From Dimorphilus gyrociliatus (taxonomy: Eukaryota; Animalia; Annelida), in the NCBI GenBank assembly GCA_904063045.1, contig CAJFCJ010000004.1, positions 2,432,496-2,496,495 of the forward strand: DNA of 64,000 nt. The letters are read 5' to 3'. The notes beneath the pieces are model-generated. The model saw only the letters and a list, made by a program, of their open reading frames with translations, was not told the DNA's origin and did not search any database. Made by a program: the position numbers and the translations under genes. This document shows, one piece after another, positions 1 through 64,000 of the stretch; the first letter of the stretch is position 1, and the number at the start of each line of letters is the position of its first letter.

Positions 1-997
1 ATATGTATATTAATCATACACATACGTACTATATACCTCTCATTCATCTTTGTATAGTTAGAAAACTCTATACTATTAAGAATTTCAAAAGGAAAGGAAA
101 CTCTAACACTAGATAAAATATTATCAGGTATCTTCTAGTTTAGATAAAGCTCAGCTTTTTTTTATATATCAAACAGTTAACGAGAAAGAGCTATAACTAG
201 TTTTTTATAACGCTTTGTTTATTACTTCTTATGTCTTTGTTTAAGATCGATTACTATTAATAGTACTATTACTACTACTGAAAAGTGTTCAAGCACTTGG
301 AGTTATTACAATTTTCCGTTCACATTATTTAGAGAATATAGAATATCGCCAACTTCAATACGATTCTCTTATGTATAATTACGTAAGAACCGTTACATAA
401 TTAACTAATTTTTGAACAATGTAAAAGAAAATTAAACGTTAAAACTTTTTAACAAACAGCAGATATTTGAATTTGCCTGAATAGGTTGGATCGTTTCTTA
501 ATTTAATCATTTGTTGACTAAACGAAAATAAGTTACGTAGTCAATTCAATTAAAGTTGATTGAATAAATCTTTAAAATGAAAGGGAAAGAAGAGAAAATA
601 GGCATTTAGTTCCTTCTTTCTCTTTTTATAATATACGTTGAAAAGCTTTTTCTTTCTAACATTGTTTTATAGAGTAAAAATATTTGTAATCCGTATTTAA
701 AACATTTGTAAGGAAGTATTATTTATCTGTTAGAGATTATTTCAATACTTATTTTTAATAAAATATCTAAAAGATTAGTGGCTAGCAACACTTTAGAAAA
801 TAATCTGTCTCATAAATATTCATATTTATAAGTTTTATTTTTCTCTTAAATAGAAGAAAACTTTTACTACGGTCTCTTAAAAGGCTATAGCTGCTACTGT
901 GCTGCTATGTTCTTTTGAGGGATATATCTCATTTTTATCAACTTTGTTTCGAAAACTCTTACTAAAATCATTGTCAGTATCTGCTGGTTAAAGTATA

Positions 998-3900
998 ATG
1001 GGTTCGGGTGTATCGACACTAGATTATCATCTTAAATCTACTGCAATAAATGCTGGAAAAGGTAAACTTTTAATTGATTCTTTTTCGTTTTTCTATAATT
1101 AATTAACTTCTCTTTCCCATCCTTTCTCACTAGGTTTGTTCCAAGCTGTAAGAATTGGAAACAATCCCGTAGTATGCCAAAGACTATTAAAGCTAGAACC
1201 AAATCTGGCTTTAGAGCTTTACGATGGACTGATGAAGAAAACTGTTCTCAGAGTATGCAAATTTTTTTCCAAACGAATTTAAAGTTGACATTTGGTAAAG
1301 ATGCATTAAAACAATAACAGATTGCCCATCACCAACTTTCTGTAATAGATGAAAGTAGTCCGGAATATCAACTTCGATTACAAATCTATAATATAATTAA
1401 AAATGGTGTAGACGAAGCTATGAGAACAGCTATTTTAAAGGACAATCTGAAGTATATAGTAGATTTATTCAAAGGCGGTAAAATACAAACTTAATCAATG
1501 TTTTATGAATGCAAAATTTATTTTCTTCTTTCTAAAAAGGTGCTGACGTTGTACAACTTGATAATCCTTCGTGTACGAACAAACTTGGTTGTTTAGGTCT
1601 GGCTTGTGATAAAAAAACTATTAACAATGAAATAGTTAAATTCCTTACTGACAGCGATGAAAGAAACATTCCGGTAAAGTGTAAAATACCACTTGATGCT
1701 ACTGAATACTTATAATAATGATAAAAAAATCCAGGTACTTTGTGAGGAAATGAAACCTTTTTCTCGTAAAAGTCTATTTAACAAGATACAGGAAAAGGGA
1801 AGTTCAGATTTGCAAAACGATTCAAGAAAGAAAATTGAAAATCATCTTTTCAAATTGATAGCAACATCAGATGTAGATGCGGCAAAAATGGTCGAGAAAC
1901 TCGGGTTAATAGCTTTCATATCTTTTTTCTTATCTATAGTATGTAAGTGTTGTAATTTTTATAGATATCAATTTTTTCCACTGAACTTTTCAAATGATAA
2001 GAGCGAAACTCCAATAGAAGTGGCGATAAAGAACAGAGCATTCAAAACAATAAGCAGTATTTTACGTTATGATGTAAAATATTCTTCAATTTTCTCGTTT
2101 TCTTTTATAATTGATTATTTTTATTTGTTCTTTTTACTTAGAGAAATAACATACCAATAAATATCCAAGAGGCTAAGTATGAATTACTATTTATATTATT
2201 AACTTCCTTGTCCCCCAGCCCCACGAAAACTTCCCTCTATTAAGACTTTTACTTTTAACAGCCATCAAATTACAGTTGCCCTAAATATTGGTCGAAATAC
2301 TGAGGAGTTATTCAAACATTTAAACGAGATTAACTCAATTGAAAATTTTTCTAAACATTTAAGAAATATCGATAAACGTGCAGTTGATGAGAGAGGTAAA
2401 ATATAATGACAATGGGTTTAAATACTAATAATTGTAATATAGGTAATAATATTTTGAACCTTGCACTCATTAATGAATGCTCCGAAGATATTTTGAGAGT
2501 AATCCTAAAAAACAGTCAAGTATTGCATAATGTTGTTAATGACGATGGACTCGACTGTATTCAAATTACCATTAAACATCTTGAGAATAGATATTTGAAA
2601 ATTTTATTCGAAGAAGGAATAAGTTTATTAAACCCAAGGCAAATAAATTACTTAGAATTTGCTAAAGGTGAGTAGTTCTTCCCTCCTCCCTCCCTCCCTC
2701 TCTCTCTCTCTCTCTCTCTCTATCATAGATAATACTTGTGTACTATGTAGAGGTGAATAAATTTGAAGAATTTGAAATGATTTTAACTACTGAAATGTGG
2801 AAAATTTTAAGAACGGCAGTGTCAGTGTCAGATATGAAAACTTTTCATGAAGTTACCGCTTGTGGTGGTAATCCTAAGATTATCAATCGCGACTTTAACT
2901 TGGAAGATTCATCGTCCCTTATGCATTGCGCTATCGAAAAAGGTAATCAAGTGAAATTAATAAGCAATCAATCGCTATTTATGTATCGATTTATTTTAGA
3001 TCAGCGAAAAATGATAAAAGAACTATTTTTAATTGGAGTAGATATTGGTAATACGCATCATCCAGATGAACTGACTCCTTTACATTTAGCAATTCTCAAA
3101 GATAAAGATGCAATTGTCGATGAACTCTTCGCCTTTAATTTGCCCCAAAACTTGAATTTATCTTCACAGAGTTTGACTGAAAGTAGAACAGCTTTAATGG
3201 AAGCTGCTATTAGAAATAAATTAGAAGTGGTAAAACTTCTAGTATTGAATGGAGCTGATACGCAACAGAAGGATAAGTCGGGAAGGACAGCTGCCGCTTT
3301 AGCGTCGAACAAAAATATTGCGTATTACCTACAGAGTATAGAAGATATTGTAGATGAACTTCAAATATTAGACAATATTCCAGTTGGAGATAATTTGCAA
3401 AATCATCCAAGAATATTGCAGGAATGCGAAGGTTATTCTCTCGAACCTCAACCTTTAAGTAATATGGATAAGAGAAAAAGATACCTTAAAATTGTCAGGA
3501 TTGATAATCATTTATCGTTCATGAGTATCGATAATCTAAATACAAAATTAGGTAGTGCTATCAAAGCTTCGGAATTGCAAGACGTCAAAAGTTTCTGCAA
3601 TGACGGAGCTGATGTTGCCTGTTCAAGTGGTTCTTTAACGCCTTTAAGATTAGCTAATCAAACGCTAAACAAACTATATAATTTTTATAGGAACGCTAAT
3701 TTTCATGAAGGTAACAGCCATGGATATGAAAAAATGCAGAAAGCTATTAGCGTATCTATTTGGATACAAAATAGATTAAACTTCGAGTTGTGTAGAGCAA
3801 TTAGAGATAATGATTATCCTAGACTGATTGGCTTAACTGAGGCAGGAGCTAGTTATACTCTTCCTGATATTGATCAAAAAACAAAAGTTAAAGAACGATT

Positions 3901-6900
3901 CACCTCACCATTTGGTTTAATTGGAATATCTTTGGAAAATCACGACAATGTGGACATTGTTAAAGCAGTATTAAAGTTTACTCCAGAGGAAAACAATCAA
4001 GTTTTGGTCAGCCATAATTCTTTAACTTCAATAAACATTGCCCAAAAGTACAAAAGACATAATAGTGCTCAAATTATTATTCAATATTTTACCTTGAGTT
4101 TTAAATTACTACTTGAAAACGTAACAAACAATGACTCTTTAAGTCAGTTGGAAAAAGAACAATTGGTAAAAAAAATGGAAATTTTGATGAAGGATGGAGC
4201 CTTACCTTCAATAAATACAAAGGAAATTCTAAAGCAAGCTCTTCAGTTCTCCAATTACAACTTATTTAGATTAACTTTGGAAAAAGGAGCCGACCCAAAT
4301 TTAATAACTGAAGAAGACATCGATAGATCACCTAATAATAGCGATATAAAAAACATCTTTTTATTTTATAAAAAACAACACGAAACCCATAATAACTTGG
4401 TTAACGCTCTCTTTAAAGGAGATTTAAAGTTTGTTACCGAATTTCATAGACGGGGTTGTAATACTGCTGGTTATAATTTTAACGGTGATACTTTTGTACT
4501 TTGGGCAACAAAGCTAGGTTCGAAAGCTTTAGTTGAGTATTTCTTAGGAGTAGGAGGTCCGCTTGATCATCGAAGTTTAAGTGAAACGAAATCTTTGGTT
4601 GAAATATCAAAGAACTCAAACAACGTCGATCTATATAGTTTAATTGAAAATGAGGTGAAAAAACGTTTAAAAATGTCAATTATCAGCGGTGATTGTAGTG
4701 AAATTGACATATTATGCTCTTCGAATTCATATCTGTTAGCCGATATCGAAGAGGACTTGCTTGCTAATGATAACGAAACAATTGGAACTTTGGCTGCTAA
4801 GAATTTTTCTATAGAAGTATTTAGAACACTACACACTTACAACGTTAACTTTCATAAGTTAAATAACTTGGGAGAATTTCCCTTAGCTATAGCGGCGTCT
4901 AAAGGAGATTTTAGCATTGTTGAATTTCTTGTCGAAACAGCTGGAGTAAATGTACAAGAACAATATGGCAATTCAACAGCAGCTGATTTGGCGCAAGCCA
5001 AAAAATTCCTTGTAATTGCTCACTATCTAAATACGGGAGAATTACCAGAGGATGATTTAGACAGCAAAGAACCATTATACACTTTAAATGAACTATTAAA
5101 CGCTGTTAAAAAGGCAAATCATACAATTATTGATGAATTTATAGACGATGATTATAACGATCCAAAATTAAAAGTTCAACATTGTAAGCAGATGATTTTA
5201 TGCGCAAAAAGGTTATTTTTTATTATTAGTTTTATTTTTATTGTGGTTATTAAAACTATTGTTATGTACAAACAAATCAAATATTCAAAAGGTGTTTTAC
5301 CTACAACACAGAGAACGGAAGCTGGATATTGCTATAAAACTAGAAAGATTAGCTAAAGATATGGTTGATCCATATACTACCGGTATGTAAAGATTCATAC
5401 ATCATTCAATTTTAGTATTTTATAACATTCCTATCATTTTAATTTAGGTCGAGTTCTTACGCTTTCCAATAAACTAAGAGAAGTTCTAACAACTATGACA
5501 AAGACAATCTATCAGTTAATTATAGAAACTGACGAAGTAGGTTCGGATACAGATAACTTGACGGCTATTAGACGACTAACTAAAGAGAGAATCTGTAAAA
5601 CATTCCTGTCGAAAACGGATATTAACGGAGAGAAACAGGAATTACGGGAAATGGCCAAAAAAACCGAAACCGAAATCGACAACATTGATATACAAACAGA
5701 CGAAATTAAAGAATCATTAAAGAAAAAGAAAGATGAATTGGAGAAAGCTACTGATCCGGAAGAAAGACTATCCTTAAGAAAGGATATAGAGGAAACGGAG
5801 AGAAGGGTAAAAATTTAAGATATTTAAAGATTTACGGTATTCAATTCAAGCTGTAGGATAGTAAAAAACAACTTATTGTCTGTTTTGGATAAAAAGAGGA
5901 ATAATAGCAACAGTAGGCTGAATAGAAGGTAAAAGTATATATCTTCCAATTTGGCTTTACATTTGAGAACTTCCTAAGCAACTACAATTTACTTCCAGTT
6001 TAATTAATTATTGAAATGTATGTTTACTTGTAATATTTAGAAGATATACTTTATAATAGGCTCTTCAAGTAAAAATATAAGACATTCTTAATTTTGCTTA
6101 GGAAACTATATACTAAAGGATTCTAAGTATCCAATTATCTTTAGATTTTATCCCTCTGTTTATGAATTATTAAATTCTTTGTTTACAGATGCCTCTGTTG
6201 AACTATTATAGAATTTTACTGAACGAAAAAACAAATATTATTAAAAAACATGAAGAAATATTGGAACTTAATCAAAGCAGCAGGGCGGAAGTGTATACAT
6301 TCTTTAATAGAATAAAAAATCAACTTAAAATGTTATATGCTCAACACTACGTTCAAGATGATGAGAAGGAAAAAACTGACGATCAGTCTGAAAACGATAG
6401 CATTCGTAAAGTCATTGTCTTATTCAGCGATTCTGTAATGGAGTTGGCTATTGACGAAATTGACAAAAGTTCGTCTGATGGAGTAAGCCTTTATCATATT
6501 TAATTCTTCTTTTCCTAATATCTTATTAACAATTAGAGAAAGATTGTCTCGATTCTTGCGAGAACTCTTCAGGCAACAAATAGCGATATAACAATAGACA
6601 ACGAAGTACAATCAGAGGAACGTTTACTCTTAACAAGTGGTCTTCTCGATATTGAAATATCATTATCGAGTTACAGAATAGCGCTATTTTATCATCATCA
6701 AGTTGGTGTATTTATAGGTAAGAAGGGAATATTTACATATTTTTAGCTAATTATCAAATGAAAATATGCGGATTGTTTATTTTAATATAGACGACGAAGC
6801 CTTCAAAATGATTTACAACTTTTCCGATTTCATAACATATGCAATATATACGAACAGATCGAAATTTAATGATATACAACCAATACAATTGAGTAAGTGA

Positions 6901-8684
6901 AATATATCTATAATTAATATTTATTCAATTAGATAATCAATGTATTCTATTCATTTTTCACTTAAAAAAAAGATGAACAGTTCGCGCTTGCTGCTACTAC
7001 GACATTAAGCTTAATATCGGATATTGGAGAGAAATTAAAGGTATAGTATAGGAAAGTGTTTTTTCATTTTCCATCTTATTACTTGGATCTTTTCTTTGGA
7101 AATAGGCTAAAATTAAATGTGCGGATGAAACCATTCGTGATACAACTATATATGAATTAAGCACGGAAGGAGTAATTATTACATCAAATGGACATTTATA
7201 CGGTGATGAGAAAAATATTGATATCTTTGGACTCTATCCAGGAACAAAAGAAGTAGCTGAAAAACGAAAGTTGCAATTATTACTAGAAAAAGGGGTGGCT
7301 AATCCGAATTATTACCCTCAAGGTTAACTATTTTAATCCATTTATTCTTTAAAATATTAATTAATAATTAATTATTTTTAGAGTCTATTGAAAAAGTCCT
7401 AAAGTATATATCGAGACAAGAGATAAACAACTTCCTTGATTCGCAAGGTGTTAGCAAAAAGTCTATTCAAATTGAGTTGCAAAAATATTCCGGGATAGTT
7501 GATGATAAAGTTCTAAAATTAAACCAGAAGTTTATAATTTCTCAAGCGAATGTTGAGGATCAGGTATTGATTACGTCATCTTTATAATTTTGTATTTTGG
7601 CCCGATTATTAACCTGCTGCTTTCGCTTCTTGATAACGTCTTTGTACAATTAAAAATTTGTAACATTCACTTTTAGGCACCGACTTACACAATTATAATT
7701 GATTAGCCTCAAGGTAAAAAATAGGACGATTTTATCACATTTGATGCTTTTAAGCGCTTCAATACTGTAACAATTTCGGTTAGCCAGCCGTAACATCAAC
7801 GGTTGGTTATTCAATTGTTAAAGCACACACACAAAAAAAAGAAAGTTTCCTCTTTGAATTCTTTTCAGAGATTCACCTTTTATTACATTCTTTCAGATAA
7901 CAAAAATGTGTGGCCACATTGATGAGCATGTTAAAAAGACGAGTGGAGAGCTGGAACAAGTAAGGCATCATCAACAGGTGTTTATGAAACAAGCACTTAA
8001 CGATTTTAAAAATCAAATGGCTATATTATTGACTACTTATGAAAAAGAAAAGGTTCTTGAGAGATGCCATCTTCTTACCTAATTATTTTAAAATCATAAA
8101 TTTTGATTTAAACAGAGTGAAAGAACTGAGGAATTTAGAAAATTTAAATGGAGATTGAAGCAAATCTACGGCGAACAAAGCGATGATACGGTCGAAAAAT
8201 TAAATAACGATAAAAGAGAGTTTGAGCAAAGAATTAAAGATTTTAATGAGGAAATGCAAAATTCTTATCATCAACTTTTCGAAACAATGCATAAGACTTT
8301 GGGACAATTTGCAGTAAAGGTAAAACTGTCAAAACTAACTGTTTTTTATTAAAAGTGTTTAAGAACCTTCTTGACACTTTGAAGTGATATTGTAAATAAA
8401 ATAAATCATTAATGCTTTACTTCAATTCAGATGAACAATATGGAAATGAGTGTGAATTCTACGGAGAGTACAACAAGTCGATTAGGCGAGGTTGTCCATG
8501 ATTTTAAGGACAAACTAAATTTATTCAAGAGACAAGTATATATAACTATAGATAATATTCGGATAATTTGAATAATTATTGAATATAATTTATATCTTTT
8601 CAGCTTGACTCGTTCGACTTTAAAATTGAAGATATAATTCCCAATTCGGAAAGTCCACTTCCAAAAACTGATATATTCGAATAA
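998..8684 (+). CDS. Large multi-exon ankyrin-repeat protein with an N-terminal MGSGVS myristoylation-type motif and a long helical/coiled-coil C-terminal region
   Basis: ATG at 998. Phase-consistent exons 998-1061, 1134-1252, 1321-1477, 1540-1673 and 1735 onward join the track ORFs 1693, 2406, 2738, 5495, 6189 and 8155. The last exon is 8604-8684, ending in TAA. Ankyrin motifs: TPLHLAILKDKDAIVDELF, TALMEAAIRNKLEVVKLLVLNGAD, FPLAIAASKGDFSIVEFLVE. Some internal exon boundaries are approximate. Confidence 0.8.
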
Positions 8685-9214
8685 GAGAGCGCACTCTACC
8701 AGCTGATTCTGTCTTGAACAATTAAATATATATCTTCTCTTCTTTTGGCTTTTTGTAACAAATACATTAAACTTACATTATTAATAGTATTTTGTTGTAA
8801 TATACAGAAATTAGAAGGTATAAAACTCTAAATGGTAAAAGTGATTTTTAAAGGAAGATGTAGGATATGAAAAAGGAATTAATCTGGTAAAGGATTCACC
8901 GTCCTTAAATCGTTAAAATCTCCAGAGAGGATAAAGTAAAGTATTGATTTTAGGGTCGTTAAATTTCGATACATCGCATTTTGGAAGCGGAGACATCGGA
9001 ATCCTTTCTTAAGAAATTCCATTGTTGATGCACATAAACCGCAATTTTTAAACGATTTAGGTCATTTAATGACATAAACTAGTATAATAATAACAAGTTT
9101 CGAAATGTAATTCATCTTTACCCCTTCTTAACGACTTCTTTTCAAGAGCCGACTATAAATCAATTGTATCAATTGTAAGCATTCATCTGTCAAACTGTTT
9201 TTTTAAATTTTACG

Positions 9215-9226
9215 ATTCGCGCCAAA
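9215..9226. promoter_or_regulatory. E2F-like site in a CpG-rich patch
   Basis: ATTCGCGCCAAA matches the classical TTTCGCGCCAAA E2F site at 11 of 12 positions and lies in the CpG-rich stretch 9210-9345. Confidence 0.3.
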
Positions 9227-9371
9227 TTTTCGGCCCTTAAGGGCTCGTTTGCATATTCGAATTGCACGCGTCAGTCTTTATTGAAATCGCTGCGCGCTCA
9301 TTCAACTGTCAGTCGCGTTAGATCCGCATCGCTCCTAAGACCGGTATTTATTTTCTATTTTTTTTTCTCTT

Positions 9372-9376
<5 letters not shown>

Positions 9377-9412
<36 letters not shown>
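9377..9412. repeat. (CT)n microsatellite, representative of many CT/GA tracts
   Basis: Direct sequence. Confidence 0.95.
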
Positions 9413-9414
<2 letters not shown>

Positions 9415-11296
9415 ATTAACATTATTATTAATATTTTTTGTCCTATATAAATTAATATTCAAATTTATGGCCGTTTTAATAAAAACTAACAATTATTTAT
9501 AATATTTAAGCAATAAACTATTAAATTCTTATTAACTTACCACCATGCGAAAATTTGTTACCTTTAAACAGCCTTTTATGATTATTAAAGAGCTAAATCA
9601 TCATTTTATATTTAGATATATTTTCTTAGGTAAATGTAGCTGTATGGAAAATTAATTCGTACCTTGTTAAAAGTTATAACTAGTTACGTACTTAAGCAAT
9701 TTAATTACATTTTATCGCCTCCTTGCCAAAGGCTTATGTAATGTTATCAAAAGAGAAAATGGAGAATAAATTCTTCTTTTGTTCCCTATTCTTTTTTTCT
9801 TTAACTAATTTTCCACATAATTTACTCAATTAATAGGAGTTTAATATTAACCCACTTCCGCTCTACTGTATTTTTCATGGTAAAAGGGGAGGATGATTGA
9901 AGGAGGTGGGAGGCAAAAAAAGAGAAAGAGAGAAAGAAATTCCTACCTTTTTACCCTTGGTCACTAAAATTTATTTATAAATAAACTAAACTACCTTCCG
10001 ACCGTGCATGATCTATTATTACGGCATTTACATTTAGGTCACGTGACTGTGATTTATGACATTTAGGGAGTTTATGCTCACCCTTTATGCTATGGAAGGG
10101 TTGTTTTTGGTATATTTATTACCCGTTTCTTTTTTATATCGAATATAGGTGGTCCAAAGGTTTATTGGTAATATCTGTTACATTACAGTGTACCGGTGTA
10201 TAAGAAATGACTGTTTTAATGTTTTATAACTTGATTTCTTGTTAAACATTTGCACATATGAAGAACTTTGATTTATTTTATGAACCGGCGAATATTTTAT
10301 TGAAGGTTATTTAAATAAATTAAACTCCCAATTGCGCTTAAGATTAAGGAGAGGGGAAAGAGAGAGAGAGAGAATGAAAGAGGACGGGGAGAGAGAGAGA
10401 GAGAAGAATAAAAATTAATAAGAGTAAATCGATAGGGTTAGGGTCATCTTAAATAAGAGTCTTTTAAGGTACAAGTTACTCTACACCTCGTTAAAAACGC
10501 CGTGGGAAAAATAGACAATACCTTCAGTAAATCGTACGCAAGGGTCTAGTTATGTCACGTTAAAGGTCGTTTGTTCATTGTTGATGTAAAAAAAGTAAAG
10601 GTTATTATATTCAGACTTTTGACTCTTTTATAATAATGAAGAGGTCGGTTTATAAATAGGTAAAGTGACATTTGATTGAGGATTAGGAGTTTTAAGTACA
10701 CAAATATCAAGTTTTGTAAATAATTCACATTCCCCCTCTTTTCTCCATCCTTATTGCATTATCGTCTTCACTTCCTTACCTTGAAATTAATACTAATTAC
10801 TTATTCAACCGGAACCGTATGTCTTCTTGTTATCGTTGGATTTATCCTAAGAGGACAACTTTTAGGAGAAGTATTAAAAAAAAAAGCAGGAAGAAGAGAT
10901 GAAAAAAGTAAACAATTTGTCTTCTTTCATCTTCCCTTGAAGTAAGGAATCGGTGCATGTTCGACCCTAAAAAAATATAAAGGGTTAAAAAAAAACTAGT
11001 AGCGCGATTAACTTGGAAGACCGTGCGAAACGCATGATCACGCTGATAAAAAGGTTACGGAAATGATCCTTTGTGACGTAACGACCCCTAAAAATCCTTA
11101 CTGTCAACACCTGGGGCTATTTTCATTACGCCTTACTGGCTTTTCGAGACTTTTTATGATCATTTAATTTTGGCATCACGCATATTTATCATTCCCCTTA
11201 GTTTACATCTCCTTTAGGAGATCAACCAAGAAGCCGCCTCACCCGTTGTCATCCCTTTACCCTCCCATTCATAAACTACCTAAGATTCAAGCCATT

Positions 11297-11380
11297 ATTG
11301 GCGAGTTCATAAGCTTTCAGAGCACCCTAAAGTGGGCCCTTTAATTGGCGTTTTTAACGTGTCCTCGCGGCGCGTTTGAA
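11297..11380 (+). promoter_or_regulatory. Putative cell-cycle promoter module: two inverted CCAAT boxes plus CDE/CHR
   Basis: ATTGG at 11297 and 11344; GCGG at 11367-11370, a 4-nt spacer, then TTTGAA at 11375-11380. Motif match only. Confidence 0.35.
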
Positions 11381-12529
11381 AAGGAATCAATAGTACCTGT
11401 AGAGGAGTTTCTATTTATAGAAAGGCCCATACAGTACGATACAGTATGGTGTAATAAAAAAAAGCAGTAGCGTGTGAACATAAAAGGCTATTTTCATATT
11501 TTCGACCCAAGAATAGTATTTTAAAATAATCTATTAAAAATTTATTTCACCGGTTCTATACCTTATTCAAAATTCTTTTGTGCCGCGTCAGAGCCTTCTT
11601 CCTACTACCTTACAGTAATTTTCTTTTCATTCGGCAGCTGAAGAACGTTTTAGAATACCTCTTCTACCCAGTTGGAGTTTTATTGGGTACGTTTTGTTCC
11701 CATTATCATTAGGGATAAAAAAAAGTTTTTTCAAACAATAAACTATTGATAAAGTTTTTCCCCAAAGAAGAAAATTGAATAGAGACAAATCACCGACGAA
11801 ACGTAATAAAGAAGAGAGAATAGGAGATATTAAAAAGGAGAAGACAGTTATATATATATATATATATATAGATATATATACAGTATATATATATACATAT
11901 TCAATCTATACAAAGAGGACGAAGAGGAGGAGTTATTGAATACAATTTAAAAAATACACTCGATCTCATTGAAAAGGCGTTTTGGTTGAATATATATAGA
12001 AAAGAAAGTCTGAAATGCTTAACGCCAATAAAGATAGAATCTTGTAAGTTAAATTACTTTTTTTTTTTACATCTAACGTATAATAATGCAATATACGTTG
12101 CATATAGTGAAACGCTCGTTATCTTAGGCGCCATCTACCCGTGCACTTGTTATATGACTTTGTGCGGCAGACCATTCGGAGGCGTTATAGCTAAAGAACA
12201 ATATTTTTAAGGGCAACAAATTTGGGAAATTTTATCGCTTTAGTGCTGGAAAAAATATTTTGTTTGACGAAAACAAGACATTTTATTTGTAAAATAGGAA
12301 ATAAAAACGAAAACGAGATAGATAGATAGAAGGAAAAAGAGGAAAAAATTGAGAGGAAAGAAGGATTTGAATATACTTAGTCACTTAGTCAAGGTTAGAG
12401 AAGAGAGAGAGAGAGAGAGGAAGTAAAGAATATTAAAAGATAATTATATATCTCTCTATCTATACACGTTGTACAGATTTATTCAATATACTATATATCG
12501 GCGTACGTATATATTTGTACACATGAAAG

Positions 12530-14609
12530 ATGAATGAGGAAAATAATCAGAGGTAATTAATACGGGTAATTTCTAAAAGAATATCTATGTCTTAGTTTAA
12601 TTTATTTATTCATTAAATTCTCGAACCAAGTAGCAAAAAAGATAATTATCTTTTTGAGATTGACATCCAAGTGTCAAACTCTTCAAAGAGCAGAAAGAGA
12701 AAGCGACGAGGGCTTGCCGGCGGATAGAAAAGCTAGTTAATTACGTTTTTAAACTTGCAGATATTGCCGTCAGACGCAAACTTCTCCTCTAAATCGATAT
12801 TTGAGAAAAGGAAGAAGAGAAGAATCCGACTTGGAAGTCGGTGTTTCAACAGCTACTCAAACATCGAGTGCACTCGATTCTCTTCTAATCGGCTTTCGAC
12901 CGATACCATCGAGAAATCTCATCAAAATTTTTGCCAGTTCTTATCAAACTCCAGATGATCTCATAGTAAACTATATTACCGATCTCTATATGAAATTAGC
13001 TAAAGAATTGCATAATGACGCGATCCTGGGGCAAAAATTACAAATGGCGCTTACGCTTTTTTATAGGATTCTTGAAAAGATTCTATTAATGGAAAAAAGG
13101 AATTACAATGATAAAGAAATGACTTTAATCTTACGGAAGGAAATGTTTTACAAATGTCTTTTCGCTTGCGTCTTTGAAATCCTAATCTTTTCTTATGACT
13201 CTGAAAAGACATTTCCCTGGGTAATTCGGGTTCTGGATTTATCTGCCTTTAATTTTTACAAAGTAATTGAATTGGTAATTAGGGCCGAAGGCAGCCTAAG
13301 CCGTCAGCAGGTTATGCATTTGAACAAGATCGAAGAATCCATTCTAGAGAGTCAAGCGTGGGCCACAAATAGCCCTCTTTGGTATCTTTATAAAGAAAAC
13401 GGATACGCACTAAAGCGACATCTCTCTAACAAAACTGATTCGGTCGAGTTATTTTTAAGAAAAGTACAAAATTTAGCCTATGCTAAATTGAAAAATTTCT
13501 CCTGTCATTTAAGAATTAATGAGATACTCTTTGATAAAATTTTATCGACGTTTCGCTTCGTTCTAACTAATCATACCACAATTATGATGGATAGACATAT
13601 TGACCAAATAATTATGTGTATCGTATATGCTATTGCCAAAGCAACTGGTCAGAATATCTCATTTCAAAGAATTCTAACCATTTATAAAATGCAATCGCCG
13701 TCCAATATTAATATTTATCGAAAAGTTCCGCTGACGAAGCGTTCTTTTAATCAGCTGACCTCAATAGAAACATCAATTGATGAACCTCTCGAAAAGAGGA
13801 CGAAAACTGGTCAACGCTTTCCATTTTCCTTTACTCGATCAGATTATAAAGATTCCAGAGAAGAGAGAAGATATGTGAAAAAAACTGCAACTGACAGAAA
13901 AAATACCGTTGATATCAATAATAACAATAATAATCATAATCATGATAATAATAATAATTATGATGACGGAGATAATGACGTCGACGGGAACGGCTGTGAA
14001 AATGATGATGATACTGATAATAATAATAATGAAAACTGGATATCATCCAAGAGAAGACGATTTTCTGCTTTTAAAATGGTGAATAGATCGCATCTGTTAC
14101 ATAACGCCAATAAAGAGACTGTAGAAAGGACATTGACTCAGTTGTCAACGAATTCTACTGTGCAAATAGTTTATCGACAAGGAGCTAATAAAGACAGAGA
14201 ATACGGGGATATTATTCAGTTTTACAATTCCGTTTTTGTCTGCTTAGTAAAGGATTTTGTTCTAAAAATAGCAAAGTTATATAAGAAAGAAATGGAGGAA
14301 AAGGAGAGAGAAGATAGAAATGAAAAGAAAACTCGATTAACTGGTATTCACTCTACGAATTATCCAAGAAAATATGGAGATTTTCGAGTTTCCGTTCATT
14401 CATTTAAACCGGTTAAAATAGAACAATCCGTGTCCTATCATTTTCAAACGTCTCCTTCTCATAAACTCTCTACGATTAATTCTATGATTAATAGAAACGA
14501 TAATTCATCTTCAACAACAGCAGCTAGAAGGAATTTAAATATGACAGAGAACTGGAATCAATCACCAACCCTTTTAAAGCTATTATTAAATAAGTTGAAT
14601 AATAATTAA
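12530..14609 (+). CDS. RBL1/RBL2-like: Retinoblastoma-family pocket protein (p107/p130-like), shortened to about 623 aa
   Basis: RB_A box (FYKCLFACVFEILIFSY..TFPWVIRVL..FNFYKVIELVIRAE..LSRQQVMHLNKIEESILESQAW), RB_B box (DRHIDQIIMCIVYAIAK; GDIIQFYN) and RbC core (YHFQTSPSHKLSTINSMI) all match p107/p130 motifs. The track ORF starts at TTG 12801. A micro-exon 12530-12552 (ATG..AG|gtaatt) splices in phase to the ttgcag acceptor at 12760. The family call is firm; the start exon is inferred. Confidence 0.9.
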
Positions 14610-15727
14610 GATGTCTAGGAAAGCCTTTATTTCTCTTATTGTGTTATCTTTGTTTTAGTCTTTCTCGCCTCTTAGACTTTGTTATCATACTTTTATATCT
14701 TGTTTGTTTTATTTTAGAAATACATTTTTTTTAACCTCTTCAATCAATTTGTTAACATCGATTTATACTCCTTTTATTTAAATTATCAACAATTATATTA
14801 AAGCTTAGATTATTAGAGTAACACAAGGAATATATTTTATCATATAGGAAATAAATTGACTTAAACCTTTCAGAGTGCTGTTTGTATAGGAGCAACTTTA
14901 CCAGGCACTAAATAACCGCTATGAAAGTAATCTTGTTAAATAATGTTTTAGTAATTGGGTAAATTTTATCCAAAAAAGGATTTTTTCTTTCTCATTCATT
15001 CTCTATTTTATTATCCATTTCTCTCTCTCTCTCTTCCTTGTTACTTCAATCTCTTACTTTATCTTATGCTCTTTTCCCCAGAATCCCCTCTCTCCTTCCA
15101 TCTCTTTCTGCTTGTTACACACCACACAGACACACACACACACACACTCTCTCTCTCACACACATCATCATTTCTCTTGTCTCATCTGAACTAAATCCAA
15201 CTACTGGCTAATTTTAGATCGATATAAGAAGAGAACAACAACAAAATATAGGGAAATTTTTTTTTATTCTCTTTCATTTTTTCCTTCTTATGTCATTTTT
15301 TTTTCTTGGCCAAATTTTGGATGAGAAGAAGCCCCGAGTCGGAATACGAATTGCATTAGACAAGCCGCGTCGCTCTACTTGATCAAGCGCCGTATAGACT
15401 TTCAATAATAGTCTTCTTTTTGTGTAGCCTTTTGTGTTGGATGTATTATCTGGTTAATAAAACGTTAATATATTTATACTGGCCTGTTTGGCTAGGCATT
15501 TTTCAGTGTTTATTTTTATGTTTGCGATTAGCACTCATCTTTTCTGGTCTATTTTTTGTATATACAGCATTTATATATAAAAGGAAAGTTTTGTCCTCTT
15601 TATCACTAGTTATTCTAACTGCTACCCTCATCGTCAATTTTCCCTTTTCTTTCTTCTTTATTCTCTGATAACCTTTACTAAATTTTGTGCTGAAATCGTT
15701 ACTGTCTCGGTTCAGAAACGACCCAAG

Positions 15728-16841
15728 ATGATTAAACTGGAGGACGTTACCTCAGTAAGTGTCTTTTCTAAAAGAATGTATTCTTTTCTGACAGTGGAGA
15801 GACTACAGGAAACGTTAGATTTTTGAATTAAATAGCAATAATGAAAAATTAAATAAAAATAAACAAAGAGAATAATCCCATAATACACTATTCTTCTTTC
15901 TTTCTATTCCCGAACAGGCATTAGATTATAATAAATTTAGCTTTCTCTACTCTCAGCTACAATGCAAGCAGAATGATTTGAAAGAGCTGAGAGAATTTTT
16001 AAACGAAAGTCGTTCGATTGAGGAAAATTATTGTAAAGGTTTATTGAAGCTATATTGTAAATTTCCAAAAGAGGATCATTTCAGTTCCTTTCAATCTCTC
16101 TGGGACAATCTGAAAGATCTCGTCAGGGGGGCTTGCAATTTGCACCAAACTGTAGCTCACAATTTGAATGATATATCCAACAATCTTAAAAAGTATATGG
16201 GTATAACATCCTACTTATTCTTAACGATTATTTGCTGTTTTTTTTAACTTGTCAATAGTTTAATGGAATTCCTTTTCCATTGTAGAAAGTGTCAAAACCA
16301 AAAATGAGGCTATTAAGATGGAAGAGAGCAGTATACTTACGTTTAAAAGATCTTTAGATAACCTTGAAAAATCAAAAGAAAAAGCTAAAAGTGACTATAG
16401 GAGCGTAATTAATTATCTGAATGATTATAAGACTAGGTCGTTTGTTAAAGGCGACTGTTTGGAAAAGCTTATGTCAAAAGCTGAAAAGTCATCGTTGACC
16501 TTTAAAACTCTTGACGTCCGTTATGTCGATTCAAAGGACGAATTTGAAAGAAGACTTGAAAAGATGTATGGAAATATAGAAAAAGCAGAAAACCATCATT
16601 TAGATAACTTGAATAGCTTTACTATTGATTATTCGAACGTATGGACGAGTTATTCTTTAAATTTTGATCAGGTTCATTTTCTGTTTTATTGATAATTGAA
16701 TTTAATGAATAAATAAATGAGCTAATTAATTAATAGCTAATAATTTTATATAAACAGCTCCTTAAGCATAAAAATCTAAAGAAATTAAAGAAGAGCTCCT
16801 CCCCTCCTCGCTACTCTTCTCCTAGTCAGTCGAAAGGCTAA
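15728..16841 (+). CDS. F-BAR-only protein, FCHO/PSTPIP-like, about 259 aa
   Basis: Exons 15728-15754, 15918-16200, 16286-16671 and 16758-16841 are phase-consistent. FSFLYSQLQCKQNDLKELREFLNESRSIEENYCKGLLKL matches the FCH motif (F.VLY.....G....KEL..F..ER..IEE.Y...L.KL), followed by helical coiled-coil. The first exon is uncertain. Confidence 0.7.
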
Positions 16842-17317
16842 ATTGCAAACAATGCAAACAAGATGAAAGAGGATCTAAATCGGAAGGGAGAAGTCAATTG
16901 ACTAAACAATTATTTTCGTATTAATTTCAGACTTACTGTCTTCTTTTAGTTGATTTTATTAACGAAATAATTAAGGAATTTGTTAGGCTTATGTATGGAA
17001 TATTTTGCCTGTTAAATTATAGATTTTACCAACCTACTCTGCCAACTAAACATATGTAACAATCTACGCAATAGCTTATTAATATTATTAATAAATAAAC
17101 ACTGAGTGCGTGCCAAAGTTCAATTTATCTTTAATGCCATCCAAGTCATTTTTACGTTTTAACCTACGCAACATATTTTCTAGACTAGCTACACAGCTGT
17201 AATATTCACGAACAACGCTAATGTCTCTTATTTTTTACATTTAGATAAATAAATCTTATACTTAGTATATAAATGTCGACTTTCTATAAATTTACTTTTA
17301 TACTAAACTATGTAAGC

Positions 17318-19551
17318 ATGAAATTAATGACTTTTATATTCCTTATCCAACTGGTATCTTCCGAGAATATTGATCTCTTGGGAAAACCTGTAAAACAATC
17401 TGGTAAGAATAGAATACTATTCGATGGGGTTTTGCACAAGGCCGAATTGGCTATTGATGGGGATGAGACTGATGGAGGGGAGTAAGTCTTACCATTAAAA
17501 TATCTATTGATAATTATAACTCTTTCTTAATCTCTCTTTCTTTTAATCCTTTATTTAAAGCTTTAAATCGTGCATGAATGCCGAACCGGATGGTGATTAT
17601 AAATGGCTAATGATTGATCTGGAAAGTGTATATAACATTAATAAAGTAAATTTAGTGCTAAGGGAATGTTGCTGTATGTCAAAAATAACTATATTATTTA
17701 TTCATTATTATGTTAATTGAAAAAGTAACTTTTTCTCTTCTCCTCTTCCTTTTCCAGTTGATCATTACAGAGAATTGTTTATTCGTTTATACACTAAACC
17801 TCCAGAAAAATGGTACGACGGTGGAGATTTGTGCAAACATTTCAAAATTGAAAAAGATCCACCAAGAAAAATAAATATATCATGCGATAACCCCGTATCT
17901 GGCCGTTATGTTGCAATATCTATGAATTATAAACTTCCAATTTATAAGAACTTGCAGCTTTGCGAGGTTTGTTGAGAGAAAGATGTACAGACAACGAGAG
18001 CGAAAGAGAGAGAGTGGGAGAGAGAGAGAGAGAGAGAGAGAAAGAGGAAGAGAAATGGAAAGCTTGCATAAAAAAAATAATAACTTAATAAGGAGATAGT
18101 TTTTTGCGATATTTTTAGGTCTATATCGATGGAACTTTGACAGGCAACTCTGTAAAACAAGCCACGAACTACACACCCAAAATAGCCAGTACAAACTTTT
18201 ACTATTAATTGCCTTAATTTTTCTACTAGTTTTAAATTACACTTAATTGAAACAGGAACGACGGACCGTTTGTCAACCTCATCAACTTTGACTGTTACTC
18301 CCGTTCCAACGCCAACAAGCACAGAGAAGATTAAGTATAGTAAGAAAGCGGAAAAAGAATGCTCTAGCCAGGATTCTTGCGGATTAAGGTGTACCGATAC
18401 AGTTGAACCATCGGGATTAGAAGCCGTTCCTAACAGTTGGCCGTTTTTAGCGGCCATATTCCAAAGAACGCCTTATTTGGTGCGTCTAAAATAATTTTCC
18501 ATCTCTTCTTCACCTTAGTCGTCTTTTGCGTCTTTGCTTTATCTTTAGAATATTTTGGGGTGAAAAGAGAGAGAGAGAGAGAGAGACAGATATATATATA
18601 TATATATATCATGCATTAATAATATTTTTTTTCTCTTTCGTACTGTTACAGCGGTACATTTGTGCAGCAACGATTATTTCACATAAATGGTTAATTACAT
18701 CAGCAAATTGCTTTGAGGGCGATCTAAAGTAAATTTTCTTTAAAAGGTATAAAACGAGTAGCTTTATATAATTTATTGATCGGTTTAGGAGTGAAAATTA
18801 CATAGTCCTAGTTGGAGTGACAAACACTGAATTTGAAGAATTAAATTTTAACCAAAAGGAACACGAAATAAACCGATTTGTGTCCCAACCGGAATTTCCG
18901 GAAAAAACTGACAATGGTACTGTCCTAATTGAATTAAAGGAAGATCTTATGTGGAATCAACAAATACGTAGAATTTGTCTATCACCACAAAAACCCTCTA
19001 AGGCTGATAAATGTTTTCAAGTAGGTTGGGGTTCAAGGTTTCTTAACTTAAAAGGTTGTGATAATTAGATTTACAGCTTATCCTTGAATTTATACCTCTT
19101 CGACAATCATTCTTTTTGCAGAGGATATAAATAAACACCTGTTTAATTTGATGGAAATTGCTGTTAGTGAACACGATTGTTCCTCTAGTACAAATAATTC
19201 AACTAGATGCTTTCAATCCGAAAAAGGCTTTTGCTACGTAAGTTTTATTATACTCTATAATCTATCTTTTTCTCATTTTCCTTCTCCTCTTCATCTTCCC
19301 CCCACCCCCTCCCCTTCTACTTAATCCACTAATAAATAACCGATATAATCCAAAGAAGGAAATAATGATTACAATTGATAAATTGATTGCAGTTTGATTA
19401 TGGCGGACCAGTTGTTTGTAATAAAGGGGATAAATATACGCTTGTTGGTATAAGAGGATTAAGAACTGGTTGCGATTCAGCCTCTGAAATAGTAACAAAC
19501 ATACAGGAAAACGGTATTTCTGAATGGATAGATAGCATTATAAATAAATAG
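17318..19551 (+). CDS. Secreted F-type lectin (FTP/F5-8C)-like domain, Thr/Pro linker, and trypsin-fold serine protease homolog (catalytically dead)
   Basis: Signal-like MKLMTFIFLIQLVSS. FTP motifs AIDG, WLMIDL, RECC, GRYVAI, LQLCEV. Trypsin motifs EAVPNSWPF, CAATIISHKWLITSANC, CFQVGWG, DYGGPVVC. The last exon is 19393-19551, ending in TAG. Confidence 0.8.
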
Positions 19552-19897
19552 GCTTAATTAGTAATTAATAAATAAATTGGAATTTAAAACAGTATCCTAT
19601 GAAGTATATAGTTAGATGGATGTATTGTTTTCTGTCCTTGTTATGAATGTCTTCTTATTTGCTAGAAACAGGTTTTGAATAAAATTAAAAAGAAATGAGG
19701 TCAAATTGAGAAAAAATATATATATTTTATTAAAAAAACTATTCATATTAATGCCTGAAGGGAATATGTTAATTAGATTTATTCTAGAATAAGATATGGT
19801 TGAAGAGAAACTATTATTTAAAAAGTGTTCAACTTTTTTTCTTGAATATCATCTTTATCACTTGCTATATATATTTATATATATATATTTAATTTCT

Positions 19898-20700
19898 TTA
19901 GGGTTTCGGGGTTGGTTTCGGGGTTGGTTTCGGGGTTGGTTTCGGGGTTGGCTTTGGTGTTGTTTTTACATTCTTGGCTTTAGCGGCTTTAGCCTTCTTC
20001 TTCTTTTGCGCTATCTTCTTCTTCTTTTCTGCTACCTTCTTCTTTTTAGCAGCTTCGTTCTTTTTCTTGGCTTCTGTCTTCTTTTTCTTGTTGGCTTTGC
20101 CACCTTTCTTACCAGGTCCTTTACCGTGTCCCTTTCCGGGTCCCTTTCCATGTCCCTTTCCGTGTCCCTTTCCGTGTCCCTTTCCGTGTCCCTTTCCGTG
20201 TCCGTGTTCAATTCCGGTTGTATTAAAGTCTGTAGAATTATGCAGATCTCCCCATTCGTCGATATCAGTATGATTTCCTACAGTGAAATTTCCATCCGCC
20301 CATTCTGTACCACTGTGTTCTCCGTCGAGATGTTTTTCAGTATCATCTGTCAGATGCCAGCCATCATCTCCCTATACAAAGAAATACTTATTCGCAATGA
20401 TTGGCAAGAAGATAAGGATTACACTGTTACTTTATTTATTCGTTTTGTTAAAAGAGAAATTTACTTTTTCTATAAAAGCTTTAACTAATCAAAACGGAAT
20501 TAAAAGTTTAAAATAGAAAAAGTTGTTTTTTTAAAAAAACAAACAAAAACGAAAAAGATAAAGCAGCATAATTTATAATAGAAGAAGAAGAAGAAAAGAG
20601 AAAATTAAAATGGAATATTTACCGAACCATGTTCAACAGTTGGAGAAATAAGGTTTTGTATCAGAAATACAGTTATAGATATAAAGATGAACGTCTTCAT
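19898..20700 (-). CDS. Secreted low-complexity block protein, about 183 aa: signal peptide, acidic His/Trp segment, (G[H/P]GK)x8, Lys/Ala-rich segment, (PKPT) repeats
   Basis: Exon 1 20700-20623 encodes MKTFIFISITVFLIQNLISPTVEHGS then gtaaat. Exon 2 follows the ttgtatag acceptor and runs 20371-19898 as an open frame to TAA, with phase 0 at both junctions. It is absent from the ORF track because the hydrophobic plus-strand ORFs 19796 and 19974 are its antisense shadows. Confidence 0.8.
19901..19957 (-). repeat. 12-bp coding repeat encoding (PKPT)n at the C-terminus of the secreted protein
   Basis: Tandem gggtttcggggttggtttcggggtt units. Confidence 0.9.
20100..20206 (-). repeat. 12-bp coding repeat encoding G[H/P]GK x8
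   Basis: tccgtgtccctt-type units in tandem on the plus strand. Confidence 0.9.
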
Positions 20701-20836
20701 AATTAATACAAAATTATAGTTAACGTTCCAAACACGATTGTTGAACTACTGCATTTAAAATGAATTATTGAAGTATTTTAAATGGTAAAAGGTAACAGGA
20801 TGTAAAATATGCAAATGCGATAATTGATAACATTTT

Positions 20837-20844
20837 TGACGTCA
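20837..20844. promoter_or_regulatory. Palindromic CRE upstream of the secreted GHGK protein gene
   Basis: TGACGTCA about 137 nt 5' of the ATG at 20700. Confidence 0.3.
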
Positions 20845-23800
20845 AACAATAAAAATATTGTTTCAATTGTAATAGTTAAAATCTATTTAGAGAAAATAGA
20901 AAGAAAACTGCGGGCATCAAACTGTTACGCTTTTATTTAGACATGAAATATTCATATCCGATTTTATTAGTCATAATAATAATTTCAGAAATGTAAGCTT
21001 TATATCATAAACACACCTTTGGAAAAAATGTATTAATAGTTGTCGATGAATCATTCAAATAATTTATGTATTTCGGTGTATTTATAGTTTGATAAGCACT
21101 TCCATACGTGTAATATCATTTATTATCATTAATCATACGATCGATTTTAATAGGTATTGCATAAATAGAGCTAATATAAACATGAATGTATATTATGCAA
21201 ATTCTATAGCCTTTTTTTATAGATAAAAGTATATACTGTATTTATATGTTGTTTGTAAGAACATGACTATATTGAATTATTTAGAAATATACAGCTAATA
21301 GAATGTGATTTAACACATTAATTTGAAAATTCACCAGATGTTGTCAATTAATTTGCAACTGGATAAATGCAATTGCTTCCTGTTGCTAAAGAGCTTATAC
21401 GCTTTTGCTTACTCGGAAATTAACGGCTTATTTCACATTTCCTTTGATTCAACCCCTATCTTTTTGCCTCCCTCCTCCCTCTCTGCCTCTGTTTCTTTGT
21501 ATTTCTGTCCATTTGTCTGTATAAATGAGCGTCTAGTCCCATCATCCCTCCCTATCTATCTTACTCGTTTATATTTCCCTCCTCTAGTCTTTCATCATTC
21601 CTAACGCTTATATTTTTCTCTCTTTTCATCAACTTTTAATTCGCCATTTATCAACTGTTCTTCAGTTATTTTCTACATAGAAGAAACAAATTCGCTGACT
21701 GACGTAGTTAGTATGAAAAATAAAGTTTTTATAATACAATTTTTGAATTTTCCTCTTTATAATGTAATTACCAATTATATTAATTGCTAAATAATTACCA
21801 ATTGGTAACGATTACATGGATAAAAGAGACAATAGAACTATCCATAGTTTTGTCTCTCTCTCTCCCTCTGTTTAACAAAATAAAAGTACATAAAAAAATG
21901 TTATAAATACTTTATTGTTTTTTGTTCTAAAAATGAGAAGAACGGAAATTAAAAGAGGAAAAGAGAAATTAAAAGAATATTAAGATGATTACCTTTCTTT
22001 ATATAGATTTAATAGATTGTTGAATATCTGAATAAAATTCTTATTTATTCCTCTTTTATTCAATTTTAACTAATCTTTTCCTCTTTTATTTCAAAACAAT
22101 GACCTATTTATAGGTAATTTTTAACGATTAACAAGTTTAGAATAATAATTAGGCAATAAATATTCAAGTTTCTTTATTCATCGTTTCCTTTTAGGTCTAA
22201 TTCAATTAAAATTATATACTCTATACCTTTTCATCTATGTTTGAAGACTCAAAACCATAATTATTTCATCTCTCTTCTCCTCCTCCCACCCTCCCTCTCT
22301 TCTAGTTATTTGTAGGTAAAACTTTATCTAAGCTATGTAATTAGGTATTTTTCTCAAAGTATTAAATATTTATTAACTGTCACGAGTTATTAAACGCCTC
22401 TCTTATTTAATTATTCAACATTTCATAACTTTTTTGTTAATATTACTAAAGAAAAAGCTACTGCTCTAAAAAATCTTAGTAATGCCCATTTTCTGTAATT
22501 CTTTCAAATTTAGAAGAGTTTCCGGGTAATTATTTCAAATAACGTTAATTTTAGGTGTATCCTCCATATAAAATATTGTGCTGTTATAGACATATATATA
22601 TATAGGATATTTTCTCTCTTCTTCCCTCCCTCTCTCTCTCTTTCTGTTTCTTCTTCTAGACGAGATGAAATTATTGCCAATTTTACCAGCAAACGGTCTT
22701 CCTCCTACTAATCTTCTTTTAAACTCTTCTTTTCGACATACTAATATCATATAAAAAGGTTATTAGAATGATTATGTATGCGCTTTTGCTTAAATTTGCA
22801 AAGGATTTAAGAGAAAAGTGCAAAGGATATGAAGAAGACGAAAAAGAAGAAGAAGAAGAAGAAGAAGAAGAAGAGAGAGAGAGAATAGAAAAAGGTTGTT
22901 TTATTTAGTTAAGCTGTGTTAGAAAGGAATAAAAGAAATACTTTTATTCTTAAACAAACAGTCTTAACCGAAAAAAAATAAATATTTTCTTTTTACCTAT
23001 TTTCTCTCTTTATCTTATTAATTACTTTGCTTAATGTAATAATAAACTAATTATTTTTTAGGCCTAAATTATCTTCTTTATCGTTTAAAGATTATAATAT
23101 TAGCCATTATTCATTTAATACTTAATCCCTTTTTGTGTTTTCTTTCTTGTTTTATTTTTAATTAAAAGATTAACTTTTTTTCTTTCTTTCGCCTTGGGAG
23201 TTTCCTCTTTGTCTCATCTTCTTCGGCTAGTATTACTGCCATTACTACTGCTACTACTACCGCAGCAATCACTTCTACTTCTTCTCCTTATTCTTTTCCT
23301 TGTATTATAATCCCGTTGGAAAATATTTACATTTCATTTATTTCATTAGGAAAAAAAGTAATAATAGAGGAGAAAAATAGAGGAAATTCAGTTCAACTTT
23401 TAGTGATACGTTAATTAAAAATGAGTTGTCAAAAGAGCTAATGTCCTCTTTTGGGGACACGTCACATATTATTGCCAATAAAGGAAAACACCTGCTGAAA
23501 ATATTTCCAAATAGTTATAGAAACTTATATTTTAGAAAAAGTATGTCTATCGATTAGGAATTCTATATAAACTTTATCGGAAGAAGAGAAGTAAAAAACC
23601 GTTAAATTAAGACTTGTTAGCCTTTTTACGAATTCTAACAAGTGCTATCTCTTTAAATGTAATTTATTTTAGAACCACGTTGTTAATTATGTTTTGGAGA
23701 CGATTCTGAAGACGACGAGAAGAAGAAGAAGAAGAAGAAGAAAAAGGACAAAAGAAATAGTTTTAGCTTTAACTTTGTCAGTTAAATAGGTTAATTGTGA

Positions 23801-25920
23801 AATAAATGATTTAAACTAGAATTTCACTTTAACGATTCATTAAACTACAATGAATAGGCAATAAGATGGCGAATTGTATGTAAAAAGTTGAGAGAAGATA
23901 GAGCGTACAGTATAGTTTATATGTTAGGCAGAGTAGTTGTAATTAATGTCGCAGGAATATAACTCAGTGGCAGCCAATGGTATTTTTTACATTGTTAAAA
24001 GAATACAACAGTCAACATTTCACACGTGATGTGAAAATATCTAATTTTAAATGCCTAGCTATATTTGTTCCATAAACAATACCTTTTGAACTGTTTGCTT
24101 ATCCTCTTACGTAATATATTTTACCCATATATAGCCTACAGTTTATCTTAGGATAGCTTTTCAATCAAAGTTTGTGACTATAGTCCATCTACAAGGCGAT
24201 AATCCTTTAATATCAACAAGATTTGGAGATTTTAAGTAGATCCTAGGCTAAAAATGGATATTAAAGCTTTAACAAGCACTATACCGTCTTACCTGTCGAA
24301 TGGTCTAAATCTGTCTTAATTAGATGGAATGTAACAAATACATATATTTATATATATATATAAATAGCATACACAGTACATAAATATTATATACAGAATA
24401 TATATAGATCAGTTTATAAATAAAATGGAAATAGGTACATATTAGCATGTACTGTGTCTAATGTATATTTATCTAATATCTATAGTATATTATATTCATA
24501 CTGTGATGAAATCAATAGAGAAAGAAATAACAAACAAATGATTTCTAAGCTCTTTTCTCCCAATTTCGTTCGTAGAGCATATGGTAATAGAAACAGAAAA
24601 GAGGAATTGTGTAAAATGATATTAATCTTCTAAAAATATTGAGTTCTTCTTATATCAGAGACATCAATGAAATAAGATATCTTACTGTCATACAAGATTC
24701 GTTCTCTTTATTTATTTTATTCCCTATTACTTTTTATTACACATCGAAATTGTCTATTGATTTTACTGAATGAATTTTTATACTTGTTTTCTTAGATAGG
24801 ATGGATTTTACTTGGTAAAAGTCTACCATCAGACATTTTCTTTTTCCTATTCCATTCGAAAAGGAAGATAGAAATGAAGATGAAAAAAGAAACATTATTT
24901 TCTATTTCTTCCCTTATTTCCCACAAAAATAACTTTGGAAATTTTATTAATTATTTCAATTTAATTTTAGGTAACAAAATCCTTTTCCTCTTTGCCTTCC
25001 TCACTTCTCTTCTCTGTTCCTCTGTCTCTATCTATCTGTATTTTCTCTCTCTCTCTCTGTCTGTACTTTCCTACATTCTCTATTATGATAAGAAATTTGA
25101 GCCGACAGAAATTACTGTCAATGTGAGACAAATCTATATGAATATATACATTATACATATAGATATATACTAATATATATAGTATGTATTTATTTAAATG
25201 TAGCAGTGAATGAATGATAAACGAATTGTCTTAGTTTTATAAATGTAAATGCTTTCTTCTCTTCGCTTCCCGTTGAGGAGGTTTTTTCGCCAAGAAACTT
25301 GTCTAAACTTTGAAAGGTTTCTCAGTGACCTTTCCGTACTTCACTGCACATGTACGATTCCATCTTATTTCTAATTCTTAATGCTAGAAAACTATCTTAT
25401 TTCTTGCCTTTCAAAAAGGAATAATTTTTATTAAAGGAAAAGAAATATAAACTGAGAAATGAAAATCTTCCTCCCCTTCTTGTCTTGCTTTGCCTACTCG
25501 CTTCATTCATCCATTGTTGTTTATATAGAAAGTTAATGTTAAGAGAAGAAAAGAAATGAGATAATTTAACAATAATTGTATTGTTATAATTATTCAAATA
25601 AACTAATTTAATTATCTTATAATTTTTTTCTATTCCAAGCAGACGAATAATTTAGTCATTTACCAGTTTAATACTACTTATTGGCAGAGTAAAACCCCTT
25701 AGTTTATCTCCATACAAGTCAATCAAATGTAACCTTTTTGACAGGAAGAAGAGTGTGATCAGCATTGTTAAAAGTAGAAGGAATTTCCAATTATTGCCCA
25801 GAATGATTTCTAGATGAATTAGAAGAGAGAGAGAGAAAAAATAAAGAATTCTTTTAAAGGTCAAACGATAAAATCATCTAAACTAAATAGAACAAAGATG
25901 ATAATGTAATATTTTCAGTG

Positions 25921-27549
25921 TTACTCTTTCAACGAATTGATTGCGTATTCTCTAATAGATTTGCGTTGAACTTTGTTCGTATAGGTTTTATGAAGCTCAT
26001 CAATAAAAACAACATTATCAATATTGCATGCATAACCCAAAGCTGGAAAACTTGGTATGTTTTCACTGCAATACTGCAAAATGTTCTCTTTGAGAATCTC
26101 TTTGTTGTTGTCTAAATAATTCTCCTTTAATTGAACAACAGCGCATAAACTCTCCCCCAAACGGTCGTCTGGTATTCCTACGACGATAACGTCTTTGATG
26201 CATTCAAAATGTATAATTTTCTCTTCTAGTTCCAATGGAAAAAATTTTACGCTGCCGACATTTATCTCATCGCAACGCCTTCCCGTCACTCTTGCCGAAC
26301 CATCCTTTTCTATTACACCAAAATCTCCGGTATTATGCCATCCATTCAGTGGCACTACTTTACGCGTTGCCGACGGGTTGCCTCGATATTCTTTAAGGCA
26401 TCCTCGATTTTTGACCCAAATATGACCTGTCTCTCCCCTTTCAACAACCTCTCCCATATCGTTTCTGATTGTAATCTGGCTGAAAGCTGGTAATTTCATT
26501 ATAGGCTTAAGATTGTTTTTCATGAAAATTCGAAAGAACATTGCCCCAAATTCGACAGCTCCGTATACATCGATAAGTATAACATTTGGAAGTATGTCGA
26601 ACAATCTAGATAAGAAGGTATTATTTAGAACTTGTCCTCCTGTTAGTATAAATTTTAACGTTCCATCCAACTCTTTTAACTCTTCTTTATGATTAAGTGA
26701 ATCACAAAGTAAATAGCCCAAGAAGAAAGCCATTGGACATTTTTCCAATTTCAATACCTTTAAAGATTTTTTGCAGTTGGCTGTTTCTTGTGCGGTAAAT
26801 TTGGAGAAAATTGATTTTCTACCTGTAACTATCGATGTTATTATAAATCCAAAACCACCTGTATAAGACATTTGCCGATCGACAAAAGAAGTATTCTGAA
26901 AGCTGTCATTCTCTATTACTTGACATATATACGACCATTGACTATGCTGAACTAATTTGGGCATGCCAGTCGTTCCGGATGTAAGAAGAACTATCAAATC
27001 ATTTTCCGAATTAACTTTGGGTAAATTAATAGTGTCATCATTGTTTTCTTTGATTAAATCATTATAGAGAAGGAGTTTTTTTGCGGGTATATAATCAAAT
27101 TTTTTTGCTTCTCCTATTAAAACAACAATGGGAATTTCCTCGATACTACTTGAAGGGATTTCCAACAAGTAGTTTTCCTCAATAACAAGAGCATCCGGTT
27201 TAATATGAGATAGTATACCTTCCAGTTGAATTTTATTCGAGACTAATACTGTATTTAGTCCGAGTCTTTGTAAACCCATGAAAGAAATTGGAAATTCTCG
27301 ACAAGTTGGTACTAAAAGTAAGACAAGTTCGGATTTCTTTACGCTTCTTAGAAAGTTCTTGGCAAAATTTCTTGACGACTTACTCCATTCAGAGAAGGAG
27401 AGGCTCGATCTATTTATATTTCCGTCGTAGAAAACTATCGCTTCATCGTCGTCTTTATTTTCATTCTCCCTTTCATCCAGAAACTGATTTAAACTTTTAA
27501 AGCATTCAACAAAATTTTCCTTAACTGCCCCGCATAAGTAGGAAGACAT
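25921..27549 (-). CDS. Intronless ANL-superfamily acyl-CoA ligase (ACSF2-like)
   Basis: AMP-binding motifs LLTSGTTGMPK, YGAVE, GWHNTGDFG, R.DEI..G..K.FP.ELE, GIPDDRLGE and KTYTNKVQR are present. The first ATG is at 27549 (the track start at 27555 is GTG). Confidence 0.9.
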   Translation of the reverse strand: MSSYLCGAVKENFVECFKSLNQFLDERENENKDDDEAIVFYDGNINRSSLSFSEWSKSSRNFAKNFLRSVKKSELVLLLVPTCREFPISFMGLQRLGLNTVLVSNKIQLEGILSHIKPDALVIEENYLLEIPSSSIEEIPIVVLIGEAKKFDYIPAKKLLLYNDLIKENNDDTINLPKVNSENDLIVLLTSGTTGMPKLVQHSQWSYICQVIENDSFQNTSFVDRQMSYTGGFGFIITSIVTGRKSIFSKFTAQETANCKKSLKVLKLEKCPMAFFLGYLLCDSLNHKEELKELDGTLKFILTGGQVLNNTFLSRLFDILPNVILIDVYGAVEFGAMFFRIFMKNNLKPIMKLPAFSQITIRNDMGEVVERGETGHIWVKNRGCLKEYRGNPSATRKVVPLNGWHNTGDFGVIEKDGSARVTGRRCDEINVGSVKFFPLELEEKIIHFECIKDVIVVGIPDDRLGESLCAVVQLKENYLDNNKEILKENILQYCSENIPSFPALGYACNIDNVVFIDELHKTYTNKVQRKSIREYAINSLKE

Positions 27550-28215
27550 GATCACTCTTTTGTTGATACCTATGGATATATCTAAAACGAGTGAAGTAGC
27601 CCACGTTCAAACGAATTTATCTCTGGTGAAAATAACATTTATATCAGCCTTGACCTTAATTCACTTTTTGTCGATATGGCCAATCGTATTCAGTAAATAT
27701 CTAAAAGACTACTTGTATAAAATTTTTTTACAATCTGTCTATCTATTCAATAAAAATTTATCATTGATAATTTTTGTTGATTAAAATAGAAAGAAATAAA
27801 AGAATCGTACGATCCTCTTTGATTTTTAAAAAATAAAACAATTCTTTCTATTTTATCATTTCTATTGAAAATTAGAAAATGGGATTTTGTAAGAGACATT
27901 TATTGCTTTTTATAACATTTTTTTTGTCAATATTTAATGTAGATAAAAATACTTGAGACAGTTTTTCTTCTTTTTTTTTTATCATAGTCGCCTTTTGGCT
28001 ATGATTCTAAAATTGGAATAAACTAGAGTACCATTTTCTTTTTTAGATGACTGCGTAAATGCAGTAGGAATATAGTTAAAAGATGTGCATTTAATAATAC
28101 GATTCAACTATGCCGTGTATTTATGGAATTATGTAAACGAAACCTTGACATTGGAGTTTTATAGTTGTGCTTATTATATTTAAACAGTATATACTATAGT
28201 CATTGGTATTTTTAG

Positions 28216-31200
28216 TCAATCGAATAGGGGATCTGGAGGTGGGGGTGTCACGTTAGCAGTACATTCGGGAGCCTCTAGACTATATAAATCAAGCGTCATT
28301 AATCTCACTTGTATTTCATTAAGAATTAATTGGTGCAATTCTTCTCTTCCTTCGTCATCGACGATAATATTTTCTCTCCTTATTATACTCTCTAAACCAT
28401 AGAACCACGCCTTACATATTTGATCATTTCTAAAGTGCATTACAAGTTCGATATAGCTACATTTCGCCTCTGCTGATCGGATCTTTATGGTGAAACTTTC
28501 CGATTTGAAGTTATTTACTTGCGAAATATCTTTCAAGTCAACTGTAAAACGAACGTAAAATGAATAAACATTATATATACAATATATATACAATAATTAT
28601 TTAATATTGAGTACATTATAGATTAATCAATGATTAATAAAACTTACTACGAGGGGGTGTTTTATCACTGTTCGACGAACGGGGAGACTTTAAATGACTG
28701 ATAACCTTTATAAGATACTGGCCGTTGTTTGACAATATCCAATGGCTTTTAGAATCTTTTATCCCTTAATTAGGCAAAGAAATAATAGAATATTGTTTAA
28801 TTAGTTAATTATTTAATTAATTAATAAAATTTCTAGTTACCACTTAATTTCATATGACCAATACCATAATGCTTTTGCATTATCCTCACTCTGCGAGATT
28901 GAATAACATCTCCGCAATAGCTCTCTAGCTTAGCGTTCAATTCTCTAAGTTTATAGAGGAAATTATTGAATTATAATTAGTAGACTTAATTAGTATTCAA
29001 ACAAAAAATTACAGAAAATTTTTGCTATCTCTTAGATTCTTATCTTTATCAATCGCCTCTCTTTTGTTATTATCATAGATTTCGGAGAAGGAAGCCTGTT
29101 GAAGATTTTCGTTTAAGCCATCAAAGTTAAAGATATCGGTTTTTTGTAAATTTGGAAGAACTTGATATAAAATAACGAATGACGCCGCTAGTTGAGCGTC
29201 TTTTTCGCTTTTTCCCAACATTTCCGAGAAAGTTTTCGGAAAAAGATTTGCAGCTGAACAGAACAATTCTTCAAAAGCAAATTCATTGAATAGAAAGGTT
29301 AACGGTGGAAGAGAGTCGATAGAGTACGAAAGAGCATCCTCTACTTATTTAAGAAATGAAATAATAATTATTATTATCATTAATTAAGAATTCGTATGCA
29401 AATTAAATATGCAAATATTTACTGTTCTGGTCTAATTTAAGGATCTTGAGAAGGTTTGTAACCAAACATTGGCTGACTTTAATAAATGAATACGTACTAT
29501 TGATACAACTGAAAAAGAAATTCTTATCCTTTTCGTATAGATAATCTAAGCATCTTATAGTTAATTTTCCGTAGGAAAATGAAAAATCATCAATTGGATT
29601 ATTCGGATTCTTTAAAAGAGAAATTAAAAAGATATTGATAGATAATTAAAAAGAAACAAGAACAATTCAAACCCTAAATCCATTCTGTTCAAGTTTATCT
29701 TTTAAACAACTATTTGAATAGGAGGAAGTTATTTTCTTGACAAATTTATCGACTGTTTGTAAATCTTCCTGTACAAATGAAGAGAAAAGTAAATTTATTT
29801 TTTTAGTTTGGTTATTGATTTTTTTGCCCCCGTCTACTACAAACAACGTTTTATTTTCTATATAAACATCTTTCGTGTTTGTTTTCTTTTTATTATTTTA
29901 TTTTTTTTAGCTCAATGAATCGGCTTTTAAAAGTTGTAATTAATTTATTTCTTTGCTTTATTGTTGATCAATGGCAATGTATTGATTGGTGGAAAAATGT
30001 TAAATAAACCACAAATAGGCTTATTTAATTTTGACTTGAACGTGAAAAATTGTCTATAAGACATATGTACAGTCTAAAAATATTAGTATACAGTATATAC
30101 TGTATATATAGACTGATATTTAAAACTAACTGTTACGGTGTGCGTTAGTTAATTGATTCTAGTAAAAGATGATATCTTTGCAACATGATTTGTAAAGAGA
30201 GGGAGGCAGGATTTCAATTCCTTTATTCATTAATCAGAATAAATATAGGATACTGTTGTTTATATACAGTATTTTTACATTTTATTAACCTGATTCTCCT
30301 TATTCATTGGTGATAGACTATGTAATCCTACCATAGCTTTTACGGCAACAATTTGTAGAGATTTTAACTGATTCATAATCTGAAACAGTAACGATGGCGT
30401 ATTCATTGCGTCTCTTTCCAAATCTTTGATTGTACATTTAAAGAGCGGACACTCCAAAAAGATATCTCGAAGTTCGAACTTTAATTAAAAAGAAAGAATT
30501 AACTTGAACAGACGTTTTTATAAATGAACGAATATATAGATAAAAGAAAAGAAAAAAGAAAGATAAAAGACAGAAATCTATACTCAACCAGTAAGTCATT
30601 GTCCAGAAAATTTTCTGAAATATGACCGTTTAGTTTCTTCAACGCTTCTAGCTTTGTTCTAAGGTTTTCGCTGTGAAAGTGTTATAAGACTTTAATGGTT
30701 ATCAAATAAACATAAAGAAAATTTGACTTTGTCTTTCTCTTACAGCTATATACTATATATAATTAGTATTTATACAGTCTATACTAATATATATATATAT
30801 ATTCGCTCTGTATTCTACTATTTCTGTATCAATTTAATGTTTCCTCCAACTGTGAATAATTAATCATTTCAAAGATAATTTTAGGGAAGGAAAGGAAGAG
30901 AGACTAGTTAAAAATGAATGTAGAAACTAATATAAGAGGACAAGTATTCTTCTTCTTCATCATTATCATCATCACCGCCATCGTCATCGTGTTCTTTTTT
31001 TATCCTTCAGCATTTTTCTCATTTATAAATAAATGAGAAAAACAAGAAATATAAAAGATAAATATAGGCAAAGAAAATGAGTAAATGAATACGGAAATGT
31101 CTTAAAAAAAGAAACAATATCTATCCTAGTTGTAAGACCTAAAGATTAAATCAATGCTTTAAACATTCCTTCATAATCTTTAATAAAATAATTTAATAAC

Positions 31201-31337
31201 GGATTATTCTGATTATTTAAATAATATGCTTTAATATATTTTCGATAATTCTCCTCAGCTGTTGTATCTTAATATTAATAATAAAAAATAACAAAATATA
31301 GGATGCTCTACCTGCAAAGATCGGTTTTGACCTCCAT
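28216..31337 (-). CDS. ELMO-like: ELMO/CED-12-like protein (ELMO domain, PH domain, proline-rich tail), about 466 aa, lacking the N-terminal RBD/armadillo region
   Basis: Nine phase-consistent exons: 31337-31312, 30670-30589, 30478-30344, 29768-29673, 29609-29423, 29340-29013, 28944-28841, 28764-28648, 28541-28216 (1401 nt). Motifs GFRNPNNPIDDF..G.L...LDYL, FEELFC..NLFPKTFSEM and AWFYGLESII...NEIQVRLMTLDL...PPPP match the ELMO family. Confidence 0.8.
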
Positions 31338-32239
31338 ATCTTCGAAGAGTGATGATTCGTAGCCGTTTCTTTGCTATTATCTCTTTTGTTTTTATTGGCT
31401 ATAGAAAATTCTATAGAATGAGTTTAGTAAGGGAGTTGAAAATTTTCTCCCAAACTACGGTTCTGTACAAAGACAATATTGATTCAGCGCATAGCTTGCA
31501 ACAAGTAATTTGGCACAGGCCAAAATTGTTAGGTTATTGGTTAATGCTGGCAAAAAATATAGAAAAATTTTGTAATTCCTACTAGGCCTATTCTACATCT
31601 TTTTGTATCTTAGTTTGTTATTTATCCGGTGTTGATTTTAATCAGAAAAAAGAATTTTCTAGTTGTGCAAATTAATAAGATTATTGTAATAGCAATAAAT
31701 AGTCTTTTTCCGATATGTTCAATAGAGATAGAGATATCTCTTCCTCTTTCTCTTTCTCTTTCTCCTCCTCTTCCTCTTCCTCCTCCTCCTCCTCCTCCTC
31801 CTCCATCTTCTCCTTATCCTTTTCCTTCTCTTTCTCTTCATCATTTCCCTCTTAGTATCATTTATAAATTAAAAAAAATAAAAACCATTTTTTATAAATA
31901 GAATTTAAATATTTTATTTTCGTTTCAGATTTTTAACCAATTAACAAGAAAATTTCTAATTGTAAGCATCCTACAGACAAAATAGAACTCCTGAGTCCAA
32001 AGAATTGTCATAATCTGAGCATAAAAAGTTGTTTTATGTTAATGTCTAGCACCCTCATGAGCAGACCATTTTGTAATGTTTTCTGAAATTTTTTTTGTTT
32101 TATGTAGTATAACATCCAGCAGTTTTTTGTTTGTTTTATTATTAATATTTTGTTTGTTTGTAATTTTTATCTTGATTTCCCTTTCTGTTCCTTATCCGCA
32201 TCTTCTTCATTTTCCTTTTTCAAAGAAGGTTACTTTATT

Positions 32240-35200
32240 TTAACAGAGTAGTTGACTTTCTTCCTCGTTTGAATGCGGACCATTTTCTGCGATACAACTC
32301 AAAAGTGGAGCCGTATCAACTATTGGTTCAGATGATCTTCTACCAAAATACGTGTTTGTTTCTGTCTTTTTACATTGCGGAGAACTATTCCGCCTTAATA
32401 ATATATTTTCAATTGACGAAAAAATTTGTCGTCTCCTGCAGAAGTCACCCGTTTTTAAATTTTTCATTACTACGGCATGAGGTAAGCTGTGCCGCCTAGG
32501 AACATTAGCAGTTTGGTAAACTGGTGAATTATCTGGAAGACTGTGTCGTCGCTTACCAGTAACGGATCCATTGCAACGTGTAATGTCCCATTTAGGCAAA
32601 GGTTTGGCGGATGAAGTAGGAGCACTTTTCCTTCTATCTACTTTTGAATGAGGAGGTTTTAAACAGTTTGAGGTTTTCGTAGGAGCACTGTATCGTCTTC
32701 CACTATCTTCTTCTGGTTTTAAGAGATTACCTTCTTGACCTTTCTTTCTCCACATCTTTTCGTTGTAGGTGAGATTTCTGATCATTTGTCTAGACAACTT
32801 GCCGGGAGCCACATTAGACCACTCGATGAAGAGAGGACGACACATGAAGGTGATGAAATCTATATAGTAAATTTAATAATAAACCTAAATACAATATAAT
32901 AGAGATATATACAGTATATTAAAATTTACAAACTTAAATTGATTGAAGGTTTAGTCTCTCTGTCTCGATCGTAAGTAATAGGAAGACCTAATTTCTTTTC
33001 AGAATCTCCTGCAAAATGCATATATAATATATAAAATATAATATTTTCCACTTATTTTCATTCACCTTCTTATTGGATGAATTGATAAAGAATTTAAACC
33101 TATTTACGTGACCGCAAACAATATTTCTAATCAATAAAATGTTACCTCCGGGCTAACTAATTATAGGATTATTATTATTTCTATCACTATTTCTTTAAAC
33201 TTTTCCGTTGTTTTCTAGAAATATGTTTCTAGGAATTACAAGAATTGTCTTTAAATCTGGTAAAGAGTCTTTCTATTCTTCCGTTTGCAATATTCACTTC
33301 CGGAAGAGGAGAATGCGCAATACAAAAATCCTAGAATAATATGGACAATGGCGAAAGAGATTGGTGGGAAAGAAAGAAAGAATGAAAGACAAGTGAGTAG
33401 AACGGAAGAGAAAAAAAAGTATAGTATTAAAGGAGATAACATGAATAAATTCTATCTCTAATGGCCAAATAAGCTAGAATAAGCTGTTAGATGGATTGGA
33501 CAGCTGAAACGAGGGTAAGGAACAATCCACTGAAAGGTTAACTGGTCACAATGATTGATTTTTTCATGCCGACCTTTTAATTTGAAAACTTTCAAGGTCT
33601 CGATAATAAAAGAAAAAGAATAAGATAAATAAAAGAAATTGTTAGAGAGTTTTTTCAATTACGAATTATCACCAGGCTTTTATTTAATGGGAATCCTAAA
33701 TGTCTAATTATAGAAAATCGTCCGCTAGGAGGCGCATGTGTTACTCGAAGAGTTTTTTCTTTCTTAAGCGAGCTCGCGCGCCCGCTCGCTAAACTTTAGA
33801 AGTAAAAAACAATCGAACCTTGTAACCAGAATTCATCACACACTCTGTCAGCCCATCTTTGAGCAATCTTCCAAGGTTTACAAGGATTGCCTATATCGGC
33901 ACACTTAAGCGCCATCTGCAGGACAAGAATTCGGTGCTGAGTATTGCGCCAATCAATGGGTATACATTTCCTAGAAAGAGTCAAAATTTTTGGCTGTTTT
34001 GTTACATCAGTAGCTAGAATCATCATTTTCATTAAATCCACAACAAAAGAAAATTGTTCGTTATTTAAGTTATTTAGCATGCCACTTTGGCTTATTGTGC
34101 CGACGCCCATGCGCCAATGGTGCTCTTCCAAAATTGAAGAAGATCCATATAATGTAGCTAGGGGGCTCTTAGTAGCAATTAAAAAAGCCTGATTTACACC
34201 AGGATGATCGAGATCGTGAGTGAATGCTGCTAAAATTACGGCCAACTTTTCCAATGAATTTAAGTTGGGCTCAAGAGCTTGAAGACAACAATGTGATGCT
34301 TGAGCAACATCGGCAGCATGAGTGCTATTGTGATATGGATTTGTAGGTTTGTAACCAGTTTCTAACAGACAAGCAAACTTCATGAGATTAACTATGTCAA
34401 TTTGGAAGGTTGATATGAGCTGATGATAGTGGAAGAGGTGGAGGGCCATTGCCATTGTTGTTCTACCTGCAAGGGGTATACAAAGTTTTTGAGCTCTAGT
34501 TTTTTTAAATTGTCACGAACAATTATGACGGCACGAAATCATGATTAGGATTAATGATGAATGACTTTTTTTTTCAGGATTTTCTCTTTTTTTCGCTCTA
34601 TCCTTACATCCCTTTCAAAACCAAGTAATCTTAATTCTACAGTAACATTATCACTATTTAAATAACCTATTCTAGTAATAAAACAGATAGCAAAAAGTAT
34701 GATAATTATGGTAATTAAAATGACATAAATGATAAAGCTAATATAATAAAGCTTATGGTAATATCATAAAGATAGGACAATGAAATATTATAATAATGAT
34801 AACAAATATATAAAAAGAAAAGTCAATAGTCTATAAAAAAAATTATCTGAGGTATTAAACATGAAAAACAACAAGGAAAATTGATAATTATGCTTTAAGA
34901 GTAAAATTGAATATGTCTCTCTCTCTCTCTCTCTCTCTCCACCTATCTATCTATCTATCTTTCCCCTTCCTCCTTCTCCCCAGCTCTTTTCCCTTTCGTT
35001 CTCTTCCGTTCCCTGTAATTTTACTTTCTAGTTTTTCTTTGCAGATCGCTCTGTTTACTTTACAAAGTTATTTAGCTATTAGAAAAGTAATCAAACCGAT
35101 CCATTGGCTGTTTAGTTGAAAGATTTTTATGCATTGATGCCTTTCCTCTTTACTAAGCGCCCCCTAGATCTACTACTCTGTCCTACAATCTGAATCCTTC

Positions 35201-35243
35201 TGGAATGACTGACAAAATATATACATTACTCGATAAATTAACC

Positions 35244-35277
<34 letters not shown>

Positions 35278-38200
35278 TGATATAAGTGAAACTCGTGCTT
35301 CTTTTAGCCAAGAATACACTTGGGCCTATAATGCTAAGGGCAACTAATTCCAATATATTTTCCATAAACTTCTTTGCAAATATTTAATGAAAATGGAAGC
35401 AATAGCAAGATCTTAAAATGCCAATAAAACAAATGAGCAGATGCGCCTGGGTTACTAATTTAATCAAATAGGCCTAAGCATCCACATTCTTCTTTCCAAC
35501 CTACTATTTTCAGCTGTCTATATATTGAAGGTTACTTTTCATTGACATAAAAAAAGAGTCTTTACAAAATCCGTACACCATAATACCATTTAGAAGAAAA
35601 ATTTTTTGCAGTTGACCTATTTTTTTCCCACTTACCGTTTGAGAACTGGTCGAGCACAAAAATATCGAAATTCCAATCGTCTATACCGGCAAGAAGGCGC
35701 TACAAATGAGAAACAGGGAATCGATTAATGGTGCTAATTAATTTTTTTTTTTTTTTTGAGGTTCAGTGCAAAGTGTTCGTCATCTTTAATTTCTCCTCCA
35801 AGTGGCTTTCATCCTAACTGAAGGACAAGATGGTTCTTATTTCCTCTTTATATATAAATAATTTTGTTTGCAAGTATCATTTAGTGAATCTTATACAGTC
35901 TATAATCATTTTAAAAGAACTGCTTTAAAGTAAAAATGTATTTATTATAAACATTGAAAACTTTAATTTAACTTGGATTAAATAATTAAAGAAGAATAAA
36001 GACTGATTAGCGTTGTTACAAGAATTTCTTATTTATTTTTAATACTAGTATTCTTCATATCTCCCGTCTCACCTTTCAACTTAAATTGAACAAACAATCT
36101 GTTTAAATATTATCAGGCCTGGTTTGTAGTCGTATTTAATAAGCGTAACATGACCGTAGATGAAAGAGGAAATACTTTCTTTCCTATTAATTTTTACATG
36201 GCGTATTGATGAACAAAGGGCTTTTCTATCTCTCTCTCTCTCCCTTCGTCTCTCCTACACACACATACATATTTACCCTTATAACTATACGAAACAATTA
36301 CTGGAGGCTAGTACAACTTTAAGAGGGCACATCTTACACATACAGCAAAGCTCTATCTATAGACTACGTATTATATGATACAATAATAGCAGCAATGTAC
36401 AGACTATTTTTAAATATACTTATTAGATATACATACATAGAAAATCCTTTAGACAAGCTATACATAGAAATTGAATTGTGTTTACTCTATATATATTTTC
36501 TTTATATTCTATCTCCTCTATATGCGAACAAATTTCTCTAGATAAATATATTCCATACACATGCGTACACAACTAACAACAATGATAACAATCTCAATAA
36601 TAGACTTTACTCTGCCGCATAAAGGCAGAAAGCACCCTAATAGGCGTCTTTTCCTAGAATTTTTCTACTCTAATTTTTCTTACTTTGACCAAGGGACGTG
36701 CATTTTAGTGCCTCGAAGACGTCTCCTGGGATATTTGCACTATATCCAATAATTAGAAGAGTCTAGTTAAATTTCAGATTTTTGCAGTACGGTTTACCCT
36801 AACGCTAAAGATTTGGCGTCCGTTTTAAAGATATATAGATATGTATCAACTATATCCTTTGAAAATATTCAACTTAACCTATTGCAAGTCAAAACATATA
36901 ATAATATTTTATTCAATATCCTTTCTCTTTCTTTCATTTCTCTTTTAACTCTGCCTACTCCTTAATTACAACTGGATTTTCGATCGTATAATTAACTTTT
37001 CAATTTCTTATCCAACTTTTTCTTTTCTCTTTTTACTTCAAGTCTAATGATAAATAAATTTGTCAAAAGCTTAATATTAATCTCAACGTTGATTCTTTCT
37101 TTTCATTGCATTTTCAGTCTCTCTCTCTCTCTCTCTCTTATTCGTCTATCTGTCTGTCTTTGTCTCTCAGTTTTCTCTTTTTTCATTGCAACTTACTTGC
37201 TCCCGTTAATTCCTTTCCTTTTATTTCCCTTTGTATTCTGCTTTTGTATTATCGCTATTCTAATATTCAAATATACTGATCTAGTTTACAGAAAAGGATG
37301 ATTATTGATTTTTTTCCCATTTCCTTTGTACTTCGTATGCCATTTTTAACCCTCGTCGGTTCCGAGTGCCAGTTTCTTCTCAAAATACTTCCCAACAGGT
37401 AGTAGTTGACACTTGATACATTCTCGAATATGTAGACTTTGCTAGCTTATATCCGACTAATAGGTATAAAGCCATTTTTCTTCTTGTACAAAGGTTTCAG
37501 ACAGGCCTCTCTAGTTTTCAGCCTTGAAAGGTCACATCCACATGGTTTAGAAATGATAAAAGTTTTCCATAAAGCAGACAATCGCAAGGGCAAAAGATAA
37601 TTCGATATAGATTCTTTTTCTCACGCTTCTATCCTCCTACGTAGAAACGTTGATACACAGGATGGAAACTTGCTGACAGACAAACAGATACGCACACTTA
37701 TCAACACGCGCGTGAACGTGGTTTATCCTTCCATTTAGCCTTTATCAAATGAGACTTACGCCTTTAAACATAGCCCTACTGCCCTTTAATTAGCGATGAA
37801 AATATCTGATTGGCTTACTTAACACTTTATACAATTAATTGACTGCGCTTCATTTTTTGCAGGTCATGTTAATTGACTGCAGCACTATGTAATCTAAAGA
37901 GATACTTCACTCTTGAAGATGTTTGATGAGAAATCAGTTTGCACTGAACCGGAACCGTAAAAAAATAGAATAAGCTTATTTACTTGAGCTTGTTCAGGAT
38001 AAATTTGATCAATAACCACAGACGAAACCGGCCGTTTCGGAAACCATTTCCGATCGCTTGCAGACCTGCAGAAATTGCACGGTCGGGAGGAGAGAAAATC
38101 TGTAGAGAAAATTAGGCCTAATTATTTTTTGTCGCTTAGCAACGAAAAAAATCCGCTTAACCTTCGCTTATAACGATGGAGATGCGGCGTTCATTTGACA

Positions 38201-38482
38201 AGTCATCTGGAAAAAAATAACGGTTTAGAGCCTTGACCTAGATTTATTCGAGGTAGAATTATAAAGTAAAGTGCTTCAAACCCCATCATAATCCTACTTT
38301 TATATGTATATATATATATATATATATTAGTATACATAAATACTTGATTAACAGTGATAATTACATAAGAATAAATACAGGTCGCCTATCGACAAGTGTA
38401 TATAATCAATATCAGAGTTAACTATATTCAAAGGTTGACCACTCCAAAGGCTAGAAAGATCCGCAATAGTGCCCCTTTTCAT
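32240..38482 (-). CDS. PDE7-like: PDE7-like cyclic nucleotide phosphodiesterase
   Basis: Catalytic motifs NPYHNSTHAADV, HDLDHPGVNQ, LEEHH, ILATD and LKCADIGNPC are present. Exons are 38482-38379 (MKRGTI..YIHLSIGD), 38065-37984 (DQIYPEQAQ), about 35700-35637 (DWNFDIF), about 34466-33818, 33008-32934 and 32859-32240. The phases join. Confidence 0.9.
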
Positions 38483-38544
38483 GACGAGATAATGAAATAT
38501 ACTTTAGCCGGACACGACGTTAAGTTAAATAGGCCTCAAAGCAA

Positions 38545-38552
38545 TGACGTCA
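38545..38552. promoter_or_regulatory. Palindromic CRE (TGACGTCA) just upstream of the PDE7-like start codon
   Basis: Perfect CRE about 60 nt 5' of the ATG at 38482. Confidence 0.35.
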
Positions 38553-40514
38553 ATTCGTTGGCGATTACTGGGGTCGAAAAGGGCGGATAATGAAGATTAA
38601 TTAGAATAGACAACATCAGAGGAGAATAATGAGAGTGTGGAAACTGGTATAAATTTCTTGCTCTTATGAAAAGGAAATGTTTATTGAGTGGTCGTCTCGA
38701 CATTTCTTTCTTTTAATCTAGAATTCTTCAAATGGAGGATTATTTATAAACATTAGCCACTTACAGATATATACAATTTAACATAAGAGCCTCCTCCTTT
38801 GGTGTTTGTTTGGCCAACGAAAAAAGAAAAAAACTTTACATCAAAACTAATAAAAAATTTTTTAAATTAATATATTAATTTTTTCATCTTTAATATCAAT
38901 ATATATAATTTTTTTTCTCCTTTTTCAACCTTCAATTAATTAACCTACGTACACTTTGACGTCTAATAAATAGTTTATTATTTTTTTTTACCTTTAGAGA
39001 GAAACAATAGAAGAAGAGAGATGGGAACAGAGAGATAAAGAGAGAGAGAGAGAGAGATAGACAGATAGATAGATAGACGTAAAGTCGAAAGAGGAGTGAG
39101 AGCGAGAGAAAGAGAGACTGAAAATGCAATGAATAGAAAGAATATGCCTTTCTGCTCGTTCTTTACTCTTTCTCCCTCTCCTCTCTCTCCCAATTTGTCT
39201 CTCTCTACTCTCAACATAAAAAGCAAATCAAGAGAATAAAAACCAACAGATTAGCAATATTTTGGAAGGAAATTATCCGTTAAATAGTTTGAAATAATCG
39301 AAAACATTAAAGTACTCTTAAATAACAGATGTTTGTTAGAAAATATAAAGAAAAGTTAATTTAATATGTTACATAAAAAAAATAAAATATGTCTACTTTA
39401 ATACATATAAATACATATATACATACATACTCTATATATACACACTCTATATTAATATAAAAATTGGTTTAATTTTAATAAAAGCATGCCTTTTATTAAA
39501 ATCTATCCAATACTAATTGGCTTGAAAGACGATTTCGGTGAATCTCCATATTCGATATTTCTTTATTGGAAAATATTTAATCAAATAACAAGAGGGGAGG
39601 ACTTGAAATTATACAACATAAAGATTTTAACCAAGTGGAAAATATAGGTCAAGTAAACCTGATTACATTAAAAACAAAAACATAAAAATCTGGTTATGTA
39701 CTGAAATATAATAGAAAAAAATATCTGCAGTACAAATAATACAATCTGCTAACGTCGATTAGTTACGGGGTCGCCGCAAGGCCGATACAAATTGACACCA
39801 AATGAAGAAATTAATTAGGCCTTTATCGTTAAAAAAGAGAGCGAGATTGATAGAAATTCAGAAGCTTCGACTGAAGAGCTCTATGGATAACACAGTTCTT
39901 TCGCTAGTATTTTTTTTTCCACTATAAATCCTGAATATAGTAGAAATAACCACTTCATTCAACATCCATATAACGCATCCGTGCATGAATATGTAAAATA
40001 TAACCATTCATAAATATACCTAAAAACCTAATATATCCACATACGAATATAGATTCTTAAATGCGGACGCAATCACACACACGCACACATACATACACAT
40101 ACATTCACGTTCAGCCATACGCCTCCAGAGCAACGTATATTTGTACTTGTATAAATCTATATGCTTTCAATCTTACAACTAACTCTGTTATCTTGAATAG
40201 TCAAATCCTTTCATTGTATTCCTGTATTTCTGGGCAATTTTCTTCTATTCGAACAGAATTCCGTAAATAAAAGGCTCTTTTTATACAACTAGGCCTTCTA
40301 ACGTTTTAATTCGACTATCCAATGTAACGATAAAAATAAGAGTAGACGGAAAAAACAAGACATAGTATGTATATATATAAAAAAAAATGCTGATGAGTAG
40401 GTTCTCTACTAGATGAGAGAAACAACTCGTATTGTTATATATACATATTTGCTATCTCGCTCTCTGTGTCGTTTACTCTCTTTTCCTTTCTCTTTTCTTT
40501 CTCTCTCTCTCTCT

Positions 40515-40556
<42 letters not shown>

Positions 40557-43500
40557 CTGTCCCTGTCTATATATCTCTCTCTCTTCATTTCTCTCTCTCT
40601 CTCTCTCACTCACTCACTTACTCACCAACCCACTCTCCCCTTTCTCTCTCTCTCTCACTTCAAGTATAAATATATATGTATAAATCTTACTATTTCTGTT
40701 TTCCTTTATATCAATTTTTTTATCCTTTCTCTCTTTTCGTTGCATTTTTTATATAGACGTTAGGCTTTCTGACTTTTGTGAAATATGCTTGACTATTAAT
40801 TATGATAGTAATAATAATAATAGTAATAATAATAATGATAATAATAATAAATGATAAAAGTAAAAGGTATAATACAAAGGGAAAAAATCGCAAAAAAAAA
40901 TAATTCCACAGGCGTCAAAAGAATATGAAAAGCCGGTTAAGAACTGTTGAAAAATAAAGGTCAAGGTCATATCTTTGATCAATGATCGGATCGAATAGGA
41001 TTTAGGCATTTTTTTCAATTCATTCACTATCACCCTTGCCGTCAGTCAACAACATTGTTTACATTTAATAAACTTACCTAAAATTTTCTGACAAACAGAA
41101 CTCCTACTTCCATTGCGTTTCTACGATAGAGAACGAATTTTGTCTCAATTATAAATTGATTAAATTGCATAAAATAACGTATAACACAAACCGTTGTACA
41201 ACAAGAGCAAGTATTTCGCATCTGTCCCAGACATGCTCCCATATCTTCCTGATATTTATCGGTCTTTAGTTTTTTTCAACTACGCTAGTAGCATTCTGCA
41301 ATCGATAATGGCTTCTGTCTCTCTTTGGGCATTGATTTTATACTATGAACGCCACCTAGCGGTCGGTGTCATTGAAAGGTCACGACTGCCTATTGCGGTT
41401 CGAATCTGGTTCAGTTTCTTTTTTCAGTTTATAGTATTTCATTACTAGCTTTTAGGCCTAATTGTTTGCTTGACTTTAGAAGAATAGCAAAAAAGGTGAA
41501 GGCAACTGGATGAAATTTTATCAGAATTACATAAAATTTACCTATCACTTTATCTTAAATAATAAAGTTCTTGAGTAAATTTCATAAAAACTGAAGTAAA
41601 TAATCAAAAAAAAGAGAAATTGAGAGAAAAATAGGAAAGAAAAACTTTTTTCCAATAGTTTTTCTAGTCAAACTTGTATCTATTGTATTGTAAACAATCA
41701 ATATATTATTAATTATTTAGAGTTGACTATTTCATCTTCCACAGCAACTAGGTTTTCACATGGTAAAGACACATTTTTAGATTACTTAGTCTAACTTTTT
41801 ATAATACAGTCCTACTTAGGATATTGCTTACAAATTGTACTTTCGATAAAAGCAAGCTCTAATGAGCATAAGATAGTAGAAGCGATAGGTGCTGTCTCTT
41901 CGAGTGTAAATCCTCAAACAAACCGCTCTGCGGTTTTATCCTAATGATTCTTTCCAGGTCAGGTCTCTTATGAAAAACATAACGCACTAAACAAATAGGA
42001 TTGGAGTACAAAATCAAAAGGATACATAGAGTATGTAGTGTGCATTTGTAGAAATATAAAGATATTCGTACAAGATTCATTATAATCTATATTTGCATCT
42101 GTTATATTTTTAAATCATCATCATCTCCTTTTTCTTCTTCTTCTTCTTCTTCTTCTTCTCCTTTTCTTTTTTATCACGAAGAAAGAGTGTGCAACTGAGA
42201 AGTGTTAAAAGAAGCTGATGGGAGGAAAGAGTAGAATAAAGAAAAGATGAAACTGTACTTCATTGATCTACAAAATTCCATCCAGGAATCTCCATCCCGA
42301 AAGAGGGAGGAAGGAAGAAAGGAGCATATTCATAAATTTCTACCAGTTAATTACTTGTTTATCTTTTAGTTTCATTCAAAAATTTCGGACCAACTAAAAG
42401 TTAATATAACGTTAATTATCAACAGTCCAACTGATGGGAATTCTTTAATGCATTCCAATAAATTTTATTGTCAATTTTCTCATACTTCGTCCATTTTTCA
42501 TAAGTTTTAGGCCGAATCCAGGCAAATTAACAAGAAATTAACCATGTGACAACAACAATACGATTAATAATTCAAATTGAATAAGTAAAATAAAGAAAAA
42601 AAATCACGTGATTTAAAAAAAATGTATTATAGCTTCACGCCTTGACGTCGTCTATTAACCATGCTGTGGGAATGTCTATAATATACAGTATAATAGTTTT
42701 TGTTAGCAAGATTAATCCCCGAAATTGATACGTTCATTGTAAAAGAATAATAATATTTATTATATATTTTTGATATATATTTCGCCTTTGGCGTAAGGTA
42801 TTTATTCGCTTGAACTATTCAAGCAAGGATAATACGGCCAACTGATAATCTATCAACCCCTCCACCCCCTCAAAGTTCCATTATGATTACTAATATTAAT
42901 ATTTCTATTTTATTCAATTTTATTTTTTATTAATTCCTTCTCCGTAATTAATATTCTTGAATATCTTTCGAGAATGATCTGTCTGTCTGTCTGTCTGTCT
43001 CTCTTTCTCTCTCTCTCTCTCTCCCTCTCCCTCTCCCTCTCCCTCTCTCTCTCTCTCCTTTTCAAATGATTTGCCTAACCGCCAATAATAATTATCGATT
43101 TATCGAATCCTTCTCTTTCATTCCATATGAATAATTTGAATTAAAAAGAAAAGGGAGAGGAAAAATGAAATTAAAGTGTAAAAAAGGTTTCTTTTTTATT
43201 TTACAAAACTTCTGTCCTCTGAGGAGGTTGTATATGTCCGTGGAAAAGTAAAACGCTTTCCGGTTCTTAGCATCATGGAACAATACGAGGACAAATTGAT
43301 TATTCAAAAGAATAAGATAAAGCATCTTAAGAAAAAAGTTTTGTTTGTTAATACGTCTCTATTCGTCTGAGGAGAATAGGTAAGGAAGGAGAAGAGAGGG
43401 GAGAAGATAAGGTAGGAGGAGATGGAGGAAAAGAAAGAAAGAAAGAAAGAAAGAAAGAGTGAGAGAACCATTGCTCGGCTATGATACTTTTCAGATGTAT

Positions 43501-44232
43501 TACATAGTATGCATTCGTCTGTCATGTATTGATTCATCATTCATTTCAAATGGTTGAGTTGCCTTTCTTTAGAAGATTTTCTAATTTATACCGATATATT
43601 GATAGTTTCGTGCAGGTACAAGATGCTTCATCAACAATTTAAACATCTTTTCATCTAAAGTATATTTATATATTTATCGAGTACATGATATGTTTGGTTA
43701 TACCCAGATGGAGCCACAATCTCGACATATTCCTATAAAAGATTCTCTTTACTATCTTTCAATAATTTCTTTAGCTCTCTAAAGATTCCGACAGAAAGCA
43801 ACAATTGTGCATCATTGGAAGAAATGCGACTGGTATAAATAGGCCTAAAAAATTGCTGCATAAGCGGTTTTTTTCGTAATCGATCCGCCGATCGTTTATC
43901 CACGTCAGAAGCGATTTAGCAGATTAGCCGCAAAGCTTTAGATGAAAACAAACATTCAGTTATGTATGATAAGTAAGAATATATTATTAGAAATTCATAA
44001 TTGATATTTTTCCAAGAATTTTAAATATGAAATTATTTAAATAAAAATGATAGAAACTATAAAGAAAAGAATAATACTGCTTTTCAAACAAATTTCAAAC
44101 TGACTGTAATAAAAGATTTTCAATCTGTTCAAACTTTTACTCATCTATCACTAGAAGAATTATCTGTCTATCTGTCTATATATACATCTATTACACAGTG
44201 AAAGAAGAAAGCAACACAGCCTCATTTCGTTC

Positions 44233-44264
<32 letters not shown>

Positions 44265-45030
44265 ACTTTAATTTTCAAACTATTCCTTCAATTTATATAT
44301 TAAACATATGCATTTTCTACGTAATATATACTTATATGTACATAAAAATTTCAGGCCAACTACTCTATTCCACTTTTCTTTTTTCCTTTCCTAGCCTCTC
44401 AGTTTATTTATTTAAGGAATAAAGTGAGCATTTATTCGGGGAAGAGCTCTCCCCGTCTGTCTCAAACTCATTTTGGCAGTTTAATCTACGTCTAGGAGAA
44501 TGAACCAAGTAGTATTTCAGTAAAGGGGCCCGTTACACTGTTACTCGATAGTTGTAGCTAACAAAAGGTCAGATCAGAGCTGCTAAAAATACTAAGTTAA
44601 TGCAACCGTTTCGCCGCAAATGAATTCAATTTTATTTTCATTATTTCAATTTTTAACCTTTTAGTCAGCTGAAATTTTCTCAACGCATTTAATATTCTAA
44701 AAAAAAATGCAGTATATTCTCTACTTTTTGCAGTTTTCAGGAAAATAAAAACTGCAAAAAGAAAAATACAAATGCAACACTTTATCATTTTTAATAAAAA
44801 AAACAGGCTTCTCATATACATATTGACTCTTTTTAATTGTACTCTGTAAAAATCTTATAATTTGACATTTTAAAATAAAATTCTATTTACCTAAACAACA
44901 AAATTGTACAGTTTTTTCATTTTATTTTAATCACAAAAGACTACGTTGACCATATAACTTTTCTGTTATCTTAAACCAATGAAACAACCTATATGTCTTC
45001 ACTCTTATCATTTTGCAAGTTTACATATGC

Positions 45031-45075
<45 letters not shown>

Positions 45076-46005
45076 AGGGAAGGAGGGAAGGAGGTAGGAA
45101 ATGAGTGAATGAGAGATAGATAGGATAGGATAGATAGGCAAAAAAAATAGTATAGGTTAAATATTTTTTGTTGGAAAAAAAAAAAAAGTTCAATAATACC
45201 ATATTATAAAATATTCGATATTTATGAAAATTTAAAGGTGAATTAGCACTAGAATAGTAATAGAAAATAGAAACGAACAATATAGTTTAATTTAGAGTAC
45301 ATCTAAAAAAAAAAATACTAAATGTAAAATAAAAGGAAGATAAGAGGAAGAGAAATAGAAGAAAAAGATTTGTCTATTTATGAATTAAAAAAAGAATACA
45401 ACAAAGATAGAATTCTCTTTGTATTTAACTCGTGTACAGATATACAATATATATATATATTTATATAAACTATATGTGCTTGGGGTTACGTTAGTACGTC
45501 TTTCTGTTGCTTTTTCTTTTGCATGCTTACTACATGTACTTAAACATAACTTTATATTTATATATTAGGAAAAAGGCTGTGTTAATTTGGTATCTTTATT
45601 CATTCACTCCATTTCCCTTGTGTATTAGCATATGAATTAAAAAGTAAAAGGCGATCTCTATATGAATAAGTCAAGATTCTAAATTAGGAAGAGAGAGAGT
45701 AAAACCTATGTGCATAAAAAAAGAAAAAAAGGTATTGGGAGAAAGAAAATAACTATGCACCTATTCTTGGTTGTTTGTGCGTGCATTCTCCGTACGGAGC
45801 CTTCGGCAAAAATTACGGCGAAAGAGGAACGGTATAGGGAGATACAATCGGCCGGCCAAGATCGAAGAATAGAAAAGAATAGCTGTCATCAGATCCAATA
45901 ATCGCGAGGTCTTTCACCGTATTTGCTGATTATAACCGCTTCATTAAACGTTCGATAAGCTTCAATTACGGATGTGCATATGCTTACGTCACATGACCAT
46001 CAAAA

Positions 46006-46013
46006 TGACGTCA
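46006..46013. promoter_or_regulatory. Palindromic CRE in a CpG-richer patch upstream of Kv2
   Basis: TGACGTCA, with a TTACGTCA half-site at about 45984. Confidence 0.25.
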
Positions 46014-48478
46014 TCTATCTATCTACCACTAGATGCCACTTTAGCAGTGCAAGATCCTACCCGTCATCTTTCCTGAGAAAAGGTTTGTGAATTTTTATAA
46101 AAGACAATTAAGATTATTAATAATGAATAATAAAGTTGAATAGTAAATAAAATTGTTTTATTTAAAAGTAGAAAGTAATTATTAAATTTGGACTAACAGA
46201 TAACAAATTTTGCAGCTGCCTCTGTCGCGCTGTACACCGACACAACATTTTTATTGATTTCTGCAGCGCTGTCTATATATGAAAGTACTGGAATTTGCTG
46301 ATCTATCTATTCTAGCATGCAAGTAAAAGGAGTAAAGTGAACGTCCATAATTAGTAAAAAAGGTAAGCGCAATAAATTCGACTTAAAACAGGTAATCGGT
46401 GATCTGAAAACGGATAAATTATTTGCCTTAAAAAAAGATTTTCATTAAACCTATGCAATGTAAATTACAGTAGATTGGAGAAAGGTTTCAGAAAAGAGGT
46501 ATAGATTACTATAATTGTATAGTCGTGGTACATGATTAATGCCGATTCTAAAAATGAATCGAATTCTCTAAATAGCCCCTTAAGATGACTCAAAACCGGT
46601 AATGGAGTTTTTCTCTCTCTCTTTCTCTTTTTTCCTCTTTCTCTACACTCCTCCTCTTTTAACCATTTTATCAGTCAAAGCAGAAAAGTAATTCTTAACA
46701 GGAAGTTATTGATCAATTACATATCGTAGTATTTAATTCATTTTTCGTTTGATGAATGTCATTTATGCAACTAGCAAACGTTACTGAGTAGTTTACTGAA
46801 AGATCTATGTATGTACTCTATATAATCATAAAAAGTCTAAATTATCTCATTTTTAATTCTAGTTTTTAACAATCTATAATAAAGAAAAAAAAAATCAATT
46901 TTTTAATACTTTCATACATATGAATTTTTTATTGAAAAATGAACACTCAATGAGAAATAAGAATGAATTCTCTCTCTCTCTCTCTCTCTCTCCCATTGAA
47001 GATATATATTAAAAGATATATTTGAATCCTTCTTATTTATTTATTTTCATTTAATTATTAAAAATTTACTGGACAAAAAAAGAGAAAGAAAAAAAAATAA
47101 CACCGATTTTTTACCGGTACAGCTTTTCTTTAATCAATTATTCTTTATCACCAAACAAATACTATATGTATACTGCTTATACGTAAATTACGATTTAGAA
47201 TTGCAGTATAATCTGTTAGGTTACAGTTGTATAGGTAAAAAAAATGTAACTTTAAAGGTATATGATTGTAATTATTGAGCATTTTTTGGTTATATATATA
47301 TATATTCTCTCTCTCCTACTGCCCTTTTATGTAATATCATAAAACTTAATTATTTTCTATGTTGAGTTAATAATAAATGAAATTCGATTGAAAAGCAAGA
47401 GTGACCCTTTTTTGATGAGAAATTCTATAAATATAGACTCCTTTTTACGTAGATGGCCACTATTTTTATATCTCTATTGATGTATGAAATTAATGTTGTA
47501 TAAAAATAGATAAATAAATAAATATACTTAGTATAGACTCTTTAAACAGTAACCATACTCTTTAAATACTGACAATTATATACACATATATGTATACACT
47601 ATATATATATCTATAAATATATACATATATATTTGATGTGTACAACAGAAATAGTATTCTATTAGTATAAATAAACAAATAAATAAATTGTCTATTCAAT
47701 TTATGTATTAACAAGTATTATTCAGTAAGAGAAATGACGTAACTGGAAATAATCAACGTTGTGTGACTGAAACAACGCAAGTGGGACTCGAAATGGCAAT
47801 GTGATATATTATGTCGAAGCGTGATCTGAATAAATCTGTAGGCATAGGAGAACCAAGTCAGGAGGAGAGGTTAAATAGATGAAGAAGGAACGTCTCCTCT
47901 CTTCTACCGACAAATTGTAAAAATTGATATTATTCATGCATCGTTGAAATAAGTTTAATGAATCATAGAAAGTAGCTTAAATTTCATTCGAACCGACCTT
48001 TTATATCATTTGCATAAGTTTAAAAAAGAAAATACACACCAAAATTTTTTTATTAAACTAAATAGAAAGAGAAGAATGAAAACAAATAAACAAATACGTT
48101 TATTGAAATATGAATATTTCTTTTTTTTTCTATTTCATATATTATTAGTAAAAAATCACCTAATTACCTGGATTTTGTTGCTGATTGTTATATATATATA
48201 TATATATATATATATACTGTATATATTGTTTTTCGCTTATTTACATGGTTTGATTCTTGTATTATTTATCCCTGATTTTTTGTATGTTATAGATAACCCC
48301 CTTTCCGCAGTAACCATCCTAACCATCCCATCTCTCCCACTCCGTCCCCTACCTTCCTAAACAGACAAACTGACAAACAAACTAACTAACTAAATAAATA
48401 AATAAATAAATAAAGCCTATCAATACTTGTAAAACCAAACAACTAATCAATCAATCAATCACACATTGCCAAACCAAA

Positions 48479-49656
48479 ATGTTCTACCACAGTTCAACCA
48501 GCGCAGCTTTGTCTCGCGACGATTATAGAAGAACTTTTCCGAAACAAGACTCTACCAATTCAAGAGATTCATACCAGACTCCACAAGATGTCGCTTATAT
48601 GGTGAAAAAGATTCGAGCGGAAAAAAAATCGACAGATGGCATAAAAGAGCCATTACCAAGAGCCAAAGTGAGCGGCGGCAGCCGGGAGATAAATTTCAAC
48701 GATATGACAAGCGAAACAGAGGGAGGGGAGAGACCTCTTATCTACTACCCTACTCTTTCAACTCCTCTACCGGATCCGTATACAATCTTAAGAGCTAAAC
48801 AACTCAATAAAAGGGTCATAGTGAACGTTGGAGGGGTGAAACACGAAATGTTATGGAAAACTCTCGATCGTATGCCGCACACTCGTCTCGGTAGATTAAA
48901 GTATGCTAATACTCACGATGCAATAATGGAATTGTGCGACGATTACAGTATTGTGGATATGGAATTTTTCTTTGACAGACACCCCAGGAGTTTTGCCTCT
49001 ATTGTCAATTTCTATAGGACTGGTAAACTACATTTAGTTGATGACATCTGCGTACTAAGCTTCAGGTTAGTGATACTTGCCAGTATTCTTCTTATCTTTT
49101 TTACGATACCCGCAAAAAAACGCCGACATTGTATAAGGTCAACAGTAAAGTATACTTTATCTACGATAACTTTGTATACTCTTTAAACTTAGTAAGTTAC
49201 AAATGAAATTGTACCCTATGACTTAACTACAACGTGTACAAGACACGTTTACGAGTATAAGCTCAGTTAGAAGTTTGCGAGTAGAAGTATAGGTGCAACG
49301 CATACAGATATAACAGACACTCACTGACACACATATGCATATTTCGTTAAATTTATGTAATATTTAGCTATTTAACGTCATAGTTTTATATATAAATTGC
49401 TCCACACTGCAATTGATTTACTAGTATATATATACACAACAAACTTCTCTAAAACATGATAATTATAGCCTATAACTTTTTGTTCAAGGTAAGTATTTCT
49501 CTAGTAAAAAGAATCAATGAAGTTTTACAGCTGTAAATGTTAAAAAAAAAAAAAAAAGAACAAAAATTCCATCAAAAACTTATTTTGTTTGTTTGATTCG
49601 AGAAATGGTGTTTTTTTTTTTTTTTTTTTTAAAAAAAAGTGAGAAAGAAAAGAATT

Positions 49657-49704
<48 letters not shown>

Positions 49705-49903
49705 AAAGTGGAATTATTTTTCAAGTCTCGAATACTATAAACATTAATTAATCGATGACATGTATGACATAAACATATGCTTTTCGTATCTGATTTGTAC
49801 ATTGATTGTTAAGCTTGAAGAAGAAAAACAGCAAAAAAAAAAAAACACTTAAGAGTTTTTATTAAGTTAAAAGAATGATAAAGAAGGAAAGCTGTCTCTT
49901 AAT

Positions 49904-49937
<34 letters not shown>

Positions 49938-51585
49938 ATGAAAAAATACAAAGAGAGAAAACTAAGCAAAAAAAAATTCAAAAAAAAAAAAAATAATTGC
50001 AACTTTAATTAGAAAGAAAAACTCGTCGGGAGCCTTTTCACTCGTAAAATCTTTGCTAAAGGAATATAGCATGACATAATGAGAGGTAAGGTAATTGAAG
50101 CAAAACCTAGAAATTAGAATTTCGTTGCCTCTCCATAGTTACTCTAATCCAACACCTTTAGTCACATGACTATATATTATAATCATCAAAAAGAAAAGAT
50201 TTTTTTTTGTTTTTTTTTTTTTTTGTTTCCATTGGTTACACCTTTCGACATCGAGAGAGCATTCTCTTCTTTTTTTACTATTATGATTTCCTTGCTTGAA
50301 AGAGCTAAAAAAGAAAAAATAAACCGAAATTATTGCCATATGCTCGTTAGAGAAGATTCTTATCAAAGAAAAGAAAAGATAAAAAAAACTAGTGTAGAAA
50401 GTGTTCAGAAATGACTACATAAAAATGATATGTTGAGAGGATATTATCCCTCCTTTTTCTTCCTTTATTTTGAAAATAACAACTGGATTAAAAAGAATAT
50501 AATGAAGGGAGAAAGGAAGATAATAATAAGAGAAAACATATAAGAGATTAATGAATTTAAAGTAATCACGACTGTCGTGATTTTCAATTCGAACACGATT
50601 ATATATTCTTCAAAGAATGATATCTCTGATGTAAATTTCTTATTGAAAAAAGAATTCATCTTAAATTCTATGAAAAACATAGAACTATTTCTTATTCTTT
50701 CTTTTATCATTTCAATCAGAATAAAGATTTCCTATTACATATTTAATTATCCGTATCCTTTCAATTTGTTTTACGTACAGCGATGATCTTGAATATTGGG
50801 GCATAGACGAATTATTTTTGGAATCTTGCTGCCAGAATCGTTTTCATCAGCGAAAGGAACATATTTTTGAAGAAATGAGAAAAGAGGCGGAAACTTTAAA
50901 TGCTAGAGAAGAAGAAACTTTTGGAACAGGCATTTGCTCAAAATGGCGCCAAAAAGTCTGGGATCTATTAGAAAAACCTCAGACATCGACAGCAGCTAGG
51001 GTAAGTTTGCGAGAGATGGGTATTGATTATTATCAGGAATCTCGCTTGGTAAATTAATCTTTTTCCCTTTTCAACTCGTAAAACGGTTAATTTACGCATG
51101 AAAAATGTTGATTTACGTTTCGTGCAAAAGAGATTCCCTAGTTATTCAATGGTTATGCTTTTATTTCCATTTTCCCTTCATATATATATAAATATATAAA
51201 GTTTGAAAATGTTGATTTTTAACCAAATTCAATAAAGTTTAAAAAATTCCCATTAATTAATTTTTTTTTTAAAAAAACAAAGAAAGTGAAAAAAGTATCA
51301 GTTAAAAGTCAACTTGACAAACTATACGTTTATATTAAATTATTCTATAAATGTAAATAGGCTAAAACCATTGGTTAATTGATATCTAATCGCATTTTTT
51401 AATTTTATTTCTATTTTCACTTCGTGCACTTGATAGTAATTAGAGGCAAAAAATTTCACTCTTGGTTAGCTTCGCATAGTTCTCTCTCTATACATATATA
51501 TGTATATGTATCATATATATAAAGAAACCCAAGAATTCACACACACATATATATATATGTATATATACATGCACTATATACATAT

Positions 51586-51628
<43 letters not shown>

Positions 51629-52258
51629 CAGCTCTAAATTGAATGCCAGCCTATTACTATTATTATTATTCTTTCATTAATAAATTTTCAGCTGAATGTT
51701 ATTTATTCTTCCTCATAGAAAACAATTAAAACGACCTTAGATATTAATAAAAGAAAAGTTTATAGTCTTGTTATTTAAAACCTATTAGCTTCAGAAATCA
51801 CAACCGCCACTACCGCAAACCACAACCAAAAAAAATAGTCAGATTATAAATGCAGTTTTCTAAAAGTTTATACTCCTATAGATTTTTTTTTAGCCGGGAG
51901 AAGCTTAATCTAACTGAGAGGTATATCCTTTCCCTCTTCCCCAGTCCTACTCCCTTTTAAAAATATACCGTAAATGTTACTAGCATATTTTTCAAATCAG
52001 TATAAATCTCATAAGAGTTCTCTTAAGCTACTTTTAGCAATCTGATCCTAAATCACTATACTAAATCATTTCTTTTTTCAAGATAGGTTTTACCTATATT
52101 TCATATTTTAATATAGTTTCTACAAATTCAATTGATATGAAATTGGAGATAATAAAAAATAGCGCAGTTGAGTAGGTAAGAAAAACAAGCTATCTTAGAG
52201 AAGAGCGAGAAAGGAGGAGAGTTGAGAGAGAGAGAGGGGGGGAGGGGAGAGGCGAATA

Positions 52259-52293
<35 letters not shown>

Positions 52294-55200
52294 TAGATAG
52301 ATAGATAGACTTATAGATAGAAGGGGGAAAAACAGAATAGGATACATAAAGAGGAGTGGGTAAATAAAGAAATAGATAGAAAGAGTAGGAATGGGAAAAA
52401 AGGCCAAAAAAAAGGAAAATCTACTGATTTAATTACGTTCAAATTTATACTTTTTTATTTGTTAGGGAAAATGTCAAATTGGAAAAGATTAGATTTGGTT
52501 TTGATAAGAGGGGGCGGGGAAATAAAAAAAAGGGAATCGTAAGGGTAGAGGGAAAAAATTTACTGATTCGTAAATGGCTTGTAATATACACAGTATATAT
52601 AAGATGTACACGCATTCCTAGCAAAAAATATATAGCTAAGGAAAACACCCAAACTATGCTCCATAATCTAACTACTATGCAAATATACAACTAGCGAGCA
52701 CATAAAAACAGCAACACCCATCCCAGAGCTACAGTAAACAGATAAATTTTTTAGATAAAAATGTGCACGTTTTACTGTGTAGTGTTTAGCCTGCTAAATT
52801 TTAATTCAGGGTAAATGCCCTACACCAGCATGGATTCGTTTAAAGCAGGTATACCCACATTGTAGTCGTTTGTGGCATGAAATAACAAACATCTCCTAAT
52901 AGATTTTATGCTTTAATTTTTTTCTCTCTCTCTGTCAACTTGAACCGACATAAATATATATAAATTATAATTTAACCTTTCCCTAACCATTTAACCACCG
53001 ATTCATTTATTCATTCATTCATTCATTCATTCGTCCATCATCCATCCATCTCTTCTCTGTTCTCTATCCTCTCGTTTAATCTGTCCTTTGTCCTTCGGAA
53101 ACAAACAAAAAGTTTCCAAAGTAACAATAAGAATAACAACAATAATTCTATACAAAAAAGGCATAATAGACGTAAAATATAATATAAATGTATATATATT
53201 TATATAATAGAATAATTAAACGCGATTTAGCATTCGCCATTCAGCTTAGTTCACTCGATAAAAGAGTCAGTGATGACTGAGGTCGGGATAGCAGGAAATA
53301 CTGTAATCCCTGACCTTTTCCTCGTTCCATACATATTGTAGGAACGAAATTCAATTGCCCCTATACCATCTCTGCCGATAAGTCTCTATAATGGCATGCC
53401 TACATACAGTAATAAGAATCTAATCAAGTTGATTTCAGAATGTTACTATTGGCATAAAATCTTGTTGCAATTAAGTGGGAATGGTTAGAGCTGCAACAGT
53501 CACTGATTAAATGTTGTTACACTCCACTCGATTTCTTTTTGCAAACAAAAATTCTGCTGACAAAATAAAAACAAAAACAAAAAAACTAATCTACTGTATT
53601 CAGGTGCTGGCCATCATCTCCGTTTTCTTCATACTCGTCTCTACAGTCGCCTTGACCCTGAACACAATACCGCAATTTCAAGTAAAAGACGAAAGCGCTC
53701 AAACTACATCATCGCCATTTAATGTGACAACGAAACCTGCAAACAACACTTACAAGGAAAAATGTATAGAGCATCCCAGCTTCTTTACGATCGAAGCAAT
53801 TTGCATAGCTTGGTTTACACTTGAATACGTTCTGAGGTTCTGGGCGTCGCCCAACAAGTGGAAATTCTTTAAAGGACCGCTTAACATTATCGATCTACTA
53901 GCAATTTTACCATTTTACATTTCACTCGGACTAGTTGAATCAAACAAGTCGACAGAGCAGTTCCACAACGTCAGACGTGTAGTGCAAATTTTTAGAATTA
54001 TGAGAATATTACGAATATTAAAGCTAGCTAGACACTCAACTGGCCTACAATCGTTAGGATACACATTACAGCGTAGCTATAAAGAGCTAGGTTTATTGAT
54101 GATGTTTCTAGCGATTGGGGTGTTAGTTTTCTCAAGTTTAGCTTACTTTGCTGAGAAGGACGAGGTTGGATCGAAGTTCCGTAGCATACCAGAGACATTT
54201 TGGTGGGCAGCTATTACAATGACAACCGTCGGCTACGGCGATATTTATCCAAAGACATTTTTCGGAAAACTTATAGGGGGTGTGTGCTGCATTTGCGGTG
54301 TATTGGTTATAGCTCTACCCATTCCCATCATTGTCAACAACTTTGCAGAATTTTACAAAGATCAGATGAGACGCGAAAAGGCGTTGAAAAGGCGAGAAGC
54401 GTTGGAAAGAGCTAAGCGTAATGGTTCAATTGTCTCGTTTCATTCAGTAAATTTGAGAGATGCCTTAGCTCGAAGTGCCGAAATGCTGGACGATAGGAAA
54501 CCTTCCAAGCAAAATAGCGTACAATTATCAGTTCCGCTCATGAGACAGGCCAAAGACTGCGTTAGTCTTCCAGGAGAGACGTTCGATCAAAGTCAACACA
54601 ACCTATTGGAAGTAGATCAAGAATCGCTTAGAAGAATGACTTGCTCCCAGCCCATGCTTTCTCAGGTACTTTAGTAATAATAGTTAACTTATTTCTTATG
54701 TTTGCCGCCGTTAATATTTACTAAAAACTTCATATTTACAAGTCAATCTAGAAAAAAATTAGTGTTTAATCTTTCCGTTAACAAAGTACGTTAAAGTGCC
54801 TGATCGATTACAGAGTAATAGCTAAAGATTTAGATAAACTTAACCTTCTTTGAGATCGACTATTCTAAACCGTTTTTTCTAAATGGTTCTAGAGGCTACG
54901 CTAATGGCCGCTTAGGACTATCTCTCTTATCAACACTTCAACAATTTACTAACCGTACAATGTGTATAGTAAATTAGGTCTAATTCAACTGTCCCTTTAT
55001 GTCCATACGCTTCCATGAAAAAAAACAGAATATCGATTCACCCTTCCAAACTACTTCCCTTGACGAAGTGGCTGAACCAAATAGAGAGGCTTTTAGAAGC
55101 ACTTCCGTCGGAAATTTAACTGGCCAGTTAAAATCTGCACTTAAACATCATCATACATCGCCTGTCCCGGTCAAAGGTCGACCCAGATTTGCGGAAAAAG

Positions 55201-58200
55201 TAAGATATATTAGTCAACGGGTTGTCTTTTGTAAGTGAATATTGTGGTAAAATTTTGTAGTGATATTTTTATCAAGTTGAGAATTTGAAGAGAAGAGAAG
55301 AGAAAGGAAGAGAGAGAGAGATGAGATATTTTCAAAAATCTCTCTATGCAATAGCATTTGCTCTTTATTGATATTAACTTCTTTAAGAGTAATAAATATA
55401 GATTGGGTATACCTAATTAAAATATAGACTATTTACAATAATTGAACACTTTATTCAAACAAAACATTGTTATTGAAAGCTTTCAATCAAGAAAAATGAT
55501 GTAAACATATTGTTGATGGCAAACAATAGCAAACTACAAAAGATAATTTAAGCAACGAAAGCTAATATGCAAATGAATCCCTCCTCGATAAACGCCTAAA
55601 AAACAATTCAATATTAAATATTGACTTTATAGGACTACATGTATATATTATTTTATAATATTATATAAATAACATGATTACATCCTTCGTATTAGTTTAC
55701 ATTTAACAATAGACATTTTCCTTACTTATTTTCTTATCGTTAGAAGGGCCATTACTGCAATGTCAGACTTAATTTATCGTCTCTATTATTACAGATTATT
55801 GCAGTAGTACATTTACATTCTATAGTTGAATATAAAGATATTGAAATGAAATTGTTAAAGATATGAAATAATAGACGCATTTTCCTTAAATGAAATTATC
55901 TTGTTGAAAGACCGATTTATACAAAAATCCTTAACAAAAGAATAGAATATATCTGTTTTGTTCTACCTTTTTTTTTTGTTTTAGATGTCGTTATATTTGC
56001 TTTATTGTACAAACGGTGTACATGTTTACTTAAACGAAACGTCTAATTTGCATACGCGTCTTTCTCGTTATCTCTTTAAAAAAATTAATCAGTTAATCCT
56101 AGGATTATTACAAAACTAATCTTTCTATTTTGTTTTGTTTCTCTCTATCGTAACTGCTTTAGTCGAATGAAAATGATGTTTTAATGAAAGTGAAGAATAT
56201 TATTATTATATATCTTAATTTAGAATATGTTAATTAAGCATTTAAATCGAAATATTTAATCGATTTTCTCTTTTTTCTTTTGTGTTTCTATAAAAAAAAA
56301 ACAACAGAAAGCAAAATCGGAAGATGCCAATGACTTTACGGAACAAAAGTTTAAATTTCCACTGAAAAAAACATCCTCAGGAAACTCAAATACAGGGAAA
56401 AAGTTGGCAAATTACAAAAATCTTAACAAGTCCCACAACGGTTTGTAATTATAAAACAATGGAATATTTTTTATATTTTAATTTTTTGGTGGTTTGCAAC
56501 GCCATCTATTCCATATATATTCTATTATCTATCCATCTATATACTGTATAGTTGTATACTTGTATCATAATTCGTCTATGATTCATCGAGAAGTTGATTG
56601 AATTTCTGTCGGGCAACTGTCACATTTATTAAATTACGATCGTAATTATCAAACAGTATTTGTTGATTAATCCACTACATATAGGTGGCGCTTTTAGCGA
56701 ATAATATGAGTTAGATAACAGAGAGAGGGAGAGAAATAAGGAAAGATTAAGTTGAGCAGAAAGGAAAAATAGAAACAAAAGAAAAGGAAAGAAAGAAAGA
56801 AAGAGACTTGCGAGGAAGACTAAACTAAATTAGTAAGGCTGTCAGGGGAAAAAGGGGAAAAGAATTGAGAAAAAAGGAAATGTATCAATAAAAACAATAA
56901 TACGAATATATATGTAAATAATAATTAAAAGGGAAAGAAGATGTATTCCATTAAAATAGATATACATTCAATAAACATTAGTTAAAAGAAATGTATTATT
57001 TTCTTTTTATATTTAGTTCATTATAGCTTTTTTCTTTCATTTGTTAAAGAAAATTAGTATTCGAATAGCGTAATTTATTAATGGCCTAATGCATGGCAAC
57101 TAATTCCCCCTAGATTTTACGGATGCATCTGATTAAAAGATGTATATTCTAGTAAGTTGTTGTATATAGCAGATGCAAACCTGGACGAGAATAATGCATG
57201 AAATGAAGCACCGCACAAAAAATATATTTAAACGTTTCTAAGGTATCTTTATTTATATTTCTCTTTTGTTTGTTTGTTTGTTTGTTTGTTTGTTTGTTTG
57301 TTAATCTCTTCTTTAAGAGTAATCAATTCCTATTCTACAAAACGAGGAGAAAAGAGTAAGAGAGTTTAAAATGTATAAGGAAGAGAAAAGTAAGCATGAT
57401 TATTGTTGTAGCCTGTTTAACAGCATGCATAAGTAAATAAATTATATTAGAACTAATAGAAGAAAATAATTTTAGATATTAATTTTTCATCATTTCCGAT
57501 TTTTGTTATTAGAAAATATAAGATAACTTTATTAAAATACTAATTCTATAAATAGATTAAAAGAAATAATATATATATGTAGTATATTTTTAAAATTATA
57601 CCATTAATTAAAGAGAGAAAGAGAGAATGAGTGAGAGAAGGAGAGAAATTCTAGTCTAGCTCAATGCATAATGACAATAATGAGCTAATTAATTATGTTG
57701 TATTTCTATAAATACAATTATATTTCGTACTTGAAGTTATCTATTTACGTCGATTTGTTTATGTTATGTGGCTTTCTTCAATTTTTCTTCTCCTTCTTCT
57801 TGTTTTATTTCGTTGAAGATTTAAAAGATAAAAAGAAAACAAAATGGAGAATGCAATAAATGTAATAATAACAAGTTTTTTTTTAATAAAGTGTACTTTC
57901 CTTTGAGTTTCTATCCTTAAAAATTAAAAAAAAAAAACCAAATTACTCCTCTTCAACTTTTGTTTCTCTTCTTTTCAGGTAAAAGAAACAAATTTAATTC
58001 AAATATACTGAAAAATGCTGACAATCAACTTCTACCTATTAAGTATAATAGTTCAAAGATGCATCGAAGTAAAAGTGATGTATTAAATAAAGATGAAATG
58101 GAAACATTATTAAAACCACCTGCCGAGTTTTTGCCTCAAAGAAAGAAAGGAATTTTTAGATATTTACCAAAAAGCTTCTCAAAAGTTAGCCGAAATGGAG

Positions 58201-58301
58201 AATCTCTAGAAATGAATATTGTTGAAGATCCCAATATGTCTGCTGATTGTTTTGATCACGATCAAATTGACTATATTGACGATTCTCCAGCCCCAACTTG
58301 A
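48479..58301 (+). CDS. Shab: Voltage-gated potassium channel Kv2 (Shab/KCNB)
   Basis: T1 domain ([28 protein letters not shown]), S4 ([21 protein letters not shown]), pore ([12 protein letters not shown]) and [13 protein letters not shown] are present. Exons: 48479-49065, 50781-51000, 53604-54665, 55029-55199, 56308-56440, 57979-58301. Confidence 0.95.
51588..51626. repeat. (TA)n microsatellite, representative of many in the window
   Basis: Direct sequence. Confidence 0.95.
57265..57302. repeat. (GTTT)n microsatellite in a Kv2 intron
   Basis: Direct sequence. Confidence 0.95.
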
Positions 58302-59065
58302 CATTCCAATGTAGTGGATCCCTCAAAGTGGACACAAATATTTTAGGCAATCTATAGAGACATTACACAAGCAAACAAAACACGTTCAATTTTACTTGCC
58401 TAATATACTTATTGAATTTCAATTTAGTTCATCTAAGAGGACATTATCATACTCTTAACCTTGCCAAATTATGCTCAGTTCGAGACTTGGTTCAGAGTCT
58501 CAATTCGCTTGCTCTCCTCACGTGTCAACGTTTTATTATTATTGACTATAAGAAGCCTCATTTACATAAAGAGAATCTTTTGAAGAATAAAAGTTTATCA
58601 GATAAAACTCGGAAGAAAAATGATAAATTGATTCTGGGATTTTTTCTCAAAAAGTTAACAAGAATAATAATAATTATTAATAGTTAATTATTAATAATTT
58701 TATTGTCTAACAAGACAAACTTTTCTTCACCTTCAAATATTCATATAAGAAAATTATGCTAAATTATACAAACAAAAATGTACAAGAAACTTTCTACGCT
58801 TTTTCTTTTCCATGCATAGCAGAAAAAAGGGAAACTTTTAACATAACTATATAGGCTTATATTTTTTGAAAAACTGATTTTATTTGTGCCAAGACTTGCT
58901 AACGCATGTAAAAAAAACAAAGAAATGAAAAAAAAAAAATAGAGAAGTTAAGATCTATTATTTTAAAAGTAAATAATTAATAATAAACATTAAAGTATTC
59001 AATGTAAATCTTCATGTGCTAGCTGTATAATATAACTATTATGAAATATATTGTTTCTTTATATC

Positions 59066-59098
<33 letters not shown>

Positions 59099-59563
59099 TC
59101 TGTTTTGCTCAAGCTTGTCATTCTGATCATTTTGTGGTAGAAAAAGTGCTCTTACTAATAAAAAGGCTCTTTACCAATCAAAAAAACACAAGAGAAACAA
59201 TTTTTAATAAATTAAACTAATTATTAATGAATACAGAAATTTCAAAAAATATGATATTAGAACAATAAACAAAGCGAAAAAAGAAAAAAAAGAAGATCTG
59301 CTTAAATCACTTCCCAATTTTTTTGTATTCAATAATAAATAAATATTCCTTCTTATTTAATTTTCTAATATTTCATATATGTATTAATTATATAGGACAG
59401 CATTATCATCATTTTTATTTATTCAAAAGTGCATTTACATTCTTTTTATTTAATTTTTTTTTTGAAAGTGTTGAAAATTCAAAAGTTGCATTTACTTTAC
59501 CAAGGTAGTTGGCGGCTAGCCTGTTTAACAAATCATTAATTTTCTAATAGTAAAATATGTTTG

Positions 59564-62500
59564 CTACTTATTACCTGAACAAGATTTACAGTTACACTGT
59601 TCAAATTGAATAATTTGCATCGATTCACTCTTTCCTTCGCAATCAAATTCAATATTAACTAATTTCCCCTTACCACTACAACATTTACAATCTCTTTGAT
59701 GAGCTATTAAAGTGTCCCGATAAAATATTTGAGGTCTATCCATTGAATTACACTGTCCTTCACAATATGACAATCTCTCTTCTTTTACAGAAATACATTT
59801 AGTATTTGGAAAAGTAGGATGATTAATTGTTAGTTTCTCCGTTTTCTCTTTCAACTTACATTCCGTACCATTATCTTTTATAGAAATTACCATTTTTAGG
59901 AAAACATATGTTAATATTATTGGTTATGGAATTTGTAAATCACTTACCAGGTTTCTTTTCGCAAGAGCAGCATTTTTCTTTGTTAATTACCTTTACTTCG
60001 TTCTTTATAAAAAAGAAAAGAAAAAATGTTAAAATTTATTATAAAATATTTCAAATTTATCAACTGACTGTTTGACAAATGCATTCTTCACTTTTGTTAT
60101 AATGTTCCAGTTTGTTATTAATACACTTATAGTAAATACATTTATCCTTTTCATCATCCCATTGCTCCCTTAGCTATAAGAAATTTTTTTATGTTAATTA
60201 TTATTCTATTTCAATATATAAATATTATTAAGAAATTCAATTCGTACTTTTCCATTTTTATAACATTCACTACATTTATCAATTTCTACACAATTGTTCA
60301 AGTGATCTCTATAATATCCTTTTTTACATATGCAACTATCAGGTTTTGTTGGATTAAGGCAGGATCCGTTCAACCTTGATGTATTATTGCATGAAAATTC
60401 ACAACTTTCTTCTGGATTTAGATGCTCATTCTCTGAACAAGGAACAGTTGTTGTTGATGGGATAGTTGGTGTTGTGGTACAAAGTACATCTTCATTACAT
60501 TTCCTCTGCTCAGCTTGTTTACCTGGACACTCTTTACCATTACATTGAGGTTTTGGCTTATTACAATTTCTAGTCCTTGTTTGAAATCCTCCACCACAAG
60601 ATAAAGAACACTCAGACCAACTAGACCAAACAGACCATTGACCATTTACTAATCAGGTTTAAAAAGAACAATAACTTAATAAAATCTGATCATTTACAAA
60701 AGTAATGCTGACAACAGTGCTGACAGCCTTATTTACAATGCCAACTTAATCATACTCACTATTTCTATTGTCCTTCTCAATGCATATTACAGTATCTATA
60801 TTGCAGTAGCAATTTTCACACATTGTATCATTTACAGATTCCTTATCATTATAAATATTTCCCATGTAGTCATGGCAAACTGGACATTCCTTATTTTTAC
60901 AGGAATCTTTCTCTTCTCTATCACCAATACATTTCTGTCCATTTCCATACTTTTGTGGGTTGTTAGGCTCTCTAGTTCTTATTTTTGTACCTTCTCCACA
61001 TTCTGAACTGCAATTTGACCATTCAGACCAATTGGACCATTTGCAATTGCAATCTTTTTCGACACAGTCTTTCTTTCCTTCCTTGCATATACTGGAGAAA
61101 AATAAGAAAGAATGCAATAAATATAGACACAGTAAAAGGTGTGACAAAAGGAAAATTAATCTTGATTTATGAAAAACGGATACGACAGAAAACGTCCCCA
61201 AATTCATGATTTAATCCTAACCCTAACCTAGCCCTTGTCTCTCCTTAACCTTTTTGATTGCTCCTAACCCTTAGATGGAACCCCCCCTAACTATAAATCA
61301 AAAGCTACTTTACCCCTCCTAACCATTTTTCAATCCGAAATGTTGCTTTCAAAAATCTCATTTGGGGACGTTTTCTGTCGGCCCCATGAAAAACAATAGG
61401 ATACTCATTTTCTTTGTTACTTTTCGCTACTTTTTGGATTAATAACAAATAAATCCATCAATTTTCACCTACCATTCAAGACAAGGGTTTCCTGTTGGAA
61501 TAACAGATCCAGTACTATATCTTTTCCCATCAATATTACACTGGCATAAATTTGGTTCAACACATTCATTCCTGTCATTTAAGACTGTACCATTTCTACA
61601 TTTACACCCTGGTTCACATACTTCTGGTTCAACACAACTATCGACACTTTTCAAACTGGCACATGAGCTGGGACAGTGCAAATATTTTTGGCAGTCTGAG
61701 ATCCAAATTTTGTTATGTGAACAGTTTTCATGACAAGGTTTGTCATTACAAGACTCCATCTGAATGTCTGTACCATTACATTCCTTACCTATTATTAAAA
61801 TAAATAAAAAGAAATAACCAAATGAAATATTTGTTTGGTAAACAAAAAAACCTCCATGGGTAGCAGGTGGATTGTTTGCATTTCTTGTTCGGTTTCTAGT
61901 CCCTCCATCACATTCAGCACTACACTTACTCCATTCCATCCAATTTGACCACTGACAATCCACAGGACAATCAAATGTATTACACCAGTCTACTTCAAAA
62001 CTCTTCCCACTACACTTTTTGCCCAATCCTACTGAAGGTATCATAATTCTTGTTCGATTTCTTTTACCCTTCCCACATGTTTCTGAGCATTCAGTCCAAT
62101 CTGACCAATCTTTCCACGTACAATCTTTATCACAATCCTTTAAGTTACATTTTAACTCAAACTTTGAGTTGCAGGAGCTAAAAACAAATATTATACTAAA
62201 TAAAAAAAAAAAGCTAACATTTACCAAGTGCTACAATTTACATGTAACAAAACACCTGCTTCAATTTTGTCATTTAAAAATACTAATTCGTCAAATCTCG
62301 AAACTCCTGTTCAAAATCAAAAGCAGATAAACTCAGCATATATTATCAAAACAACACATCATACCTTTTTGTTCATCCTTTTCAATCCAACCAACTGCTA
62401 CATTTTCTACTGGCTCGAATTTCAACTCTTCCCTAATTGTCACTCCATCAATATTACATTTATTAAAATCAGGCACAGTAGAACTCAGGGAAGACTCTAA

Positions 62501-64000
62501 AAAAAAAATTACAAAAAAAAAAACAATCTATAGATTAACAAAAACCAACCAGTAAATGTAGGAAATGTTTTAGTCCAATCCTTCACCTCTGCAAAAAATA
62601 CACTAAAGTAAATTTAATAAAACAATAGTTAACTTACCTGTTGAACCCAAAAAAATTACAGTAGTAGTTGGTGTTTGAGATATTGAAGAACTGGTTCTTT
62701 GAGGCTGTGATGTTGTGTCTTTAGGTTGAGTAGTTAAATCAGGAATGAATGCTGTACTGCTAAAACTTTCCATGGTAGTTGGTGTGGCTGATGTTCCAGA
62801 ACTAGTAGTTATAGGATGTGATGTTGTTTCTTTAGGTTGAGTTGTTGATTCTGGTATGAATGTTGTACTACTAAAACTTTCTGAAGAAGTTGGTGTGGCT
62901 GATGTTCCAGAACTAGTAGTTATAGGATGTGATGTTGTTTCTTTAGGTTGAGTTGTTGATTCTGATATGAATGTTGTACTAGTAAAACTTTCAGAAGTAG
63001 TTGGTGTGGCTGATGTTCCAGAACTAGTGGTTTTAGGCAGTGATGTTGTTTCTTTAGGTTGAGTTGTTGTATCTGGAATGAGTGTTGTACTACTAAAACT
63101 TTCAGAAGTAGTTGGTGTGGCAGATGTTCCAGAACTAGTGCTTTTAGACTGCGATGTTGTTTCTTTTGGTTGAGTTGTTGATTCTGGTATGAATGTTGTA
63201 CTACTAAAACTTTCAGAAGTAGTTGGTGTAGCTGATGTTCCAGAACTAGTGCTTTTAGACTGCGATGTTGTTTCTTTTGGTTGAGTTGTTGATTCTGGTA
63301 TGAATGTTGTACTACTAAAACTTTCCGAAGTAGTTGGTGTAGCTGATGTTCCAGAACTAGTAGTTATAAACTGTGATGTTGTTTCTTTAGGTTGAGTTGT
63401 TGATTCTGGTATGAATGTTGTACTACTAAAACTTTCAGAAGTAGTTGGTGTGGCTGATGTTCCAGAACTAGTGGTTTTAGGCATTGATGTTGTTTCTTTA
63501 GGTTGAGTTGTTTTAGGCTGTGATGTTGTTTCTTTTGGTTGAGTTGTTGATTCTGGTATGAATGTTGTACTACTAAAACTTTCAGAAGTAGTTGGTGTAG
63601 CTGATGTTCCAGAACCAGTAGTTATAAACTGTGATGTTGTTTCTTTAGGTTGAGTTGTTGATTCTGGTATGAATGTTGTACTACTAAAACTTTCAGAAGT
63701 AGTTGGTGTGGCTGATGTTCCAGAACTAGTGGTTTTAGGCATTGATGTTGTTTCTTTAGGTTGAGTTGTTTTAGGCTGTGATGTTGTTTCTTTTGGTTGA
63801 GTTGTTGATTCTGGTATGAATGTTGTACTACTAAGACTTTCAGAAGTAGTTGGTGGGGCTGATGTTCCAGAACTGGTGGTTTTAGGCTGTGATGTTGATT
63901 CTTTAGGTTGAGTTGTTCTTTCTGGAATGAATGTTGTACTACTAAAACTTTCAGAAGTAGTTGGTGTAGCTGATGTTCCAGAACTAGTGCTTTTAGACTG
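59564..64000 (-). CDS. 3' part of a secreted mucin/SCO-spondin-like gene: PTS tandem repeats, 4 TSP1, 2 TIL, VWC-like modules and a C-terminal cystine knot
   Basis: TSP1 WSxWxxCSxxCGxGxxxRxR motifs occur in ORFs 61469, 60746 and at about 60640-60480. TIL motif CPSSC..CEPGCKC is present. Cystine knot CEGQCNS..CKCCS..CNCKSC lies in ORF 59564. The Thr/Ser exon stays open to the window edge, so the gene starts outside the window. Confidence 0.85.
61178..61385. mobile_element. Non-autonomous MITE, Mutator-like, inside an intron
   Basis: A perfect 21-bp inverted repeat lies at 61183-61203 and 61360-61380, extending to imperfect 26-bp TIRs that start with GG. It is flanked by the 9-bp direct repeat ATGAAAAAC at 61169-61177 and 61386-61394. 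Confidence 0.8.
62700..64000 (-). repeat. Coding minisatellite with a 111-bp (37-aa) unit, TSSGTSATPTTSESFSSTTFIPESTTQPKETTSxxxT; two units are 147 bp
   Basis: The marker gatgttccag recurs at 62790, 62901, 63012, 63123, 63234, 63345, 63456, 63603, 63714, 63861 and 63972, giving spacings of 111 or 147 nt. Confidence 0.95.

What the first reader, a model, noticed from the sequence alone, without database searches (positions are those of the whole stretch)
12530..14609. Miniature Rb-family protein with no N-terminal domain and almost no A-B spacer
Seen: homology to p107/p130 starts at TSPLNRYLRK..VSTATQT, just before the A box. No RbN-coding exons are visible in the 3 kb upstream. The A box (..SPLW) runs into the B box (DSVELFLRKV..) after only about 15 residues. 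Established: p107/p130 have an N-terminal domain of several hundred residues and a spacer of about 200 aa carrying the cyclin-binding RxL motif. The LxCxE-cleft residues (Y and K in CIVYAIAK, and FYN) and the RbC core are retained. Inference: a naturally minimal pocket protein of about 623 aa that still binds E2F and LxCxE partners but has shed its regulatory modules, probably a derived paralog.
Basis: partly seen in the sequence, partly recalled or inferred. Interest (0 to 1): 0.75.

Follow-up and report, generated by a model that had tools for sequence, protein, structure and literature searches.

The report
Truncated p107-like pocket protein paralog
The tiny marine worm Dimorphilus gyrociliatus keeps, next to a normal p107/p130-type cell-cycle brake gene, a conserved stripped-down copy. 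That copy encodes the E2F-binding pocket and tail but lacks the N-terminal domain, the cyclin-docking spacer and most CDK sites.

Summary
The window is annelid DNA (Dimorphilus gyrociliatus), not human. Positions 12530-14609 (+) hold a two-exon gene for about 623 aa, annotated without a name as DgyrCDS3161.

- **Domains:** the protein has RB_A and RB_B, and the predicted fold matches the p107 pocket (TM 0.80).
- **No RbN:** a profile that finds the paralog's RbN exons at E 1e-62 finds nothing in the 12.5 kb upstream.
- **Segment lengths:** the spacer is 18-19 aa, against 144-215 in other RBL proteins. The B insert is 153 aa, and the RbC-like tail is kept.
- **Descent:** trees place it inside the p107/p130 clade as sister (99/98) to the worm's only other pocket gene, a full-length RBL on another contig. 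Its single intron has the same position and phase as one in that gene, so it arose as a 5'-truncated DNA duplicate.
- **Selection:** relatives at dS about 0.8-1 keep the frame, with dN/dS about 0.12.
- **Residues:** the LxCxE-cleft residues are kept. The T373-like CDK site and the CDK-site cluster after the pocket are lost.

I read it as a CDK-poor "large pocket" repressor; that function is inferred, not shown. Each trait has a precedent elsewhere, but I found the combination nowhere else.

Unexplained: a 775-nt block covering the intron and most of the A domain is 98.6% identical between the species.

The parts
12530..12552 (+). Exon 1: ATG plus 7 codons and 2 nt (MNEENNQ, first 2 nt of R). 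The donor GT follows at 12553.
   Evidence: The sequence is. It matches the N-terminus of the deposited protein P0001. The ATG and donor are conserved in relatives L007 and L008, and similarity to the relative starts only at about 12511.
12553..12760 (+). Intron 1 (208 nt, phase 2). It has the same position and phase as the intron before the A exon of the full-length paralog.
   Evidence: In both genes the intron splits a codon after its second base, the next residue is Y, and STATQT follows 28-29 residues later. The intron is about 98.6% identical to the relative.
12761..12842 (+). Remnant of the RbN-pocket linker. The TSPL CDK-type site is kept. The TP just before STATQT (the Rb T373 position) is replaced by VG.
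   Evidence: Compared with the alignment consensus and the parent sequence SETPVSTATQT.
12843..13385 (+). RB_A domain
   Evidence: Pfam PF01858, E 1.3e-50. pLDDT is mostly above 85.
13386..13439 (+). A-B spacer of only 18 residues
   Evidence: Pfam domain edges and lengths measured against 248 family members.
13440..14252 (+). RB_B domain, interrupted by a disordered N/D-rich insert of about 150 aa (nt 13764-14189)
   Evidence: Pfam PF01857, E 3.4e-30. The insert is 153 aa against 27-76 in other RBL proteins. pLDDT is below 50 for aa 335-476.
14253..14609 (+). C-terminal region with the RbC-core-like motif (YHFQTSP..L..IN.M) and the stop codon. No S/T-P cluster follows the pocket.
   Evidence: 32% identity to the paralog's C-terminal exon, E 5e-10. 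It is conserved in P0002 and P0003, with dN/dS 0.13.
12539..13313 (+). Ultra-conserved block, unexplained. It differs from the relative at 11 of 775 positions, and at none in 12967-13294.
   Evidence: For comparison, the parent gene in the same pair of species has dS 0.77-1.03.
14874..14915 (+). Alternative last coding exon used by the deposited model. It is doubtful as coding sequence.
   Evidence: Located. A 2-nt indel in the relative shifts its frame.

Best explanation
This is a real, selected gene for a "large-pocket-only" member of the p107/p130 (RBL) lineage.

**Origin (shown and inferred).**
- It arose in the Dimorphilus lineage by a 5'-truncated DNA duplication of the full-length RBL gene. 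The break lay in or upstream of the intron that precedes the A-domain exon, and a new 8-codon first exon was recruited.
- The spacer, together with the intron inside it, later collapsed to 18 residues. The intron in the B insert was also lost, and the insert grew to about 150 residues.

**What is shown.** The pocket fold, the LxCxE-cleft residues, the family-invariant residues of the A domain (my assignment of them to E2F contacts rests on memory) and the RbC core are all kept.

**What is inferred.**
- The protein binds E2F-DP through the A/B groove and the RbC tail, and binds LxCxE partners through the B cleft.
- It cannot dock or inhibit cyclin A/E-CDK2, because it has no spacer RxL and no N-terminal inhibitory region.
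- It cannot be shut off by RbN docking on the pocket, because it has no RbN and no T373-like site.
- It has lost the CDK-site cluster after the pocket.

It should therefore act as a repressor that is largely blind to CDK. Control would then come from expression or turnover rather than phosphorylation. The full-length paralog keeps the whole LIN52 phosphate pocket and is the more likely DREAM subunit.
For: - **Domains and fold:**
- **No RbN:**. The upstream neighbour is an ankyrin gene on the same strand.
- **Only two pocket loci in the genome:**
- **Phylogeny:**
- **Shared intron position and phase:**. The parent has further frame changes between its A, B and C exons that the mini gene lacks.
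- **Purifying selection:** dN/dS is 0.12 in B and 0.13 in the tail, at dS 0.6-1.7.
- **Restricted family:** an exhaustive HMMER search finds one close cluster at 880 bits, and the next hit scores 215 bits.
- **Cleft residues:** p107 Y849, K853, I931, Y934, N935 and V939 correspond to Y289, K293, I485, Y488, N489 and V493 of the mini protein (alignment, numbering from PMC4421984).
- **Parent spacer:** the parent keeps DKFASP and RRLL in its spacer and has at least 16 S/T-P sites. The mini protein has 6, and none lie in the 60 residues after the pocket.
- **What the lost modules do:** PMC3325851.
Against: - I had no transcript data, so the 5' end rests on the deposited model, on splice-site conservation and on the absence of any upstream coding signal.
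- No binding has been tested.
- Two of the four LIN52 phosphate-pocket residues are changed (R869 to K, S876 to I), so partner choice may differ from p107.
- Six S/T-P motifs remain, so some CDK control is possible.
- An RRNLNM motif in the tail could still dock a cyclin.
- The deposited model splices the RbC tail away. If that isoform dominates, the E2F-DP tail contact would be missing.
Confidence: 0.7

Rival explanations
1. It is a full-length RBL gene whose RbN exons lie further upstream and were missed by both the reader and the annotation.
For: About 6 kb upstream (6.5-12.5 kb) has no long ORF. I have no transcript data.
Against: - The RbN profile finds nothing in window 1-12800 (best E 2.4), yet it finds all three RbN exons of the paralog.
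- DUF3452 hits only contig C5 in the whole genome.
- The upstream ORFs carry no Pfam domain.
- The next gene upstream is an ankyrin-repeat gene on the same strand.
- In the relative, similarity stops about 20 nt before the ATG.
Confidence: 0.05
2. It is a decaying partial duplicate, that is, a pseudogene or an unexpressed relic.
For: It is truncated at the 5' end. It sits on a long stem branch of 1.1-1.3 changes per site. Its B insert is low-complexity sequence.
Against: - A 615-codon frame is intact in three lineages, and for the one relative whose DNA could be read, dS to the window species is about 0.8-1.
- dN/dS is 0.12-0.13 in B and the tail, and 0.49 even in the insert.
- The start codon and splice sites are conserved.
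- The pocket is predicted with confidence.
Confidence: 0.04
3. It is a real protein that works mainly as a competitor or decoy. It would soak up E2F-DP or LxCxE partners away from the full-length RBL/DREAM complex, rather than act as a repressor itself.
For: It keeps the binding surfaces but lacks the regulatory and some partner-specific features. The LIN52 phosphate pocket is half lost (alignment with PMC4421984). The full-length paralog keeps all four residues.
Against: In mammals the large pocket alone is the minimal growth-suppressing unit, and the small pocket alone can repress (PMC3325851). No data here separate the two modes.
Confidence: 0.2
4. It is a much-changed RB1 ortholog rather than an RBL duplicate.
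For: The genome has no RB1-type gene. RB1-type models of Lottia and Capitella also have spacers of 19-22 aa.
Against: - The RB1/RBL split has 100/100 support, and the mini protein lies on the RBL side, sister to the worm's own RBL gene at 99/98. Lottia and Capitella fall with RB1.
- It has the B-domain insert typical of p107/p130.
- It shares an intron position with the RBL paralog.
Confidence: 0.03

Closest known systems
Human p107/p130 (RBL1/RBL2) pocket proteins
   Same: A and B cyclin-fold pocket (35-37% identity, TM 0.80 to 7smd/4yoo). Also the B-domain insert, the LxCxE-cleft residues, the RbC-core motif and membership of the same clade.
   Different: - No RbN and no N-terminal CDK-inhibitory region.
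- A spacer of 18 aa instead of about 180-215, so no RxL cyclin-docking site.
- The T373-type linker site and the CDK-site cluster after the pocket are lost.
- Two of the four LIN52 phosphate-pocket residues are changed.
Full-length RBL paralog of D. gyrociliatus (G000:C5, about 4054500-4058940, minus strand; L009)
   Same: It is the sister gene. It shares the intron position before the A exon and is 55% identical in the A domain. Its C-terminal core is homologous.
   Different: The parent has three RbN exons, a long spacer with DKFASP and RRLL, at least 16 S/T-P sites, all four LIN52 phosphate-pocket residues, and introns in the spacer and the B insert.
Engineered loop-deleted pocket constructs used for crystallography (p107 deltaL in 4YOO/4YOZ; Rb in 3POM)
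   Same: A and B are joined by a short linker and there is no RbN. These constructs fold and bind E2F, E7 and LIN52 peptides (PMC4421984). The mini protein aligns to them in one stretch across the A-B junction.
   Different: The constructs also delete the B insert and the C-terminus. The natural protein keeps an enlarged insert and the RbC tail.
Drosophila Rbf (D. willistoni XP_002064120, 833 aa) and RB1-type models of Lottia and Capitella
   Same: The A-B spacers are naturally short, 19-22 aa by the same measure.
   Different: Rbf keeps an N-terminal region of about 380 aa. The Lottia and Capitella models belong to the RB1 clade and may be partial gene models.
RefSeq RBL1 models without RbN in insects (Rhodnius prolixus 602 aa, Anabrus simplex 663 aa, Homalodisca 602/645 aa)
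   Same: They have RB_A and RB_B only, with the A domain starting within 30-115 residues of the N-terminus.
   Different: Their spacers are 127-150 aa. They are predicted models that nobody has characterised. Some may be isoforms or truncated predictions, since one member of the Homalodisca cluster is 1023 aa.

Membership tests
Retinoblastoma pocket-protein family (Pfam RB_A + RB_B) | RB_A domain | tested here: met
   PF01858, E 1.3e-50, 172.5 bits against a cut-off of 25.
Retinoblastoma pocket-protein family (Pfam RB_A + RB_B) | RB_B domain | tested here: met
   PF01857, E 3.4e-30, 105.3 bits against a cut-off of 26.9.
Retinoblastoma pocket-protein family (Pfam RB_A + RB_B) | Two-cyclin-fold pocket structure | tested here: met
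   In the AF2 model the A and B cores have pLDDT above 90. Foldseek matches the p107 and Rb pockets at E 1e-19 to 1e-15, with target TM 0.77-0.81.
Retinoblastoma pocket-protein family (Pfam RB_A + RB_B) | LxCxE-cleft residues (p107 Y849, K853, I931, Y934, N935, V939) | tested here: met
   All six are identical in the alignment. Numbering was checked against PMC4421984. K293 and N489 are invariant and Y289 and Y488 nearly invariant in 36 sequences.
Retinoblastoma pocket-protein family (Pfam RB_A + RB_B) | N-terminal domain RbN (DUF3452). It is usual in the family but does not define the pocket. | tested here: not met
   There is no DUF3452 on this contig. The RbN profile scores at noise level over the 12.8 kb upstream, with a positive control at E 1e-62.
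p107/p130 (RBL) subfamily | Placement in the RBL clade | tested here: met
   The RB1/RBL split is supported at 100/100. The mini protein is inside RBL and sister to the worm's RBL gene at 99/98.
p107/p130 (RBL) subfamily | Insertion in the B domain | tested here: met
   153 aa, against 27-76 in RBL proteins and about 1 in RB1.
p107/p130 (RBL) subfamily | Long spacer with a cyclin A/E-CDK2 docking motif (RxL) | tested here: not met
   The spacer is 18-19 aa and has no RRLF-type motif. The parent has RRLL. The role of the spacer is described in PMC3325851.
p107/p130 (RBL) subfamily | N-terminal CDK-inhibitory region | tested here: not met
   Only 8 + 27 residues precede RB_A.
p107/p130 (RBL) subfamily | LIN52 phospho-S28 pocket (p107 R869, S876, Y879, R880) | tested here: inconclusive
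   The mini protein has K, I, Y, R, so two of four are kept. The parent has R, S, Y, R (alignment, PMC4421984). A search for LIN52 itself in the genome found nothing, but it also matched none of its control genomes.
p107/p130 (RBL) subfamily | RbC core that contacts E2F-DP | tested here: met
   The tail aligns to the parent's C-terminal exon (E 5e-10) and to the family consensus Y.F..SP...L.AIN.M. Binding itself was not tested.
Processed or decaying pseudogene | Broken frame or relaxed constraint (dN/dS near 1) | tested here: not met
   The frame is intact in three lineages. dN/dS is 0.12-0.13 in B and the tail.
Processed or decaying pseudogene | No introns inherited from the parent | tested here: not met
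   Intron 1 has the same position and phase as a parental intron. The two other parental introns in the region are absent.

The most novel reading that the evidence does not exclude
The 775-nt block (12539-13313) covers intron 1 and the first 184 codons or so of exon 2. In this reading it is a true ultraconserved element, held at the nucleotide level (dS 0.035, and 328 nt with no change) between lineages whose other genes differ at dS 0.8-1.0. It would then mark an RNA- or DNA-level control device in this CDK-poor pocket gene, for example regulated intron retention, an intragenic enhancer or an antisense target. Such a device could replace the lost phosphorylation control.
Probability: 0.25. 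Interest if true: 0.75.

Novelty: new variant of a known kind. Interest (0 to 1): 0.45.

Why it matters
Work on pocket proteins has relied on engineered "large pocket" and loop-deleted constructs to separate E2F and LxCxE binding from cyclin-CDK docking and from RbN-mediated inactivation. Here evolution has made and kept such a construct beside an intact paralog. The animal has no RB1-type gene and a very compact genome.

This gives a natural test of what a pocket protein does without a spacer, RbN and most CDK sites. It also shows how a two-RBL system might divide DREAM and non-DREAM roles.

The gene is deposited only as an unnamed prediction, and that prediction probably has the wrong 3' end. 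The ultraconserved block, if real, would be an unusual element in an invertebrate cell-cycle gene.

Tried and rejected
- **Rfam** on 12300-13500 and 14600-15900 gave only chance-level hits with E above 0.8.
- **RNA folding** of the intron (z -0.07) and of the whole ultraconserved block (z +0.36) gave no structure signal. A control stretch gave z -1.9.
- **Copy number:** the block is single-copy in the genome, so it is not a repeat or a mobile element.
- **LIN52 (PF10044)** found nothing in the genome, but it also matched none of its control genomes, so the result is uninformative.
- **Exact look-up** of the ORF product on other contigs found nothing. DNA for the third lineage (P0002) could not be fetched.
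- **Literature:** no paper holds both "Dimorphilus gyrociliatus" and "retinoblastoma".
- **Long-branch rows:** the first A-domain tree, with Thelazia, Nesidiocoris and a EukProt transcript, pulled those rows next to the mini clade. I left them out and say so. A quick tree with more long insect and ENA rows left the sister relation unresolved, although the mini clade stayed inside RBL.
- **Spliced model:** Exon 2 was always given by reference, and the junction was read only from the deposited protein P0001.
- **Paralog exons:** these were treed exon by exon, not concatenated.
- **Retrogene origin** was considered and rejected because of the shared intron.

Full report
**Source.** The window is G000:C4:2432496-2496495 of a 77.9-Mb assembly with about 31% G+C. 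The top protein hit, at 99% identity, is DgyrCDS3161 of the annelid Dimorphilus gyrociliatus (CAD5113997.1). The DNA is not human.

**Gene model.**
- A frame of 615 codons is open from 12762 to 14606, with the stop at 14607-14609.
- It is preceded by a polypyrimidine/AG acceptor at 12759-60.
- A 23-nt first exon at 12530-12552 begins with ATG and ends at a GTAATT donor.
- Splicing gives MNEENNQR-YCRQ..., exactly the N-terminus of the deposited protein, for 623 aa in total.
Exon 2 was used by reference, and the junction was read from P0001.

The deposited model leaves the frame after ...SVHSFKP for a small exon at 14874-14915. That exon is frame-shifted by a 2-nt indel in a relative. The read-through tail, in contrast, is conserved as protein in two related lineages, has dN/dS 0.13, and aligns to the C-terminal exon of the paralog (E 5e-10).

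**Identity of the protein.**
- Pfam finds RB_A (aa 28-208, E 1.3e-50) and RB_B (aa 227-497, E 3.4e-30).
- The best solved relatives are p107 pocket constructs at E 1e-58.
- An AlphaFold2 model built on a 36-row alignment has pLDDT above 90 in both cyclin folds. It is disordered in aa 219-224 (spacer) and aa 335-476 (B insert), and patchy in the tail.
- Foldseek returns the p107 pockets first (7smd_A, E 1.4e-19, target TM 0.80), followed by Rb pockets.

**No N-terminal domain.**
- DUF3452 matches only one locus in the genome, on contig C5.
- I built a 378-position profile from the N-terminal regions of 32 RBL and RB1 proteins and ran it with filters off against all six-frame pieces. It finds the three RbN exons of the C5 gene at E 1e-62, 4e-20 and 1e-16. 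In window 1-12800 the best score is E 2.4.
- ORFs between 5.5 and 12.2 kb carry no Pfam domain.
- The next gene upstream is an ankyrin-repeat gene on the same strand.
- In contigs of a close relative (L007 and L008, from Logan), similarity to the window begins about 20 nt before the ATG. Everything upstream is unalignable.

**Segment lengths.**

| Segment | This protein | Other RBL | Deuterostome RB1 |
|---|---|---|---|
| Before the A domain | 24 aa of exon 2 + 8 of exon 1 | 276-397 aa | 317-368 aa |
| A-B spacer | 18-19 aa | 144-215 aa | mostly 73-92 aa |
| B insert | 153 aa | 27-76 aa | about 1 aa |
| Tail after B | 111 aa | 110-135 aa | 140-205 aa |

**Descent.**
- The genome has just two RB_A/RB_B loci: this gene and a full-length gene on C5 (L009).
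- The C5 gene has RbN, a long spacer carrying DKFASP and RRLL, and a proline-directed C-terminus.
- I built maximum-likelihood trees separately on the A exon and on the first B exon, so the paralog's exons were never joined.
- These trees split RB1 from RBL at 100/100 and 96/97. They put the mini clade (window, P0002, P0003) as sister to the C5 gene at 100/99 and 96/94.
- Adding RB1-type models from Lottia and Capitella, plus the relative's copy of the parent, gives 99/98 for that pairing.
- Rows left out: Thelazia, Nesidiocoris, a EukProt transcript, and in the last tree the long-branch insect and ENA rows. A quick tree that kept the insect and ENA long-branch rows held the mini clade inside RBL but left the sister relation open.
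- The stem of the mini clade is long, at 1.1-1.3 changes per site.

**Mode of origin.**
- Intron 1 of the mini gene and the parental intron before the A exon are both phase 2, are both followed by Y, and lie 28 and 29 residues before STATQT. This points to a DNA-level partial duplication, not a retrocopy.
- The parent changes frame between its A, B and C exons, so it has introns in the spacer and in the B insert. The mini gene has none there.
- A single deletion spanning the spacer intron could explain both the lost intron and the collapsed spacer. This step is inference.

**Selection.**
- Between the window and L007, dN/dS is 0.12 in the first part of B, 0.09 in the second part, 0.13 in the tail and 0.49 in the insert.
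- The same pair of species differs at dS 0.77-1.03 across the parent gene.
- An exhaustive HMMER search of 1.84 billion representatives finds one close cluster (880 bits). The next hit scores 215 bits, so the mini family is confined to these Dimorphilus-like lineages in current data.

**Functional residues.** Numbering was checked against Guiley et al. 2015 (PMC4421984) on the alignment.
- The LxCxE-cleft residues p107 Y849, K853, I931, Y934, N935 and V939 are all identical in the mini protein.
- The LIN52 phosphate pocket (R869, S876, Y879, R880) reads K, I, Y, R in the mini protein and R, S, Y, R in the parent.
- The FYKVIE motif and other A-domain columns are invariant across 36 sequences. 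From memory, these include the Rb K530 and E533 E2F contacts.
- The TP just before STATQT, which is the Rb T373 position, is VG in the mini protein. The upstream [ST]PL site is kept.
- The 60 residues after the pocket are K/E-rich and helical in the model, with no S/T-P. The parent has six or seven S/T-P sites there.
- The review PMC3325851 states that the large pocket is the minimal growth-suppressing unit. It also states that the p107/p130 spacer binds cyclin-CDK and that an N-terminal region inhibits it.

**Reading.** The protein is a natural "large pocket". It probably binds E2F-DP and LxCxE partners. It has lost cyclin docking, CDK inhibition, RbN-mediated closure and most phosphorylation control. 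The binding and the CDK-blindness are inferences.

**Precedents.**
- Short spacers of 18-27 aa occur in Drosophila Rbf, an oomycete protein, and RB1-type models of Lottia and Capitella.
- RefSeq models of Rhodnius, Anabrus and Homalodisca, a tick model and an amoebozoan transcript lack RbN but have spacers of 76-150 aa.
- Among the 248 family members I measured, only the Dimorphilus group clearly combines a complete start just before the A domain, a spacer of about 18 aa and an RbC tail. The short-spacer, N-terminus-less entries are 323-440 aa models or fragments (Lottia and Capitella RB1-type models, an unnamed ENA protein).
- No paper links this species with Rb.

**Unexplained.**
- Positions 12539-13313 differ from the relative at 11 of 775 sites, and at none in 12967-13294. 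Both edges are sharp.
- dS is 0.035 over codons 1-180, against 0.3-1.7 in the rest of the same ORF and 0.77 in the parent's A domain.
- Residues 77-184 are identical in all three lineages.
- The same sequencing run (SRR23372216) carries the diverged parent gene (L011), so the sample is not simply the window's species.
- The block is single-copy, has no Rfam match and shows no folding signal.
- The open candidates are nucleotide-level constraint, introgression and a chimeric contig.

Noticed in passing
window 12539-13313: A 775-nt block, covering most of intron 1 and the first 184 codons or so of exon 2, is 98.6% identical to a relative. That relative's other genes differ at dS 0.8-1.0. A 328-nt stretch has no change at all, and both edges are sharp.
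   Followed up: partly
window 14774-15008: A conserved block downstream of the stop codon is about 87-93% identical to L007. It contains the small alternative last exon used by the deposited model. A 2-nt indel breaks that exon's frame in the relative, so conservation looks non-coding (3' UTR or another element). There is no Rfam match.
   Followed up: partly
whole genome G000 and L009: Only two pocket-protein loci exist in the assembly, and both are of the p107/p130 type. No RB1-type gene was found, although Lottia and Capitella have RB1-clade models. RB1 may have been lost in this lineage.
   Followed up: partly
proteins P0161, P0158, P0130, P0186, P0255: Several database models have RB_A and RB_B but no RbN: Rhodnius 602 aa, Anabrus 663 aa, Homalodisca 602/645 aa, Rhipicephalus 552 aa and a Thecamoeba transcript of 584 aa. 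Whether they are real short paralogs, isoforms or truncated predictions is unknown.
   Followed up: no
window 6500-12530: About 6 kb upstream of the gene has no ORF of 75 aa or more and no Pfam signal. It contains (GA)n/(CT)n tracts near 9.3-9.5 kb and 12.4 kb. This is a long gap for such a compact genome.
   Followed up: no
window 13764-14189 (B insert): Parts of the disordered insert are invariant in three lineages, for example the run VERTLTQLSTN.TVQIVYRQGANKDREYGD and a KRRR[FL]SAFK motif. These suggest short linear motifs of unknown function.
   Followed up: no
G000:C5:4109889-4110020: An E2F/DP winged-helix exon lies about 50 kb from the full-length RBL gene on the same contig. At least four E2F/DP-type loci exist in the genome.
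   Followed up: no
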